A DNA stretch of 63,661 nt. It comes from an uncultured archaeon (GTDB lineage: Archaea > Asgardarchaeota > Lokiarchaeia > Sigyniarchaeales > SOKP01). Below are positions 1 through 63,661 of this stretch, piece by piece. The notes under the pieces are model-generated. The model was given only the letters and a program-made list of their open reading frames with translations. It did not search any database and had not been told where the DNA came from. Positions within the stretch are counted from its first letter, which is position 1. Every line of letters starts with the position of its first letter. Location: contig CAYLZE010000015.1 in NCBI GenBank assembly GCA_964388035.1, forward strand, positions 1-63,661. The letters are read 5' to 3'. The translations under genes and the position numbers were made by a program.

Positions 1-564
1 TTGCCACAATATGTCCAAGACCTTTTTTATTCCGTCGGTGTCCAACTCGGGATATTCTCTATCTCGCTCAACATAACAGTGACCGCAAGAATTATTACAT
101 CTATAAGTTAATGCCAAATCAACCCTCATGGGAAATTCCGAAACCTTAAATGCAGTCCGTTCTCCTGCCAGATCCAAAAAAGGATTCACATCTTCTTGGG
201 TTAACAAGATTTCGATTTTATCCATCAACTCATTGTAATCACTTTCTACTTCTTCGGGCGTGGTTCTATAATATTTCACGAAAAATTCTTGAATTTCTTC
301 CAGTGTTTTATGTTCTATTAGGTGTTGAATATAAACCATTGCAGTATGGTTCAAATATAGCACGGCTTCCGCATCAACAATTAATACCCCTTTCCCATTA
401 TTCAAAAGTCTCAAGTGGAACTTGTGAGTGCCCGTATCTCTAAATTCTACCAAGCTTGAATAAACCTTCTTCGCATCTTCTGCTAAATGAATTTGTGGCA
501 ATACTTTCTTCTTAATTTTTTTAAGAAATTTCCTCATACCACTCTTTGATTTTTGTGAGCTCAT
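1..564 (-). CDS. Radical SAM protein with N-terminal PqqD/RRE-like domain (5' part; runs off the left edge)
   Basis: Not in the ORF track. Manual translation gives MSSQKSKSGMRKFLKK...GKGVLIVDAEAVLYLNHTAMVYIQHLIEHKTLEEIQEFFVKYYRTTPEEVESDYNELMDKIE...FPMRVDLALTYRCNNSCGHCY...LDTDGIKKVLDILWQ. CxxxCxxC at 76-99, preceded by a PqqD-like 'LN.TA..I...T..EI......Y....E.V..D' segment. GGAGGT RBS at 575-580. Alternative in-frame ATGs at 573 and 537. Confidence 0.9.
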   Translation of the reverse strand, partial: MSSQKSKSGMRKFLKKIKKKVLPQIHLAEDAKKVYSSLVEFRDTGTHKFHLRLLNNGKGVLIVDAEAVLYLNHTAMVYIQHLIEHKTLEEIQEFFVKYYRTTPEEVESDYNELMDKIEILLTQEDVNPFLDLAGERTAFKVSEFPMRVDLALTYRCNNSCGHCYVERDREYPELDTDGIKKVLDILWQ

Positions 565-582
565 TCTATGCATTACCTCCTT

Positions 583-2463
583 TCATCTTCCTCCGCCAGC
601 ACATGCACACGCACAACCAGCACATGCACACGCACAAGCGCAACCTCCTCCCGATCGGCTCCCTCCACCTCTGCTTCCCGAAGCGGGTCTCTGAACGGGA
701 GCTACTGTTTGGATTATAGTATTTGCAAAGTTAGAAAAATTTTGTACTATCGTGTTGCTCATGTTTTCCATGCCCCTGACAATTGAATCGGCGAACGTAA
801 ACATGTTAATCCTTTCAGTAGGAATGGTTCTAGATACATTTCCCGGATGATAAGAATAATAATGTCTGGGACCCCAATAATACCCGTAATAATAATAATA
901 AGGATACCAGTAAGGTGTAGTATAGTAGTACCTGTTTGAAAAATACTTTTCCGATTTATCCTCAAAATCATCGTCTAAGATCATCCAATCTAATTTATCT
1001 TCAATATCTTCCCATTTAATCTCATTGGGCATTCCATTAATCTCTTCCCATGCTTCAATGATCATGCTTTGATAATAATGGATCGTATCCTCTAGGTGAA
1101 ATCCAATCATTTTTTTATTAGTTGCCTTGATTAAATTTATTAATAACAGCTTAAGTTTCTCTTGATCTACTAACCCCTTCCTAGAACCTTTGGAAATAAT
1201 AGCATTGAGAAAATCTTTTTGATATGGGTGTATCTTCTCCTCCCCTTTTGGGGAAATTGCCTCGAACTTTAGGGGCTCAACACTCAAGATTTTAAGATGC
1301 CCCGTTCGGATGAGGGAAAACATAATCAAGAACACGACCTTTTTTAATGGAATATTTTGAATGATCGCTGCTTCTACCACGGTAAGGTGTTTATTCACAC
1401 CCACGCTATCAATTTTTATGAAGGGTTTATCATAAGGTAATTTTCCATATCGTTTTTTTAATAATTTACTAAGAAAGTACCCCATCATTCCAAATCCGGC
1501 AATAACCACGCAAAAAAATAGTATGATTAAAAGGACATTACCTATAGCATCCCAAAACGGTATAAAAAATATGGCTGCGAAAATGGATAACCAACAAATA
1601 ACCACTACAACACTTCTCTGAGATTGTTTTGGGCTGGGAGGATAATATCGCCGCTTGAATTTCTTATGATAATTATAAAATAAATAAATTCCTCCAATCG
1701 CGAGACTGCTAATGCTTATAGTTAACAGAATGGTAATAATAATAACAACAAGAGCAGGATTCGTTTGACTTGGTTGAAAAGTATTCACGTAACTCTTAGG
1801 AAACGACACCCCGAAGGTATATTGTTGCATGGGAACATTAGTTTTTATCCACGTATAAATTAGGTCCCCATCTTTATCATAACTATACCCAGAAAACTCT
1901 TCGCCATGATATTTCACAATATTGCCATTAGATAACCCGTCAGGAAAATAAATATTAACTTCTAAATATTGGAACGTACTCGCATAATCGGAATCGAACC
2001 AAGTAGGAGAAAATTCAACACTTGCTAGGCTATTATTTTCATAATCTTCGTAGATCATTTCGGGATTATTCCCAATAACGTGCAGAGTTTTTGTATTCCC
2101 CGAAGCGATTTCATATGGATACAGCCATATTTCCACGCCGATATCAATAACGGTGGAAGGTTTAATATCGGTGAGCTCATGTCCATCGATATCTGCTTTC
2201 ACGCTATCAATGTTATAATGTTCATTTGGAAATCCTATATCCACCACATAAATAGGCTCTCCCTTGTTGGTAAACGTTATCCAGTATTCAATGGTAATAG
2301 AACCATCTTTTTCAATATATACATTAACTTTTTCCGAATTTACGTTAAAATTATAAGCTTGTGCTTTACCATTAGCAAGCAACGTGCTAAAAAATATGCA
2401 AGAAATTAAAATGCTAAGAATTATAAAGACTATTTTTTTTCTCATGATTTTTTCTCTTACCAT
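583..2463 (-). CDS. Large membrane protein (DUF2207-like layout) with C-terminal Gly/Ser linker and Cys-Ala repeat tail
   Basis: N-terminal signal/TM helix, ~200-aa beta-rich domain, three TM helices, cytoplasmic domain, Tyr-rich patch. Ends SGSRGGGSRSGGGCACACACAGCACACAGGGR. Confidence 0.85.
   Translation of the reverse strand: MVREKIMRKKIVFIILSILISCIFFSTLLANGKAQAYNFNVNSEKVNVYIEKDGSITIEYWITFTNKGEPIYVVDIGFPNEHYNIDSVKADIDGHELTDIKPSTVIDIGVEIWLYPYEIASGNTKTLHVIGNNPEMIYEDYENNSLASVEFSPTWFDSDYASTFQYLEVNIYFPDGLSNGNIVKYHGEEFSGYSYDKDGDLIYTWIKTNVPMQQYTFGVSFPKSYVNTFQPSQTNPALVVIIITILLTISISSLAIGGIYLFYNYHKKFKRRYYPPSPKQSQRSVVVVICWLSIFAAIFFIPFWDAIGNVLLIILFFCVVIAGFGMMGYFLSKLLKKRYGKLPYDKPFIKIDSVGVNKHLTVVEAAIIQNIPLKKVVFLIMFSLIRTGHLKILSVEPLKFEAISPKGEEKIHPYQKDFLNAIISKGSRKGLVDQEKLKLLLINLIKATNKKMIGFHLEDTIHYYQSMIIEAWEEINGMPNEIKWEDIEDKLDWMILDDDFEDKSEKYFSNRYYYTTPYWYPYYYYYGYYWGPRHYYSYHPGNVSRTIPTERINMFTFADSIVRGMENMSNTIVQNFSNFANTIIQTVAPVQRPASGSRGGGSRSGGGCACACACAGCACACAGGGR
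596..637. repeat. Perfect 21-bp tandem repeat (ccagcacatgcacacgcacaa x2) encoding the CACACAG units of the tail
   Basis: Direct reading: 596-616 is identical to 617-637. Confidence 0.9.
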
Positions 2464-2846
2464 TTTACTTTACTTCTTGGAATTAAATTCTCGGTACCGC
2501 AAGATTCGCATATCACGCTCTTTTTTCCTCGTAAATCCTCCGTTATTTCGATAGGTGCCTGGCATTCTCGGCATATAATTTCAACTGGAACCGTGGATTG
2601 ATCAGTTGTACCAAATTGCGCTTGTTCAGGTATTCTAACAATAGCTTGTCGTTTTCTTTGAATTAGAATGGAAATCACTACGAGTATTAGGATTCCCAAG
2701 ACAATAAGGGTAATCCCTATTATTAATCGTGAAAGTGTAAGGGCAGGAATTACAGGAGCGGCTAATAAGTAAAGTAATCCTATTGAAATGAATACTATGA
2801 ATAAGATATAGCTAATTACTCTCAAAAAACGGTAAGATTTTTCCAT
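2457..2846 (-). CDS. Small 2-TM membrane protein with C-terminal zinc ribbon
   Basis: Two hydrophobic helices, then CRECQ...CESCG. Overlaps the start of the 626-aa gene, suggesting translational coupling. Confidence 0.8.
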   Translation of the reverse strand: MEKSYRFLRVISYILFIVFISIGLLYLLAAPVIPALTLSRLIIGITLIVLGILILVVISILIQRKRQAIVRIPEQAQFGTTDQSTVPVEIICRECQAPIEITEDLRGKKSVICESCGTENLIPRSKVKW

Positions 2847-2971
2847 GCGAACTTGACCCTTTTTATTTTACTAACCGAAAATAATTGTATTCTTATATAG
2901 TTTTAGGTTGCTTTATATTTTATTTTTTATTATATGAAATATATTCAATTCTAGAATGGAGCTAATTTTAA

Positions 2972-4321
2972 ATGCAATATAATTATTTCGATGAAAAAAG
3001 AGAAAAAACTCCGTGGAAAGAACTTGAAGATAATCTCATGAAGAGCGGGAAATGGACATTAAAGCGACTCCATGATAATATCCCTTTTTTAAAAAAAAGA
3101 TATGAGGAAGCGGGGGTGAGTTCCGATGATCTCAAAACCATGGAAGATTTTCAAAAAATTCCTTATATGAACAAGCAAGATTTTCTCGATAGCTTTCCGG
3201 ATAAACTATTGTGCGTGTCTCATGAAGATGTGGTGAGAATGCATGCCACGAGTGGTACATCGGGTCATCGACCAACTTGTGGATTTTATACCCAGAAAGA
3301 TCTTGATCATTGGACTTATTTATGTGCACGAAATTTGGGCGCCATTGGAATGACCAAAAAAGATATTTTTCAAAACACTACCTCCGCGGGACTATTTACA
3401 GGAGGATTCGGGTATGCGCAAGGTTGCACTTTATTGGGTGCCATGCTCATCCCTTTCGGACCGGGCATGACCTCTCGTCAATTAGAATTTTTTAAAACCT
3501 TTAAAGTCACTTCTTTTCACGCAATTCCATCTTTTGGATTACGATTAGCAGAAGTCATGGAAGAAGCGGGAGTTAAAAAAGAGGATCTCTATTTGAAATA
3601 TGCAATTCTAGGGGCAGAAGGATGGGCAGAATCTACCCGTAAAACTATCGAATCCCGCCTGGGAATTAAAGCTTATGATAATTACGGCTTAACTGAGGCA
3701 TACGGTCCCGGTGTTGCTGTGGAGTGTCAAGAACAAAATGGCCTTCATTTATGGTCGGATTATTATTATCCAGAAATAATTGATCCTAAAACGGGCGAGG
3801 TTTTAGGAGAGGGACAATCGGGAGAATTAGTCTTGACGAGCCTCACTAAAGAAGCCGTGCCCATCTTTAGGTACCGAACGGGAGACATTACCTCCATGAG
3901 AAAGAGTGAATGTCCGTGTGGAAGAACGGGCTATATAATAGACAGAATTAAAGGAAGAAAGGATGACATGCACGTGATCAAGGGCGTGAATGTCTACCCA
4001 AGCATGATCGAAGAAGAAATCTTTAACCTGTCCTCCTACTTCACGGATGTTTATTTAATCATATATCATACTGTTGGGGTAATGGACCAAATCGCTGCTA
4101 ACGTGGAAGTAAAACCCGGAGTAGATGTTGAGAAAGCTAAAAGAGAGCTTGAAAAAAACCTCCTGGAAGCCACTTTTCTCCGAATTGATGTTCAAACTTT
4201 TCCTCCTGGAACACTACCTCGACAAGAAGGTAAAGCAATACGGTGTAGAGATATTCGGGATAGACCAGAAGGGTATAAGGGATGGTTACAGATGATGCAA
4301 GAACAAAATAAATCTCACTGA
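2972..4321 (+). CDS. paaK: Phenylacetate--CoA ligase family protein (PaaK-like)
   Basis: HATSGTSG P-loop, GLFTGG, YGLTE, RYRTGD, GRKDDM..KGVNVYPS..E, LPRQEGKA motifs. Confidence 0.9.
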   Translation: MQYNYFDEKREKTPWKELEDNLMKSGKWTLKRLHDNIPFLKKRYEEAGVSSDDLKTMEDFQKIPYMNKQDFLDSFPDKLLCVSHEDVVRMHATSGTSGHRPTCGFYTQKDLDHWTYLCARNLGAIGMTKKDIFQNTTSAGLFTGGFGYAQGCTLLGAMLIPFGPGMTSRQLEFFKTFKVTSFHAIPSFGLRLAEVMEEAGVKKEDLYLKYAILGAEGWAESTRKTIESRLGIKAYDNYGLTEAYGPGVAVECQEQNGLHLWSDYYYPEIIDPKTGEVLGEGQSGELVLTSLTKEAVPIFRYRTGDITSMRKSECPCGRTGYIIDRIKGRKDDMHVIKGVNVYPSMIEEEIFNLSSYFTDVYLIIYHTVGVMDQIAANVEVKPGVDVEKAKRELEKNLLEATFLRIDVQTFPPGTLPRQEGKAIRCRDIRDRPEGYKGWLQMMQEQNKSH

Positions 4322-4450
4322 TTAGGTTTTCCCCCAGATCAATTAGAATTGTAACATTTTTTCTTCTTTCTGATTAAATTTTATTAATATCTTTCTATTA
4401 AAGACCATTTGCAGCAGGAATTTTATCCTTGTTTTCTGCTATAAAAACAT

Positions 4451-5440
4451 TTAAGGTGTAGTATCATGTTGCTTTTTAGAATAGGGAGATAATTTAACCA
4501 GCATAAACTTCACTAAGGGACCAATAATTTTTAAGGCGAACCTTGTCAGTCGGAATTTTCGCTTCATTTTTTCGATATATTTCTGAAAGGGTTCCGTTTG
4601 AAAGTTAAGGACTTCTTGGGACTCCTTGGTATCCATCCAATCGATATAGAACCATTCCTCTGTTTTTGCGGGTTTCCTGAAAGCTTTATCGGGAAGCATG
4701 GGTAATCCGAAGGCATCAAAGAATCCCTTTAAAAAGTCTCTTTGTACAAGTTGACTCTCCGCACCCCCCCCAATCAGAAAAACCTTGTTAATATCCTCTA
4801 ACTTTACCGCATTAGCGAATGCAATTCCACAATCGATTGAAGATACGAATTCAATGCGTTGGTCAAGTGGTACTTCGTATATGATAGAGTAAGAACTTAG
4901 AGGAAATTTATCAACTGAAACGGCACCTAGCCTTAGGACTGTCCAAGGAAGGCCACTCTCTTTCAACATTCTTTCACATTCTACTTTTGTATGTGAATAA
5001 TGATCGGAAGGATTCAAGGGAGTATCAACTTTCACGGGAGGCTCTAAGTGCATTGTTGGACCGTATACACTCATGGAACTTGCTATTATGAATTTTGGCT
5101 TATTTGGCAAAGCTCTCACGGCATTTATAAGATTTCGCGTTCCCTCAATATTTACTTTTTTTGTCAATTCTGGCTTTTGTTCACTTAGAGGAGGGATGAT
5201 AGCTGCCAGATGTATGATGCAATCAATATCCTTAATTGCCTTATCAATATCATCTTTTTCGAGTATATTTCCCCAAATTGTTTTAAAATTCCATTCCTTT
5301 GCTAATTTGGCACGCGATTTTTCATTTGCAGGATTTTGTAAATCGAAACAAGTGACATTATATCTACGTGTAAGAAGTTGCTTTAGAGTATTTTGTCCCA
5401 CATTACCAAAAGCACCGGTTAAAAGAATATTTTGTGCCAT
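4451..5440 (-). CDS. NAD-dependent epimerase/dehydratase (extended SDR)
   Basis: TGAFGNVG, HLAA and YSHTK (YxxxK) motifs. Confidence 0.9.
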   Translation of the reverse strand: MAQNILLTGAFGNVGQNTLKQLLTRRYNVTCFDLQNPANEKSRAKLAKEWNFKTIWGNILEKDDIDKAIKDIDCIIHLAAIIPPLSEQKPELTKKVNIEGTRNLINAVRALPNKPKFIIASSMSVYGPTMHLEPPVKVDTPLNPSDHYSHTKVECERMLKESGLPWTVLRLGAVSVDKFPLSSYSIIYEVPLDQRIEFVSSIDCGIAFANAVKLEDINKVFLIGGGAESQLVQRDFLKGFFDAFGLPMLPDKAFRKPAKTEEWFYIDWMDTKESQEVLNFQTEPFQKYIEKMKRKFRLTRFALKIIGPLVKFMLVKLSPYSKKQHDTTP

Positions 5441-5898
5441 TTTAAATTCTTCTTTTTAATTTTTTCTTTTTTGCTATATTAGATGCATGATTTAAATTTC
5501 TAAATTAAACTTAAATCACATCCCTAACAAAATAACAGACGTTAATAATATGAATTATTTTGGATAAAAAAGTTTTTTACTTGATCATTCAAGTTGTCAT
5601 TATTAAAAAAAAATTATTGACGAAAAAAGATGAATAAGAGAATCCTTTCCTTGAATTGCTCTTAAGCCCTTTTCCCTTGGATTATTGTTTTGACCAGAAG
5701 ATAAGGTGATTAAATAGAAAAATATCTTTACTAGTTTAGTCGAGTATAAAGGATATTTAAAATTGAATCATGAAATAAAGAAAAATCAATAAGTATTCAT
5801 TATACTAATTTTTAATGGGATCTTCTAAGGATCCTTTTCAAGTGTGTTAAAAAAAGAGTTCTATCGAAAGGAAAAGCTAAAGCTCTATTAAAAACAAG

Positions 5899-6087
5899 TT
5901 ATTTTATATTCTCTTTTTTCCATTTTTTCATGAAATTTCTGAAATCTGAATCTGCAATTCCAATGGAATTAATTTTTTTATTAATTTGAATCGGATTGAC
6001 TTTTTTAATGCCAAAATCCTTCTTCAAATTTCTTTTTCGAAAATTTAATTCCCAATCCAAGTAGGAGTTATTAACTACTTTTGACAT
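5899..6087 (-). CDS. Small basic hypothetical protein (uncertain)
   Basis: Lys-rich ORF from ATG (MSKVVNNSYLDWE...) with no recognisable motif. The track extends it to 6123. Confidence 0.3.
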   Translation of the reverse strand: MSKVVNNSYLDWELNFRKRNLKKDFGIKKVNPIQINKKINSIGIADSDFRNFMKKWKKENIK

Positions 6088-6303
6088 GTTTATATAACAT
6101 GTTAACTGATTAATAAATAACAAGAGTGTACCAATTTTCTAAAATTTTGATGGGTTTTTTCTCGTTTTTCCTTCCTTCCTTTGATAATCGAAGGTTATGA
6201 TAAAATACAATCTTCTTAAAAAAAGTGAATATTTTCTAAAAAAAAATGAATTTGATTTCCTCCTAAAGCATTAAACTGAAAGTTATTTCTTTGATTTGGT
6301 TGA

Positions 6304-6468
6304 TTACTTTTTAACGAGAGGGACACCACAGCATTCAAAATTGCATTCTTCATCGCATCCGCACGAGTTATCATTGCATTCATTGCACGTTTGTTTAACT
6401 TCCAAGAGAAGATGGCACTCTGGACATTCTAAAACATCCCCAATTCTTAAATCATGACAACCTACCAT
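6304..6468 (-). CDS. 54-aa Cys-rich metal-binding miniprotein (desulforedoxin/metallothionein-like)
   Basis: Missed by the track. MVGCHDLRIGDVLECPECHLLLEVKQTCNECNDNSCGCDEECNFECCGVPLVKK*, 10 Cys, with a CxxC...CCG.PL pattern and a GAGTGA RBS upstream. Confidence 0.8.
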   Translation of the reverse strand: MVGCHDLRIGDVLECPECHLLLEVKQTCNECNDNSCGCDEECNFECCGVPLVKK

Positions 6469-6781
6469 TTTTTTTCACTCTTAAAATTAGTTTTTATTAT
6501 TAGAAGATCCATTGATATATAAAAAACTAAGTATTAATTTTTTAAAATGAAAACCATGCAAGATTAATTTAAATAAACTTTTTCTAGCGGCATTATCATC
6601 TTTTAATGAACTATTATCCATCATTTTTTTGGCTTTAAATAAATAATAGTAGCCGCGTTTCTGAAATCTATTCTACCTCTTTAGTGAGAAATTTAATGAT
6701 AAGTATTCAAAAAGAACGAGGTAGTTAGAATCTATAATCATGGTTAAGATATCATGAGATTTTCATTATTTTATAATCCCA

Positions 6782-7297
6782 TCATAATAAATCTAAAACA
6801 TAATGTGTTAACTTATCAAAAGCTTCTAATACGTTCATGTTATTTTTACTCGAGGTTTTTACATAGTCGACCATTTTATACTTTTTTTGGGTTTTTTTAG
6901 CTAACAGGTCTCCCACCATTGAAAACTCCTTGAGGTCATATTTCGAAGCGATTAATATTACCGGGAGGCTTTCATAATACTTGTTGACAAGCGACATCCA
7001 TTTTCCAATATTAACAAAGCTCGTCATTAAGGTGATATCAAATAATAAAAGTGCTCCGTGAGCGCCCTTCATGTAATTTTCCACCATGAATCTGAATCTT
7101 TCTTGCCCGCTGATATCATATATCATTAATTGACAATTCATAGCATCTATCAGAAATGATTTAGTAAAAACATCCATTCCGATTGTCATGGTTGCTGAGT
7201 CAATAAATTCTCCCTGTACAAATCTATTTATCAGCGATGTCTTTCCTACACCACCATCTCCTAATATTAAGAATTTTAATGTTACTTGTTTCGGCAT
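6782..7297 (-). CDS. Rab-like small GTPase (Ras superfamily)
   Basis: G1 GDGGVGKT, G2 TIG, G3 DISGQERF, YMKGAHG, G4 SKYD, G5 TSSK. No C-terminal prenylation Cys. Confidence 0.92.
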   Translation of the reverse strand: MPKQVTLKFLILGDGGVGKTSLINRFVQGEFIDSATMTIGMDVFTKSFLIDAMNCQLMIYDISGQERFRFMVENYMKGAHGALLLFDITLMTSFVNIGKWMSLVNKYYESLPVILIASKYDLKEFSMVGDLLAKKTQKKYKMVDYVKTSSKNNMNVLEAFDKLTHYVLDLL

Positions 7298-7728
7298 TTT
7301 TATCGTTCGATTTAATTATATACTCAATAGTGATTACAAAATTAATTTTCTATAATAACATGATCTAATGCAACCATGAATAAATTCATTCAAAAAGTTT
7401 TGCATCTCCTTTATTTTTAAAAAAAAAATTATTAAATCTCCATGAATTCGTTTTCAAATTAATCGTAGGTATGGTTTTCCCTTTACGTTGTTTTAAAGAC
7501 AATGCTATAAATTGCATTGATTTACTAAATTATAATAAAACCTAAATGCTCCCGTCTGAAATAATTAAATCTCAGGTATTATTGCAATGTTAACTAAAAA
7601 AGCTTTTTTTTGAATTTTTTAAATTTCTTTTTTCGATGAGGGTTTGATTTTTTCACATTATCTCCATGAAACAAAAAAGAAAAAGATGATTTTAAAATTT
7701 ACATTTTAGTGTGAAAGAACAATCTACC

Positions 7729-9360
7729 TTATTCTTCCGTTTTAGCGGATTTCATCACGCTAAAAATTTGGCTTAGGAATTCATCTGATGGTTTAGAACC
7801 TTTCGTCATGAGGGAAATTACTGGAAATGTGATTAATGCTGCAACTTGAGACACTATAAATTCATGAATGGATCCTATCGTGATGGTCATGAGATTCGTT
7901 TTTAAAAGTACCATATTGGCAATGGGCATTATGTAGGTAGCATATGCGTCGGAAGCGCCTACCATGGCCCAGAGCGAGGCGCCAAGGAATAGCACCTTCC
8001 AGACAATAGCTATGATAAAAGAAACAGCCCCACTATAAATGGCTGCTTTTGCTGTACCTCCCTTCCAGAATAGTCCAAATACGTAGGGAATTAGAATCAC
8101 TGCAGCCATTATCGACCAAGCGAATATGCATAAGGCAAGTACCGCATCCGGTCTAAGTATGGCAAGTACGACTGCTACTACTACTACTAATGTCGTCATA
8201 ACTTTAGTCATTTTTAAAGCTTTATCATCAGAACACCCTGTTTTGGCTTGATAGACATCAATAGAAAACCCGCTCGCTGCCATCATTATAACCTTTTCTC
8301 CCGTAGTTAAGGAGGCGGCTGTCACCGCTGCTAAAAATAGGCCGGCAAAAATGGGGTGCATGACTGCTTTCATGAGCATGGGCACGCTATTATCGGGATT
8401 CACGGTTCCATTAGCAATTAGTGCCGGATCGTGTATTGAAAAATAACCTCTCGAAATACTGCCATTAAACCACGCAAAAATAGCCACTCCAAAGGCCCAA
8501 ATCGTGGATATGAATAATCCCCATCGAATGGATCTTTGCTTTTCTGCGGTATAGAAACGGGAAATCATCTGCGGCATTCCCCAGACTCCAAATGATGTTA
8601 CTAATATATATCCAATAAGACCCATTCCTCCCGCTCCAGGGACGGATCGTAATGCTCCTTCTGGCATTCCTTGAGCTTGTTCTATGCCTGCTAATCCATT
8701 TATTAAGCCTTCAAACCCCCCTACAACAATCATTCCTGCAATAAAGATCATGATGACCCCTGCAAACATGATAATGCTTTCCAAGGCATCCGTAGCTATT
8801 GTACCGTGAGATCCACCAACATTTAAATAAAAAACAGTGATGATCCCACATAGAACCACTGCTATAATATAGGCAAATGTTTCTCCCGGCATGAGCACGG
8901 ACATTAAAATACTCAATCCCATGTAAATGGATACCAAATAAACCGTTTCAAACACCAAAATGATAACCGAGGTGAAAGTTTGTACCCGAGGATCATTGTA
9001 TCTCTTGGAAAGAAATTGGGGCACTGTTAATGAATCAAAATGTTTTCCTAAAGTCTTCGTCCTGCTCCCAAAAAGTACGAACACCAAGAAGACTCCGACT
9101 AATACATCAATAGAGGCAATCCATACTACCCCAAGTCCCCATAACCAAGATTGTACACCTCCTCCCACGATCATGACTGCAGAAAAATAAGTGACTCCAA
9201 AAGAGAGCCCAAGAAGTAGGGGGCCTATACTCCTTCCTGCTACCATAAAATCCGATAAGGTCTTTGTCTTTTTTTTTGAATAGTATCCTGCTATCGCGAG
9301 AAATGCCAAGTATAGCACAAAAACTACCCAATAGACAAATTCAAATCCTATTTCCGCCAT
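7729..9360 (-). CDS. Sodium:solute symporter (SSS; PutP/PanF/ActP-like)
   Basis: About 13-14 TM helices. DFMVAGRSIG, TVPQFLSKRY, GMPQMISRFY and AAVTAASLTT motifs. Confidence 0.92.
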   Translation of the reverse strand: MAEIGFEFVYWVVFVLYLAFLAIAGYYSKKKTKTLSDFMVAGRSIGPLLLGLSFGVTYFSAVMIVGGGVQSWLWGLGVVWIASIDVLVGVFLVFVLFGSRTKTLGKHFDSLTVPQFLSKRYNDPRVQTFTSVIILVFETVYLVSIYMGLSILMSVLMPGETFAYIIAVVLCGIITVFYLNVGGSHGTIATDALESIIMFAGVIMIFIAGMIVVGGFEGLINGLAGIEQAQGMPEGALRSVPGAGGMGLIGYILVTSFGVWGMPQMISRFYTAEKQRSIRWGLFISTIWAFGVAIFAWFNGSISRGYFSIHDPALIANGTVNPDNSVPMLMKAVMHPIFAGLFLAAVTAASLTTGEKVIMMAASGFSIDVYQAKTGCSDDKALKMTKVMTTLVVVVAVVLAILRPDAVLALCIFAWSIMAAVILIPYVFGLFWKGGTAKAAIYSGAVSFIIAIVWKVLFLGASLWAMVGASDAYATYIMPIANMVLLKTNLMTITIGSIHEFIVSQVAALITFPVISLMTKGSKPSDEFLSQIFSVMKSAKTEE

Positions 9361-9381
9361 CTATTTCTTCCCTCGCTTGAT

Positions 9382-9474
9382 TTAATAATAACAATATAGG
9401 AAAACAAGAATCACGGTGATGATTCCTACCCAAATTCCCAAACTTATCGTCCAATTTAGTTCCACTAACAACAT
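9382..9474 (-). CDS. Single-TM small protein upstream of the symporter (probable accessory subunit)
   Basis: Missed by the track. MLLVELNWTISLGIWVGIITVILVFLYCYY*. After the TAA the frame continues IKRGKK to a TAG at 9361-9363 that abuts the symporter ATG. Confidence 0.6.
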   Translation of the reverse strand: MLLVELNWTISLGIWVGIITVILVFLYCYY

Positions 9475-9881
9475 TTTTTTATCCTATTTTTTTTCATTCA
9501 AAGACATGGGATCTGATTTCCCACAAAATTCCCACCTTGAATGAAGTTAGATTTGGTCATTTATTATGCTTTAAAACCTTATTATTTTTTCTATCTTTCT
9601 TGGGGTCGGGAAGTTCTAAATTTTAAATTACTTTTCTCGCTTTGAATAAAGTTAAAAGAATTTCTCCAAATAAGCTTCAAAGATATGGTTCTCATTAATT
9701 TTTAATAGCGAGATTTTATCTATAGAAATGTTTCCTTCTTCGTAATTATTAAGGAAGAGTTTTTATGTAAGGGTCTACTGTAAAAAATTTAAAAGAATGA
9801 TAAGTTCAGAAGCCGTCCTTCAATTCTTGAAAAATTGAATAATAAGATTTTTAACTTTTCGTTAATGAATTAGGATAAGAT

Positions 9882-11225
9882 TTGAGGGAATTTTTTCCCA
9901 CTAAACGAGATGAAATTATTTTGCCTTATTGGAATGAAAAAGCGGAAACAATGCCCCGCGCAGAATTAGAAGCACTGCAAGGGAGTAAGCTAAGAAAGTT
10001 AGCTGATTATGTATATAATAACGTGCCTTTTTACAAAAAAAAATTTGATGAATTGCGAATAAAACCCAGCGATATAAAATCGGTTAATGATATTACCAAA
10101 TTACCCTTAACTTATAAGACGGACTTGCGCGATCACTATCCGTTTGGTTTAAACGCAGTACCCATGGAAGAGATCATCAGAATCCATGCCTCATCGGGGA
10201 CAACAGGAAAGCCAACCGTTGTTTGTTACACGCGCAAGGACATCGAGGATTGGACAGAATTGATGGCACGTACCGTCTCCGCCCCCGGGATTACTCGTAA
10301 AGATATCATTCAAAATGCCTACGGATACGGACTTTTCACGGGAGGTCTAGGATTTCATTATGGAGCAGAAAAGGTGGGAGCGACCGTTATTCCCATTTCT
10401 GGTGGAAATACGGAGCGGCAATTGATGATTATGCAGGATTTCGGGTCCACAGTGTTAACGTGTACTCCTTCTTATGCACTATATATTGCAGAATATGCCA
10501 AGCAACAAGATATTGATGTGAGCAAATTATCTTTAAAAATAGCTATCTGCGGTGCCGAGCCATGGAGTGATAATCTCAGGAAAACTATTGAAGAAGAATT
10601 AGAAATCGATGCGTACGATATTTATGGGCTTAGCGAGATATATGGTCCTGGAGTATCCGTGGAATGTGAACAGAAAAATGGAATGCATATTTGGGAAGAT
10701 TTTTTCATCGTTGAGGTCTTGGATAAAAGAACTTATGAACCCGTCGAGGAAGGAGAAGAGGGTGTTCTCGCCTTCACGACTCTTGAAAAAACGGGCATGC
10801 CCCTATTAAGGTACATCACCTATGATATTGCCACCTTCACGAAAGAAAAATGTGGTTGTGGGAGAACATGTGGTAGAATGAGCAAGGTCACGGGAAGAGC
10901 AGATGATATGTTGATCGTCAGGGGTATCAACGTGTTTCCAAGTCAAATAGAACACGTTCTTTCTTCAGTACCGGGAGTAGCAGGTTATTATCAAATAATT
11001 ATTGATCGAGATATTATCGATTCACTTTTAGTGCAAGTAGAGCTTACACCCGATACATTTTCTGATCAAATGAAAGTTTTGGAAAAGTTCAAGAAAGACA
11101 TTGAATTAAGACTATATAACACGCTTCAAGTTAAAGCCGATGTAGATTTAGTTTCACCGGGTACTTTACCACGGACTGAAGGAAAGGCAAAACACGTGGT
11201 AGATAAAAGAATAAAAAACATATAA
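9882..11225 (+). CDS. paaK: Phenylacetate--CoA ligase
   Basis: IHASSGTTGKPT, YGYGLFTGGLG, GAEPWS, YGLSE, GRADDMLIVRGINVFPSQIE, LPRTEGKA. Confidence 0.95.
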   Translation: MREFFPTKRDEIILPYWNEKAETMPRAELEALQGSKLRKLADYVYNNVPFYKKKFDELRIKPSDIKSVNDITKLPLTYKTDLRDHYPFGLNAVPMEEIIRIHASSGTTGKPTVVCYTRKDIEDWTELMARTVSAPGITRKDIIQNAYGYGLFTGGLGFHYGAEKVGATVIPISGGNTERQLMIMQDFGSTVLTCTPSYALYIAEYAKQQDIDVSKLSLKIAICGAEPWSDNLRKTIEEELEIDAYDIYGLSEIYGPGVSVECEQKNGMHIWEDFFIVEVLDKRTYEPVEEGEEGVLAFTTLEKTGMPLLRYITYDIATFTKEKCGCGRTCGRMSKVTGRADDMLIVRGINVFPSQIEHVLSSVPGVAGYYQIIIDRDIIDSLLVQVELTPDTFSDQMKVLEKFKKDIELRLYNTLQVKADVDLVSPGTLPRTEGKAKHVVDKRIKNI

Positions 11226-11250
11226 AGAATTCATGTAGGAGGTAAGAAAA

Positions 11251-11664
11251 ATGTTAAAACAAATCAGTGTCTTTCTTGACAACTCCCCCGGGCAATTAGC
11301 ACGGTTTACAAAGATCTTAATGGACAATAAAGTGAACATGAGAGCAATTACTGTAGCAGAAACAGCCGATTTTGGAATCCTACGAATCTTAGTGGATAAA
11401 GTGGAGGAGTGCGTTAAAATTTTAAAAAATGCAAATTATCTGGTTTCTCTCACGGACGTAATCGCCGTGGACGTGCCCGATGAACCGGGAGCGTTGTATA
11501 AAATAACCAAAATCCTTGGAGAAAATTCAGTAAATATAGAATATCTCTATAGCAGCATTATTAAAGAGGAAGCAATCATTGTTTTAAGAGTAGATGATGT
11601 TCAAAAAGCCCAAGGGATTCTGAAAGGAAAAGGTATCAAATTAATAGAAAAACAAGAATTTTAA
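11251..11664 (+). CDS. Tandem ACT-domain protein (paralog 1)
   Basis: KQISVFLDNSPGQL...AETADFGILR...PDEPGAL...NIEYLY. This family is typically found next to paaK. GGAGGT RBS. Confidence 0.9.
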   Translation: MLKQISVFLDNSPGQLARFTKILMDNKVNMRAITVAETADFGILRILVDKVEECVKILKNANYLVSLTDVIAVDVPDEPGALYKITKILGENSVNIEYLYSSIIKEEAIIVLRVDDVQKAQGILKGKGIKLIEKQEF

Positions 11665-11790
11665 TAAATTATATCTTTTTTTTATTTGTTCACAAATGTG
11701 AATGAATGTAGTTGAATACTCAATTAAAAATAGAATAATAATTAAAAGTACCATTTTATTTGTTTTCGAAAAGGGAAAAAAGGGAAAAAT

Positions 11791-12204
11791 ATGATTCAGT
11801 TATCGGTATTCCTTCCAAACGTACCAGGGACTTTTTCTAAATTCCTTGATGTCTTTATTGCACACGAAATCGAGATTCTCGGTATAACTGTGGCGGAAAG
11901 TGACGAATTTGGATTACTCCTTTTATTGGTAGATAAACCTAAAGAATGCATTAATGTATTAGATGAACATGACTATTCTGTTTCTGCTACCGAAGTTATT
12001 GGAGTTAAAATCGATTCAGAGAGCAATACAAAAGCAATGAAGCAAATAGCTAGTCTTTTAGGAGATAATGAAATTAATATTGAATATTTGTATAGTTCGT
12101 TGGTAAGACATGAAGCGATTATCATTCTAAAAGTCGATGACATCGAAAATGCAAAACGGGTCTTAAAAGAAAGTCAATTTGAGATCGCAGGGGACCAAGT
12201 TTAA
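11791..12204 (+). CDS. Tandem ACT-domain protein (paralog 2)
   Basis: QLSVFLPNVPG...AESDEFGLL.LLVDKP...INIEYLYSS; aligns with paralog 1. Confidence 0.88.
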   Translation: MIQLSVFLPNVPGTFSKFLDVFIAHEIEILGITVAESDEFGLLLLLVDKPKECINVLDEHDYSVSATEVIGVKIDSESNTKAMKQIASLLGDNEINIEYLYSSLVRHEAIIILKVDDIENAKRVLKESQFEIAGDQV

Positions 12205-12368
12205 AAATAGGAGAAACTCCTTTATTCCTTATAAAGAATAGGTAATTAGAGGTTCATTTTTACGTATTTAACAATAGATTAATATACAATCTAATTTTTA
12301 CCATTTATAAAGTATACATTTAGAGAGAATTAATTTTATAACTACAAAAATAACAGGGATTTAACCAA

Positions 12369-12785
12369 ATGTTGCAAGAAATATCGTTATTTCTCCCGAA
12401 TTATCCGGGAGTTTTGGCCCAATTAAGTTTACTCTTGAGAGCCAACGAGATTAAAATAATTGCGATTTCTGTCGCCCAAACAAAAGAGTATGGGTTAGTC
12501 ATGATTTTAGTGGACAAACCTTCCGAATGCATTGCCATTCTGGAGGAGAATGAGTATGAATATCACGTGAAAGAGGTGGTGTTGATCAACATGATTGATA
12601 AACCGGAAATAATAAATGATATCGCGGAAATCATGGGTGTAAATGACATCAATATCGAATATATCTACTCCACCCTAGTCCGACGTCAAAAAAATGAAGC
12701 TTACTTGATCCTTAATACAAATAATAATGAAAAAGCAACAAGCACTCTAAAGGAGAAAGGGTTTTCGCTTTTAGAATCGGTTTAA
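12369..12785 (+). CDS. Tandem ACT-domain protein (paralog 3)
   Basis: EISLFLPNYPGVL...AQTKEYGLV.ILVDKP...INIEYIYS. Confidence 0.88.
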   Translation: MLQEISLFLPNYPGVLAQLSLLLRANEIKIIAISVAQTKEYGLVMILVDKPSECIAILEENEYEYHVKEVVLINMIDKPEIINDIAEIMGVNDINIEYIYSTLVRRQKNEAYLILNTNNNEKATSTLKEKGFSLLESV

Positions 12786-12959
12786 AGGAAAATCTGTTAA
12801 TATTGGGAATGATTTAGTTCTTGATTAAATATCATTCACTTCTTATTAAAAGAAATGGTTAGAATTTTAACTTTTTACGGATATTAAATTTAATATATTA
12901 TATGGAATGGAATGGTTCATCACCTATAGATTGATTATAAATAGTAGCATGAGAAAATC

Positions 12960-13880
12960 ATGACTCTAGGACTTCGTAATAAGGATACTCTTGGTGCAGA
13001 AAAAAAGCCCCTTAACAAAAAAAATTATAATGCATTATGTGTTGGTATTGGAGGAACGGGAGTTATCAGAACGTCCATGATCCTGGGATGGTCTGCTTTA
13101 CACGAAGGATTTAGAGTACGGACGGCTGAAACTCATGGCATGAGCCAGAGAGGAGGATCTGTTTCTTCATATCTGAGATTTGGTCGCTCCTTAGAATCCC
13201 CATTCATGGTGGAAGGAGATTTAGATGTATTAATTGCATTTGAGATTTCCGAGGCTCTTAGAAACTTGCATTATGCAAATAAGGATACAATTTTAATAAT
13301 TTCCAAAAATACCGTTATTTCTCCTTCAGTGCTAACCCATCGCAGCTTGAAAATAGATGGAAATAAGTGCGTGGGTTGTGGAAATTGCATTGCTTATTGC
13401 GTGCCTAATTCCATCTATAATAATCCCTTCAGCAGCCACCCCTTTACCTTAATCAAAGGTCCAACGCGAAAGGTGGTAAATGGCTATTCTCGAGTATTAG
13501 AATCCTGCACGGGATGCATTCAATGTATTATTGATAAAGTCTGTCCTTTCGGAGCAATTCAAGCGTTTAATGAATGGGAATATGTCGATGTGGACTTAAT
13601 TGAAAAAGACATTAGATCTATTTCAAAAAAAGCTATCATTCTTGATGCAAATCAAATTGCTATAGAAGCGGGAAACATTCTTACTGCCAATGTTGTGCTA
13701 TTAGGGGTTCTAGCGGGGATAGAGGTGTTACCTCTCTCAAAAGCAACCCTGAAGCAAACCGTGAAACAATTTGTACCTGAACAAGCTTTGAAAGTGAATG
13801 AAACTGCGTTCGAAATGGGAGTGAAAATAGGATTAATGGAAAAAAAATCAAGGGAAAATGAATTGAATAGATTAATTTAA
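12960..13880 (+). CDS. iorB: Indolepyruvate:ferredoxin oxidoreductase beta subunit with inserted ferredoxin-like domain
   Basis: GIGGTG, AETHGMSQRGGSV, AFEISEALR, ANVVLLG motifs. Internal CVGCGNC..YC and CTGCIQC...VCP. Confidence 0.9.
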   Translation: MTLGLRNKDTLGAEKKPLNKKNYNALCVGIGGTGVIRTSMILGWSALHEGFRVRTAETHGMSQRGGSVSSYLRFGRSLESPFMVEGDLDVLIAFEISEALRNLHYANKDTILIISKNTVISPSVLTHRSLKIDGNKCVGCGNCIAYCVPNSIYNNPFSSHPFTLIKGPTRKVVNGYSRVLESCTGCIQCIIDKVCPFGAIQAFNEWEYVDVDLIEKDIRSISKKAIILDANQIAIEAGNILTANVVLLGVLAGIEVLPLSKATLKQTVKQFVPEQALKVNETAFEMGVKIGLMEKKSRENELNRLI

Positions 13881-13899
13881 TTTAATGAGTTGATGGTGA

Positions 13900-15780
13900 A
13901 TGAGTAAACCATTTTACGCTCTAGACGAACCGAACAGCAAGGGGGTCTTGCTTGGAAACGAAGCCATAGCCCGAGGCGTCTTTGAGGGGGGAATTACGGT
14001 GGCTGCAGGTTATCCCGGAACGCCCTCTTCTGAAATCATGGAAACCTTGGCTGAAATACACAAATTTTATCCCACGTTTCAAATTGAATGGTCTACCAAT
14101 GAAGCGGTTGCATTTCAAGTAGCTCTAGGTGCTTCGATGTGTAATGCAAGAGCATTTGCTTGCATGAAACACGTGGGATTAAACGTGGCAGCAGATGCAT
14201 TCATGACGGCAACTTATGCTGGTGCACATGGGGGTTTTGTTTTATTATCTGCGGATGATCCCAACTGTTATTCTAGTCAAAACGAGCAAGATAATCGTTA
14301 TTATGGCCTGCACTCCTTATGCCCAGTAATTGAAGCAATTAATTTGCAAGAAGCCAAGGATTTAGTAAAGCATGCCTTCGATTTTTCTGAACAATTTCAA
14401 TCCTTAGTAATGCTAAGAACCACCACCCGGTTGAATCATGCAAGGGGAGATATACAATTAGGAGAAATTATTCATTTGGATGATCGAGAATTTAAGTTTG
14501 ATAAGGATCGATCGAGATGGACTTTTTTACCATCCAATGCTCGGGTCCAAAGATTGAAGCAACTGGAGCGATTTGAGGCACTTAGAAAACACTCCAATCA
14601 CTTTCCCTTTACCCGATTAGATATCAAGGATGGAACCAATGTGGGATTAATCTCATCTGGCATTCCTTATGCTTATGCAATAGATGCCTTATCAAAACTT
14701 AACATGGATAACGGCGTTTCTACCCTAAAATTAGGAATGGTATTTCCCCAACCGGAAGAATTAATATTAAAATTGTTCGAGAATACGGAAAAAGTTGTAA
14801 TTGTAGAAGAACTCGAACCTTTTCAAGAAGATTTCGTGAAAAAACTCGCATTTGAAAATGATATTAAAGTAGAAATCGCGGGCAAAAAATATTTTCCTCG
14901 CAATGGAGAGCTCAATTTAAACTTAGTAGTAAAAGGGTTGGCCAAGTTTCTTGATATTTCCAATCCCCAAGTAGATATACCCATAGATACCACTAACTTG
15001 AATGAAGCATCACCCCGCCCGCCCGTGCTGTGTCCTGGGTGCTCGCATAGAAATACCTTTTATGCGCTTAAATTAATTGAACAAAAGTTGGGAAAAGAAT
15101 TCGTGTATTCCAGTGATATCGGATGCTATACTTTGGGATTCTATAAACCCATCGAAGCAATTGATACCTGTATCTGCATGGGAGCTTCTATTGGCATGGC
15201 AAATGGCATTGCAAAAATTCATGACGGTCCCGTTTTGGCATTGATTGGAGATTCAACTTTTTTCCATACGGGGATTCCGGGATTAGTAGATGCAGTTTAT
15301 AACCAAAATAACGTTCTAGTTATCATCTTAGATAATAGTGTCACAGCAATGACCGGATTTCAACCCCATCCTGGCACGGGAATTAAAATAACGGGAGAAA
15401 CGGGAACGAAGATTCCTTTAGAATCTATCGTCCGCGGAGCAGGAATAAAGGAGGATCATCTATGGATCGTGGATTCTAACGATATAGAACAAACGACTAC
15501 AGCAATTGAGCAAGCAATCCAAGTGGAGGGTCCCAGAGTGCTGATTTCCCGTCATCCTTGTTCATTATATGAACGTAAGGATCGAAAACAAATTAATCCC
15601 GTTATAATTAATTCGGAAAAATGTAATAATTGTTTAATTTGCATCAAAAATTTCGGATGTCCGGCTTTTACTCTAATTGAGGATAAAGTCTCAGTCGTGG
15701 AACGACAATGTACGGGATGCGGTGTTTGCATCAATATCTGCCCTTTTAATGCGATTGAAAGAAAATATTCTCCCTCTTAA
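13900..15780 (+). CDS. iorA: Indolepyruvate:ferredoxin oxidoreductase alpha subunit
   Basis: LGNEAIARG, YPGTPSSE, MKHVGLNVAAD, SSQNEQD, RPPVLCPGCSHR, DIGCY, TPP motif GDSTFFH...DN..TAMTG, C-terminal 2x[4Fe-4S]. Confidence 0.95.
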   Translation: MSKPFYALDEPNSKGVLLGNEAIARGVFEGGITVAAGYPGTPSSEIMETLAEIHKFYPTFQIEWSTNEAVAFQVALGASMCNARAFACMKHVGLNVAADAFMTATYAGAHGGFVLLSADDPNCYSSQNEQDNRYYGLHSLCPVIEAINLQEAKDLVKHAFDFSEQFQSLVMLRTTTRLNHARGDIQLGEIIHLDDREFKFDKDRSRWTFLPSNARVQRLKQLERFEALRKHSNHFPFTRLDIKDGTNVGLISSGIPYAYAIDALSKLNMDNGVSTLKLGMVFPQPEELILKLFENTEKVVIVEELEPFQEDFVKKLAFENDIKVEIAGKKYFPRNGELNLNLVVKGLAKFLDISNPQVDIPIDTTNLNEASPRPPVLCPGCSHRNTFYALKLIEQKLGKEFVYSSDIGCYTLGFYKPIEAIDTCICMGASIGMANGIAKIHDGPVLALIGDSTFFHTGIPGLVDAVYNQNNVLVIILDNSVTAMTGFQPHPGTGIKITGETGTKIPLESIVRGAGIKEDHLWIVDSNDIEQTTTAIEQAIQVEGPRVLISRHPCSLYERKDRKQINPVIINSEKCNNCLICIKNFGCPAFTLIEDKVSVVERQCTGCGVCINICPFNAIERKYSPS

Positions 15781-15954
15781 AAAACTCAGGACTCTCTATT
15801 TCTTTCAATTCTAATTCGAGAAATTGTCACGAGTGGTAATCTTTCGACGCTTAATACTTAATTCGCCTTAAAAATCTATAGCTGAAAATAGCAATAAAAT
15901 GAAAAACAGAATCAAAAATCATGTTAAAAGTAAAAAAAGTTTTAGAAAAGTCAC

Positions 15955-16431
15955 TTATTTTCTCGAAGTGATTAAAAATCCGATTAGATAAAAGAGGAAA
16001 ACAACGCCAAAAGCTGCAGCACCATAAATGTAGAACCAAATAATACCTTTTGCCAATAAATTAATGATTATATATTTAATAAGCCATGCAAGAAGGCCGC
16101 CACCCGTTGTAAATATGATGTCCCAGAGAGAATTCCAAATGGAATCTTGTCGATTCTCAAATTTTACTCCGAGGCGCCACAACACAATATTTTCAAAAAG
16201 TTCCCATATTATGGCGAAGATAACCACAAAGGATAAAACATGCCACCACATGAGAATAGGAGGACCGATGAATATTTCAGTTAGAGTGATTAATAAAGAG
16301 AAAATTAAAAATGCAGCAATTCCCGTGCAAATATGCCCCCAAGAATAGAAATCCCATGGAGAGCGTCCTACATATTCGCTCGTGGCTCCAACAAGAGGAA
16401 TATATTTATCATCTATTGGTTCTGTTCCCAT
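15955..16431 (-). CDS. Hypothetical 4-TM membrane protein
   Basis: Hydrophobic helices with D.YS.GH...WELFEN...DS..NS..D pattern. Confidence 0.75.
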   Translation of the reverse strand: MGTEPIDDKYIPLVGATSEYVGRSPWDFYSWGHICTGIAAFLIFSLLITLTEIFIGPPILMWWHVLSFVVIFAIIWELFENIVLWRLGVKFENRQDSIWNSLWDIIFTTGGGLLAWLIKYIIINLLAKGIIWFYIYGAAAFGVVFLFYLIGFLITSRK

Positions 16432-17574
16432 ATTACTTCACGCATTACAAGCTGTTTTAATTTAAAATGATTTTTTATTATAATAGAAAAATAATGACAA
16501 TCTACTATTAAATAATTATTGAAAATTTCAGCAGCATGATTATTTTCCCGCTCTTCCCTAAAATTGAATTGAAAATAGTCATTTAATTTTTTTTTACAAA
16601 AACAATATATTGCAATTGCCTATTACTTTAAAAATTAAGAATTTCTAAGAAAATGCGTTATATATGTCAACCCATCTAAAAACATATTTTTTCCATTAGA
16701 TCTAATATCTTTATTTTAAGATAATAATAATACTAATTAAATTTCAAGCTTCAGAATATTCGCACTACTAAAAATATTTTGCTTATTAATCCTTATTAAA
16801 GTAAAAATAATGAGTTATATCCCATTTAATTAAATATTTTTTAATAGGACAGTATTTTAGAGATTCAAGAAATGTCTTTTAAGAGTTTACTCCCATCTCT
16901 GATAAACTGTCAAATCTCGCTTATTAAGAATTTAATAAATTCCCAAAATTTCTTCCATAAAGTGTTGATGAAAAAATTTTTTTTTAAAAATGGGTTAAGA
17001 CTTTTTTTTTGTTTTCAAAAAAATCGTGGGAATTGCACGAAATTTTTTGATTATTAGTTAAAATTATGCGTTAAAATGACATTTTTTTTTAAACCATTGA
17101 TGTACCATAGCAATATAAAAATTTAATGGCATTAACACGTTCTATCAAACTGCTTGATTGATTAATCCAATCCAGCTTAACGTAAACTTTATATTTGGAG
17201 ATTTCTATATTAATATTGAAAAGAAAATTTTCGAAGTAGTAATGGAATGATACATTTTTTGAGCAATTTAGCCGCATAATTTTTATTCCTCCACTAAATA
17301 TCTTTTATGTGCTATGCCAAAGTTATTCTATCATTCCATTACTCTTTTTTTTTATTTATTTCATGAAGGCATGAATCAATCCTTATTCTCATCGTAGAAA
17401 ATTGAGAAGCAATGGGCATAATTAGGGATTTAAAAATACATTGCATTCAAAAAATAATATTTTAGAAAAATAAGTCTTTAGATCAATGTATTTAATTAGG
17501 ATTATCATTAATTTTAATACTTTTGTAAAGAATTTTAAAGTATTATCCTAAAAATTGATAATGAGGAATAAAAA

Positions 17575-18879
17575 ATGGCAAATTTAGTCACGATCGTGCA
17601 TAGAGATGAAGTACCGGGGTATCCTAGCAAATACACGGAAGACGATTTCAAGGTCATCTTAGATATGGTTGATGAAATGTTCAAGAACTTAGGGGGCATA
17701 GATAAGTACATAAAGCCGGGAGAAACCGTGGTGTTAAAACCGAATAGCTGCACCTATTTTGGTTCGGTAATGGTAGATAGAACTACCGGTGAGGAATGTG
17801 TGAATCTTCAAGGTGCGGCGAATACGGATGCAAGAGTATTGGCTGCTATAACCAAACTTGCGTTAGAACAGGCTAACGCAAAAGAAGTATTAACGGCAGA
17901 AACCTGTGCATTTGATTATCATGAACGATGGCAAGCCTGTATTACTTTAGAAGTTTCCGGGATTCAGAAGGCAGTGGAAGCAGTTGGCGGGAAAGCAATA
18001 GATTTTAATAACCTGGAACGTGTTGAGATTGAAATCAAAAAACCAGCAAATGCAATGTCTAAAATTAGAGTTCCGGAACTTTTAACCCGTGATGATGTAG
18101 CTTTTATCAATTGTCCTGCAATGAAAACGCATTCTTTTGAGACGCTAACGTTAGGAATGAAAAATTATCAAGGTATCTTTCAATGGAAAGATAAACTCAT
18201 TGCTCATGATGGTAAATTAAGTTTAAAGTTCGTTGATATGGTTCGTACTTTACCACCCCGGTTAACCGTTACTAGCGGATTATGGGCAGTTCAAGGGCAA
18301 GGTCCCATACCCATGCGTGGACACGATTATATGACCATTACGGACATGAATACTATCGTTGCGGGAGATAATGTGGTAGCGACGGATTCAGTTTGTGCAC
18401 GTGTCATGGGTTTTGATCCGATGGAGGTAAGGACTATTCGATTAGGTGCTCATCTTGGTGCGGGACCCTTAGACTTGGATAAAATAAAACTATCGGGTAC
18501 ACCTATTGAAAAAGTTAAAAGAAATTTCATGAAACCATCAGGAGAATGCAATGGAGTGTATCCCACCGTAAGGGTGGTTGAGGGATCTCCTTGTTATGTC
18601 TGTAAAGCATTAGTGCGTGCTATTTGCGATGGCCTGGAATTTACTTTTCCCTTCTTACATGAAAAAGATCAAGATCCTATTTTCATTTTAGGATTGAATG
18701 CTTATATTCCCGAAGATATTAAAGGAAGCGACAAAGAAGTCTGGGTAATAGGCGATTGCGCGGCAGAACATAAAAATGTCACCTCCAACACTCATTTCTA
18801 TCCCGGGTGCTGCCCCATGCAAGCTAATATTGAACTGCCCGGAACTATTGTCGGAAAGTGGAAAAAATTAAAAGGTTAA
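17575..18879 (+). CDS. DUF362-domain Fe-S protein
   Basis: IKPGETVVLKPN, NCPAMKTH...TLGMKN..G, QGQGP, VATDSVCARVMG. C-terminal CYVC...GDCA...PGCCP. Confidence 0.85.
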   Translation: MANLVTIVHRDEVPGYPSKYTEDDFKVILDMVDEMFKNLGGIDKYIKPGETVVLKPNSCTYFGSVMVDRTTGEECVNLQGAANTDARVLAAITKLALEQANAKEVLTAETCAFDYHERWQACITLEVSGIQKAVEAVGGKAIDFNNLERVEIEIKKPANAMSKIRVPELLTRDDVAFINCPAMKTHSFETLTLGMKNYQGIFQWKDKLIAHDGKLSLKFVDMVRTLPPRLTVTSGLWAVQGQGPIPMRGHDYMTITDMNTIVAGDNVVATDSVCARVMGFDPMEVRTIRLGAHLGAGPLDLDKIKLSGTPIEKVKRNFMKPSGECNGVYPTVRVVEGSPCYVCKALVRAICDGLEFTFPFLHEKDQDPIFILGLNAYIPEDIKGSDKEVWVIGDCAAEHKNVTSNTHFYPGCCPMQANIELPGTIVGKWKKLKG

Positions 18880-18923
18880 AAAATAATTTTTATTCTATTC
18901 TTTTTTTTATTAATAGCCCGGAT

Positions 18924-19676
18924 TCACGCTTTTATTTCTTGGCTTTGAACACTTGGTACGATTCTCATTCTCTTTTTCAACCAATTAGGCAAATTGAAAC
19001 CATAATAAAACAAGATAGCACTTGATGCCAGCATAATTCTACTAATAATCAATATTGTTCCTTGGGAAGCAAATAAACCATCCCATACAGCACCGATTAC
19101 ATAGACAAGAATCGCGACGAATAAGATCTTGCCTTTTAGCTTAATCTCTAAGTCATCAGATCCTATTGCGGAACGAGCAAACATGATTCCCGTTATCAAA
19201 AATATTAATAGAACGATTAAAAAATAGCTCAATATAAAGGGTTGATTTATTGAATCCACGGCACTAACTTCAATTGCGATTAACGATGGTTGGGTAAATA
19301 AGATAAATAAAAATACCACTTCAAAAACAGCTTGAGTTATGATTGCTAAGGTGATGATAATTTTTTTCTTTCTTTGATAGAGAAATTCAGTAAATGCAGC
19401 TAGCCACGCCACTAAACCGACTGGAACAAAAACGGTCGAAATAAAATAGATTGTTTGGATACCTAAGCCTTCTCCCGTGAAAAAAGCGAATAGGAACGAT
19501 ATTGCGTGTCCCATCCAAGGTTCACTCATGGCGATCCAAGTGATTCCAACGAAAATAAAAGTATTCTTCTTAAATTTTGAATATTTATAAAAGAAGATCA
19601 AACCAACTATAATTGAAATACTTACAAAAATAAGGGCTAAAAAACCATTAATGATATCATTAACTGGTAATGTCAT
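18924..19676 (-). CDS. Stand-alone ~7-TM membrane protein (Lokiarchaeia-type sensor-like family)
   Basis: Seven hydrophobic segments; paralogous in layout to 50770-51474. Confidence 0.75.
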   Translation of the reverse strand: MTLPVNDIINGFLALIFVSISIIVGLIFFYKYSKFKKNTFIFVGITWIAMSEPWMGHAISFLFAFFTGEGLGIQTIYFISTVFVPVGLVAWLAAFTEFLYQRKKKIIITLAIITQAVFEVVFLFILFTQPSLIAIEVSAVDSINQPFILSYFLIVLLIFLITGIMFARSAIGSDDLEIKLKGKILFVAILVYVIGAVWDGLFASQGTILIISRIMLASSAILFYYGFNLPNWLKKRMRIVPSVQSQEIKA

Positions 19677-19836
19677 GTTAAATGCACATTTGAATACGAT
19701 TGAATTAATAAGAATTATGTAAAAACATGTTTATAAATTTATACCTTTTAGAAGTTAAAGCTCAAAAAATGAAACGAAACAAAAAGATAAAAGATTTTAT
19801 TTTGATTTCTCTATTTCTGAATTATTTATAGGAATA

Positions 19837-21042
19837 CTAATCCCTATTCTCTGCTTTTATTTTTTTTATGGCTTCAATGAGAACTGGGATGACTTTATGG
19901 AGATCTCCTACTATTCCATAATGTGCAACTTTAAAAATAGACGCATTGGGATCTCTATTAATCGCTACAATGATATCTGAATTTTGCATTCCCACTAGAT
20001 GTTGGATAGCACCAGAGATTCCGCAAGCAATATATAATGCGGGCGACACGGTTTTTCCCGTCTGTCCTACTTGCCGATCTTGATCTACCCATCCTAATTC
20101 AACGGTAACTCGGGATCCGCCCACTTCTGCGTTGAGTGCGTCCGCCAATTGTTCGATAATTTTAAACCCTTCTTTACTTCCCACACCCCTGCCCCCAGAA
20201 ACGATGATTTTTGCGTCCTCCAAATTAATCTTAGTTTTTTGCTTGGTAATGATTTTAATGATTTTAGTTATTGAATCTTTCTCATCCAAGTCTTTCTCAA
20301 TCGCTTGGATCTCTACCTTTTTCTTTGTCTTTGGCAGTGCTTTAAATATACCCGGTCTAACAGTAGACATTTGAGGTCTGCTATTCGGCGTTCTAATGGT
20401 TGCCATGATATTTCCTCCGAAAGTTGGTCGCGTTTGTCTTAGATTTTTAGAGTCTTCTTCAATATCCAACCCTGTACAGTCTGCTGTGAGACCGGCATTA
20501 AGTCGTTTAGCGACCCGCGGGGCAAAATCTCGACCTGTTGGAGTAGCTCCTATCAAAACAATCTCTGGTTTCTTCTCAAGGATTAATTCAGTCAAAAGTT
20601 TTACGTATATATCAGAATAATAATTCTTAAGGATCTTAGATTTCACGTAAATTATTGCATCTTCGCCATATTGACTTACTTCTTCTAATTGATCCTCAAA
20701 TTCCGATCCAAGTAATACCAATGTCAAGCTCACCCCTAATTTATCTGCTAATTCTCTTCCTTTTCCCAACAGTTGAAATGCTACGGGATGGATCTTGTTT
20801 TTATAATGTTCAGCAACAATCCAGATTCCCTTGTATTGAGAAATATCCATTTTTTTTTCTTTAAATTCAGGTCTTTCCAATGTGATTGCTTCAACGGGAC
20901 AAACGTCGACACATTGACCGCATAATGTGCAGCCCTCTTGGATGCAAGCGATGTTATTCACCAGCTCTATTCCACCAAATGGGCAATTAGCAACACATGC
21001 TCCACAACCCGTACATATATCATCATCTACACGTATGCTCAT
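19837..21042 (-). CDS. etfA: Electron transfer flavoprotein alpha subunit with N-terminal 2x[4Fe-4S] ferredoxin domain
   Basis: CTGCGAC...CP and CTLCGQC...CP. GLTADCT, RPTFGGNIMATI, SGGRG, QVGQTGKTV.P.LYIACGISGAIQHLVGM. Confidence 0.95.
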   Translation of the reverse strand: MSIRVDDDICTGCGACVANCPFGGIELVNNIACIQEGCTLCGQCVDVCPVEAITLERPEFKEKKMDISQYKGIWIVAEHYKNKIHPVAFQLLGKGRELADKLGVSLTLVLLGSEFEDQLEEVSQYGEDAIIYVKSKILKNYYSDIYVKLLTELILEKKPEIVLIGATPTGRDFAPRVAKRLNAGLTADCTGLDIEEDSKNLRQTRPTFGGNIMATIRTPNSRPQMSTVRPGIFKALPKTKKKVEIQAIEKDLDEKDSITKIIKIITKQKTKINLEDAKIIVSGGRGVGSKEGFKIIEQLADALNAEVGGSRVTVELGWVDQDRQVGQTGKTVSPALYIACGISGAIQHLVGMQNSDIIVAINRDPNASIFKVAHYGIVGDLHKVIPVLIEAIKKIKAENRD

Positions 21043-21053
21043 TCAATCACCTC

Positions 21054-21860
21054 TTAGATAACATTATCCTCCTTTAGAAATTCGCATAATTTACTCGCTT
21101 GATCTTCCATTTTTCCTTCTAAAATAATGTGTTGTCCTTTCCTTTCTGGTATGAAGATCTTCCATACTTCGGTCATCGAACCTGTTAGACCGATCTTTTC
21201 TTTTTTAGCTCCAATTTTCTCGGCATTTAAATACACCACTTCCTTCTTTTCATAAGCATTTACAATACCTAACATGGAAGGATACCGGGGATGATTTATT
21301 TCCTTAAGAACCGAAATAAGAGCGGGCAATTTTGTCTCAATTATGACCGTTTCTTCCGATCTAAAAGCTCTCTCTACTTTAAGCTTGTTTTCTTTCAGTT
21401 CTAATTTAAACACGTACGTGATTTGGGGAATTTCTAACTCCTCTGCCAATTCTGGTCCTACTTGAGCCGTATCCCCGTCAATTGCTTGAACCCCCGTAAT
21501 CACAAGATAATTATCCTTTTCAGAATGATTTTTTAACACGTATTTGATTCCTAAAGCCAAAGTATGGGAAGTAGCGAGAGTATCCGCTCCAGCAAAAGCA
21601 CGATCCGTGAGAAGATAAGCCTCATCTGCTCCCATGGAAAGGGCTTCCCGTAGTACCGCTTCTGCTTGAGGGGGCCCCATGCTTAGTGCGGCGACTGTTG
21701 CGCCATATTTTTCTTTCAGGCTTAACCCCAGTTCGACGGCATGTTTATCATGCGGATTCATAATGGAGGGAATGCCTTCTCTCACTAACGTGTTAGTCTT
21801 GGGATCAATTCTTACCTCCGAAATACCGGGTACTTGCTTGATACAGATGAATATGATCAT
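21054..21860 (-). CDS. etfB: Electron transfer flavoprotein beta subunit
   Basis: CIKQVP, NPHD..AVE, SMGPPQA, AGADTLAT, QAIDGDTAQVGP. Confidence 0.95.
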   Translation of the reverse strand: MIIFICIKQVPGISEVRIDPKTNTLVREGIPSIMNPHDKHAVELGLSLKEKYGATVAALSMGPPQAEAVLREALSMGADEAYLLTDRAFAGADTLATSHTLALGIKYVLKNHSEKDNYLVITGVQAIDGDTAQVGPELAEELEIPQITYVFKLELKENKLKVERAFRSEETVIIETKLPALISVLKEINHPRYPSMLGIVNAYEKKEVVYLNAEKIGAKKEKIGLTGSMTEVWKIFIPERKGQHIILEGKMEDQASKLCEFLKEDNVI

Positions 21861-21863
21861 TTT

Positions 21864-23027
21864 TTATACCTCCGGAAATCTTCCTCTTAATAATTGATTT
21901 GCTATTACCATTCTCTGGATTTCTGAAGTACCTTCATAAATCTCCGCCATTTTTGCATCCCGGAAATATCTCTCCACGGCATAGGCTTTCATCAAACCAT
22001 ACCCCCCATGAATTTGTACCGCATCATGGGTCGCCATCATGGCGGTTTCAGAAGCTTTTAGTTTTGCCATGGAGCCCACTAATCCATAATCGAAGCCATG
22101 ATCGCACATCCAAGCGGCTTTATAAGTCAATAACCGAGATGTTTCTACTGCCAAGCCAATATCTGCAATTTTCCACTGTATTCCTTGAAAGCGAGAAATG
22201 GGTTGAGAAAATTGCACTCTCTCATTAGAATATTTGATAGCAGCTTCTAAGGCAGCTTGCCCCAGTCCAACGCATTGAGCGGCCATGAGGATCCTCCCAT
22301 AATCCAAAATCTGAAGTCCCAATCTATATCCTTCTCCCACTCGTCCTAAAATATTTTCTTGAGGAATCCGCATATTGTCGAACACTAATTCACAGGTACT
22401 GGATGCTCGAACCCCCAGTTTATCTTCCTTAACTCCCACCGAATAACCGGGCGTGTCGGTATTTACAATAAAAACCGTAAGCTGTTTCCTACTTCCGACA
22501 TCACTGGTATTTGCAATTACTAAAAGAGTTCCGGCAATTCCACCATTCGTTGCAAATATTTTGCTTCCATTTAATACCCACTCATCCCCATCTTTATAAG
22601 CCCGAGTCTCCACTCCTGCCGCATCAGAACCTGCATTCGCTTCTGTGAGACAAAAGGCCCCTATTTTTTCCCCTTTTGCCAAGGGGATTAAAAAATCTTG
22701 CTTTTGCCCTTCCGTGCCAAATATATATATGGGATAAGCGACTACCGAGCAATGAACACCCGTAGTAATGGACCAAGAAGCATCAATTCTTCCGATCTCT
22801 TCCGTCGCGATGCAGAAACTAATGGTATCATCGTGTAAATTTGCACCTCCATATTCTTCAGGAATGCACGTGCCAAAGTACCCCATCCGTTTCATCTCCT
22901 CCATGACTTTTGGGTCTAATTGTGAATTTTGATCACTTTCTTCCGCCACCGGTCCAATGTATTCTTCAGCAAATTCCCGCGTTATCTTTCTAATCATCTC
23001 TTGCTTAGCTGTAAGTTTAAAATCCAT
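21864..23027 (-). CDS. Acyl-CoA dehydrogenase (butyryl-CoA/short-chain type)
   Basis: AFCLTEANAGSD, NGSKIFATNG, ERVQF, QIHGGYG, ERYFRDAK..EIYEGTSEIQR. Confidence 0.95.
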   Translation of the reverse strand: MDFKLTAKQEMIRKITREFAEEYIGPVAEESDQNSQLDPKVMEEMKRMGYFGTCIPEEYGGANLHDDTISFCIATEEIGRIDASWSITTGVHCSVVAYPIYIFGTEGQKQDFLIPLAKGEKIGAFCLTEANAGSDAAGVETRAYKDGDEWVLNGSKIFATNGGIAGTLLVIANTSDVGSRKQLTVFIVNTDTPGYSVGVKEDKLGVRASSTCELVFDNMRIPQENILGRVGEGYRLGLQILDYGRILMAAQCVGLGQAALEAAIKYSNERVQFSQPISRFQGIQWKIADIGLAVETSRLLTYKAAWMCDHGFDYGLVGSMAKLKASETAMMATHDAVQIHGGYGLMKAYAVERYFRDAKMAEIYEGTSEIQRMVIANQLLRGRFPEV

Positions 23028-23472
23028 TTTTCACACTATTCATAGTTATTTTCTTGATTGTGAAACAAATATAATAATTATGAAATTAAATTCTCGATGT
23101 TATAAATATGATTAAGAATAATCATAAAATACCTAGTTAAATGATCAAAATAATAAGAAGAAAAATTCAGATTACTTAATTTAAAAATAATTTAAAACTT
23201 CATTTAAGAGATGAATCACTATTTTTAAAGGAAGCAAGAATATTGAATTCCAATAAGCTAAATCCTTACATTTAAAGTAATGAATTCAGAATTATATAAT
23301 AGAATCTATTTTATTTTTTATATGATAATTTTTGAATATTAAAAATTTATAGGCAACTTTTTTTTAATCTGTCAGATTCATTATTAAAATAAAACCTAAG
23401 AAATATATCGTTTATAGTACAAAATTAATGGGAGAAGTGCGTTAATATTTATTTAAAGAAAAAATCTGAAAA

Positions 23473-26001
23473 TTGGATATGAGTCAAGAGTCTATACCTT
23501 TTTGGAGTTTTTCCTCTACCGACTTATTGAAGAAATATAATTCGGATACAAATGGGATATCAAGTGAAGAAGTTGAAAAAAGAGAATTAATATATGGAAA
23601 AAATCTATTAAAGCCAAAAAAAAAGACCGATACAATTACGCTTATATTGAATCAGTTTAGAAGCCCCCTCATAATAATTCTTATAATTACAGCGATTTTA
23701 GCCTCCTTTTTAGGTGCAGCTGTAAATAGTTTCATTATAATTTTAATTATTATTTTAAGCGCATTGCTTGGATTTTGGGAGGAAAAAAAATCATCAAACG
23801 CTATAGAAAAATTGCTTTCTTTAGTGGAAATTAAAGCAACAGTATTAAGAGATCGAGAAAAAAAATCAATTTCGGTTGAAGATATTGTTCCAGGAGATGT
23901 TATTCTTTTTTCCGCAGGAGATATCATTCCCTCAGACTGTATTATTTTAGATTCTAAAGATTTATTTGTAAATGAAGCGACCCTAACGGGAGAGAGTTTT
24001 CCTGTAGAAAAAGAAGTAACAATTTTAAATCCTGAAACCCCCTTAAGTAAGCGATCAAATACGCTTTATATGGGAACAAATGTTATAAGTGGAACAGCTA
24101 AAGCTTTGGTAATCTATATTGGTAAGAACTCTGAATTCGGCAAGATATCCGAAAAGTTAAAATTGAAACCTCCCGAATCTGAATTTGATCGAGGGACTAA
24201 AAAGTTTGGACATTTTCTTATGGAAATTACCTTGATTTTAATAACCATTATTTTTGCTATTAATGTTTATTTTTCTCGTCCCATCATCGTTTCCTTTTTA
24301 TTTGCATTAGCCATTGCAGTTGGATTAACCCCCGAATTATTACCCGCCATAATAAGTATCAATCTCTCTACGGGTGCTCGAAAAATGGCTCAAAAGAAAG
24401 TGATTGTAAAACAATTGAAATCTATCGAGAATTTTGGTAGCATGAACATTTTATGTACTGACAAGACGGGAACTTTAACTGAAGGCAAAATTGGATTGGA
24501 ATCTGCGCGGGATTTCAATGGTATTGAAAGTGAGAAAGTATTATTACATGGATATTTAAACGCTTTTTACGAAAGTGGTTATCTTAATCCCATTGATGAA
24601 GCTATTAGGAATTATAAACAATTTGATATTTCAGAATATCATAAACTAGATGAAATCCCTTATGATTTTATTCGCAAGCGATTGAGTATCTTAATACAAA
24701 AATCAAAGGAGAGCATTTTAATAACCAAGGGTGCTTTACTCAATATACTTGAAATATGTTCCTTGGCAGAAACTTCAGATGGAAAATTGGTAGAAATTAG
24801 TAATATTAAAATTAAAATCCAGCATCTTTTTGAAGAATATAGCAATAATGGGTTTCGAGTTTTAGGAATTTGCTATAAGAAATTAGGCTCTCTTCAAAAT
24901 ATAAGTAAAACTGATGAATCTGACATGATCTTTCAGGGTTTTTTAAATCTTTTTGATCCCTTGAAACCGCATATTATAGATACAATAGAAGGGTTAAAGA
25001 AATTAGGTGTTTCATTAAAAATTATAACGGGAGATAATCAATTTATAGCGAATAATGTTGGCAAACAAATCGGGTTAACTAATTTAAAAATTACAACGGG
25101 ATCATTTCTTCGACAAATAAGTGATGAAGCTCTAATTAAAGTAGTAAATAGTACGGATCTATTTGCTGAGGTAGAGCCAAACCAGAAGGAACGGATTATC
25201 CTTGCCTTGAAGAAGTCGGGAAATGTCGTGGGATACATTGGTGATGGTATTAATGATGTTTCGGCACTACACGCTGCAGATGTCGGAATTTCAGTAGATA
25301 CTGCTGTAGATGTTGCAAAAGCATCGGCAGAATTTGTAATGTTAGAAAAAGATCTCCAGATACTTTTAGAGAGCGTAAAAGAAGGAAGAAAAACATTCAT
25401 GAATACCATGAAATATATTTTCATAACGACGAGTGCGAATTTTGGCAACATGTTCAGCATGGCAGGGGCCTCCTTACTCTTGTCTTTCCTTCCCTTATTA
25501 CCCTCGCAGATTCTATTAACTAATTTAATTAGTGATGTTCCTTCAATGGCGATTGCGACTGATAATGTCGATACCGAGCAAATGGTCAAACCTAAACGCT
25601 GGAGCATTTCCTTTATTTTTAAGTTCATGATTTGGTTTGGACTTTTAAGTACGGTATTTGATTATATTATTTTTGCCATCCTTCTAATTTTATTTAATGT
25701 GACGATGGAACAATTCCGAACTAGTTGGTTTATCTTTTCAGTCATTACTGAAATACTAGTCCTATTAGTCATTAGAACGCAAAAATCATTTTATAGAAGC
25801 AGACCCAGTAATAAGTTAGTAATTGCTTCCCTATCCGTTGCAGGTATATCCATGATATTCATGTATTCTTTCTTGGGAGAAATAATGGGATTTACTCAGC
25901 TTCCGCCTCTTCTGATATTACTTTTAATAGGTATAGTATTGCTTTATTTAATCGCTAATGAAATTTTAAAAAAATTCTTTTTTAAAAGAATTCAATTTTA
26001 A
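23473..26001 (+). CDS. mgtA: Mg2+-transporting P-type ATPase
   Basis: LTGES, GLTPELLP, DKTGTLT, PYDFIRKR, TGDN, GDGIND, TSANFGN.FS motifs of the P3B/MgtA type. Confidence 0.9.
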   Translation: MDMSQESIPFWSFSSTDLLKKYNSDTNGISSEEVEKRELIYGKNLLKPKKKTDTITLILNQFRSPLIIILIITAILASFLGAAVNSFIIILIIILSALLGFWEEKKSSNAIEKLLSLVEIKATVLRDREKKSISVEDIVPGDVILFSAGDIIPSDCIILDSKDLFVNEATLTGESFPVEKEVTILNPETPLSKRSNTLYMGTNVISGTAKALVIYIGKNSEFGKISEKLKLKPPESEFDRGTKKFGHFLMEITLILITIIFAINVYFSRPIIVSFLFALAIAVGLTPELLPAIISINLSTGARKMAQKKVIVKQLKSIENFGSMNILCTDKTGTLTEGKIGLESARDFNGIESEKVLLHGYLNAFYESGYLNPIDEAIRNYKQFDISEYHKLDEIPYDFIRKRLSILIQKSKESILITKGALLNILEICSLAETSDGKLVEISNIKIKIQHLFEEYSNNGFRVLGICYKKLGSLQNISKTDESDMIFQGFLNLFDPLKPHIIDTIEGLKKLGVSLKIITGDNQFIANNVGKQIGLTNLKITTGSFLRQISDEALIKVVNSTDLFAEVEPNQKERIILALKKSGNVVGYIGDGINDVSALHAADVGISVDTAVDVAKASAEFVMLEKDLQILLESVKEGRKTFMNTMKYIFITTSANFGNMFSMAGASLLLSFLPLLPSQILLTNLISDVPSMAIATDNVDTEQMVKPKRWSISFIFKFMIWFGLLSTVFDYIIFAILLILFNVTMEQFRTSWFIFSVITEILVLLVIRTQKSFYRSRPSNKLVIASLSVAGISMIFMYSFLGEIMGFTQLPPLLILLLIGIVLLYLIANEILKKFFFKRIQF

Positions 26002-26318
26002 ATTCTGTATTAACGTTGTATATTTTAATCACAATTCCACTTTTAAAAATAGACTTATTGTTATAATTCTTTCGCAATTTATTATTAATGCATGTACTCA
26101 TAATTAGCCATGATAATAGTTTAAAAGAAATCGTTAAGAGAAATGATTCTTTCTGAATACTAAAAAATTTATGAGCAATATTACACTAATTTTTTTAACG
26201 AGATCTATTTTAAGTGAATCAAAAATATAAGAGAGATAATCTTATACTTCCTATTTAAATATTTGAATCTAATAGAGGTTGAGGGTAAACTTAATTATGG
26301 GTATTAAGGTGAGAAGAA

Positions 26319-26990
26319 ATGGAAGAAATGCAAAAATTAGAAAATCTTGCTAAGGAAAATTTAAATTTAGCCCATTATGAGAAAGATCTTTCCAAAGCTG
26401 CGCTGGAAGCTTCCAAATTAGAAATTAATAGAGCAAAAGCTAGAGAAAGTTAAGTTAAAAGTGAATTAGTTCTTGCTGAAGCGAGAAAGGACTTGGCGCA
26501 CACGAGAAAACTATTGTTAGAAAAAAAACGTTCCATTAATAAAGACAAAATAATTGAGTTTTCGGATGATGAATTGAAGAAAGAGCATGATTATGTTCAG
26601 TATTTTGAAAGACTTTCTAAGATGTAAATTGATATTGCTGAAATTACAAAAAGAATCGTTGATAAGGAAAGAAAAATCGCCAATCAAAGAAAAAATTTAG
26701 CAAATCTAAGATCACACGCTGCAGGTACACGAGAAAAACTAGTAAAACAAATTGAATCTTATATAAAAGCTCTAAAACAAAAATTACCTGAAGATAAATT
26801 GTCGAAATTACAAAATGATTATTTAAAACTTCAAAAAGGTGTAGATGTGGAAAAAAAAGATATGCTAGAACTTGAAAATGTTATTAAGAAAAATGAAAAC
26901 GCACTAACATCTTTAAATAATGAGCTTTCTTTAAAGTTGTCGGAACGTGAAAAAATTAGGCATGATAATCTTGAAAGTGAAATGGAATAA
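26319..26990 (+). pseudogene. ~223-codon coiled-coil protein interrupted by two in-frame TAA codons
   Basis: ATG at 26319 after an AGGTGAG RBS. One frame with heptad-like K/E/L sequence throughout; TAA at 26451-26453 and 26625-26627. The track reports only the last 63 aa. Confidence 0.75.
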
Positions 26991-27276
26991 ATTAATGTTA
27001 AGTATCAATAATTACCCTTTTTCCTTTTTTTTTATATAAGATCCCTGTTCTTAAATTTAAAATAAACCTAAAGACAAGATATTATTTTAAGAACTTGATA
27101 TGAATTAGAATAAAAGATTTCAAATTAATAGGCATTGTTATTTCTCTCTATTATTCAATGAAATTCTAAATTTATTCAATTAGGAACCCTTTTAAATCTT
27201 AATGTAATCTTGAGCAGAATGTAAATGATAAAATGAGTATAAAAAGATAAAAATTGATTATTTTAAATTTAAGAAA

Positions 27277-27789
27277 TTATTTTTCATCAAGTACTTCTTT
27301 TACGATTTTATGAGTAAATTTCGCCATGACTACGAGAAATCCTTGAAGGATCAAACATATAATAATAACTCCGAGACCTAAGAAGAGAACAATCATGGAT
27401 GTTAAATCACCAAAACGGGGATATATATACCATTCAAATACAAGGAATAAACCATAATACACAGCAGATCCAAAAAATAGTATGGCTAAAATCCAGATCA
27501 CTAATACAATCTTTTCTGCAGTAGTTTGTGAGGGAAATTCTTCCTCCGATCCAAGAAATCCAATGAATCTATTGCGGACTCTCATGAAAAATCCGATTCC
27601 TACTAATGTTATTAAACAAGAAATTCCTAAGGAAATCAATAGAAGTAATAGTTGAAGTTCTATTAATTAAATTCTTAATAAACCTAGTATCACCAAGAAA
27701 ACGACATATATCAATATGAAAAACCCCAAAAAAACTTCGATGATAAAGGTGGATGTAAATGCCCTCTTATAAAAATGATATAAATTCAT
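27277..27789 (-). pseudogene. Multi-TM membrane protein with one in-frame TAA near the N-terminus
   Basis: MNLYHFYKRAFTSTFIIEVFLGFFILIYVVFLVILGLLRI*LIELQLLLLLISLGISCL... TAA at 27667-27669. The track reports 27277-27639 from a TTG. Confidence 0.55.
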
Positions 27790-28036
27790 GTGATAAAGTT
27801 ATGAAATCGTCTTTCTATCTTTTTTGTGTAAAAATATTAATGTCTATCTTTTTATGGTATTTATTGTAAAAAGGAATATTCTTTCAACTAAATCGGCAAT
27901 TTACCAATAAATACATTTATATTGAGTTTAGATAAAAGTAAATATCTACTAATAGTAAATTCTTTAATGGTTTATATTCTTTATATTTAATAAATCTGTA
28001 TTTAACGCATTATTAATTATTCATATCTAACCAACT

Positions 28037-29719
28037 GTGAATAGTAAAATGTTCGAAAAAGATCAAATTGAAAAGATTAAGCAAGAAAAGGAGAACTGGG
28101 ATACAAAAGTTGAAAATTCTAAAGAAAGAGAAATTCAATTCCTCACTGATTCAGGAATCCCTATTAAACGGTTATATACTCCATTAGATGTGAAGGGGAA
28201 TTATTTAGAGAAAGATAATTTTCCTGGGCAACCTCCTTATACAAGAGGAGTTTATCCAAACATGTATAGGGGGCAATTATGGACCATGCGATTGTTCTCT
28301 GGACACGGAACTCCCGAAGAAACGAATAAACGATGGAAATATCTCTATGAACATGGAGAAACCGGATTTAGTGCTGCTGTCGATGCTTTAACATTTAATG
28401 GAATAGACCCTACTAATCCTGACGGTGCTCCCGAGGTAGGAACATCGGGCGTGCCACTTTATTGTATTGACAGTTTATTTGCCTTAACAGAAGATATACC
28501 TATTGATAAAGTGAGTGTTGCATTAGTAGTGGAACCCTTTACTTCCGCTCCCGTTTGTTCCATGTATTTTAACATGGCAAAAATGCGCGGATTAGAAACC
28601 CAGCAATTAATCGGAACTACTCAAAATGATATTTTGACTATGACAGTCGGATATATTCCCTACAAGAACGTGCCTCCTGATCACATTTTACGGTTAGCTT
28701 GTGATTTTATTGAATGGACCGTGCCCATGGGGAATGTTCCGAAGTGGCATCCCATCAATTTCACGGGATATAATTACCGAGAAGGTGGAATTGACGCCGT
28801 TCAAGAATTGGGATTTGTTTTCGCCAGTGCTTGCTCGCATATTGATAATATTATAGCTCGAGGATGGAAAATTGATGATTTTGTAGAACGATTAGCGTTT
28901 CATCTTTCAGCCCATAAAGACTTTTTTGAAGAAATAGCAAAATATCGGGCAGCAAGAAGGATATGGTATAAATTAATGAAAGAAAGATACGGTGCAAGCG
29001 ATAGAAATTGTCGATTCCGATTTCATATCCAAACTGCGGGAAGCTCATTGACAGCTCAAACTCCATTAGTCAACGTCATTAGAACTTCAATACAAGCGCT
29101 TGAGGCCACCTTAGGAGGATGCCAATCATTACATACCAATTCGTATGATGAAGCCATCTGTTTACCTTCAGAAGAAGCGGCACTTATTGCGCTAAGAACT
29201 CAACAAGTCATTTCCGATGAAACTAGAATCACCAATACTGTAGACCCCCTTGCAGGATCTTATTACATCGAATGGCTAACAGATGAACTGGAAGAGCGGG
29301 TTTGGAATTACATGGAAAAGATTGAGAAAATTGGAAGCATTGATAAAGCTCTCTCAACTGGCTGGTTATATAAAGAAATGAGAGACGCATTTCACAAGCG
29401 AAGAAAACGCTTGGAAAGTGGTGAGGAGGTCATGCTGGGAGTAAATAAATATCCCATCTCTTATGATGATGTAACAGATGTCTTCCGAACTAATAAAGAT
29501 GCTATAGATATTGAAGTGCAACGAATTAATAAATTAAAAGCCCGAAGAGACAATGCAAAATTAGAGCAAATTCTCGATAAATTACGCAAAGTCTGTGAAA
29601 AAGAGGAAAATGTAATGCCCGTGGTGATGGAAGCCACTAAAGAAGGCGCAACTGTTGGAGAAATTTGTGACATTTACCGTGAGATTTGGGGAATATGGGA
29701 ACCTCCATTAGCAATCTAA
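28037..29719 (+). CDS. Adenosylcobalamin-dependent acyl-CoA mutase, large subunit (isobutyryl-CoA-mutase-like; specificity uncertain)
   Basis: PGQPPYTRGVYP.MY, WTMRLFSGHG, QNDIL, FFEEIAKYRAARR, HIQTAG, QSLHTNSYDEA, DPLAGSYYIE. Start probably ATG 28049. Confidence 0.92.
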   Translation: MNSKMFEKDQIEKIKQEKENWDTKVENSKEREIQFLTDSGIPIKRLYTPLDVKGNYLEKDNFPGQPPYTRGVYPNMYRGQLWTMRLFSGHGTPEETNKRWKYLYEHGETGFSAAVDALTFNGIDPTNPDGAPEVGTSGVPLYCIDSLFALTEDIPIDKVSVALVVEPFTSAPVCSMYFNMAKMRGLETQQLIGTTQNDILTMTVGYIPYKNVPPDHILRLACDFIEWTVPMGNVPKWHPINFTGYNYREGGIDAVQELGFVFASACSHIDNIIARGWKIDDFVERLAFHLSAHKDFFEEIAKYRAARRIWYKLMKERYGASDRNCRFRFHIQTAGSSLTAQTPLVNVIRTSIQALEATLGGCQSLHTNSYDEAICLPSEEAALIALRTQQVISDETRITNTVDPLAGSYYIEWLTDELEERVWNYMEKIEKIGSIDKALSTGWLYKEMRDAFHKRRKRLESGEEVMLGVNKYPISYDDVTDVFRTNKDAIDIEVQRINKLKARRDNAKLEQILDKLRKVCEKEENVMPVVMEATKEGATVGEICDIYREIWGIWEPPLAI

Positions 29720-29765
29720 ACCGAAACACGCTTATCTATCAAGATAATTAAAGGTGAATCGATAA

Positions 29766-30164
29766 ATGAGTGAAAAAAAAATTAGAATTTTAATGTCGAA
29801 ACCTGGTATTGATGGGCATTGGCGAGGTGGAATTGTCGTTTCTAGAGCACTCCGGGATGCCGGAATGGAATTAATTTTTGGAGGATTTCAAAATGCCGAA
29901 CAAATCGTACAGTCTGCCATTCAGGAAGATGTGGATGTAATCGGACTAAGCATTCATTCAGGTGCACACTTTGCATATACCCAAAAAGTCATTGATTTAT
30001 TAAAGGAAAAAGGCGTGTTAGATCACTTCATGATCCTCGTTGGGGGAGTTATTCCCGCTAAAGATTTTTCCAAAATGAAAGAGATGGGTGTTGCAAACGT
30101 TTATGGTCCTGGAGCCATGACAAATGACATCGTAAAATTTATACAAGAGAATGTGAAAAAATAA
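29766..30164 (+). CDS. Cobalamin-binding small subunit of acyl-CoA mutase
   Basis: KPGIDGHWRG (DxHxxG), GLSIHSGAH, VGGVIP. Confidence 0.93.
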   Translation: MSEKKIRILMSKPGIDGHWRGGIVVSRALRDAGMELIFGGFQNAEQIVQSAIQEDVDVIGLSIHSGAHFAYTQKVIDLLKEKGVLDHFMILVGGVIPAKDFSKMKEMGVANVYGPGAMTNDIVKFIQENVKK

Positions 30165-30241
30165 ATTTATTCCTTATTTTTATTCCTTATTATTATAAGA
30201 TAATTACAAGATAGTTAAGATTATACTAAAGTTGATTATTT

Positions 30242-31219
30242 TTGAGTCGTGATTACGATATTGATACTCTAATAGAGAGATTCAAGAAACAAGATAAAAT
30301 TGCATTAGCACGCTTAATTACTTTGCTAGAGAATCAACCCGAATTAGCCCTTCAAATTTTTAAACATTTTGAGAATAATAAAAACGCATCCCATATTATT
30401 GGCATAACGGGTTCACCCGGAGTGGGAAAAAGTACTCTTACCAACTCAATCTGTAAGAAATTAATTGAAGAGGGTAAAAAGGTGGGCGTGATCTCCGTTG
30501 ATCCTACTTCTCCTTTCAGTGGAGGAGCATTTTTAGGAGATAGGGTACGCATGACGGATGTTTCTTTAGATCCCAATGTATTTATTAGAAGTTTGGCATC
30601 CCGGGGTTTTGGTGGGGGAATATCAAGAGCAGTCTTTGATATCAGCCTGCTTTATGAAGCTTTTGGTATGGATGTAATCATCATCGAAACAGTCGGAGTC
30701 GGGCAAGCGGAAGTAGATATTTATAATTTAGCTTATACCATCATTGTGGTACTCGTTCCGGGGTATGGAGATGTGATACAAATGCAAAAAGCCGGAATCA
30801 TTGAAATTGGGGATATTTATGACGTGAATAAAATGGATCTTGGCGGTGAAGATATCGCTGTTCAAATTGAAATGATGCTAGATGATTCTTCTACCTTTCA
30901 AGGAGGGTGGCGCCCCCCTGTTTCTATGACTAATGCTATTACAGGAGAGGGAATTGATGAACTCGTCCAAAACATCTGGGATCATGAAGAGCATCTCAGA
31001 TTAAGCGAATTATTAAAAGAAAAGAAAAAAAGCCGATTTACATATAAAGTAAACCAATTGTTATTTCATAAAATCGAAAAAATTCTGATGGAACAGATCA
31101 TGAGCAAGGAAGAAATCTCCCAGATAGCAATTCATGCTTTGGAAGATGGTAAATTTAAGATATATGATGATGTTCAGAAGATTTTTAATAAAATTCACTT
31201 TGAGATAAAGAGAGATTGA
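30242..31219 (+). CDS. meaB: MeaB/ArgK GTPase chaperone of the B12 mutase
   Basis: GITGSPGVGKST, VDPTSPFSGGA.LGDRVRM, IETVGVGQAE, NKMD. Confidence 0.93.
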   Translation: MSRDYDIDTLIERFKKQDKIALARLITLLENQPELALQIFKHFENNKNASHIIGITGSPGVGKSTLTNSICKKLIEEGKKVGVISVDPTSPFSGGAFLGDRVRMTDVSLDPNVFIRSLASRGFGGGISRAVFDISLLYEAFGMDVIIIETVGVGQAEVDIYNLAYTIIVVLVPGYGDVIQMQKAGIIEIGDIYDVNKMDLGGEDIAVQIEMMLDDSSTFQGGWRPPVSMTNAITGEGIDELVQNIWDHEEHLRLSELLKEKKKSRFTYKVNQLLFHKIEKILMEQIMSKEEISQIAIHALEDGKFKIYDDVQKIFNKIHFEIKRD

Positions 31220-31340
31220 ATATATTACCTCTTTTTTTCTAAATTAGGGGATGAATCCTTTTATCAAAGATTAGAGTAAATCTTTAATAAGGATAAAAGT
31301 GAAATATATTTCAATTTAAATTATTTCAATGTGAATTAAC

Positions 31341-32744
31341 ATGACAGAATCTAAATCTCAATCGGAAAGGTTTTCGTATAAATATGCTACTTCTTACAGT
31401 ATTGGGCAATTATCTGATATTGCGGCTTATCAAACCTTCACATTTCTGGTCTTTACCTTCTATTTCGCTGTAATTGGTATTAGAATTGAATTAATTGTTA
31501 CAGGTTTTGTTATATGGGCTTTATGGAACAGTTTCAACGATTCAATTATTGGATACATATCTGATAAAACTCATACTAAGTGGGGGCGCCGAAAGGTCTA
31601 TATCATGATTGCTTTAATTCCATTAGCAATTCTCGTCTTACTCTTGTTTACCCCTCCATTAGCCTTCGGAATTGCAAGTGAAACACTTAATTTTGTTTAC
31701 TTCCTCATCATCATAATGTGTTTCGAATTGTTCTTCACGATGTATGATGTAAACTTTACGGCACTATTCCCGGAATTATTTCTCTCCGTGGAAGAACGAA
31801 CTAAGGCAAATAATGTGAGACAAGCTTTTGCGATTGTAGGGTTAATCATGGCATTTGTTTTACCTGGTCTGTTCATCTCAGATTATTCAAATCCCGCAAA
31901 TTTGCCCCAATACCAGACTTTTGGAATCATCATTGCTATCATTATAATCGTTCCCGGAATCCTTTTTCTAAAATTTTCGCCACGTGAGAAGTCTGAATTC
32001 AGTGAAGATTATAAAAAAACACCTGGATTCATAGAATCTTTTAAGACATGCCTAAAAAGCAAGTCTTTTGCATGGTATATCCCTGCTGAAGTCTGTAATT
32101 GGTTCGTATATGGCATGTTACCCGCAATCGTGCCACTATATGGAAAATTCGTGTTAGGTATTTCAGATACGCTCCTACTATCTTTATTATTGGGTGTTGC
32201 TTTTATCTCCGCATCAATTTTCATGACGATTCTTTGGAAACCCTTAGTTCAAAGAATCGGACCGCGAAAGAGCTGGCTCATATCCATGACCACATGGATT
32301 TTTTTACTCCTAAGCTTGTTGTTCATTTCTAATTACATTATAGGACTAATAGTATTTGCTTTAATGGGGATGGGGCTCTCTGGTTCCCTCTATATCATTG
32401 ATATTATCATTAGTGATATCGTAGATGAAGATGAGGTAAATACTGGCACCAGGAGAGAAGGTGCTTATTATGGCGTAAATATGTTTCTCATGCATCTCTC
32501 GACCGTAGCCGTTTTCTTAGTAATAGGCCCCGTCTTTATCATTTCAAATTGGCAAGTATACGATCCAAATAATATTACTCCCGCGGTTATTTTTGGCCTT
32601 CGAAGCTTGATGTCTATTTATCCCGTTTTTGCTCTGGCCATTGCCATTCTTGTAATTTATAAATATCCATTAGATGATCAGAAATTGAAAGAAATTAAAG
32701 AGAAAAGAGAATTACTTCACGCGGAAAAGAGAGCAAAACTATAA
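31341..32744 (+). CDS. GPH-family (MelB-like) MFS transporter
   Basis: 12 TM. ISDKTHTKWGRRK, ALFPEL....ER, DIVDEDEVNTGTRREGAYYG. Confidence 0.9.
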   Translation: MTESKSQSERFSYKYATSYSIGQLSDIAAYQTFTFLVFTFYFAVIGIRIELIVTGFVIWALWNSFNDSIIGYISDKTHTKWGRRKVYIMIALIPLAILVLLLFTPPLAFGIASETLNFVYFLIIIMCFELFFTMYDVNFTALFPELFLSVEERTKANNVRQAFAIVGLIMAFVLPGLFISDYSNPANLPQYQTFGIIIAIIIIVPGILFLKFSPREKSEFSEDYKKTPGFIESFKTCLKSKSFAWYIPAEVCNWFVYGMLPAIVPLYGKFVLGISDTLLLSLLLGVAFISASIFMTILWKPLVQRIGPRKSWLISMTTWIFLLLSLLFISNYIIGLIVFALMGMGLSGSLYIIDIIISDIVDEDEVNTGTRREGAYYGVNMFLMHLSTVAVFLVIGPVFIISNWQVYDPNNITPAVIFGLRSLMSIYPVFALAIAILVIYKYPLDDQKLKEIKEKRELLHAEKRAKL

Positions 32745-33000
32745 AGAACAATTCTATCCCGCTTTATTTATAAATTAATTTATTCTTTTTCTTTCTTTGA
32801 ATAGAAGCTGAATCCTAGTTCTATAATTTCATGAAAATATAATTCTTGGATATCTTCGTGGAGATCTTTTGAAAGGTTAAAAAAAAAATCAAAAAAGTCA
32901 GGATTACTCGTTAGTCAAGAAAAGATAAAAATGTTATAATGGGGAGAATAGACAACCATAATTTTTTTCTTGATAAGTATCGATCATATATTGAAGAACA

Positions 33001-34071
33001 ATGAATCCTAATACAAAAAAAAAAGAAAGCGTAATTCTCTATAAAGACCTCAGTGAAGAAGCTTTAAATGAGGTAGATCAGCGCATTATTTCACTCAAAG
33101 CCTCTAATCCCCCCCATACCTTGAAGGAAATCATATCCACGATTCGAAGTGAGATGAATGTAGTGATCCAGCAACATCACATATATAAAGCTCTAAAAAG
33201 TGCCAAAAATGTTCCCATAAGCGAAATTCCGGTTATTCACGCTCCAGAGGAGATTCAACTTGGTTCTGAAGAGCCAAAACCTTTTTCCATCCAAGAATTG
33301 ATAGAGAGCATCGGATATTACACCCGCTTTATCCAATTCCTTATGAATGACGAGCCTTACATGTTTTATATCATCCGTCTCACGGAAGCAAAAAAGTATG
33401 GTAGCAAAACTTCAGAAAAGTTAAATGAGCAAATGGAACTCTGTCAAAAGCAGGCTTACTCACTAAGAGATAATCTCGTGTTTCCCTATAGTAAGACCAT
33501 TAAAGGGCAAGGGCGTTTATCCAAGAAAGAAAAAGAAGAGGGTCTCACTGAAAAGATCATTGAAAAGCAAATACCAGCAGGGATCAAGCGGGGCTTTATT
33601 AAGGTGGATTCGGATGGAAATTATGTATCGAATAAAGAGGTTCAAGAAGTTAATTTGGAAGGACAACCATTAGAAGTGCATCCCTCTTCGCTTTATTTCA
33701 AGAATTCCCCGAATCACGTAGAATTAGGAAATTCAATCACACTCAATGAAGCTTTGGATCATGATATAAATGCTCAATACATACTCATTCCTGAAGAGGA
33801 GGGGAATGATTCTAAGCTGAAAGCATTAATGCATGAATTGGAAGATGCCGTTCCCCCCAGATTTCTTGCCCTTCCCTTCTGCTATTATCCCAGCACTATC
33901 CCTCAAGATGCTTTTTTACAATTTATCAAAGAAAAGGAGACTGAATACATTTTAATGAACGTGGGTGTCAAAATAAACCCCCAATTAATGGGTTTGGAAG
34001 AAATTCCCGAAGAAATAATCGATTTGGAAGGCGAAGAATTTGAAGATTTAGAACTAGACTTCCATCCATAG
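33001..34071 (+). CDS. Divergent Ku-core-like protein A with N-terminal HTH-like extension and acidic tail
   Basis: The C-terminal two thirds follow the Ku order by eye: IKRGFIKVDSDGNYVSNKEV ~ 'IVKGYE..G.YV....E'; VELGNSITLNEALDHDINAQYILIPEEEG ~ 'IEI.EFV...EID..YF...YYL.P'; KLKALMHELED..FLALPF...DAFLQ ~ 'YALL..AL.....AIA.F...R.HLA.L'. Confidence 0.6.
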   Translation: MNPNTKKKESVILYKDLSEEALNEVDQRIISLKASNPPHTLKEIISTIRSEMNVVIQQHHIYKALKSAKNVPISEIPVIHAPEEIQLGSEEPKPFSIQELIESIGYYTRFIQFLMNDEPYMFYIIRLTEAKKYGSKTSEKLNEQMELCQKQAYSLRDNLVFPYSKTIKGQGRLSKKEKEEGLTEKIIEKQIPAGIKRGFIKVDSDGNYVSNKEVQEVNLEGQPLEVHPSSLYFKNSPNHVELGNSITLNEALDHDINAQYILIPEEEGNDSKLKALMHELEDAVPPRFLALPFCYYPSTIPQDAFLQFIKEKETEYILMNVGVKINPQLMGLEEIPEEIIDLEGEEFEDLELDFHP

Positions 34072-34133
34072 TCTTAATACAAGACTTAATAAAAAAAAAT
34101 CAGTAAAATTTATAAAAATATATGAATTAAAAA

Positions 34134-34874
34134 ATGAGCTTAAAAAATATAGATTTTGAAATTCATCTAACCGGAGAAGATCCCCGCAAAGATACTAAAG
34201 TTCGAGCTTATAGGCGAATGCGTAAGCGAGATAAAATCGTTCAGAGCGAGGAAGGGAAAAAGGTGGAGAATGTGAAAATAGCCGTTTTTACAGCAGGAAA
34301 TCAGCTTATTGCTCAAATTTTGGACGATAAGAATGTTCTAGATGATATTCTAAATAAAGATGATGAGCTTGACCTAGAAATCGCGGGGAAAATAATAACC
34401 AAGACTTCCACTCTTTTAGTTAACTCCAAGAATTACCCTTGCTATAATTTCATGGAATACGAAATTATTCGAAATCGAGAGGGAAAAATCGTGCCTTGCG
34501 AGCAATGTGGGGAGATCTATTGCTCTCATCGGGTAAAAAAACAAACTAAGGAGAATATTAATCAAGATAAAAATCCCGTCCGATGGATCAAGGTAGCGGA
34601 ACTAAACAAGTTAGAAGCCTTGAAAAAATGGTCCTTCAGCGTTTCCTATCAATTAAGACACGTGGATGGTCTCACGTATCAATTTTTATATGATATAGCT
34701 AAAACCTTACAAGAAAAAAATATCATGGTATTGATGGCTCCCATTCAAGACAAAAAACCTCAAAAATTAGTGTTAAGAAATGGCGGGAAACCGTTTTATG
34801 GATGGCTCGAAGGGAGAATTGAGGGAGAAAAATATGCCCTTATTTTACATAGAACTACCTTGAGGTTAGATTAA
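34134..34874 (+). CDS. Divergent Ku-core-like protein B
   Basis: C-terminal FSVSYQLRHVDGLTYQFLYDIAKTLQEKNIMVLM...LVLRNGGKPFYGWLEGR...ALILH resembles Ku 'FD.SYYL.P....Y.LL..AL.E.....I..F.LR.....A.L....L.LH'. Internal CEQCGEIYCSH. Confidence 0.55.
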   Translation: MSLKNIDFEIHLTGEDPRKDTKVRAYRRMRKRDKIVQSEEGKKVENVKIAVFTAGNQLIAQILDDKNVLDDILNKDDELDLEIAGKIITKTSTLLVNSKNYPCYNFMEYEIIRNREGKIVPCEQCGEIYCSHRVKKQTKENINQDKNPVRWIKVAELNKLEALKKWSFSVSYQLRHVDGLTYQFLYDIAKTLQEKNIMVLMAPIQDKKPQKLVLRNGGKPFYGWLEGRIEGEKYALILHRTTLRLD

Positions 34875-34902
34875 AAATTAAAAATTAAGAGAGAAAATTA
34901 AA

Positions 34903-36666
34903 GTGACACTACAAAAAGTCGTGGGAGAAGCCGAAAAAGTATTTCCCCAAGAAATGGACGGATATTTTTTGGGACAAGTTCATAGTGTTCAAGAAAAAAT
35001 TGAGCATCTCGCTAATGATTACAGGATCTCAGTCTTGAAGCGAATGATCCCCTTGAATCACGAGCATCTAGATCCCAAGCATCCCAAATTCCATAAGCTA
35101 CCCGATGATTTAATCGTATCCATAAAGCGGGATGGGGGTTATAATGCTCTTTATTATGATGATCAAACGGAACCTCATTCTCTATTTATAAATCAAGGGG
35201 GACGTGCGATCTATAATTTACCCGTAAATAAAATATTTGAACACGTTCTGGATCAAATTAATGAAAACGTAGAACCCCTCAAAAAGCTTTTAACATCCTT
35301 TAATAAGAAAACAGTTTTTAAAAGCTCGGAAACTATCCATGATCTCATTATTGCAGGAGAAATGTTTGCAAACATCCAAAAGCCGGGAGATAGACCTCGC
35401 GTGTTTGATTATCTTAAACTATTGCGGAATCCTGAAAATAAAAAAGACTTGGAGAACTTGCATTATGAAGTATTTGACGTTCTTTCCATGAATGACGTGG
35501 ATTTGCTAGACCTTTCATATGAATATCGCATTCAGCTTTGTTCCTTCCTCTTTCCTCGAATTAAGGGGAAAGAAAATTTTCCCATTAAAGTCGTAGAATA
35601 TCAAATGAATGTGAAAGCAAGAGATCTACAAGAGTTATATGAGAAATGGGTTGTAAAGGAGCATCACGAAGGTCTGGTAATTCGGACTAAATATAATATG
35701 GCTTACAAGGTAAAACCGCGGTTTGATATTGATGCCGTAATAATCGGATTTTCAGAGATGCTTCAAGAAGATCTAATAGAAGGTAAAGAAGCCATCAGTT
35801 CTATTTTAACGGCAGTCATGCGGAATGATGGAACCTATCAAGAATTAGCACGCGTGGGAGGCGGGCTCACGCAAGTCCAACGCGAACAATTTCACGCTCT
35901 ACTAAAAGATGATATTATTCCCTCCGACTATAAGGCCACCATGCCAGACGGGAGGGCTTATCATTTTGTACGCCCCAAGCAAGTAATTCAGATAATTTAT
36001 TCGGACATTCTTGATGAAACAGCATCGGGACAACCCATAGAGAAGATGGCCTTGCAATTCGATAATGATACATATAAAATTATCCGCAGCGTGCCCTTTG
36101 TCGCTTTGATCTCACCCCGTTATGAAATCTTGCGAACGGAAGTAAATTCTAATCTTTATCCTTCCTTAGAGTTTGCTAATGTGAAAACACCCACTTATTA
36201 TGATGTTAATATCAAGCAAATTACTGATCTTGTTCCAATCCCCACATTTGACCGTCTGAAAGCCGAACAAGAGCTTCCCGAAAGTGAAATTTTTCTAAGA
36301 TTAGTATTTAAAAGCAAATGGGCGGGGGTGGAATCAGTAAAGAAATTCTTGCTTGTTTCGACCAACAAGCACGAGTTAGATCCCACGTATCCGAATTTCC
36401 TTTTATATTACGCTGATTATCAGTATTATCGCTCAGTTCCCTTGTTGCAAGATGTTTATCCCTTTAACTCCTTGGATAAAGCACTTAAACAACTTAACTT
36501 CCTATTTCTACGTCCCGATAATCCTGGAGAGGGCTTTTTAAATACTACAGAAGATGGAATCAAGAGATCAATTATATTGCCTCCACATGATTTCTACCTT
36601 CATTCGGATATAGAAAAGAAGCTCAGTAATTCCTTGGATGAAGTTATTAAAACCAATTTACTTTGA
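34903..36666 (+). CDS. ATP-dependent DNA ligase-like nucleotidyltransferase with extra C-terminal domain
   Basis: Motif I SIKRDG, III IAGEM, IIIa YEVFDVL, IV EGLVIR, V YKVKP..DIDAVIIG, OB-fold ARVGGG, VI SPRYEILR. Confidence 0.88.
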   Translation: MTLQKVVGEAEKVFPQEMDGYFLGQVHSVQEKIEHLANDYRISVLKRMIPLNHEHLDPKHPKFHKLPDDLIVSIKRDGGYNALYYDDQTEPHSLFINQGGRAIYNLPVNKIFEHVLDQINENVEPLKKLLTSFNKKTVFKSSETIHDLIIAGEMFANIQKPGDRPRVFDYLKLLRNPENKKDLENLHYEVFDVLSMNDVDLLDLSYEYRIQLCSFLFPRIKGKENFPIKVVEYQMNVKARDLQELYEKWVVKEHHEGLVIRTKYNMAYKVKPRFDIDAVIIGFSEMLQEDLIEGKEAISSILTAVMRNDGTYQELARVGGGLTQVQREQFHALLKDDIIPSDYKATMPDGRAYHFVRPKQVIQIIYSDILDETASGQPIEKMALQFDNDTYKIIRSVPFVALISPRYEILRTEVNSNLYPSLEFANVKTPTYYDVNIKQITDLVPIPTFDRLKAEQELPESEIFLRLVFKSKWAGVESVKKFLLVSTNKHELDPTYPNFLLYYADYQYYRSVPLLQDVYPFNSLDKALKQLNFLFLRPDNPGEGFLNTTEDGIKRSIILPPHDFYLHSDIEKKLSNSLDEVIKTNLL

Positions 36667-37201
36667 AACCGTGATTAAATATCATTAAATTTAACCTTTA
36701 TTAGAGAATTTTTTCTATAATCGTGGTTTATTAACTTCACAAAAGTAAAGAATTTGGATTTTTCTATTGAGTAAATAAGCTCTGCTCCTTTTCTATTAAG
36801 TTTATTAATTGACCATGAAAAGAAATTATTTTATCAGATTCATGGAAAAGAAGCTCCAGCCCTGCAAAATTGGTCAAGATGTCTGGAACAAGTATTAATC
36901 CATGATTGTTCAAATTTGAACTACATGATTAAGAAAAATTAATTCTATATTCTTCAAAATTAAAAATGTTAATATTCGAGAGATATAAAATGATTTACGA
37001 TAATCTCATGAAATTTAACAAGGATTTTCAGTTTCATTCATAAAGTTGAAAATTATAATATAGAATATAGATAGAAGGTTTATCTGCTAACGAAAAATGG
37101 CACTCGTAGTGAATAATTGAACAAAATATGACATGTTCTTCAAGAAAAAATGAAAAAGTAGAAATAAAAAATAAAGAAAGAAAGAAAAGAAATATTATTT
37201 C

Positions 37202-38023
37202 TTAATATGTATAAAATCCTTTTCCTGATTTCATTCCCAACTCACCTTTTTCAATCTTCTGTTTTAGAAGTTGGGGTGGAGCATCCTTAGGATCCCCACT
37301 TTCATTATAATACATCATCTCTATATCCCAAACTACATCGAGTCCAACAATATCCATCAAATTGAACGGACCTATGGGCATTTTAGTAAAGATTTTCCAT
37401 GCTTTATCGACATCTTCGATATCTGCATATCCTCCTTCCCAAATTTTCAAGCATTCCTTTTTAATTGCTCGCCAAACTCTATTAAACACAAAACCTAAAC
37501 ATTCTTTTTTTACCACGAGGGGAACAACATCAATTGACTCAATCCATTTCTTACCTTTTTGAAAAGTTTCTTCGCTAGTTTTTGTACCTTTTAAGATATC
37601 TGCCATTAAGAAATCAGGTAATTTGTAAAAATGGATATTTAACACTTTGTCCTTACGTGTGACAGCATCTTCAATTTTTGAAACAGGTATGGAAGAACTA
37701 TTAGTTGCAATAATGGCATGGGGAGGCGCTGCCTTATCAATCTGAGAAAATATTTTCTTTTTTAACTCTGGAATTTCTGGAACCGCTTCAATAACCAAAT
37801 CGGCATTTTTTACAGCATCTGAAAGGTTTTTGTGAAGCGTGATGGTTCCTTTCGCCTTCTTCTCTTTCACCTTTTGCTTTGTTTTCTCTACATGTTCTTC
37901 TAATGCAACCGGATTCGCATCATAAATATTCACATCATAATTATATAATGCCAACCATTCGGAAATTTGCTTTCCCATCGTACCAATGCCTATTATGCTC
38001 ACAGTCCTAATATCTTGCGTCAT
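37202..38023 (-). CDS. 3-hydroxyacyl-CoA dehydrogenase
   Basis: GIGTMG, VIEAVPE, ATNSSS, GFVFNR, GPFNLMDIVGLD, LGMKSGKGFY. Confidence 0.95.
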   Translation of the reverse strand: MTQDIRTVSIIGIGTMGKQISEWLALYNYDVNIYDANPVALEEHVEKTKQKVKEKKAKGTITLHKNLSDAVKNADLVIEAVPEIPELKKKIFSQIDKAAPPHAIIATNSSSIPVSKIEDAVTRKDKVLNIHFYKLPDFLMADILKGTKTSEETFQKGKKWIESIDVVPLVVKKECLGFVFNRVWRAIKKECLKIWEGGYADIEDVDKAWKIFTKMPIGPFNLMDIVGLDVVWDIEMMYYNESGDPKDAPPQLLKQKIEKGELGMKSGKGFYTY

Positions 38024-38050
38024 TCTTAATTACCTCTCTAATAGTTGGAC

Positions 38051-38890
38051 TTATTTAAATTTTTTATTTAACCATTGTACCAGGTCATTCCATGCTGCTG
38101 CAGGAAATTCCGCATGTTTAGCTCCCTTAATCACAATAAATGTTTTATCAGTACTTGGAATTTCTTCCAATAAAGCTTTAGGAGAATCAATTTCAAACAG
38201 CTCATCTTGATCTCCCACTCCAATAATAACAGGGAGATCTAATTTCTCAGGAAATTTTAATGCCTTTGCATTTAAAATTTTCATGAATCGAAAGGTATAC
38301 TTGAAAGTACGCAACGGATCATCAAGTCCAGAGATGCCATCTCTAGAATAGGTGATTACAGGCTTACTTGGTTTTATCATGGAGCTAAATAATATTTTAA
38401 GCATGGTACCTGGACTCATTTTTTTATAGGCTCCCTCTCGTACGGTTCTCCCTGCACTGAGAAGGATCAATCCATCAATTTTTTCCGGACAATAATTGGT
38501 TGCAATGATAGCTGAAACGACCCCCAAGCTATGTCCCAAGACTATAACTTTTTCAGCTTTTTCTTTCACGAAGCTTATTGCTTCACATAAATCTTTTACT
38601 AATCTATCCTTACTTGGTAGATCTCCTCTATTTCCATCAGATAATCCATGTCCTCTTAAATCTAATCCAAATATAGAAAATCCCGCTTTTGCTAGGGGAA
38701 TTGCGACCATCTCACTATATGCCCCACTATAGCCCGTTATACCATGAAAAATTAAAATTGAAACCTTGGAAGGGCTGGAAGGCTTCCATTCTCGAATGAA
38801 TAACGTTGCTTCATCAGAGGCTTTTAATAAATGATGCGGTTCTTTAAAATCTTCTCTCAACTTTTTAATATTTAATTCCAATAAAGTCAC
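38051..38890 (-). CDS. Alpha/beta hydrolase (lysophospholipase/monoacylglycerol lipase family)
   Basis: HGITG, DLRGHGLS, GHSLG nucleophile elbow, D and GAKH triad residues. Confidence 0.9.
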   Translation of the reverse strand: MTLLELNIKKLREDFKEPHHLLKASDEATLFIREWKPSSPSKVSILIFHGITGYSGAYSEMVAIPLAKAGFSIFGLDLRGHGLSDGNRGDLPSKDRLVKDLCEAISFVKEKAEKVIVLGHSLGVVSAIIATNYCPEKIDGLILLSAGRTVREGAYKKMSPGTMLKILFSSMIKPSKPVITYSRDGISGLDDPLRTFKYTFRFMKILNAKALKFPEKLDLPVIIGVGDQDELFEIDSPKALLEEIPSTDKTFIVIKGAKHAEFPAAAWNDLVQWLNKKFK

Positions 38891-39301
38891 CTTATAGTTA
38901 TAAGAAAACTATTAAATAATTCTAAAGATAATTAATTTTTTTTCTTAATATTAATTTATTCCTATTTTTAAAAATGCGTATGCAAAAACTAAGAAGTAAT
39001 AATAACCATAATTCCGTTTCTCATAAGAAGGGTCTCTTTTTCCACTCTTTGACATTCATGCAACTTCAATATTATTTCTTTAAGTTACTTGGAGCATTTA
39101 TCTTTTAAATAATTAAATTCATAATAACTAAGCGGCTCTACTTCTATTTTTAATTCTTTTATTTTAAATTTGTTAGGTGTAATTATGGGTATATATTTAT
39201 CTATCGTAAGTGCTTAACTCATTTTCTTAAATAATTTGATAAAAGAGGAAAAAGCAATAAAGAATAAAGTTAGAAAATTTGCGTGCTAACTTTAAGTGTT
39301 T

Positions 39302-40318
39302 TTATCTCGTTCTTTGCTCATAAAATTTCCGAGAATATTCTTTAGCATGCTTATAAGCTTCTAAGATGGATTCAATCACCATGCCTTTAAATAAACTGTT
39401 GCAAGAAGAAAATAGATATCCCCCTCCTGGAGCACCTTGGTTAATGCAGCGCTCAACATCTTTCCTCACTAATTCTAAATCCGGTTGAGTCAATATAGCA
39501 GATACATCCAGATTTCCTGCTAAAATGAGTCTTTTTCCATATTCTCTCTTAATCTCTCCCAAATCTATATGTGCATTGGGTTCGAAAGAATGAATTCCTG
39601 CAAATCCTGCCTCTAATATCATTGGAATTAAAGGACGTATATCTCCATCAGAATGCCAAATTAAAGGAACCTTACAGGCTTTTACTATGTCTTTATATTT
39701 AGGGATCACTAGCTCTTTAAATAAATTAGGATTCATCATGGGACCTGTCACGAATGCCACGTCATCACCAAACATTATAAAATCCGCCCCCGCATCGCAT
39801 GATCTCTCAATCATCGCAATAGTCCATTCGGTACTTCTCTCCATTAAAGCATCCACTAATTCTCTATCTCGATGGACAGCCACGAAAAAATCTTTTAATC
39901 CCATGCTCATGTAAGACAACCCCAAGCAGCCGTCATGAAAAGCATAGTAAAGTGCATGAGATTTCCCATACTTTTTCTTGGCAACCTTTATTTCCTCCTC
40001 TTTAAACCACGCGTCAGCATAATCTGGGTCCGGAGTATATTCTTCAAGAAGTTCCATCTTTTTCACTTTCCCATCAATATAAAGTCCATCTTTAAACACT
40101 CGCCCCCATTCATCCGTCCCTGTTCTCCAAGCATTCGTGCTCTTAGGATGTCCTACTGCCACGGGAAGGCAATCAAGACCTAACTTTTCCCGAGTTTTAT
40201 AGGGATCCCCGCCCGCAATCTCCTTAGCGATCTCAACTTCAATCCATGCCTCGAACAAAGGCACTTGATCGGGTTCTTGAAATTTAAAACTTGTTAACAC
40301 TCGCTCTCTTGAATTCAT
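39302..40318 (-). CDS. Uroporphyrinogen decarboxylase/methyltransferase (URO-D/MtaA) superfamily protein
   Basis: MNSRERV...EPDQVP, DEWG, GDDVA...GPMM, WHSDG, GNLD, GGGY.FSSCN. Confidence 0.85.
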   Translation of the reverse strand: MNSRERVLTSFKFQEPDQVPLFEAWIEVEIAKEIAGGDPYKTREKLGLDCLPVAVGHPKSTNAWRTGTDEWGRVFKDGLYIDGKVKKMELLEEYTPDPDYADAWFKEEEIKVAKKKYGKSHALYYAFHDGCLGLSYMSMGLKDFFVAVHRDRELVDALMERSTEWTIAMIERSCDAGADFIMFGDDVAFVTGPMMNPNLFKELVIPKYKDIVKACKVPLIWHSDGDIRPLIPMILEAGFAGIHSFEPNAHIDLGEIKREYGKRLILAGNLDVSAILTQPDLELVRKDVERCINQGAPGGGYLFSSCNSLFKGMVIESILEAYKHAKEYSRKFYEQRTR

Positions 40319-40402
40319 TTTTCAGGATCGCCTCATGTTTAATTGAATGAATTAAGAACTCTTTGGCATATATCTTTCATGTGCTTTATTTAGAATTAAG
40401 AT

Positions 40403-41806
40403 TTATTCTAAAAGAATTTTGAGAATTTTTAAAAGATTCTCGGAATTGAATAAGCTCCAAACGCATACAGCACCTTTATCCTTGTAATTAAAAACTGCGA
40501 GCGTAGGTACTGCATTATTGTCATCTACCATTTCAAGCTTAGGAAGTATCCCAAAAATGGGTCTCCAATCCTCCCGCATTTCATAACGAACCTTCAATAC
40601 TAAACATTTTGTTCCAAAAAGTTGAAGAGTAGCCTTATATGTTTCGATGACGAAATGCCATTCATGTCTATGAATATATTCTTCGGCGAATTGGATCATG
40701 GTTTCAAATGCTTTTTTAACTAACGTTTCTATTGATTCTTTCTCATTAAAAGGAAAAAATCGAATCCCACATAATCTAAAAAGTATTTTTTCGGGTCCAG
40801 GAGCAATGAATCCCATTTCATTTAGGAGCAGGGAGGAATGACTTTTAAAATACTGCCACCCTTGATCTAATAATGTGTTTACTGCAGAGATTAATGAAGG
40901 AATTTCCTTATATATTAACTGTTTTTCCTCTTCTGATACTTCCATGATTTCTTGAGACATTTCATCCAATAAGGTTTGAGTCAATACTAACGTATAAATG
41001 GACGATACTGCTTGATCTTGAATCCTTAACGTGATCCCAATCTCTCCCGTTAAATTTGTTAAGAACGTGGTATCGTCAATTATGAAAACATGATAATTTA
41101 TTTCTCTCTCACTCATTGCAAGTGGAATGGGAAATTTCTTAGAAAAAGCTTTACTTTTACTTGGATCAGAAATAATGATTGCGAATTGATCCCTTACATA
41201 TTCAAAAGGGATGGTATCCAAATTTGGATACTTTCTAAGCATTAAACGAGAGATATTATTAATTAAATCTTCCTTAAAACTGCTGATGAGGTTGAGAGAA
41301 GAATGAAGCGAAATCCTAAATTGAGCGTTATTAAGATGGGTTTTAATCTCTTTTATTAAATCAGTAAGAGAGGGAATAATATAGGTTTTAGTAATTCTCC
41401 CTCCAAGAATTGCTTTTTTTGTAAGATTGGGAATCACGGTATTTTCAATAAATTCCTCAAAAACTTTCAGGTCACGAAGTTTCACTTCTTGATTGGTTAA
41501 CTCCTGGCGTACGATGCGAAGAGGATCTAACCCCCTATATTTCGAGGGTCTTTCTCCCGGGTTCGTTATTTCAATCCACCCTTCCGTTTCTAACTTATTT
41601 AATAAAGCATAGGTATGCGTGCGTGTTAAATGAGGAATCATTTCCATGACAATACTACCTTTAAAACTTTCCTCACTAGTCAAGAGTAGAAGATAGATTT
41701 CCAGCTCATCTCCTTGGAGCAAGTTAAATTTCTCTAAATTGTTTTTTAATTCTTTTATCCATTCCTGATATAATGCCATGCGCGATTCCTTTTCTTTATT
41801 AATCAA
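40403..41806 (-). CDS. TrmB-family transcriptional regulator with long C-terminal extension
   Basis: E.EIYL.LL...LTRTHTYALLNKLETEGWIE....RPSKY wHTH, a coiled segment, a PLD-like effector region (FIIDD), then ~190 aa of unknown domain. Confidence 0.75.
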   Translation of the reverse strand: MINKEKESRMALYQEWIKELKNNLEKFNLLQGDELEIYLLLLTSEESFKGSIVMEMIPHLTRTHTYALLNKLETEGWIEITNPGERPSKYRGLDPLRIVRQELTNQEVKLRDLKVFEEFIENTVIPNLTKKAILGGRITKTYIIPSLTDLIKEIKTHLNNAQFRISLHSSLNLISSFKEDLINNISRLMLRKYPNLDTIPFEYVRDQFAIIISDPSKSKAFSKKFPIPLAMSEREINYHVFIIDDTTFLTNLTGEIGITLRIQDQAVSSIYTLVLTQTLLDEMSQEIMEVSEEEKQLIYKEIPSLISAVNTLLDQGWQYFKSHSSLLLNEMGFIAPGPEKILFRLCGIRFFPFNEKESIETLVKKAFETMIQFAEEYIHRHEWHFVIETYKATLQLFGTKCLVLKVRYEMREDWRPIFGILPKLEMVDDNNAVPTLAVFNYKDKGAVCVWSLFNSENLLKILKILLE

Positions 41807-41831
41807 TTAACTCTTAATTCTCAATTATATA

Positions 41832-43322
41832 ATGTTCTTTAAAATATATAAATATGTTGTTCACACTATGAACAACAAGTTTAAATTCAATGTCACATTA
41901 GTTTCTCACATGAACTTGAAGAAGAGCAAGTCAAAAAAGACAATGGAACATGGTATGTTGGAAGTCTTTTCCTATGGAGGAGGCACTTTTCTTCAAGAAT
42001 TTGTTGGTACTGTATTCGGAGGCTGGCTCTTCTTTTTTTATGAGATAGAGATGGAATTAAATATTTGGGCATTAACTGTTGGCTATATAATTTATTCCAT
42101 TTTCAACGCGGTTAATTCTCCCATTTTGGGATATTATACAGGCAAAAAGAGATTATTTAAATCTCGATTTGGACGTAGATTTCCATGGTTATTAATTGCG
42201 GCCATACCTTGGATGCTCTCCCTCTTTTTTCTTTATAATCCTCCTATTAGCAGAATAACAACCGAAAATGACACGTTATTCCTTTTCTCATGGTTTTTGA
42301 TCTTTATTTGTTTACTCAGCTTATTTGGTACCATTTTTGGAATCAATTATGGTGCTCTCTATCCAGAAAAATTCCAAACTGAAGCGGATAGAAGTCGTGC
42401 TTCAGGCATAGTAGGAGCTATTTCTTTTTTTGGAGGTGGTTTAGGAAGCTTTTTACCTGCAATGATCATTAAATATGGAGATAAAAGTTCCTTTTCCCGA
42501 ATGGCTTCGATAATGTTGCTGGTGGGAATTATTGCATTTTTTCTTGCACTCCCCGGTTTATGGGAACATAAAGAAATGCGAGAAAAAAATATCCAATTTC
42601 ATCAAAAAAATAGTGAATCTAATTTTATTGAATCTATGAAAATTGCACTCAAGCAGAAAAATTTCTTGATTTTTATCGTTCTTTTCTTTTTTGCACAATT
42701 TGTAATGTCCATCGTGGGAGCTGCTTTTCCTTATGCTGTTAGATATGTCTTTCAGAAGGAAGCCATTTATACTGCTTGGTTTGCCCTCCTCTATATTATG
42801 GGTGCAGTTGTATCCTTACCTATATGGATACGTATCAATAAGAAACTAAAAGATACCAGAAAGTCCTTGCTGATAACTGGAATAATGCTTATATCTACCC
42901 AATTTTTAATATTTTTCGCTGTAACGATATCAAGTGCAATATTCATGGTGATCTTATATGGTTTTTCTATTGCGGGTTTCAGTACAACTATTAAATTAAG
43001 AATCATAGGGAATGTTATTGATGAAGTTGTAGTGAATACAGGAAAAAGAAATGAATCTACCTATATTGGAATAAATGGATTTTTTGTCAATTTTACCGCT
43101 GCCTTACAATCATTCATTTTTGCCTTGGTGCATCAACTTACAGGATTCAACAAAAATGTTGTGGTTCAAACCGAATTGGCTCAAATCGGGATTAGATTGA
43201 CCTTATCATTAATTCCCATGATCTTTATCTGTATTGGATTGATAGTATTCTTAAAGTGGTATGATCTAACTCCTTCAAAAATAAAATCCATCGAAGCAAG
43301 ACTTAAACAATTACAAGCTTAA
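41832..43322 (+). CDS. GPH-family MFS transporter
   Basis: 12 TM. SRFGRRFPW, ALYPE.F.TEADR, NVIDEVVVNTGKRNESTY.G. True start probably 41910 or 41943. Confidence 0.9.
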   Translation: MFFKIYKYVVHTMNNKFKFNVTLVSHMNLKKSKSKKTMEHGMLEVFSYGGGTFLQEFVGTVFGGWLFFFYEIEMELNIWALTVGYIIYSIFNAVNSPILGYYTGKKRLFKSRFGRRFPWLLIAAIPWMLSLFFLYNPPISRITTENDTLFLFSWFLIFICLLSLFGTIFGINYGALYPEKFQTEADRSRASGIVGAISFFGGGLGSFLPAMIIKYGDKSSFSRMASIMLLVGIIAFFLALPGLWEHKEMREKNIQFHQKNSESNFIESMKIALKQKNFLIFIVLFFFAQFVMSIVGAAFPYAVRYVFQKEAIYTAWFALLYIMGAVVSLPIWIRINKKLKDTRKSLLITGIMLISTQFLIFFAVTISSAIFMVILYGFSIAGFSTTIKLRIIGNVIDEVVVNTGKRNESTYIGINGFFVNFTAALQSFIFALVHQLTGFNKNVVVQTELAQIGIRLTLSLIPMIFICIGLIVFLKWYDLTPSKIKSIEARLKQLQA

Positions 43323-43422
43323 AGGTTATTTGATAGTTTTTTTCTATTACTTTGTTAATGATCTTAAAAACGAATTTTTAAATAAACAAGCGAATTGCAT
43401 ACAATATAGGTGATTTTAAGAA

Positions 43423-44250
43423 ATGATTAATCCATATAATTTAGATAATGTATCAGTTCAAATAGTAGAAGAGGGAAATTACGCAACAGTTTCCATTAAT
43501 CGTCCCGATAAATTAAATGCACTCGATAATCACACTTTGAGGGACATTGCAACAGCTTTAGAAGCTTTTGAAGTGAATCCAAAGGTCAGATGCGTGGTAT
43601 TACGAGGTACGAAAGAATTTACTAAAAAGCCTGCATTTTCAGCAGGAGCGGACTTGTCATCTAGGGGTTTTGAGGATTTGGATGCAAAAAATTTAAGACA
43701 TCAATATCAAGCCATGTATCGGAGGCATAAATATTATGATTTAATTGAAGAATTTCCAAAACCTTTAATTGCAGCGGTAGATGGCTATGCTTTGGGTGGT
43801 GGTTTTGAACTAGTGTTAGTATGCGATATTGTCATCGCTTCTAAACGTTCATTATTCGGATTTCCCGAGATACAGCGTGGAATTTTCCCCGCTAATGGAG
43901 GAACTCAGCGTTTAATCGAACACCTTGGAAAATTTCAGACTAAAAAAATGCTTTATTTCGGTGATCACTATACGGCAGAGCAAATGCATGAAATGGGTGT
44001 AGTGGGATTTTTAGTCGAGGATGAAGAATTTGAGAATGTTATTCATAAAAAAGCATCTTGGTTAGGAAATGCGCCTACAAACAGCTTATTCATCATAAAA
44101 AAGTGTATTAATTATGGGAGTCAAGTTCCCTTAAACGTGGGATTGCAATTTGAACATTTTGGCTATGCGATGAACACAACCTCAGAAGATGTTCAAGAAG
44201 GTGTTAGAGCGTTCTTAGAGAAACGAAAACCAGAATTCAAGGGAAAATGA
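43423..44250 (+). CDS. Enoyl-CoA hydratase/crotonase family protein
   Basis: NRPDKLNAL, FSAGADL, KPLIAAVDGYALGGGFEL, FGFPE..RGIFP..GGTQRL, FLEKRKPEFKG. Both catalytic Glu are present. Confidence 0.93.
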   Translation: MINPYNLDNVSVQIVEEGNYATVSINRPDKLNALDNHTLRDIATALEAFEVNPKVRCVVLRGTKEFTKKPAFSAGADLSSRGFEDLDAKNLRHQYQAMYRRHKYYDLIEEFPKPLIAAVDGYALGGGFELVLVCDIVIASKRSLFGFPEIQRGIFPANGGTQRLIEHLGKFQTKKMLYFGDHYTAEQMHEMGVVGFLVEDEEFENVIHKKASWLGNAPTNSLFIIKKCINYGSQVPLNVGLQFEHFGYAMNTTSEDVQEGVRAFLEKRKPEFKGK

Positions 44251-44341
44251 TCACTATTAATATGAATAAATAAATATAAATTTATAAGGAACTTCTCTCT
44301 ATTCTTTTTCTTACACAATTTATAACTAAAAAAAAAATAAT

Positions 44342-44551
44342 TCAAATTAATTTTATCTTGCTATTAAAGCCAGGAATATTGCCTTCATGATCCACGACAT
44401 TTTTCTCTTTTAACTTTTTGAGAATTAACCGGACTCCTTCGAACTCATTTTCACAAAGTGATTGTAACTTCTTATAATCCAAACTATTATTATTTTCTTT
44501 TAACACCTTAACAATGAAATTTTTTTGTGGGCTTAATTTTTCTTCCGTCAT
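44342..44551 (-). CDS. Small winged-helix-like hypothetical protein
   Basis: 69 aa, LSPQKNFIVKVLK...GVRLILKKLKEKNVV; in line with the upstream minus-strand gene. Confidence 0.65.
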   Translation of the reverse strand: MTEEKLSPQKNFIVKVLKENNNSLDYKKLQSLCENEFEGVRLILKKLKEKNVVDHEGNIPGFNSKIKLI

Positions 44552-44606
44552 TATTTACCCAATAAGATAAATTCTCTATTTAAATTTAAAGAACTTCGTG
44601 AATATT

Positions 44607-45536
44607 TCATTGAAGCGGTGTTGGAAATTTGTTTACCATGGCAATTTCTTTTTTAATGATATCATTCAATAAATCTTCTCGTTCCTTGCCGGAAAGTACT
44701 TCTAATTTTCTTATTCCGAGGGGATCTACTTTTTCTCTTAATGTTCTAATTTCTTGTTGGCTTGGAGGGGTTGTTTCCTTGAGATCTTTGGGAATAACTA
44801 ATTCAAACCCAGTAGAATCTTTAACTTTTTCAAGACTAACACCCGGATGAATGGTTTTGATTCTCATTCGTCTTGAAAGTTCATCAAAGTCAAGATAAGC
44901 TAAATTTGTGACGACACATTGGGGTCCAGAACCACCACAACTACTTTTTTTACCCTCGGGAAAGCCCACTCCCGAAATAAAATCCAAAGTTGAAACGAAT
45001 GTCCTTTTATCATGGCGGGGTGTATATAAAAAGCTACCACGCTCGTAAAACATGGAAAAATCTGCTATTCCCGCACACCCGGGAAATCTTAGTTTAGGTT
45101 TTTCCCAAGGACCAATACAAATATTATTTGTATTTCCGTACATGTCAATTTGTGCTGGCCTGAACCATTCTATCGTAGTCAATCTTGCTGAGGGAAGGGA
45201 TTCTAACGTACATTCTCCCGAGTTTTGAAACCGATACGCTCGGGCAGTATTCATTTCTAAATATAGTAAGGATACCTGACGAGGTTCAAATACAAAGGTA
45301 TTACCCATTATGTAATGAAAGATCGCTTCTGGTGCGTAGAGTAATTTGGCTAATGTAAACGCTGCCCATACCATGGGGGTTGCAACGCCAACTATCATCA
45401 CATCCGTATTTTTTACTTCTCTCGCCATTAATACGGTGAGAAGCTCATCAATTGTATAATCTTTTAAAGGTTCCATTTTCATTCCTTTCCGAAAAGAAGG
45501 ATTATATTTATCATGATCTTTATTAAATAAATTCAA
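44607..45536 (-). CDS. Class I CoA-transferase-fold protein, B subunit (GctB/IpdB-like)
   Basis: YTIDELL...AR, AK.LYAP, AQIDMYGNTN, RFPG.AG..D, HDKRTFV..LDF, VVT.LA, HPGVS...V...TGFEL, LREKVDP. Start probably 45476. Confidence 0.88.
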   Translation of the reverse strand: MNLFNKDHDKYNPSFRKGMKMEPLKDYTIDELLTVLMAREVKNTDVMIVGVATPMVWAAFTLAKLLYAPEAIFHYIMGNTFVFEPRQVSLLYLEMNTARAYRFQNSGECTLESLPSARLTTIEWFRPAQIDMYGNTNNICIGPWEKPKLRFPGCAGIADFSMFYERGSFLYTPRHDKRTFVSTLDFISGVGFPEGKKSSCGGSGPQCVVTNLAYLDFDELSRRMRIKTIHPGVSLEKVKDSTGFELVIPKDLKETTPPSQQEIRTLREKVDPLGIRKLEVLSGKEREDLLNDIIKKEIAMVNKFPTPLQ

Positions 45537-45642
45537 GATAATATATTAGATTATCTTAATGGCTTATTATGTCACATTAAAATAAGATTTAAAATTTACA
45601 AGAATTTATAAGATGTAATTATAATAATATAATCCTAATTAA

Positions 45643-46248
45643 TTGGATAAAATAGATCAAGGTGAGAAAGTGTCAATCTTTTATTTTAAACTCGAGGAAA
45701 TGGATCTCTACATTCTTATATCCTATGAATTAGATACTAAGAAGAAGAAAGTTGGTTTGAATCGTTTATTTCTTTGTGCTGAAAAAGAACTCATTAATAA
45801 ATATATCAAAAGGTTTAATTTAGCTTCATCTCTATTAGAGGTCCAAGATTTTGAAGAACAAATTTTAACCAACTTGGAACAAGCGATCAATGACTATTTT
45901 TCGGGAAAAAATGTTGATTTATATGAAAAAGTACAGGAATTAAACGTGGAAATTGATTTAAAAAAGATGTTCAATAGTGAGTTTTCATATAACGTGATAA
46001 AAGCTCTTCTCGAGATAAAGAATGGTGAATACACGACATATTCACATATTGGCAACAAAATCAATTCAAAGGCATATCGTGCAATAGGAAATGTTCTTAA
46101 AAATAATCCCGTTCCCTTAATTATCCCTTGTCATAGAGTAATTAGAAAGGACGGTAAAATCGGAGGGTTCATGGGTATTGAAGGGAATGGTTGGGAAACG
46201 GATTTAAAAAAAAAAATGTTAATGATTGAAGGAATTTCTCCTAATTAG
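45643..46248 (+). CDS. ogt: O6-methylguanine-DNA methyltransferase
   Basis: GEYTTYSHI, AYRAIGNVLKNNPVPLIIPCHRVI, IGGF...K..L..EG. Confidence 0.92.
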   Translation: MDKIDQGEKVSIFYFKLEEMDLYILISYELDTKKKKVGLNRLFLCAEKELINKYIKRFNLASSLLEVQDFEEQILTNLEQAINDYFSGKNVDLYEKVQELNVEIDLKKMFNSEFSYNVIKALLEIKNGEYTTYSHIGNKINSKAYRAIGNVLKNNPVPLIIPCHRVIRKDGKIGGFMGIEGNGWETDLKKKMLMIEGISPN

Positions 46249-46255
46249 AATTATT

Positions 46256-46891
46256 TTAAACCCAATGTAATATCATCGCAAAAACCACGTGAAAACTTAA
46301 AGCAACTATTACGCTGACTATTGCCAACTTCTTTTTGCCGTTTAAATTAATATGGTCATAAAGCCATACCAAGATAAGATTGGGAATCATCCACCAAATT
46401 ACGATGAAATAGATATTTGGCCAATTCCAGAACCACCAATCCCATACCAGAATTCCTGCTAAATTCAGCATCACTTCAATAAATACCGATATTCCCGTCC
46501 AGACAATGGGAAAAAAGATACGATTTGGAATGCCAAAAATTTTTTGGTTTTTATCTTTTGGAAGGCTTTTAATGTTGATTAATCCTACCACTGCAGCTAA
46601 AAAGGCAATCTCTACATTCCACCCCACATAAATCACAAAAGCAGAATTACCAGGGGTTGTCCATAGAGCAGAATATTGGGTAAAGTGAAGTACTAGTGCA
46701 TTGATGATTTCCAAAACCACGCCGGGAATGCAAAACCAAAATATACCGAGCAATGCTTCTTCCTTTCTCCCTTTTTCCAATTCATTGTTATAGATATATA
46801 TTGCAATGAGAAGTAAAGGGATCACATACCATTGTAGATTAGCTGTATTCCTTAGATTTTCTAATGCTAATTTACTAGCTTCTGTTACCAT
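46256..46891 (-). CDS. Hypothetical 6-TM membrane protein
   Basis: Six hydrophobic helices, Trp-rich, with EI.NAL...GWNVEI pattern. Confidence 0.75.
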   Translation of the reverse strand: MVTEASKLALENLRNTANLQWYVIPLLLIAIYIYNNELEKGRKEEALLGIFWFCIPGVVLEIINALVLHFTQYSALWTTPGNSAFVIYVGWNVEIAFLAAVVGLINIKSLPKDKNQKIFGIPNRIFFPIVWTGISVFIEVMLNLAGILVWDWWFWNWPNIYFIVIWWMIPNLILVWLYDHINLNGKKKLAIVSVIVALSFHVVFAMILHWV

Positions 46892-47142
46892 TCATTCACA
46901 CGATGCTTTTTTCTAAAAATATATGTATAATATTGAAATTTCCTACTTATAGTTAAAGAAATTACCTTATTTTTAAAAAATAGAAAATATCTCACTGTAT
47001 TTTGATTAATTTAAAAAGATTTTTTTACCAATTTTCCCCTTTAGATTTGATTTATAATACAATACAAGCTTAACTACAAATTTAATTTCGTGCAATGCTA
47101 AAACATTGATCTTTTTATTATTTAATTTTAAATAATAAAAGG

Positions 47143-48921
47143 ATGGAGCTGGAGACTTTTTCCATTTTAACAATTGGATATTTATTCACATGTCTGATTC
47201 ATTATATTCTGAATCTTAAAAGAAAAAAGAACAAATATAATAATCCATCAAAATTCCTGCTTGTTTTTCGATTGGGAATTTTAATGTATTCTCTTCTCCT
47301 CCTTATCCTTTTCTTTTCAAATTTAAAGCTTTTTTCTCGTGAACCTGAAGACTTAAACTTATTATTTAAGATGAATGGCTCCATGTTTTGCATCTTTATT
47401 TCTGTCGTTTTTATAGCACTTTCAATGGGAAAGTCCCGAAAATTTTTAATTAAATTGGATTTTCCTTCAAGGTCAGAAAGTCATCGCGGAACCATAAAAC
47501 TGGGTAAAATTGTCTCCGAAAATCACAAAAAGCATTCTTACTATTTAGATCTGGAAGATCTTACCCAACACATGTTTATCTGTGGCATCACTGGCTCGGG
47601 AAAAAGCAATCTCGTGCAATATTTTCTCTTAAAGTTTACGCGTAAACATTCCCTTCCCTTTTTATTGGTAGAATTCAAGGGAGAATATCAGTTTTTGCAG
47701 GAGAGAATCCCCAATTTGCTCATCTTAAAACCGGGAGAAAACTTCAGCATCAATATGTTCAATCCGGAAGGAGCAGATGCTCAAGTCCATGCGGAACGCA
47801 TTTTTCAGATCTTTGAATCGGGGGGTATGTTTGAAGGCATTGAATATAGTCCTCAAATGGAGAGGGTGTTTGTGGATATCTTGAACAAAGTTTGCGGCAA
47901 ACATGAGAATAGAAATTGGAAGCGATTCCAGGAAATTTGCCGCTATAACATGGAGCACTCCAAGGATTCCACCTTGGAAAAAAGCATCCAAGCCATTGAA
48001 AATCGAATCAGACGCTATAATTTAGGTTCTTTGAAAAAAATTTTTAATACCGAAAGCATGATGGATGTAAGGAGCTTATTCAATCATAATATTCTTTTGG
48101 ATTTGAGTTCCATTATTCGATTGGGAGGAGAAAAGCAAGATGCGTTATTTTTCCTCAACATGATTCTAAAATATTTATGGGATAAAAATGTGTCTAAAGG
48201 GAGTAAAGATTATGAGGGAATAAGGCATATTACTATCATAGAAGATGCCCAATACTTTGCTCCGGAAAAAGGAAGGGAAAAAGTAAGACTAAGTACTTAC
48301 TTGGAGGATATAGCATTATTATTACGGGGCACGGGAGAATGCCTTATATCTCTCGCTACACGTCCTAATATTAGTAGGGAGATCTTAGCCAACTGTGGAA
48401 TCTTAGCGTGCTTTCAAACCCACATGCAGAAAGAAGAAATGATGGAACTTCTAAACCTTAAAGACTGGCAAAAAGATTATCTTTCCATGCTCAAGAAAGG
48501 AACTTGTATCGTTAGAGTGAATTCGATTGAGTTCCCTTTTTTGTTAGAAGTTCCTCATGTGAAGCGCAGATGGTTAACCAAGGAAGAGATTTCACAAAAT
48601 AATCGGAGAATTATTCAAAATGATTTAGCAAGGGGAAAGAATGAGAATGAAAAGGAGGATGAGAAACCCCCCATCTCTAACAAATCCTTCTTAAAACCGG
48701 GTAAAAAAAATTATGATGTTGACAATGAAGTAATATCATCTTCAAATTTAGAAGGTGATGTAAACTTTTATTGCAAATTCTGCGGAAAAGAAATCGAATC
48801 TAATTCGGAATATTGTTCGGAATGCTCCACACGTTTAGAAGCAGAAGATAAAGAAATTGAAAAATTAGAACGATTTTTTGCAGAGCTAGTAAAATCTGAC
48901 AATCCCGAATCTCATCAATAA
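47143..48921 (+). CDS. Membrane-anchored HerA/FtsK-superfamily (DUF87-like) ATPase with C-terminal zinc ribbon
   Basis: Three N-terminal TM helices. HMFICGITGSGKS Walker A, EFKGEY, IIEDAQ Walker B, LRGTG..L...T.P. C-terminal CKFC...CSEC. Confidence 0.85.
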   Translation: MELETFSILTIGYLFTCLIHYILNLKRKKNKYNNPSKFLLVFRLGILMYSLLLLILFFSNLKLFSREPEDLNLLFKMNGSMFCIFISVVFIALSMGKSRKFLIKLDFPSRSESHRGTIKLGKIVSENHKKHSYYLDLEDLTQHMFICGITGSGKSNLVQYFLLKFTRKHSLPFLLVEFKGEYQFLQERIPNLLILKPGENFSINMFNPEGADAQVHAERIFQIFESGGMFEGIEYSPQMERVFVDILNKVCGKHENRNWKRFQEICRYNMEHSKDSTLEKSIQAIENRIRRYNLGSLKKIFNTESMMDVRSLFNHNILLDLSSIIRLGGEKQDALFFLNMILKYLWDKNVSKGSKDYEGIRHITIIEDAQYFAPEKGREKVRLSTYLEDIALLLRGTGECLISLATRPNISREILANCGILACFQTHMQKEEMMELLNLKDWQKDYLSMLKKGTCIVRVNSIEFPFLLEVPHVKRRWLTKEEISQNNRRIIQNDLARGKNENEKEDEKPPISNKSFLKPGKKNYDVDNEVISSSNLEGDVNFYCKFCGKEIESNSEYCSECSTRLEAEDKEIEKLERFFAELVKSDNPESHQ

Positions 48922-49123
48922 CCTATAATTATGAGAATTTATGAATTTATACTCATAGTTCAAATAGTTGATGAATTAGGTTAAAATTTTCCATGCGGAT
49001 GCGACATAACTATAATTTTATTGAAAATGACAGTGATGGGCATCTTATTTGCTAAAAGTTCTCTCAGTTTTGATTAAACATAAATTAAGTTAAGGAGAAA
49101 AAAGAAAGCTAATGTATGAAAAA

Positions 49124-49984
49124 TCATAGTAAAATATTTAAAATCATTTCTGCTCCTCCTGCGTTCTCCAAATATTGGGCTTGGGATGTTAAATCGATAA
49201 ATTTCTTTTTGTAGTTGTCAAACTCCATCTTTAAATACTCTTGGATATGGAGGGCATCGAATGTATATTTATCAAAGCAAGAAGTAGGGTGAGCACCAAA
49301 CGGAATTTTGACAACTGCGTCCGTGGTTTGCATGGGAATTTGTGCTTTACCTGGTAAATATCTGATATCCTCTAATTCCACGATCCGCTCGCAGGATATT
49401 ATGGTCTTTTTCGCAGTTTTTGCCATATCATCATCTAACCACACCGCCCCACTTATATTACCGTTTCCTCGTTCATCTGCAAAGGGTACGTGAAGAATAG
49501 CCACATCCAAATCAATCTTGGGTAATGCTACTAAACTAGTACTGGATCCTAAAGGATCCTCAAATTGCTTGATATCCTCTCGGACTTTTAAAAAATCCGT
49601 TCCAATAATTCCTTTTAAGGGCATGAAAGGCACTTTTAAGTAGGAAGACTTCAATCCCAAAGCAATGGAAGCTTCACTTTCTTCTCTTACATTCAACGTT
49701 CCAGATTCAATGGCTCTCCTATAATTGGGAGCCATGCCAAAAATCTCCATCCCAACAAAACAAGCTCTTATTTCAGAAACACTCCCTGCTCCAATCAACA
49801 TGTCTATTTCGATTCCTCCTACGAACGTGCATAACGTAAGATCTTTAATTCCTTGTCGAATAATTTCATGGCAAATACTAATTGGTTTTCTCCAAAAAGA
49901 TAATCCCCCTATTCCAACCGTGTCACCCTCCTTAATAAATGTAGAAACAGCCTCTTGTAAGGACATCAATTTACTTTTTAGCAT
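49124..49984 (-). CDS. Class I CoA-transferase-fold protein, A subunit (GctA/IpdA-like)
   Basis: KLMSLQEAV..IKEGDTVGIGG, RKP, EIIRQGIKDL, DMLIGAG, VPFMP..G..GTD, DVAILHV..ADERGN, PFGAHPT. Confidence 0.9.
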   Translation of the reverse strand: MLKSKLMSLQEAVSTFIKEGDTVGIGGLSFWRKPISICHEIIRQGIKDLTLCTFVGGIEIDMLIGAGSVSEIRACFVGMEIFGMAPNYRRAIESGTLNVREESEASIALGLKSSYLKVPFMPLKGIIGTDFLKVREDIKQFEDPLGSSTSLVALPKIDLDVAILHVPFADERGNGNISGAVWLDDDMAKTAKKTIISCERIVELEDIRYLPGKAQIPMQTTDAVVKIPFGAHPTSCFDKYTFDALHIQEYLKMEFDNYKKKFIDLTSQAQYLENAGGAEMILNILL

Positions 49985-50211
49985 GGAAATTTTCCTACTT
50001 TCTTTAAATAGAGTTTTTTTTTTAATACCTATGCAACTATAATTTTCAATCTAATTAAAGAATTGAGAAACAATAAACCGTGAAAAAAAGTTGAAAGAGA
50101 ACATCTAATAAGTTGTCATTTGTATCATTTATTCAAGATGCATGATAACTTTTTATTAACCAAGTCATTTTCAAATCTATATCTGTTCACATTTAAAATT
50201 TCTCATCTTTC

Positions 50212-50760
50212 ATGGTGGTAATTATTAATCGAAAACGGTTAAAAGAAGGATTGGTTCAAGTATATTTTGGTAGAGGTAAAGGGAAGACCACGGCTGCCAT
50301 AGGACAAGGTTTTAGAGCAACTGGGCACGGATTCAAGGTGTATATGATTCAATTCATGAAAGGTAATACCAAATATGGTGAAATAGATGCGATCAAAGCT
50401 CTCCCGAATTTTGAGGTAAAACAATTCGGAACAGAAGAACTTATTGAAATTCCCGGAAAGATAGATTTAGAAGAAGGAAAAAAAGCCCTTGAATTTGCTA
50501 AATCCATCATCATGAGTGATGAATATGATATTGTAATATTAGACGAGATCGGAGTGGCAGTCGAAATGAACGTAATAAACGTGGAAGATGTCCTCTCATT
50601 AATTGAAAATAAACCCCCCCTTCTTGAACTTATTTTAACCGGAGGACAGAAAATGCATCCAAAAATTAAAGAGAAAGCGGATTTACTCACGGAAATGAAG
50701 ATGATAAAGCATTACTATTCTTCTAAAGGAATAAATGCCCGCTATGGAATTGAATATTGA
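50212..50760 (+). CDS. cobO: Cob(I)alamin adenosyltransferase (CobO/BtuR type)
   Basis: YFGRGKGKTTAA.G, QFMKG, ILDE, ELILTG, ADLLTEM..KH...G..AR.GIEY. Confidence 0.93.
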   Translation: MVVIINRKRLKEGLVQVYFGRGKGKTTAAIGQGFRATGHGFKVYMIQFMKGNTKYGEIDAIKALPNFEVKQFGTEELIEIPGKIDLEEGKKALEFAKSIIMSDEYDIVILDEIGVAVEMNVINVEDVLSLIENKPPLLELILTGGQKMHPKIKEKADLLTEMKMIKHYYSSKGINARYGIEY

Positions 50761-50769
50761 ACATTTTTT

Positions 50770-51474
50770 TTATTCTCTTAATCCTAGATAAAACAGCCAC
50801 GCACTCAATATCATCGCTGCTCTTATGAAAATTAAAACAATACCCGGGGAAAACAATCCATCAAGTATTCCTCCTATGGTGTACATAAAGGCTCCTATGG
50901 ATAAATACAGAAATTTCTTTCTGATTACTCCCGTTGATTTTATACCCTTGTTCAAAAACCCAAAGCCTAAAACCACGATAATTGAAACTAAGAAGATTAG
51001 AACCATTATGAAAGGTATGGATTCTAAGACTAAATTATCATTTATCAAATCTTCTCCGGGAGTCGCAGGTAAGTCATAAGTAACTGCTGCTTGGGGATTA
51101 ATGAAAAGGAAGATTTCTAAGATAATTCCTAATACGATATATATTCCATTTATTATCCATTTATATTTTATTCCCATGAGCTCTACGCCTATATAGATCG
51201 CGCAAATTCCCGCGATTGGAAACCACATCCAATTTAAAACCCCTAAGATTTCATAATTCACAAAATTAGTTCCTGTAAATAAGATCGTTACGAAATCTAT
51301 GAAATCCCCGATATATACCAAACCTGCACTAAAATATACGAGTCCTAAGTAATATAGAAGCCTAACTCCTTTAGCTCTTGCTTTAAAGATAAAAAAGAGC
51401 CCAAACAAGCAGGAAAAAATGAAAACTCCAGATGCTGTAATCCCATTCAACCATCCTACTGGTGATAATGCCAT
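50770..51474 (-). CDS. Stand-alone ~7-TM membrane protein (paralog of 18924-19676)
   Basis: Shared pattern: NG....F......G..F..K at the N-terminus, S.G.I..K...L, G...DG.F, R......Y.G at the C-terminus. Confidence 0.75.
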   Translation of the reverse strand: MALSPVGWLNGITASGVFIFSCLFGLFFIFKARAKGVRLLYYLGLVYFSAGLVYIGDFIDFVTILFTGTNFVNYEILGVLNWMWFPIAGICAIYIGVELMGIKYKWIINGIYIVLGIILEIFLFINPQAAVTYDLPATPGEDLINDNLVLESIPFIMVLIFLVSIIVVLGFGFLNKGIKSTGVIRKKFLYLSIGAFMYTIGGILDGLFSPGIVLIFIRAAMILSAWLFYLGLRE

Positions 51475-51842
51475 AAAAGATCCCTATTTTTACTATTTTA
51501 ACTGATTTTTTATTATTATTTTATCTAATACTATACTAGTATAAATATTTGAAAAGTCTATATTTATAAATTTATTTTTTTTATGATTAGTTGATATCGT
51601 TTACCCATATTAAAAAAAACGTTAATTACCTTTTCAAAAATTTCGATAAGAATGTTGTTATTGTATCATTAATTGCTTTAAGAATTCCCTATATAAATCT
51701 TTTTTAAATCATATTTTTAATAAAGTAAAGCGGGGAAAATTCCCATTAATTAATTTTCTTGTCAAACTTCCTAATTTTCTAATTTTTTACCATGCCATAT
51801 ATAATTCTAGGTATTTTTTCGCCTTATAATAGTAGTTCAAAA

Positions 51843-52832
51843 CTATTTAGACATTTTTCCCATCCCTATTAATAATCCTTGATGCTCAAAAATATTAATT
51901 TCTTTAAAACCTGCCTTTTCCATGTCTGCTTGCAATTCTTTTTCTGAAAAAATCCGATTATGCAAAGCTATATTATATAACTTTATCAGATCATTGAGAA
52001 AAATATTGTTCGTGAAAGGAACTTTATTAATTGTTACAAGAACAATCAAACCCCCGGAGCAAATAATTCTTGAAACTTCTTTTAAGAGTTCTATTCGGCC
52101 CATATCATTAAATTTTGGATCTTTTTTATAGACAGGAATGATTACACCATCAAATATGTTTTCTGGAGCAAAAATGTGGTTAGTAGCGGTATCCATTTCT
52201 GTTAACTTCATATTTACGATATTCGCTCCATTCAACATGCTATTTAATCCATTTTTAGGAAGCACATATTGTTCTTTAGAATATTCTGAAAGAAACTTAA
52301 TAATAGGCATCATAACATATTCGGAAAGCCAGATAGATAGGATTTTATTAAACTTTTGATGATTTATTTTTTCTAATAGGTTTTTAGAAAACTCTTCCCT
52401 AAATTCATCAGAGACCATCACATTATTATTGATGAGGAATTTCAAAAGTAATAATGGAGGATAATCTGTATAGGGATTGTGGTGAATGTTTGGAATCTTT
52501 CCTGAATCGCTTTCTTGAAAATTTAACAGGCCCTTATTTTCTAAATTATTCAAGAGATTATAAAAGCTGGGAGGATGCAATTGCTTTTTTTCTTTAATAA
52601 ACTCAAAAAATTTTCTTTCATAACCCGAATAATAAGAAATATCCTTCGATTCTTTATCTTTTTCCCTGAACTCAATGAATTGCTTTACCTCCGTATATAG
52701 CAGATGGCGTACTATTGGTTCTCGATATCTTGCAAGAAATTGAAGCGCGATAATATCTTTAATTGAAAAATTAGCGAATTCTGATATATTGTGAAAATTC
52801 GCATACCTCAGAAACTCCTCTTCATTAGTCAT
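51843..52832 (-). CDS. Putative regulator: N-terminal winged HTH fused to a degenerate class I methyltransferase-like domain
   Basis: SFYNLLNNLENKGLL (wHTH). C-terminal PENIFDGVI...LLKEVSRII.SGGLIVL...FSEKEL...MEKAGF..I resembles the SAM-MTase fold but lacks the GxGxG loop. Confidence 0.65.
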   Translation of the reverse strand: MTNEEEFLRYANFHNISEFANFSIKDIIALQFLARYREPIVRHLLYTEVKQFIEFREKDKESKDISYYSGYERKFFEFIKEKKQLHPPSFYNLLNNLENKGLLNFQESDSGKIPNIHHNPYTDYPPLLLLKFLINNNVMVSDEFREEFSKNLLEKINHQKFNKILSIWLSEYVMMPIIKFLSEYSKEQYVLPKNGLNSMLNGANIVNMKLTEMDTATNHIFAPENIFDGVIIPVYKKDPKFNDMGRIELLKEVSRIICSGGLIVLVTINKVPFTNNIFLNDLIKLYNIALHNRIFSEKELQADMEKAGFKEINIFEHQGLLIGMGKMSK

Positions 52833-52901
52833 GATGTATTACTTTTTTTTTTTAAACTAATGTTATTTTCTATTATTAAGCGATCTAATTTAAGTTTACT
52901 A

Positions 52902-52927
52902 TTTTTGTAAAAATATTTATACAAAAA
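52902..52927. promoter_or_regulatory. 26-bp near-perfect palindrome (candidate operator) between the divergent regulator and the RLP
   Basis: TTTTTGTAAAAATATTTATACAAAAA differs from its reverse complement at one symmetric pair only. Confidence 0.6.
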
Positions 52928-53039
52928 CTAAAAACTTTAAAAATTCATAATCATTAGTTGCATTAAACCTTTTATTTTTTAGGAAAGCAAAAAATTAGCA
53001 TAAATTAATTATATAAACAAAAAAAAGTGGTTATCTTAA

Positions 53040-54356
53040 ATGTATAAAAGTTGTGAAAAATATTTAGATACACCTGAAGCCATAGGGCTTGATGGAATAG
53101 ATTTAGAGAAATATATTATCGCAACATATATCATCAAGCGTCCAAAAGGGCAGAACGTGAATTATTTGTCCCGATTTGCTGCCATTGAACAATCTACTGG
53201 GACTTGGATACGTGTTCCTGCGGAAACTGCCGAAGTTAGAAAGAATCACGTTGCAAGAGTATTAGGGGTATATGAATTACCCTATTGGGAATATTTTATT
53301 CCTAAAGAAGAAAAAGAGCGCATGTACTGCGTTCAAATTGGCTTTCCCATTATTAATTTCACCCCTCAGATCCCCATGCTATTGACATCAGTTATTGGTA
53401 ACATCAGTATTACTCATGGATTAAAGTTAGTAGATTTAGCCTTTCCAAAGGATTGGCTACAAGGTTTCAAGGGACCTAAATTTGGAATTGATGGGTTAAG
53501 AGATTTACTTAAAGTTCCCGAAAGGCCTCTTCTAAATAACATGGTAAAGCCCTGCACGGGACACACTTGTGATGTAGCAGCCGATTTGGTATATAAAGCT
53601 GCTGTGGGTGGTTGCGATGTTGTGAAAGATGATGAGCTCATAGCCGATGTTTCTTTCAATACGTTAGAAGATAGAATTACAGCCGTAATGGAAGCCGTGG
53701 ATAGAGCCGATTCTGAAAAGGGAGAAAAAACACTTTATACCATTAATATCACGGATAGAATTCCTAAAATACTCGAAAATGCCGATAAAATGATTGAATT
53801 AGGTGCAAATGCTTTAATGATCAATTTTCTTACCTCAGGATTCGAAACAATGAGAGCTATTGCCGAAGATCCTTCCATCAAAGTTCCGATTTTAGGTCAT
53901 ATGGATTTCGCTGGCGCATATTTTGGTGGCGAATGGACGGGATTAACAAGCATGCTCACTCTTGCTAAATTTCCCCGAATGTGCGGGGCGGACTCTGTAG
54001 TGGTCCCTGCTCCCTATGGTAAAGCTGAGATATTAGAAGAACGATATGAACATATTCTAAAGGCTCTTCGATATCCATTCCAACATGTTAGGCCAACCTT
54101 ACCCATGCCTTCTGGAGGTATAACTGCTGGGATGGTCGAAAAAGCAATGAGCGACGCAGGAAATGATATCTTAATCGGATCAGGTGGAGGTATCCATAGT
54201 CATCCAGATGGTCCTATATCTGGCGCTATAGCATTCAGGCAAGCTATCGATGCCGTTATGAAAGGTATTCCCGTAAAGCAATATGCAAAGGAACACAAAG
54301 AATTAGGTGTCGCTTTAAACTTATGGGGTACGGGAAAGACCTCTTTAGTAGAATAA
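53040..54356 (+). CDS. RuBisCO-like protein (form IV RLP)
   Basis: EQSTGTW, GPKFGI.G.R, VKP..G, GGCDVVKDDE, YGK, PMPSGG, GGGIHSHPDG. Has HMDFAG where carboxylating RuBisCOs have HRA.H. Confidence 0.9.
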   Translation: MYKSCEKYLDTPEAIGLDGIDLEKYIIATYIIKRPKGQNVNYLSRFAAIEQSTGTWIRVPAETAEVRKNHVARVLGVYELPYWEYFIPKEEKERMYCVQIGFPIINFTPQIPMLLTSVIGNISITHGLKLVDLAFPKDWLQGFKGPKFGIDGLRDLLKVPERPLLNNMVKPCTGHTCDVAADLVYKAAVGGCDVVKDDELIADVSFNTLEDRITAVMEAVDRADSEKGEKTLYTINITDRIPKILENADKMIELGANALMINFLTSGFETMRAIAEDPSIKVPILGHMDFAGAYFGGEWTGLTSMLTLAKFPRMCGADSVVVPAPYGKAEILEERYEHILKALRYPFQHVRPTLPMPSGGITAGMVEKAMSDAGNDILIGSGGGIHSHPDGPISGAIAFRQAIDAVMKGIPVKQYAKEHKELGVALNLWGTGKTSLVE

Positions 54357-54555
54357 AAAATTCTCCATTATTTTTTCTTATTTTTTTACTTAAATTCAAT
54401 ATTAATTACTTTTTTTAACTTGATAAATATTATTTTAATAATAAAAATATAAAATTCTGAATTTAAAATTTTTTAAAAAAAAGTTTAATTTTAGTTGAAT
54501 TAAAGTATTATGCTATTTTCTCTATAAATGGACCTCAATTGAAGAACTGCATTTA

Positions 54556-55302
54556 TTAGAGAGTTAATTCATAACCATCTTGTGACGCTATAGTATTTGG
54601 AAATATTTTTTGAGCAGCCAATTCGGCATCATTCCGTTCTTCCATTGTCTTATACATTGCAGCGTCAAAATGTGTCAACACTAATTTTTTAGCATTTGAA
54701 GTTTTCGCAATTTCTGCAGCTTCCTTCGGATTTAAGTGAGGCCATTCCCATTCATAAGTTCCTGGTTTATAAGAACATTCGCTTATTAAAAGATCAGCAT
54801 CTTGAGCAAGTTCAATCAAGTTATCACACCTTCCCGTATCGGTGCAATAGGTTATTATTTTATCCTCTAAATGAAACCGATATCCTAAGCAGGGATCCTT
54901 ATGAATCAATAATTTACACGTGAAGTTCAAGGGTTCTTCATATTCTCCTTCCTTCACATCGATAATTTCAATTGGATAAGGAGATTCCTCTAGTGATGCC
55001 GTGAAGGGATGTCGAATAATGGAACGTAACTCTTTTCTTGTCCCTTTTAATCCAAAAACTCTTATTCCTCCATTAAATCTGAATTTGTTAAGAGCATGAA
55101 GACCTATGATGTGATCCAAGTGTAAATGACTCAAAAATAATAAAATTGGCTTAGAATCGTCATTAATATACGCATCTAATTTAGAAAATCCGTCTCCTGC
55201 GTCAAGAATTATATAAAATTTCGATGTTTCTATTAAAGCACAACTAGTGTTGCCTGTTTTTGTTGAAAACCAACCATTTGTCCCTAAAAAAATAACACGC
55301 AT
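54556..55302 (-). CDS. Metallo-beta-lactamase fold hydrolase, RNase Z/ElaC-like
   Basis: FLGT.G, LDAG.G, SHLHLDH, H...CLGY, YCTDT, LISECSY, HL...AA, LTHF. Confidence 0.88.
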   Translation of the reverse strand: MRVIFLGTNGWFSTKTGNTSCALIETSKFYIILDAGDGFSKLDAYINDDSKPILLFLSHLHLDHIIGLHALNKFRFNGGIRVFGLKGTRKELRSIIRHPFTASLEESPYPIEIIDVKEGEYEEPLNFTCKLLIHKDPCLGYRFHLEDKIITYCTDTGRCDNLIELAQDADLLISECSYKPGTYEWEWPHLNPKEAAEIAKTSNAKKLVLTHFDAAMYKTMEERNDAELAAQKIFPNTIASQDGYELTL

Positions 55303-55475
55303 GAGATTATTAGAATTAAATTCTCTTATTTAAGAATCATAAGGTATCTACTGAAAAAAAATATATTAGTTTATTTTAGCAATCATTCATAAAAAGTAAT
55401 GAATTATTAAGAGGTGTTATTTCAAATAAAAGATAATAAAAATAAGAATAATAAAAGAAATGAAATAATTTGGTT

Positions 55476-55913
55476 TTACTTAAGAATTAAAATTACAGCT
55501 TCCCCATCAGTAACAACTTCTTCTTTTTGATTGTAAACCTTGGTGTCACATTTAATGAATTTTAACTGTCCATCTTTTTTCGTATATTTCTCAGCTACGG
55601 TGGCAACGGCAGTTAAAGTATCGCCAATATAGACCGGCTTTTTGAAGGTAACGGTTTGAGAACCGTATAACACTCCAGGTCCAAAAAGCTTGACCCCTAA
55701 CACAGCAGAAATTAATGCAGAACTAAAGGCGCCATGAACTACTCTTGTTCCAAACATTTGGGTTTTGGCAAATTCTTCATTGATGTGAATAGGGTTAAAG
55801 TCACCAGAAATACCTGCGAATAATACGACATCGGTTTCTGTAACCGTTTTGGAATGAGAAGCGGAGTCACCCACTTTATAATCGTCCCATTTAACGGCTT
55901 CTAACGTTGTCAT
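55476..55913 (-). CDS. MaoC/PhaJ-type (R)-specific enoyl-CoA hydratase
   Basis: FAGISGDFNPIH hydratase motif, VVHG, PG, F..PVYIGD. Confidence 0.92.
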   Translation of the reverse strand: MTTLEAVKWDDYKVGDSASHSKTVTETDVVLFAGISGDFNPIHINEEFAKTQMFGTRVVHGAFSSALISAVLGVKLFGPGVLYGSQTVTFKKPVYIGDTLTAVATVAEKYTKKDGQLKFIKCDTKVYNQKEEVVTDGEAVILILK

Positions 55914-56183
55914 AAATTTCTATAATGAAGGTATGGATAAAAATATTCACTAATATTATGAAAAATGTATTTTTGTTCTTCATTTGGTTTCAACAATAAA
56001 AAATGTGTTTATTAACAGTTACTAATTCTTTTCCTAAAGAGGGAATATCAATCTTGTCTTCTTAATAATAATGTGAATTGGCGTTAATGGACTTTTTAAA
56101 ATAAGAGATAAAAAATAAAATCAGTCCTTAATTCCCTTATTTAATTTACTAATTAATTAGATTAAAAAAAAATGGTTTGAAAT

Positions 56184-57443
56184 ATGGGAAGATTAGCAAG
56201 AAAAGTCGCTTTAGTTGGGGCAGGGATGTGCCATTTTGGCAGAAATTTCCCTTTAAAACGAAATCCCGATATGTGGGTAGATGCTTGGTTAAGTGCCGTA
56301 AAATCAGTAGATAATGGTATCGAACCAAAAGATATAGATGCATGTTATGTAGGAAATTACTCTTCAGATTTATTTAATCATCAAGGACACTTAGGTCCTC
56401 AAATGGCCAATTTGGTGGGATTAACTCCTAAACCTGCTTCTCGCTTTGAAGGAGCGTGCGCGAGTTCTGGAATTGCTCTGAGACAAGCAATAATCGCAAT
56501 TGCCTCTGGTGTTCACGATGTTATTGCAGTAGCGGGAGTGGAATGCATGAATGAATTACCTACTGCGCTCGTTACCGATACCTTAGCAACCGCCAGTGAT
56601 TCAATATTTGAATATACAGCAGGAGCAACATTTCCAGGTTTATATGCAACAATAGCTACTGCTCATTTTAAAAAATATGGTACGACCGCCGAAGATTTAA
56701 TGCGGGTGGGGATAAAAAATCATGAAAATGGAGCAGAAAATCCTTATGCTCAAATGCAACAATCGATTAAACAAATCATGGATAGCAAAATAAACAGAAA
56801 TGTAAAAGAAGGAAAACCCGCCCCTGATTGGAAGGACGAGTTTGATTTCTTAAAAAGCTCTTCAAATCCCATGATTGCCTATCCTCTACGCCTTTTTGAT
56901 TGTTCTCTCGTCACGGATGGAGCTGCTTGCTTGTTTTTAACATCTGCAGATATAGCTAAAAAATTTACCGACACCCCAATTTGGATCGCAGGAACTGGAC
57001 AAGGAAGTGCGGCGCTCTCTTTACATGATAGAGATTCTTTAACAAGTTTTATTGCAACTAAAGAAGCATCACGGCAAGCTTATGAAATGGCGAACATGAC
57101 ACCTAAAGATATTCAAATAGCAGAAGTTCATGACTGTTTTACGATAGCAGAAATTCTCGCAATGGAAGATCTTGGGTTCTACGAGAAAGGAAAAGCAGTC
57201 GACGCTGTTAAAAACGGCGAGAGCAAGAGAGACGGACGCTTACCAATTAACACTTCGGGTGGATTAAAAAGCAAGGGACACCCTGTGGGTGCTACGGGTG
57301 CTGCTCAAGCAGTAGAAATCTTCAAGCAAATGAGGGGAGTTGCAGAGCGCAATAGACAAGTAAAGTTTGACGTGGAACGAGCCCTAACTCACAATTTAGG
57401 TGGTTCGGGTGGAACGTGTGTTGTTACAATCTATCAAAAATGA
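56184..57443 (+). CDS. SCP2-type thiolase (acetyl-CoA C-acyltransferase)
   Basis: EGACASS, KNH..G..NPYA, DGAA, EVHDCF, NTSGGL..KGHPVGATG, HNLGG. Confidence 0.93.
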   Translation: MGRLARKVALVGAGMCHFGRNFPLKRNPDMWVDAWLSAVKSVDNGIEPKDIDACYVGNYSSDLFNHQGHLGPQMANLVGLTPKPASRFEGACASSGIALRQAIIAIASGVHDVIAVAGVECMNELPTALVTDTLATASDSIFEYTAGATFPGLYATIATAHFKKYGTTAEDLMRVGIKNHENGAENPYAQMQQSIKQIMDSKINRNVKEGKPAPDWKDEFDFLKSSSNPMIAYPLRLFDCSLVTDGAACLFLTSADIAKKFTDTPIWIAGTGQGSAALSLHDRDSLTSFIATKEASRQAYEMANMTPKDIQIAEVHDCFTIAEILAMEDLGFYEKGKAVDAVKNGESKRDGRLPINTSGGLKSKGHPVGATGAAQAVEIFKQMRGVAERNRQVKFDVERALTHNLGGSGGTCVVTIYQK

Positions 57444-57456
57444 GGTGAAATAAAAA

Positions 57457-57879
57457 ATGTCACAAGCAGATAAGGATTTTACTATTCAAAGTTATTTAGA
57501 ATTCATCCAAGGTAAAAAATTAATGGGTGCTAAATGCAAGAATTGCGGTGAATTATATGTTCCGGTTAGAAAATTATGCACGAAATGTAATCACGCGAAC
57601 ATGGAATGGGTGGAGATGTCAGGAGAAGGAGAATTAGCCGCATTTACCTCTATTACAGTCGGAACCCCTTACTTCATCGATAAGGGTTATGATAGAGACC
57701 GACCCTATTGTTTTTCTGTTATAAAACTCAAGGAAGGACCCATGGTTTCCGCACAATTAGTTGGTGTGGATGAAAAAAAACCCGATGATATCAAAATTGG
57801 GATGCAATTAAAAGTAACCTTCTTGGAAAATCAAATTAAAGGAGAAACCAAAATTGATTTGGGTTTTGAACCAAAATAA
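57457..57879 (+). CDS. DUF35 zinc-ribbon/OB-fold protein (thiolase partner)
   Basis: KCKNCG...P.R..C.KC, SGEG, PY....I.LKEG, I.IGM; immediately downstream of the thiolase. Confidence 0.92.
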   Translation: MSQADKDFTIQSYLEFIQGKKLMGAKCKNCGELYVPVRKLCTKCNHANMEWVEMSGEGELAAFTSITVGTPYFIDKGYDRDRPYCFSVIKLKEGPMVSAQLVGVDEKKPDDIKIGMQLKVTFLENQIKGETKIDLGFEPK

Positions 57880-58081
57880 AACTCAACTTTTTTTTCTTTT
57901 ATTTTATTGAACATTTAAAAAATAGAAAAAAGTGGTCAATAAAGCCTAGTTATTACCCTATTATATATTTCTTGAGCTAATTAGTATTTTAATAGCATTA
58001 TATAGAACTAATTACTAGATGAGCTATTAATTAAATAACGAATAAATATTGGTTAAAATAAAGATACAAAAGAAAATGGAA

Positions 58082-59234
58082 TTAAAATGGATTTTTTGCT
58101 TTAATACTTTTCATTGTTGGTTTTTGAATCGCCATTTTAGCATCTAAATCACCAAATTGGGCTCCTTTTTGATAACAATACAATGCAAATTTTTTTTTAT
58201 TTATTTTTTCATAAACAAATCCCAAATTGAACCATGCCGTACCATATTTTGGATTTGTGTCTATTGCCTTTTTATAAGCTTGTATTGCTCCATTTATATC
58301 TCCTTTTTGTTGTTTGCTAAAACCAAGATTATTCCACATCAGGCTGAATTCAGGATATAATTCCAACCCTTTAATATATGTATTAATCGATCCGTTTAAA
58401 TCTCCTATTCTTAATTGTGCGTGACCGAGATTATTCCAAGCAAAATTGAAATTTGGATTAATCTCTAAACCTTTTTCATATGCATTTATTGCTTTATTAA
58501 AATTCCCATCCTTCATGAGAGCGGTGCCAAGGGCGAATAATGAAATTTCATTTTTTGGATCGAGTTCAATTGTGTGTTTATATGCATTAATTGCTCCTTT
58601 AATGTTTCCAACAGCTTCTCGTAGATATCCAAGTTTGTACCAACTGCTGCTATCATTTGGCTTCAGCTCGAGTGCTTTCTCAAGTGCTCTTATTGCACCA
58701 AATGTATCTTTTTCCTTATCTAGAATATTAGCAAGTCCTATCCATGCAAGACGATAGCTTGGAGAAATTTCGAGAGTTTTCTCATATTCTTTTATTGCTT
58801 GTTGAATATCTCCCTTTTTCTGATGTGCTGTTGCGAGACTAAACCAAGCACTACTATTATTTGGTTCTAACTGCACTGCTTCTTTTAAGTAAGAGACTGC
58901 TCCATAAAAGTCTCCTATGGCTATTTTAGTACCTCCTATACCTATCAATGCCATAGTATCATTAGGATCATGCTGTAAGGCTTTTTGGAAGAATTCTCTT
59001 GATTCTTTAGTAATCCCTTTAACAAATAAAGCCATACCTTTCACTATATATTTATGAGTTCTTCGAAATATTTTACGATTTATATCATAATATCCAATTC
59101 CATCTTCCGGATTTTCAAAATCTTTTAATGCCTCGTTCAATTCAATTTCACTTAAACCAGATTGTTTGGAAAGTTCTTCAATAGATACTTCTTGACCTAT
59201 AGCTAAATCATTTAATTATTTCTTTTAAGTCCAT
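58082..59234 (-). CDS. TPR-repeat protein (N-terminus apparently frameshifted; track ORF is 58082-59140)
   Basis: About eight 34-aa repeats (AW..LG...G...GAI.AY.KALE..P). ATG at 59234 with a GGAG RBS is 1 nt out of frame with the main ORF. Confidence 0.88.
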
Positions 59235-59461
59235 TAACTTTTCTCCTTATTATTACCATTTAATTTACCCCTATGAAGATATACCATTATAACTTGTTAA
59301 TTTTATTCAATTCAAGATCTTTTGTTAATTAAATATATAAAATAGTAGTTATAAGTATTTGGTTTTAAAGATAATTTATAAAGGAAATTTAAGTTAACAT
59401 TTAAATATCATTACATCATTATAGAATTCAATTTAATAAAACAAAAATCAGGTGGAAAAAA

Positions 59462-59779
59462 ATTTCAGAATTTGTTAAATGTCCCCATTGTGGTTTTGAA
59501 AATATGCCTCCTGTTGAATATTATTTAGGAGATAAAAATGCTAAACCAGAAATTTGCCTAATGTGTAATCGATTTCTGAGTGAGGATGCAGCAGAAAATT
59601 TTAAAAAAAGGCAAGAAGAAGAACAAGAATATCAACTTAAAAAATTTGAGATAGTATTTGGAAAAGATCGTGCTGATAATTTAAGAGAAAAGGTTAAACA
59701 AGGGCAATTCGTCAGTATCCATTTAGGACCTTATAATGACTTATCATTAGAGGAATTAGAAAAGGTCTTTAAAAAGTAA
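59462..59779 (+). CDS. Small zinc-ribbon protein (start upstream of the ATG at 59504)
   Basis: In-frame upstream extension ISEFVKCPHCGFEN-MPPVEYY...EICLMC completes a CxxC...CxxC pair. AGGTGG RBS before an ATT codon. Confidence 0.65.
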   Translation: MSEFVKCPHCGFENMPPVEYYLGDKNAKPEICLMCNRFLSEDAAENFKKRQEEEQEYQLKKFEIVFGKDRADNLREKVKQGQFVSIHLGPYNDLSLEELEKVFKK

Positions 59780-59802
59780 TAACAAAATAATGGTTTTATC
59801 TT

Positions 59803-61593
59803 ATGAATGAAGATCAAAATAAGCAATCCGCAATAGAATTTTATCATCAAGGCAGTAAATTTGCCTCAATTAACGATTTTGAGAAGGCTCTTGAATATCA
59901 CCAAAAAGCCGTGGATTTATTTCCCGAATATGAGGATGCATTAGCGGATTTAGGAGCAGACTATTATATGATGAAGGATTACGATAATGCTCTATTAAAT
60001 TTTGATAAGGCTTTAACATTAAACCCTAATCTTGGTAAAGTGTGGTATAATAAAGGGCAAATTTTAATGGAAAAGGGACTACTTTTAGGTGCAGTGATCT
60101 GCTATAAAGAAGCGAAAAAAATTAACCCCGATGATAAATATGCAACATCCAATTACCAATATATAATGAATGAGTTGTCAATAAGAGATATGGGCAATGA
60201 AGAAGGATTGGAAAACCAAATTCAATTAATTTCTAAACCATTGCCAAGTTTCGATTTAAATGAATTAATTATAGAAATTAAAGAAAAGCATAGATCAAGC
60301 ATTATTATGTCATTCGTTTTTGGGCAAAATAAATATGTTGATTTTGCCGGAGCACGTATTCTGGAAAAAGAAGCCTTGGCACTTCACGAAATTGAAGAGT
60401 ACACCAATGATAGAAAATTCCAAGTCAAAAGTAGAATTGGTTTAAAAGATAATAAGCCACAGTTTACTATAAAAAGGGGTAAAGTAAATGCTATTGGGTT
60501 ATATGATAATGGTCTACAAGCACTCCCAGAATCAATCGGTAATTTCACATTGCTTGAAATGTTAAATTTATCAAAGAATAGTCTTAAAGAACTTCCACAA
60601 TCCATTAAAAATCTCGTGATACTCAAAGATCTTAATTTATCGGAAAATTCTTTTAATGAACTGCCTAAACCAATTTTTAACTTACATTTTCTTAAATATC
60701 TTCACATAGATAATAACAGTCCGCAAATGTCTCTTTCCTCCACAATTCTAAATTTACTTTCATTAAAAATACTCAGTTTGACTAAAAACAAAGATTTTAC
60801 CAAAGAAACTAAAGATCTTATAAAGAAATTAAAAAAGCGAAAAGTTAAAATACTTTTTAATAATAAGCCATATGAACCCATTAGACCAATGAAATCCACC
60901 ACTTCATATAGTTCATTTAAGTATACTTCCCCTTTTGAACAAATGAGTTCATTTCTAGTAGCTATTAAACAAAAAAATTATAAAACAGCCCTAGCATATT
61001 ATGAACAATCATATAAATTACGAAATCTCTTAAAAACAAGTAATACGGATATAAAATCCAATTTATTGGAAATGATAAAAAATCAAGAGATTAATGAAAG
61101 GTACCAAAGAATTGAGGGTAAGTTAAAAAAAGTCGAATCTGAACTGATATATGAGGGTGAATATGAAGATATCGTTAAAATGTGTGATGATGTGATTTTT
61201 TTTGAAAATTTTAACCCAATTGCATGGTATTGGAAAGGGAAGGCATTAACGGCTTTAGGTCGTGATGAAGAAGCTTTTGAATGTTTTGAGAATGCTTTAG
61301 GATTACCTAATTTCGGATTGATAATGAATAGCATTACAGTATCTTCAACATTACTTTCTGGAGGAAAGGAGAAAATTAATCTTCGCAAAACTGAATTTTC
61401 AGAAAAAAGCATCCCTCTATTCCCAGGTGCAAAAATATGGAGCCAGTCAGGGGCCTATACGCAAACCTTCGGTCAGTTTGAAGCGGCACTTTATTGTTAT
61501 GAAAAAGCCCTTGATATCAATCCAAATTATCAACCAGCATTGAGAAATAAAAAGCGAGTCATTCAATTACTTAAATCTGAAGGACTAAGATAA
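59803..61593 (+). CDS. TPR-LRR-TPR protein
   Basis: N-terminal TPRs, central LRRs (LQALPESIGNFTLLEMLNLSKNSLKELPQSIKNL..LKDLNLSEN.F.ELP), C-terminal TPRs. Confidence 0.9.
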   Translation: MNEDQNKQSAIEFYHQGSKFASINDFEKALEYHQKAVDLFPEYEDALADLGADYYMMKDYDNALLNFDKALTLNPNLGKVWYNKGQILMEKGLLLGAVICYKEAKKINPDDKYATSNYQYIMNELSIRDMGNEEGLENQIQLISKPLPSFDLNELIIEIKEKHRSSIIMSFVFGQNKYVDFAGARILEKEALALHEIEEYTNDRKFQVKSRIGLKDNKPQFTIKRGKVNAIGLYDNGLQALPESIGNFTLLEMLNLSKNSLKELPQSIKNLVILKDLNLSENSFNELPKPIFNLHFLKYLHIDNNSPQMSLSSTILNLLSLKILSLTKNKDFTKETKDLIKKLKKRKVKILFNNKPYEPIRPMKSTTSYSSFKYTSPFEQMSSFLVAIKQKNYKTALAYYEQSYKLRNLLKTSNTDIKSNLLEMIKNQEINERYQRIEGKLKKVESELIYEGEYEDIVKMCDDVIFFENFNPIAWYWKGKALTALGRDEEAFECFENALGLPNFGLIMNSITVSSTLLSGGKEKINLRKTEFSEKSIPLFPGAKIWSQSGAYTQTFGQFEAALYCYEKALDINPNYQPALRNKKRVIQLLKSEGLR

Positions 61594-61667
61594 CCCACGA
61601 TAGATCTAATCATGTATTAGCAGACATGTTCTCAATTTTTTTTTGTCTTGATTTTTTTTTGAAGAAG

Positions 61668-62939
61668 TTAATATTCTTCCTCTGATAACGTTGGAATTTC
61701 TCTAGACTCAATATGAGCATAATATGGGGTGATATGTTTGAAGACCATGAAAAATGCAACCAAAGCTAATATACACATGAGGATACCCCACCAATATGCT
61801 TGGGAAACAGTTAAGATAAAGCTTCCCACAATGGGACCGAATATTTGAGCCATGCTGTCTAAAGTCGTGGTGTAGCCATTAATTTTTCCCATTTCCTTCC
61901 GTGAGACCGTTTGAGTTACCTTACTTATCAATAATCCCCGACAACAGGATACTCCATAACTCACAATTACCATTAATACGGTAAATCCGATAACATCCTG
62001 CACAAAACCTATTAAAAAGAATGTGATAACAAGGATTAATAGTCCAACTCGTGTCATGTTTTTCTCTCCCAATAATTTAAGAGTAGGTTTAAATAGAGTA
62101 AACCGCACGATTGCTCGAGAAATGCCCGAGATGGTTAATAGAAAAGAAATCCCTATCACATCAAGATTTAAAACGATTCCAAGATAGATAGTGAGTGTTG
62201 TTACGTAAATCGTGAAGGAAAATGTGTGAAATGTATATTGAGTCATTAAATACATCGCATCTTTATTTTTTCTGAGTTTAAATTTGATTTTGAAATCTTT
62301 TCTTGATTTTAATCGGTCTTCTTTAGACCAGGATTCCTCTACGAAAAATATAGTAATCAAAATGGTAGTAAAGCTTAATCCTGCCGATCCTATCCCAACT
62401 GTAAATACTGGGTAATTAGGACCCAAGAGTTGTACAACAGACAAAAATCCCCCGATACCCGGTCCGACCAATCCCGCAAATACCATGACCACTCCGATAT
62501 TCGTCATTTGTAATCCTCTATTTTGAGGCGGTACTTTATCGCTGATAATGGCTTTTACCATGGGAAAATTTCCGCCAAATATCCCATCTACTGTTCTTGC
62601 TATGAAAAGTAAAGCCACGGTATCAGAGAAAGCTAACATTATAAAAGCCGTGCATGTGCCCATCTGAGATACAATTAAAATGGGCTTCCGCCCAAACTTA
62701 TCGCTTAATTTTCCCCATACGGGAGCGAAAAACAACGTAAATAATGCATTCGTAGCTAATACCAGTCCGATGATAAATGGTGTTGTTTTAAATACATCGA
62801 TAAACGTCGGGAGAAAGGGAATGACGATATAAAATCCCAATACATCTACAAACATGCCGAGCCACAGAGGTGCCAAGCCAAAATCTTGCTTTCCTTCTAC
62901 ATTTGATTCCTTTCCTTTTCCTCTGAAAATAATCTTCAC
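61668..62939 (-). CDS. MFS transporter, DHA1/TetA-like
   Basis: VDVLGF.I..P.LP, WGKLSDKFGRKP, ARTVDG..GGN, GP..GG; 12 TM. Confidence 0.9.
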   Translation of the reverse strand: MKIIFRGKGKESNVEGKQDFGLAPLWLGMFVDVLGFYIVIPFLPTFIDVFKTTPFIIGLVLATNALFTLFFAPVWGKLSDKFGRKPILIVSQMGTCTAFIMLAFSDTVALLFIARTVDGIFGGNFPMVKAIISDKVPPQNRGLQMTNIGVVMVFAGLVGPGIGGFLSVVQLLGPNYPVFTVGIGSAGLSFTTILITIFFVEESWSKEDRLKSRKDFKIKFKLRKNKDAMYLMTQYTFHTFSFTIYVTTLTIYLGIVLNLDVIGISFLLTISGISRAIVRFTLFKPTLKLLGEKNMTRVGLLILVITFFLIGFVQDVIGFTVLMVIVSYGVSCCRGLLISKVTQTVSRKEMGKINGYTTTLDSMAQIFGPIVGSFILTVSQAYWWGILMCILALVAFFMVFKHITPYYAHIESREIPTLSEEEY

Positions 62940-63219
62940 ATCCTTGGATTAAGTTTATACGAATGAGTTATAAAAAGGCAAAAAAGAAAATATCTAAAAA
63001 AGAATAAATGTAAAAATATCCTAAAAAATTTATATTTTTGGCTCTCTTTAAAAATCCTTCCTATGCGGTTTTTTTTAACTCAGTGACTAATAACATTAAA
63101 CGATTTTGACGATTCCTAAAAAGAATTTAAAAAACATGTTGATCTTAGTGGGAGCAATTCTCATCAATGTGACTAAAATGGTTAGATTTTTAGTGTTTAG
63201 AAACTATGGGAGAAAGTTT

Positions 63220-63270
63220 CCAAATTTATTTGGGATGGTTCACCAAATTTATTTGGAATGGTTCACCAAA
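63220..63270. repeat. 23-bp tandem duplication (two copies plus a partial third) covering the start of the last gene
   Basis: ccaaatttatttgggatggttca / ccaaatttatttggaatggttca / ccaaa; one mismatch between copies. Confidence 0.85.
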
Positions 63271-63661
63271 AATTATTCTCAATATTTTTTCTTTTTTTAC
63301 TTTCGACTCTTACTTTCTATTCAACAATATCAACTTCGGCAATTACAAATGTTAATGTAGCTCTAACTTTTAATGAAGATAATGCATATGAGCATGTAAA
63401 GCATCAACTCCAAATTGGTTACAGAATCCCTGGAACTCCCGCATCGAAAGAATGTATAAATTATTTCATGTCTTATTTTAAGAGTTTTGATGGATCTCCC
63501 GCTCTTTACTTGCAAGAATTTGCTATAAATTCTATTTTATGTCAGAATTTATTATATAAATTGAATCCTGAAGAAAAAAATATCGTGATTTTAGCAGCTC
63601 ATTATGATTCACGAGCAAGAGCCACTAAAAATGAAATAAACACCAATCTTCCGGTTCCGGG
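63258..63661 (+). CDS. Secreted M28-family peptidase / glutaminyl-cyclase-like protein (5' part; runs off the right edge)
   Basis: Not in the ORF track. MVHQKLFSIFFLFLLSTLTF...FNEDNAYEHVKHQLQIGYRIPGT...NLL...IVILAAHYDSR...PVP: signal peptide plus the M28 AHYDS zinc-ligand motif. Confidence 0.8.
   Translation, partial: MVHQKLFSIFFLFLLSTLTFYSTISTSAITNVNVALTFNEDNAYEHVKHQLQIGYRIPGTPASKECINYFMSYFKSFDGSPALYLQEFAINSILCQNLLYKLNPEEKNIVILAAHYDSRARATKNEINTNLPVP

Follow-up and report, generated by a model that had tools for sequence, protein, structure and literature searches.

To our knowledge, nearly all of the RRE-bearing radical SAM/SPASM enzymes described so far produce small peptide natural products, and there are very few examples of the enzymatic installation of thioethers on full-size proteins (QhpC, and CrpA in 2026). 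The radical SAM/SPASM enzyme QhpD forms thioether bonds within QhpC, the gamma subunit of quinohemoprotein amine dehydrogenase, which is small and soluble, has no Cys-Ala repeat and stays in the functional complex. CrpC, an RRE-radical SAM-SPASM enzyme of Methanococcus voltae, puts thioethers on the 28.8-kDa protein CrpA (PMC13692751, 2026), and StsB builds a sactionine hairpin by joining C-x-C-x-C and G-x-G-x-G (PMC10288494).

These three pairs (CrpC/CrpA, QhpD/QhpC and StsB/StsA) are the nearest published cases to the locus described here, which lies at one end of a 63,661-nucleotide stretch of Asgard archaeal DNA (the window), and in which a radical SAM enzyme is encoded beside a membrane protein ending in a Cys-Ala tail. 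Our literature search found no paper describing such a Cys-Ala tail/radical SAM system or its chemistry: queries for CACACACAG with radical SAM, CACACA with SPASM, and Cys-Ala membrane proteins with radical SAM returned nothing relevant, as did those linking DUF2207 to radical SAM or Asgard radical SAM to RiPP.

A four-part gene cassette

An earlier note on this DNA had described three tightly linked minus-strand genes, all of which the ORF listing returns at the same coordinates (here and below given as window positions, all on the minus strand). The first is a zinc-ribbon membrane protein (2457..2846, a 129 aa ORF), the second the Cys-Ala-tailed membrane protein (583..2463, a 626 aa ORF), and the third the N-terminal 191 aa of an RRE-radical SAM-SPASM enzyme (1..573), which the end of the contig truncates. 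The first two genes share 7 nt, and the radical SAM start follows the stop codon of the tail protein after a gap of 9 nt. The earlier note erred in holding that the radical SAM gene had been missed by the ORF track; the gene is cut short in the window because contig C15 begins at window base 1. Its remainder is found at G000:C106:3-815 (+), locus L018, with about 5 residues lost between the pieces (VG[V/I]PH in orthologues), and two methyltransferase genes follow it on C106, the first ~27 nt after the radical SAM stop. The cassette is therefore composed of four parts: the zinc-ribbon membrane protein, the tail membrane protein, the RRE-radical SAM-SPASM enzyme, and one or two class I methyltransferases. 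Among the sequencing runs listed, none is of RNA, and those of DNA, from marsh and salt-marsh metagenomes, have only small shares; these data are silent on expression.

The zinc-ribbon protein has two transmembrane helices followed by CRECQ...CESCG, a cytoplasmic CxxC...CxxC ribbon, with KW at its end, and its matches in Pfam are weak zinc-ribbon hits only (DUF2614, E 0.0013). A homologue stands immediately upstream of the tail protein in 72/82 judgeable loci, and one is also found upstream in L019, L020, L021, L142 and L165. The order zinc-ribbon, tail protein, radical SAM enzyme recurs among homologues that are just 26-70% identical.

Architecture of the radical SAM enzyme

The window fragment carries CNNSCGHC (aa 159-166; 76..99), the CX3CX2C motif for the [4Fe-4S] cluster of radical SAM enzymes, and among 47 orthologues the three cysteines (C156, C160 and C163 in alignment A3) are invariant and PF04055 matches in every case (47/47). 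The SPASM domain that the earlier note had suggested looking for is present in full on the continuation in C106 (PF13186, E 6.8e-12; TIGR04085, 52 bits with the cut-off at 27), with its CX2CX5CX3C core in CKDCELLQACGGGC, and seven Cys are invariant across the SPASM region of alignment A3. The N-terminal PqqD-like domain claimed in the same note holds at the level of the family but falls short for the window copy, in which aa 64-119 (217..384) match PF05402 at E 0.0092 and a sub-threshold 16.7 bits (Pfam cut-off 23.4). Across the family, a PqqD match is obtained for 37/47 aligned orthologues (best 1.9e-8), and the N-terminus of the AF2 model has an RRE-like fold of strands (34-71) followed by three helices (73-122). 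The enzyme's architecture is that of the RRE-dependent radical SAM/SPASM class of peptide or protein maturases by its CX3CX2C motif, SPASM domain and RRE, while the short precursor gene beside the enzyme that is a further criterion of this class is absent from the cassette.

The nearest solved sequences are SkfB, PqqE and SuiB, with CteB weaker, and the nearest folds are SuiB, SkfB, CteB, PqqE and anSME, of which SuiB and CteB align over about the full length. An NCBIfam scan with the window fragment and three full-length orthologues found no curated radical SAM family at its cut-off. The full-length orthologue L021 scored 88 bits against a cut-off of 850 for AlbA, 98.6 against 625 for StsB, 66 against 300 for SkfB and 104 against 650 for WgkB. 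TIGR04463 (CrpC-type) gave 12.7 bits (E 0.04) on the N-terminal window fragment against a cut-off of 525, and is absent from the 25 best-scoring families listed for each of the three full-length orthologues; TIGR03906 (QhpD) gave 16.9 bits against 453. With every cut-off missed, we dropped assignment to any curated family, and for the same reason the type of reaction cannot be read from family membership. An ACGX-repeat system was likewise ruled out, both by a score below the cut-off (TIGR04340, 71-90 bits against 400) and by a neighbour with Cys-Ala rather than ACGX repeats.

The tail-bearing membrane protein

No family in Pfam or NCBIfam matches the 626-aa membrane protein, and its homologues are annotated solely as hypothetical proteins. 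Its AF2 model has a mean pLDDT of 80. An N-terminal anchor (aa 2-28) is followed by an extracytoplasmic beta-sandwich domain (aa 39-222; 1798..2349; pLDDT above 90), for which Foldseek retrieves ribophorin I/Ost1 and the M1 aminopeptidase N-domain (E 2e-9 to 1e-6). Beyond it, sequence and AF2 helices indicate three transmembrane helices with K/R-rich loops (aa 237-263, 285-304 and 310-331; 1471..1755), the anchor making a fourth. Under the positive-inside rule, this arrangement of anchor, helices and loops would place the C-terminal half in the cytoplasm, a location that is predicted from the sequence and the model helices. That half begins with a conserved domain (aa 340-481; 1021..1446; pLDDT about 90), which hhalign finds with a probability of 99.5% (E 1.4e-22) in the (ACHS)n-tailed proteins of a different Asgard family as well. 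A conserved pre-tail motif (aa 552-589; 697..810) has two predicted helices (554-572 and 576-587 in the model), and in alignment A4 one Phe is at least 90% conserved and one Pro invariant; this motif may be a recognition, or "leader-like", segment. A Gly/Ser/Arg-rich linker (aa 590-607; 643..696), variable in length and sequence in A4 and disordered in the model, connects it to the core tail, CACACACAGCACACAGGGR (aa 608-626; 586..642, with the stop codon at 583-585), which is the proposed modification site.

DUF2207 proteins (PF09972/PF20990) have a signal anchor, a beta-rich ectodomain, transmembrane helices, a cytoplasmic domain and a low-complexity C-terminus, a layout that looks similar to that of the tail protein. 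A language-model (Atlas feature) search placed clusters auto-named DUF2207 nearest to the cytoplasmic part (0.95 and 0.88), which is a lead only. DUF2207_C matches 7/68 homologues with a best E of 0.0078, below significance; the window protein matches no DUF2207 Pfam model at E up to 1, and no DUF2207 N-domain was found in the genome. The protein is possibly distantly DUF2207-like; the hints of membership are weak and sub-threshold.

Conservation of the tail and linkage to the enzyme

The 626-aa protein does end in the seven-Cys Cys-Ala tail that the earlier note had read there: its last 22 residues are GGGCACACACAGCACACAGGGR, with the 7 Cys falling within residues 608-621. Across 68 full-length homologues that are 29-71% identical overall (alignment A2), C610, C612-C614 and C617-G625 are invariant, and C608, A609, A611 and R626 are at least 90% conserved. 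At the protein level this conservation is far above that of the remainder of the protein, and Ala is as invariant as Cys across the tail positions. The DNA behaves differently: the 60-nt tail sequences of 120/120 loci are all different, codon choice for Cys, Ala, Gly and Arg is free, and each of the three stop codons is used. The tail is thus conserved at the level of the protein. The final Arg and stop, which the search pattern left out, are present in 120/120 loci; a reversed control pattern had 0 matches in 201 genomes, and this genome contains the tail once. Codon variation and the zero count for the reversed pattern together rule out a chance feature or a DNA-level repeat.

A search of 5.8 billion protein clusters returned at least 4,114 tail-bearing clusters, every one with the tail at the C-terminus of a large protein and none carrying a name. 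Short tail-bearing proteins numbered only 33 in that collection, all of them fragments of the large protein, and the short tail ORFs that appear in some long-read assemblies come from copies of the large gene with frameshifts. A separate short precursor is ruled out by this and by an operon without room for a small ORF. The expectation that no short precursor gene exists was thereby borne out; what lies beyond the window edge, on C106, is the remainder of the radical SAM gene with its SPASM domain, and then the methyltransferases.

The pairing of tail and enzyme, which the earlier note had proposed to score, proved to be usual: in 107/114 judgeable tail loci the same strand carries the start of an orthologous radical SAM gene no more than 1 kb downstream, and the other 7/114 lack one nearby. 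These loci span many phyla, including Chloroflexota, Acidobacteriota, Zixibacteria, Coatesbacteria and Asgard archaea. SPASM loci are scarce in this genome (about 6 in 5.5 Mb), and the tail-linked Asgard radical SAM enzymes form one clade, separate from the genome's other SPASM enzymes. Within that clade, subclades match tail types: interrupted CA, uninterrupted (CA)6-7GGGR, and (ACHS)n...GGFR. Followed from the enzyme to the tail, the link has an exception: one Asgard lineage has the enzyme without the tail protein. In this family, f12, a radical SAM enzyme 45-51% identical to that of the window occurs in 19/19 sampled genomes; at the four loci examined it is followed by a methyltransferase-like gene and has no adjacent tail protein, and 4/5 genomes tested (completeness 78-89%) contain neither a tail protein nor a CACACA run anywhere. 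The enzyme clade is therefore able to persist without the Cys-Ala tail.

Proposed function and alternative explanations

The tail of the membrane protein is most likely the substrate of the enzyme, as the earlier note had suggested; the suggestion gains support from the usual presence of the radical SAM gene and from the lack of a precursor beyond the window edge. Our favoured reading, to which we give somewhat better than even credence, is modification of the cytoplasmic tail in place, probably by thioether crosslinks. The enzyme would bind the C-terminal region of the membrane protein and modify the Cys-Ala tail on the cytoplasmic side of the membrane, with the tail of the whole protein, and not a free peptide, as substrate. 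The most likely chemistry would be the formation of Cys-derived thioethers (sactionine or ranthionine) onto neighbouring Ala or Gly, with the methyltransferase possibly adding a further step. Enzyme type, linkage, tail conservation, the lack of a nearby alternative substrate, co-variation among Asgard archaea and precedent all lean towards modification in place. A co-fold of a full-length orthologous enzyme (A3) with the last 90 aa of the tail protein (A4), three 4Fe-4S clusters and SAM scored 0.02 and was counted neither way.

Alternating Cys is typical of metal sites, and the tail could simply bind metal, C-x-C repeats being well-known metal ligands and His being added in the related (ACHS)n tails. 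It might then be an unmodified metal- or Fe-S-binding thiolate patch, with the radical SAM enzyme acting elsewhere or handling a cluster or cofactor, and the two co-encoded through a shared membrane-associated process. The Cys/His-rich tails of the sister system speak for this explanation, as does the retention in f12 of the enzyme and, at the loci examined, its methyltransferase-like neighbour without the tail protein; a metal-related role for CrpA is also suspected by its authors (PMC13692751). We nevertheless regard it as rather unlikely, because RRE plus SPASM is the architecture found in enzymes that modify peptides and proteins, plain metal ligation does not call for Ala to be as invariant as Cys, the linkage is tight and apparently translationally coupled, and the cassette has no other conserved candidate substrate. 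Were the enzyme to act on another part of the membrane protein (the cytoplasmic domain or a Tyr-rich segment) or on the zinc-ribbon partner, leaving the tail for, e.g., docking or lipidation, one could account for the cytoplasmic domain being what CA-type and ACHS-type proteins share and for the zinc-ribbon protein co-occurring in 72/82 loci, and CrpA/CrpC binding does involve whole domains (PMC13692751). Such targeting is nonetheless improbable given that no other element comes near the tail in conservation, that the tail type switches together with the enzyme subclade, and that known RRE-SPASM thioether enzymes target Cys-rich cores.

It is equally hard to credit that the membrane protein is an oversized precursor whose modified tail is cleaved and released as a small RiPP-like product, even though its C-terminus, with a conserved motif, a Gly/Ser linker and an invariant core, resembles a leader, linker and core. 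The cassette has no conserved protease or exporter, a cytoplasmic location is predicted for the tail, and free-standing precursor genes were not found. The remainder of the protein is moreover conserved and confidently folded, and so is probably functional in its own right.

Modification of the tail, if real, would represent an undescribed and widespread protein modification across many anaerobic phyla, including Asgard archaea. More tentatively, the modified (Cys-Ala)n tail could be a protein-borne cofactor, either a thioether zipper or a modified polythiolate metal site, with a redox, metal-handling or signalling role at the cytoplasmic face; if so, it would represent a new class of protein-derived cofactor in anaerobic bacteria and Asgard archaea, with sister systems based on other Cys repeats such as (ACHS)n. 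The system lends itself to direct testing, since one carrier is in culture (Ornatilinea apprima P3M-1, locus L065) and simple co-expression assays can be used.

Comparison with known systems

SCIFF/CteB, AlbA and SkfB share with the window enzyme the domain order of RRE, radical SAM, and SPASM or twitch, and are among its best sequence and fold matches, but they modify short precursors of 40-60 aa encoded alongside, and their curated models score far below their cut-offs here. StsB/StsA and BlaB/BlaA resemble the present system in having Cys at every second core position and a radical SAM/SPASM enzyme working with an RRE, and in them these Cys are crosslinked to small residues, namely Gly, from the facing hairpin strand (PMC10288494). 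StsA, however, is a short peptide and its RRE, StsC, a separate protein (PMC10288494). Enzymes of the window type reach only 76-99 bits on the StsB model (cut-off 625), the partners of Cys would here be Ala, and no hairpin turn is obvious in the uninterrupted (CA)n variants.

QhpD/QhpC offers the likeness of a radical SAM/SPASM enzyme acting inside a protein that is retained, whereas the TIGR03906 score of 16.9 against 453 bits sets the enzymes apart. CrpC/CrpA likewise pairs an RRE-radical SAM-SPASM enzyme with a full-size protein bearing C-terminal Cys repeats, in an archaeal host (PMC13692751), but CrpC belongs to TIGR04463 and the window enzyme falls outside it. CrpA is soluble, with an N-terminal leader and ten 17-residue repeats carrying C-x-x-Q/D motifs (PMC13692751); the candidate substrate here is instead a membrane protein with four transmembrane helices and a single 19-residue Cys-Ala core at its extreme C-terminus.

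A radical SAM cassette with a Cys-Ala-tailed membrane protein

Three genes are packed head to tail on the minus strand at the start of the window, encoding (by ORF sequence) a 129-aa zinc-ribbon protein with two TM helices and a CxxC...CxxC pattern (2457-2846), a 626-aa membrane protein, hereafter the tail protein (583-2463), and the N-terminal 191 residues of a radical SAM (rSAM) protein (1-573). The zinc-ribbon and tail-protein genes overlap by 7 nt and 9 nt separate the tail-protein stop from the rSAM start, which bears out the three-gene arrangement described in the earlier note. The tail protein, which matches no family in Pfam or NCBIfam, ends in a Gly/Ser/Arg linker followed by CACACACAGCACACAGGGR, with 7 of its 10 Cys falling within the final 19 residues. 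Comparative sequence evidence supports the cassette as a candidate system for RRE-rSAM-SPASM modification of a full-size membrane protein (RRE, PqqD-like RiPP recognition element).

Divergent from the cassette is a PaaK-like phenylacetate-CoA ligase gene (2972-4321, plus strand; TIGR02155, E 2e-118, below cut-off), followed by an SDR epimerase/dehydratase gene (4451-5440, minus strand); between 5500 and 7500, GC falls to 0.27-0.29, compared with 0.35-0.42 in the flanks. The PaaK-like neighbour probably does not belong to the system, because it is retained at L142, a 70%-identical locus, and absent from distant loci.

Conservation of the tail

With a query limited to residues 1-500 of the tail protein, and hence without the tail, we found 70 further homologues (71 listed with the window's own protein) in Promethearchaeota/Lokiarchaeota, Ranarchaeia, and MAGs labelled Deltaproteobacteria and Deferrimicrobium. 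Across an alignment of 68 full-length homologues, identity to the window's protein ranges from 29% to 71% and mean column identity is 35%; the same tail closes every full-length homologue, most of its positions being invariant and the others at least 90% conserved. Variants include CACACACASCACACAGGGR and ...CVSCACACAGGGR, as well as a longer form ending GGGVG, and another Asgard family carries an uninterrupted GGGG(CA)6-7GGGR tail.

Run on contigs of one genome per species, a degenerate nucleotide pattern encoding the tail matched at least 120 loci, among them one in the cultured Ornatilinea apprima P3M-1. Most of the matches listed belong to Anaerolineae and other Chloroflexota, and others to Acidobacteriota, Aminicenantes, Planctomycetota, Zixibacteria, Coatesbacteria, Sabulitectum, Hodarchaeota, Heimdallarchaeota and Promethearchaeota. 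The DNA tails of the 120 listed loci are all different, with synonymous sites saturated, and the final Arg and stop, which lie outside the search pattern, are present in 120/120; constraint therefore acts on the peptide.

Of 8,000 candidates scored in a search with the last 60 aa as query, at least 4,114 are clusters of larger proteins, and none of these bears a Pfam domain or a name beyond "hypothetical protein"; in the 98 newly listed ones the median length is 554 aa and GGGR closes every sequence. Short matches to this query amount to only 33 proteins of 33-105 aa, which are fragments, since all begin inside the pre-tail motif and most lie on very short contigs. The few short tail ORFs on long contigs were rejected as precursors, being frameshifted copies in long-read assemblies. 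Tail-protein genes are split across frames in several assemblies (L056, L060, L082, L115, L120, L134 and L135), many of which are 'MFD' MAGs, and these splits are probably assembly frameshift errors rather than short precursor genes.

Predicted structure and topology of the tail protein

The AF2 model of the tail protein (pLDDT 80) comprises an N-terminal anchor, a confident beta-sandwich (aa 39-222, window 1798-2349), three more TM helices whose loops are rich in K/R, a confident, predicted cytoplasmic alpha/beta domain (aa 362-530), two helices coinciding with the conserved pre-tail motif (aa 554-587), and a linker and tail modelled as disordered. A low-complexity stretch rich in Tyr and Trp, RYYYTTPYWYPYYYYYGYYWGPRHYYSY (aa 511-538, window 850-933), connects the cytoplasmic domain to the pre-tail motif. 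The positive-inside rule predicts a cytoplasmic C-terminal half, and the zinc-ribbon protein, predicted to be N-in with two TM helices and hence C-in, would share this side with it and with the Fe-S enzyme. The ectodomain resembles ribophorin I/Ost1 and the M1 aminopeptidase N-domain (Foldseek, E 2e-9 and weaker), and Pfam Ribophorin_I matches one homologue (E 1.6e-4); a relationship of the tail protein to DUF2207 is a weak lead.

Completeness and type of the radical SAM enzyme

In the rSAM fragment, nt 76-99 encode CNNSCGHC and aa 64-119 match PqqD weakly (E 0.0092); the fragment's top NCBIfam match, the subtilosin maturase AlbA (E 1.6e-8), falls far under the model cut-off. Because window base 1 is also the first base of its contig (C15), the gene is truncated by assembly and not by biology. 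A second contig of the same genome, C106, opens in frame with IALTGGEP, expected about 30 residues after CX3CX2C, and continues for 270 aa through the SPASM domain that the earlier note had suggested seeking in the rest of the gene. In L142, which comes from another sample, the run of genes is unbroken: PaaK on the opposite strand, then genes for the zinc-ribbon protein, the tail protein and a 463-aa rSAM, a pair of methyltransferase genes, two small genes and one for a TauE-like protein. This order agrees with that of C15 at one end and with that of C106 at the other; aligned to the L142 orthologue, the two rSAM pieces are 81-82% identical with 5 residues missing between them. What comes after the rSAM on C106, as in L142, is two class I methyltransferase genes (L018:842-1648 and 1837-2637, L018 being the C106 locus) and not a precursor peptide, in keeping with the view that the cassette has no short precursor. 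The first of these methyltransferases has a C-terminal ...PIF... motif in common with the methyltransferases of bacterial cassettes.

None of the curated rSAM families attains its cut-off, the best being AhbD, NirJ2, PqqE, GeoRSP, WgkB, MftC and StsB at 1e-28 to 1e-40. The N-terminal PqqD-like domain claimed for it is borne out by PqqD matches in 37 of 47 orthologues (SPASM, 47/47) and by an AF2 model (pLDDT 81, pTM 0.81) in which N-terminal strands are followed by three helices. Its closest folds are SuiB (solved with peptide), SkfB, CteB, PqqE and anSME, the SuiB and CteB alignments being approximately full length; its closest solved sequences are SkfB, PqqE and SuiB, with CteB weaker. The architecture is that of RiPP maturases.

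Linkage of the cassette genes

The zinc-ribbon protein, tail protein and a 453-464-aa rSAM/SPASM enzyme occur in the same order in homologues 26%, 31%, 54% and 70% identical to the tail protein, with a methyltransferase downstream in all four loci and directly after the rSAM in two. The co-occurrence on which the earlier note had staked its proposal is found on a wider scale: among the 120 listed loci, an orthologous rSAM starts within 1 kb downstream on the same strand in 107 of the 114 with at least 400 nt downstream, these linked loci being related rather than 107 independent events. Most of these enzymes start within 130 nt, and their identity to one of three references ranges from 34% to 95%. 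A zinc-ribbon gene lies upstream in 72 of the 82 listed loci that could be judged, and a methyltransferase within 5 kb downstream in 41/66. As this genome holds only about six SPASM loci in 5.5 Mb, chance adjacency is negligible.

One cassette from a metagenome assembly (L019:9143-10885 and 12124-12564) also encodes a 115-aa protein together with a second rSAM-like paralogue, which is membrane-anchored and seems to be missing at least one usual Cys from its SPASM-like end. Close to it is a C_GCAxxG_C_C protein, and none of these extras is present in the window's cassette.

Enzyme subclades and tail types among Asgard archaea

The strict tail pattern occurs in 11 of 201 sampled genomes of the phylum (the window's own, 4/4 in one genus of the same family and 6/10 in another family), and rSAM homologues (E <= 1e-50) in 83. 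In family f5, a 563-596-aa protein adjoining the rSAM ends in uninterrupted (CA)n GGGR. Family f7 has rSAMs 33-41% identical to the window's, and in 5 of 6 loci fetched (L152:3429-5612, L153:3320-5446, L154:1413-3677, L155:1455-3605 and L158:1127-3295) the adjoining protein, whose stop-to-stop frame spans about 710-755 aa, ends (ACHS)n...CVSGGFR. These proteins have in common with the CA family its cytoplasmic domain, aa 340-481 of the window's tail protein (hhalign probability 99.5%, E 1.4e-22), and differ from it in ectodomain and tail; f7 appears to be a sister system whose tail is of a different type.

In family f12, every one of the 19 sampled genomes carries an rSAM with 45-51% identity to the query. 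Four of these loci were inspected (L143-L146), and there the rSAM is followed by a methyltransferase-like gene, adjoins a PHP-domain gene and has no tail protein adjacent. Neither the tail-protein family nor any CACACA run was found in four of five f12 genomes tested (completeness 78-89%), and in the fifth the tail protein lies on other contigs.

In a quick maximum-likelihood tree, this genome's other SPASM enzymes fall outside a single clade (support 94) that unites the tail-linked Asgard rSAMs. Three groups are likewise monophyletic: ACHS (support 99), uninterrupted CA (100) and f12 (99), the last nested among the CA-linked clades. rSAM subclades therefore track tail types, a pattern that fits an enzyme-substrate pair. 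The example of f12 shows that the rSAM can outlive the Cys-Ala tail substrate or use another.

Proposed modification and relation to known systems

In the best-supported reading, the rSAM would modify the cytoplasmic tail in place. The earlier note had proposed as substrate the tail of the membrane protein itself; its gene observation is confirmed and comparative genomics supports the interpretation, the chemistry itself being putative, and the main rival is that the tail binds metal without being modified. Were the tail modified, thioether formation would be the most likely chemistry, by analogy with CrpC, which puts ranthionine on a 28.8-kDa protein (PMC13692751), and StsB, which zips C2-x-C4-x-C6 onto G11-x-G13-x-G15 as a hairpin (PMC10288494). 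In one speculative pairing register, the 19-residue core would turn at residue 8 and set each Cys of one half opposite an Ala of the other (pairs 1-15, 3-13, 5-11 and 14-2, 12-4, 10-6); this would account for Ala being as invariant as Cys, although the uninterrupted (CA)n variants speak against a fixed Gly turn.

Our literature search found no description of a Cys-Ala tail/rSAM cassette. The closest published systems, which the cassette resembles in architecture, are CrpC/CrpA, StsB/StsA, QhpD/QhpC and SCIFF/CteB, and its enzyme belongs to none of the curated families of CrpC, StsB, QhpD or CteB. Unlike in those four systems, the candidate substrate here is a membrane protein, the core is one invariant Cys-Ala run at the extreme C-terminus, and zinc-ribbon and methyltransferase partners are conserved alongside.

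Follow-up and report, generated by a model that had tools for sequence, protein, structure and literature searches.

Three adjacent genes (g1, g2, and g3) in a 63,661-nt stretch of DNA from an uncultured Asgard archaeon (hereafter, the window) probably form an end-joining cassette resembling nonhomologous end joining (NHEJ), in which a heterodimeric pair of very divergent Ku-fold proteins is combined with an accessory ligase; we put the probability of this reading at roughly 0.65. In silico support for it comes from the g3 ligase core, the Ku fold predicted for g1, the strict co-occurrence of the three genes, the interface predicted between g1 and g2, and the near-absence of canonical Ku from the carriers. 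The first-pass annotation had proposed an NHEJ-like module with a heterodimeric Ku, and this proposal is partly supported. No significant sequence similarity to Ku was found for g1 or g2. In the mechanism that we propose, two very divergent Ku-fold subunits, g1 and g2, would intertwine as a pseudo-twofold heterodimer that would bind double-strand DNA ends, and the accessory ATP-dependent DNA ligase would be brought to the bound ends and would seal them. The ligase would probably be recruited via its family-specific C-terminal domain and the acidic tail of g1; we infer both this route of recruitment and the cellular role of the cassette. Because the cassette contains neither a polymerase nor a phosphoesterase, it would be limited to joining clean or compatible ends or would borrow the end-processing enzymes of its host.

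The three genes are co-oriented, with intergenic gaps of 62 bp (g1–g2) and 28 bp (g2–g3). Upstream of g1 are genes for a B12-binding protein, MeaB, and an MFS transporter, and downstream of g3, on the opposite strand, are those for a 3-hydroxyacyl-CoA dehydrogenase, an alpha/beta hydrolase, and URO-D. The ORFs, gaps, and flanks are those of a compact three-gene unit amid unrelated metabolic genes, as originally described. These flanking genes give no functional hint for the trio, whose GC content (0.36) is the same as that of its surroundings.

Table 1. Features of the three-gene cassette, in coordinates of the window
Feature	Position	Strand	Basis or remark
g1, Ku-like subunit A	33001–34071	+	ORF, 356 aa
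g1 N-terminal extension, residues 1–85	33001–33255	+	Two predicted helices, no family
g1 Ku-core fold region (predicted), residues 102–334	33304–34002	+	
g1 acidic C-terminal tail, ending D353-F354	34003–34068	+	Alignment of 65 sequences
g2, partner subunit B, probably a second Ku-like paralogue	34134–34874	+	ORF, 246 aa
g2 Cys/His cluster (C103, C122, C125, C130, H132)	34440–34529	+	Asgard long-form insert
g3, stand-alone ATP-dependent DNA ligase	34903–36666	+	ORF, 587 aa, GTG start; Pfam and NCBIfam matches
Ligase nucleotidyltransferase domain, residues 70–273, adenylation lysine K75	35110–35721	+	PF01068 and PF09414 ranges
Ligase OB-fold domain, residues 296–373	35788–36021	+	PF04679, 3.4e−8
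Ligase conserved C-terminal domain, residues ~455–560	36265–36582	+	No Pfam match, family-specific

Judged from its sequence, g3 encodes a genuine ATP-dependent DNA ligase core. It scored 44.9 bits against DNA_ligase_A_M (PF01068; Pfam cut-off, 26.2) and 34.2 bits against DNA_ligase_A_C (PF04679; Pfam cut-off, 27.5), and it contains nucleotidyltransferase motifs I, III, IIIa, IV, and V, together with the OB domain. All the ATP-ligase motifs listed in the first-pass annotation were present, and the key residues (K75, D77, G78, E153, F191, E256, G257, K269, and K271) are invariant in 34 members of the ligase family. Domain scans also agreed that g3 lacks a large N-terminal DNA-binding domain and the LigD polymerase and phosphoesterase modules: no Lig1-type N-terminal DNA-binding domain (PF04675) was detected in g3, in which motif I begins after only about 70 residues; neither Pfam nor NCBIfam detected a LigD Pol or PE module in it; and the NCBIfam LigD models reached 41 bits on g3 against a cut-off of 373. 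The PF04675 ligase of this genome is a separate gene on contig C32, and LigD Prim-Pol (PF21686) is absent across the genome. When the ligase family profile was compared with PDB sequences, it matched the archaeal Lig1 core (7.5e−29), human LIG1 (approximately 1e−21), LIG4 (2e−16), and the LigD ligase domain of Mycobacterium tuberculosis (2e−9). The termini of the ligase had no match in Pfam. Within the C-terminal domain, K481, T487, K489, R510, and L514 are invariant across archaeal and bacterial members, and this domain may serve as a docking module for the Ku pair.

It is very improbable that the ligase instead works on nicks or RNA, with g1 and g2 serving as adaptors for lesions or substrates and having nothing to do with DNA ends. 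The score of g3 on the RNA_ligase model PF09414 (1.2e−5), matches to this model in 15 of the 34 family members, and the scores of a few members on capping-enzyme or PNKP-ligase models would be compatible with such a role; however, the DNA-ligase models outscore PF09414, the OB domain with motif VI was matched in all 34 members, every one of the closest relatives with a solved structure is a DNA ligase, and partnership with a Ku-fold protein suggests duplex ends.

The g1- and g2-type proteins are short (200–356 aa), and no relationship to Ku was apparent in sequence comparisons. Neither g1 nor g2 matched PF02735 at E-values up to 1 or reached the Pfam gathering score, and among the homologues, one of 65 g1 sequences matched it with an E-value of 0.003, as did none of 65 g2 sequences. 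When deep profiles were aligned with a 30-sequence Ku profile by hhalign, the probabilities were not significant for either g1 (≤0.6%) or g2 (0.1–1.8%), and bacterial-only subsets and the global mode, which were also covered, gave nothing significant. With a HMMER Ku model, g1 and g2 scored no better than decoy neighbor proteins (Mann–Whitney p = 0.87 and 0.29, respectively); this null result is uninformative and is not counter-evidence to a Ku fold. The g1 and g2 profiles had no match among PDB sequences. Ku_N, Ku_C, SAP, and Ku_PK_bind were not found with Pfam in g1 or g2. Searches of Pfam, NCBIfam, and PADLOC returned no match for g1 or for g2, with the same family-level result for 64 g2 homologues.

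In silico, the predicted structure of g1 displays the Ku core fold (a beta-barrel with a bridge), although confidence in the model as a whole is low and its TM-scores to Ku are only about 0.3. The N-terminal extension of g1 is restricted to the copy in this genome, and other Asgard g1 proteins begin near residue 67. Its helices were predicted by AF2 at residues 19–34 and 41–66 (pLDDT 50–69), and it had no match in Pfam and did not resemble the HTH_24 gene that precedes g1 in locus L011. The C-terminal tail has an acidic consensus in the alignment, with D353 and F354 kept in at least 90% of the 65 archaeal and bacterial sequences, and may function as a docking peptide.

The partner protein, g2, is probably a second, very divergent Ku-like paralogue. 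The initial impression that the two genes are not obviously similar holds for shallow profiles, with which no similarity was detectable, but hhalign returned a weak profile match between them (E-value 0.0016, probability 16%). The predicted g1:g2 complex had an ipSAE of 0.80 (best control, 0.00). Of 80 solved complexes, 58 attained this mark, compared with 2 of 110 mismatched pairs. The interface of the predicted complex is very large (>300 contacts), and the contacts are made by equivalent aligned positions of both chains (p = 7e−6); together, these features form the pattern expected of a pseudo-symmetric dimer of like folds. The predicted dimer may close as a ring around DNA and may bind preferentially to double-strand DNA ends. 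The AF2 monomer model of g2, made with a 16-sequence alignment, was unusable (pLDDT 37), and Foldseek on this model found nothing below an E-value of 0.68. Because no reliable g2 fold was available, we infer its Ku fold. A GNAT or Duc1 identity for two g2 proteins emerged from an ESM Atlas feature search and was rejected, because few features were shared and the resemblance was taken as chance.

A less likely arrangement, although one that deserves some weight, is that only g1 is Ku-like and that g2 is an unrelated obligate partner coupling the g1 core to the ligase, as an adaptor, an XRCC4/XLF-like bridging factor, or an end-processing enzyme; the cassette would still perform end joining. Six polar residues of g2 (D76, E78, H176, E226, R228, and H239) are invariant and could make an active site, but no member of the g2 family matched an enzyme family, and the LigD phosphoesterase was among those covered. 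Likewise, the lack of a g2 fold and the g1–g2 profile probability of just 16% would fit an unrelated partner, whereas the size of the interface and its use of equivalent positions in the two chains argue for the paired Ku-fold reading. The g2 family comprises 639 clusters at 50% identity. Its Cys/His cluster is invariant in 16 Asgard homologues, and neither bacterial g2 nor the short Asgard form has it; the CxxC...CxH pattern suggests that the cluster may bind zinc.

The trio is common in bacteria but rare in Asgard archaea. It occurs in the same arrangement at 72 genome loci, almost all of them in bacteria and spread over approximately 10 phyla; the first-pass annotation had mentioned similar triplets in some bacteria. 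The g1 homologues precede g2 and the ligase in at least 64 loci. Because all three homologues share one arrangement in the 72 loci, their association is far beyond chance. No recurrent fourth gene emerged when the Pfam matches of 63 co-oriented downstream neighbors were tallied, all-against-all clustering of the trio neighbors identified no recurrent neighbor, and an AEP was near the trio in occasional loci only. A six-frame search for canonical Ku (PF02735) found none in this genome, and it was present in 3 of 47 other trio-bearing genomes, in a comparison that was not phylum-matched and in which most genomes were MAGs. The near-absence of canonical Ku from the carriers suggests that the cassette replaces a housekeeping function.

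This near-absence also counts against the improbable alternative of a conflict or mobile-element module, in which Gam-like end capping and sealing would be performed by or against an element rather than in chromosomal repair. The distribution of the trio across phyla is indeed patchy, but the bacterial g2 sequences group largely by phylum. The trio was found on one IMG/VR contig and a reverse transcriptase lies near it in locus L004; nevertheless, that contig is the only locus in 2.9 million viral contigs, and a search of 72,556 plasmids gave none. The ligase of four Asgard loci lies directly next to a cluster of VWA, MoxR, small-protein, and ABC ATPase genes, the small protein of which is weakly similar to an ABC-3C conflict-system domain (E-value 0.021). 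In contrast, none of the three proteins of the cassette had a match in PADLOC-DB 2.0 at E-values up to 1, and the flanks consist of varied housekeeping or metabolic genes.

Literature searches found no description of this cassette. Two-component NHEJ is established in M. tuberculosis and Bacillus subtilis, and some archaea have split Ku, Lig, Pol, and PE genes. Prokaryotic NHEJ uses a Ku homodimer with LigD and occurs in about one-third of bacteria and in very few archaea (PMC11936186). Like Ku-LigD NHEJ, the cassette is a compact, patchily distributed operon that pairs a predicted Ku-fold end binder with a dedicated ATP-dependent ligase, and its predicted logic, in which a ring on a DNA end recruits the ligase, is the same; however, it has two unlike subunits, neither of which reaches the PF02735 gathering score, and its ligase lacks Pol and PE, has its own conserved C-terminal domain, and has a core whose scores place it nearer to ligases of the Lig1/Lig4 type than to the ligase domain of LigD. 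In Sinorhizobium meliloti, Ku3-Ku4 with LigD4 has been proposed as a eukaryote-like Ku heterodimer, both subunits being needed in one pathway (PMC6379672). The cassette resembles this system in keeping two different Ku or putative Ku genes in one operon, but Ku3 and Ku4 are ordinary, sequence-recognizable Ku proteins working with LigD, whereas the cassette subunits are unrecognizable by sequence, have a ligase of a different family, and occur in many phyla and in archaea. Phage Mu Gam, like the pair proposed here, is a very divergent Ku-fold protein, and it binds DNA ends. Gam, however, is a phage-encoded homodimer with no linked ligase, and the cassette is almost never on viral contigs.

If the NHEJ-like reading is correct, hundreds of species counted as lacking NHEJ carry a hidden end-joining system, which would change the reading of Ku distribution and evolution and would represent a second, independent heterodimerization of Ku outside eukaryotes. 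It would also provide a compact three-gene end-joining module of possible use in genome engineering and an extra DNA-repair option for Asgard archaea. The suggested relevance to the origin of Ku70/80 was not sustained, and no special link was supported. The trio was found in 4 of 201 genomes of the window's own phylum, and this rarity speaks against the cassette having taken part directly in the origin of eukaryotes. Unlike Ku70/Ku80, the cassette has no vWA N-terminal, SAP, or Ku80 C-terminal domain and is structurally no nearer to Ku70/80 than to bacterial Ku; unlike eukaryotic DNA ligase IV, its ligase has no BRCT domain or XRCC4-type partner. There is only a slim chance that the Asgard long form is an ancient archaeal two-subunit Ku rather than a recently acquired one and that Ku70/Ku80 arose from such a prokaryotic heterodimer, already in existence, rather than by duplication in the first eukaryotes. 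The long form of the cassette in Asgard archaea constitutes a well-separated clade on a long stem, and in some genomes it adjoins genes for Mre11-Rad50 and a Dna2-like helicase.

The three genes of the cassette, which encode a Ku-like subunit A (g1), a partner subunit B (g2), and an ATP-dependent DNA ligase (g3), lie in the same orientation, with intergenic gaps of 62 and 28 bp. Their ORF coordinates and neighbors confirmed, as written, the compact three-gene unit described in the first-pass annotation. A B12-binding protein, MeaB, and an MFS transporter are encoded on the 5′ side, and a 3-hydroxyacyl-CoA dehydrogenase, an alpha/beta hydrolase, and a URO-D protein are encoded on the opposite strand on the 3′ side. 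Base composition gave no island signal at the trio within the window.

Coordinates of the three cassette genes in the window.
Gene	Position	Strand	Description
g1	33001–34071	+	ORF, 356 aa
g2	34134–34874	+	ORF, 246 aa
g3 (ligase)	34903–36666	+	ORF, 587 aa, GTG start

Structural modeling indicated that g1 is Ku-like by fold. The protein matched nothing in Pfam, NCBIfam, or PADLOC, and its AlphaFold2 model, built without templates from an alignment of eight homologues, had low overall confidence (mean pLDDT 54.6; 70–88 at residues 240–325). When this model was compared with the PDB using Foldseek, the top 50 matches were all Ku chains (best E-value 6e−6), including Ku80, Ku70, Mycobacterium tuberculosis Ku, and Bacillus subtilis Ku, and every cluster returned by an ESM Atlas shape search was 100% PF02735. 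Apart from a weak Pfam Ku match (E-value 0.003) in one of 65 g1 homologues, this kinship was invisible to sequence profiles. The C-terminus of g1 is an acidic tail in which a D-F pair is almost invariant, kept from bacteria to archaea. By analogy with mycobacteria, in which the Ku C-terminus recruits LigD (PMC9638933), this tail may dock onto the family-specific C-terminal domain of the ligase. The g1 of the window also has an N-terminal extension of approximately 66–85 residues (33001–33255) with two long predicted helices and no family match, which is absent from the other Asgard copies and may be either a DNA-binding or regulatory module fused to g1 or the product of a start called too far 5′.

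A shallow alignment gave an unusable monomer model of g2 (pLDDT 37), and a fold search with it found no match; of the two proteins to which the first-pass annotation had assigned a Ku fold, g1 was supported by structure search. Pairing of the two subunits was predicted: when each subunit was given a deep alignment of 65 sequences, the g1:g2 complex scored 0.80 (runs 0.80, 0.77, and 0.80; best control 0.00). Among benchmark pairs, 58 of 80 solved complexes and two of 110 mismatched pairs reached this mark, and the pass may partly stem from likeness to existing solved Ku dimers. The prediction contained 314–339 contacts, with at least 68% contact agreement between runs and a partner pLDDT of at least 77. 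A profile-profile comparison of g1 with the enlarged g2 alignment gave an E-value of 0.0016 (probability 16%, 67 columns). Through this independent alignment, 23 of 30 g1 interface positions mapped to g2 interface positions (hypergeometric p = 7e−6, overstated because interface residues occur in runs), as would be expected if two similar folds formed a pseudo-twofold dimer. The best local g1–Ku, g2–Ku, and g1–g2 alignments all overlaid the same strand-helix motif, which corresponds to the “Y.L.P/H then helix” pattern noticed earlier by eye. We estimate a probability of about three in four that g2 is a Ku-fold subunit, and it is probably a Ku-like paralogue. In Asgard g2 proteins of the long cassette form, to which the window belongs, a Cys/His cluster (C103, C122, C125, C130, and H132) is invariant; bacterial g2 lacks it.

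In g3, residues 142–273 and 296–373 exceeded the Pfam cut-offs for the ATP-dependent DNA ligase adenylation domain and the OB domain, respectively, and the NCBIfam NHEJ-ligase and LigD models matched its catalytic core alone, far under their cut-offs. Across 34 aligned family members, K75, D77, G78, E153, F191, E256, G257, K269, and K271 are invariant, and g3 lacks a Lig1-type DNA-binding domain, a polymerase, and a phosphoesterase, in agreement with the first-pass description of a ligase with the ATP-ligase motifs and no such modules. The family profile matched archaeal Lig1-type cores best (7.5e−29), followed by human LIG1 (about 1e−21), LIG4 (2e−16), and the M. tuberculosis LigD ligase domain (2e−9). 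No LigD Prim-Pol was found in the genome, and a normal Lig1-type ligase (596 aa) is encoded on another contig; therefore, g3 is an accessory second ligase. All family members share a C-terminal domain of approximately 100 residues without a Pfam match (invariant K481, T487, K489, R510, and L514). In Asgard long-form ligases, 14 residues are inserted in the motif VI region, between conserved R411 and K428 (window 36100–36200; residues about 400–432; columns 430–460 of the ligase family alignment, A6), where bacterial ligases have R-D/E-D-K. A second insertion in these Asgard ligases, approximately 25 residues long, separates motifs I and III. Some Asgard ligases (P0024, P0026, and P0028 in A6, columns 640–693) end in an acidic D/L-rich tail, “...DLDLD..DF.DL”, resembling that of g1; the ligase of the window has no such tail. 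The two kinds of acidic tail may share a binding partner.

Only 16 close relatives of g2, all Asgard-type, occurred in a 5.8-billion-protein set, and a g2 profile search of 1.84 billion representatives yielded 639 clusters at 50% identity, 459 of them at E ≤1e−10. Scanning one genome per species gave 72 loci, from Planctomycetota, Bacteroidota, Myxococcota, Thermodesulfobacteriota, Actinomycetota, Verrucomicrobiota, Lentisphaerota, Bacillota, Chloroflexota, Gemmatimonadota, and Pseudomonadota. In virtually all loci whose flanks were long enough, the order was g1-g2-ligase, or ligase-g1-g2 in some Bacteroidota, and the trio is a conserved, mainly bacterial unit. Within Asgardarchaeota, g2 was present in four of 201 genomes (one of 40 in the family to which the window belongs), each with the full trio. 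In an unrooted g2 tree, from which the direction of any transfer is not readable, the Asgard long form (window plus five others) formed a clade with strong support and a long stem, separate from the 68 bacterial rows, with the g2 of the window as its first branch. Asgard genomes also hold a short, bacterial-like form (L012:5685–8533; L119 and L120). The g1 of this form is ~207 aa, its g2 is ~235 aa and lacks the Cys/His insert, and its ligase is ~500 aa. Simple ORF calls gave unusually long frames in a few bacterial loci (g1, 1333 and 576 aa; g2, 1200 aa; ligase, 1062 aa; L073:32–4033, L084:4160–5890, L086:2887–6489, and L075:6546–9734), which may reflect either fused domains or starts called too far 5′.

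The closest known systems are bacterial Ku-LigD NHEJ and Ku3-Ku4 of Sinorhizobium meliloti, a heterodimer inferred genetically (PMC6379672). Unlike these, the cassette has two subunits unrecognizable as Ku by sequence and a ligase family without polymerase or phosphoesterase modules, and it occurs across many phyla of bacteria as well as in some Asgard archaea. Literature searches found no published description of it. A 2025 survey of Ku evolution included only 19 archaeal Ku sequences, did not mention Asgard archaea, and dated the Ku70/Ku80 duplication to early eukaryotes (PMC11936186). The idea of a Ku heterodimer with a ligase was largely supported, whereas its suggested link to the origin of Ku70/80 was not. 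Canonical Ku (PF02735) was absent from the genome of the window (96.7% complete) and above cut-off in three of 47 other carrier genomes, compared with 42 of 81 sampled Bacillota genomes, a set not phylum-matched; this near-absence fits functional substitution. Of 2.9 million viral contigs, just one carried the cassette, as did no plasmid in the plasmid search, and the trio had no PADLOC match, which disfavors a mobile-element or defense role.

The flanks of the trio vary between loci, with no recurrent fourth gene. In a few loci, an AEP-type primase-polymerase lies 3′ of the ligase, and it is an optional polymerase partner outside the core. One such gene directly follows the ligase in a bacterial locus (L014:3235–4470; PF22548 AEP-TOTE, 1.2e−6), and two other loci (L023 and L085) have a total of three weaker relatives in their flanks. 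Two further Asgard neighborhoods are both absent from the window. In L004:1–6812, the trio is divergent from a 1501-aa SF1 (AAA_11/AAA_12) helicase, an Mre11-type phosphoesterase, and a Rad50-like ATPase, with a reverse transcriptase gene ~3 kb downstream. In four distinct loci (L001:10731–16750, L007:10744–15612, L010:3203–7831, and L011:5809–9065), a conserved cluster that follows the ligase convergently encodes a VWA protein (~850 aa), a MoxR-type AAA_3 ATPase, a ~170-aa protein, and an SMC_N/AAA_23 ABC ATPase (~840 aa); the ~170-aa protein weakly matched the ABC-3C conflict-system domain CTD1 (E-value 0.021).
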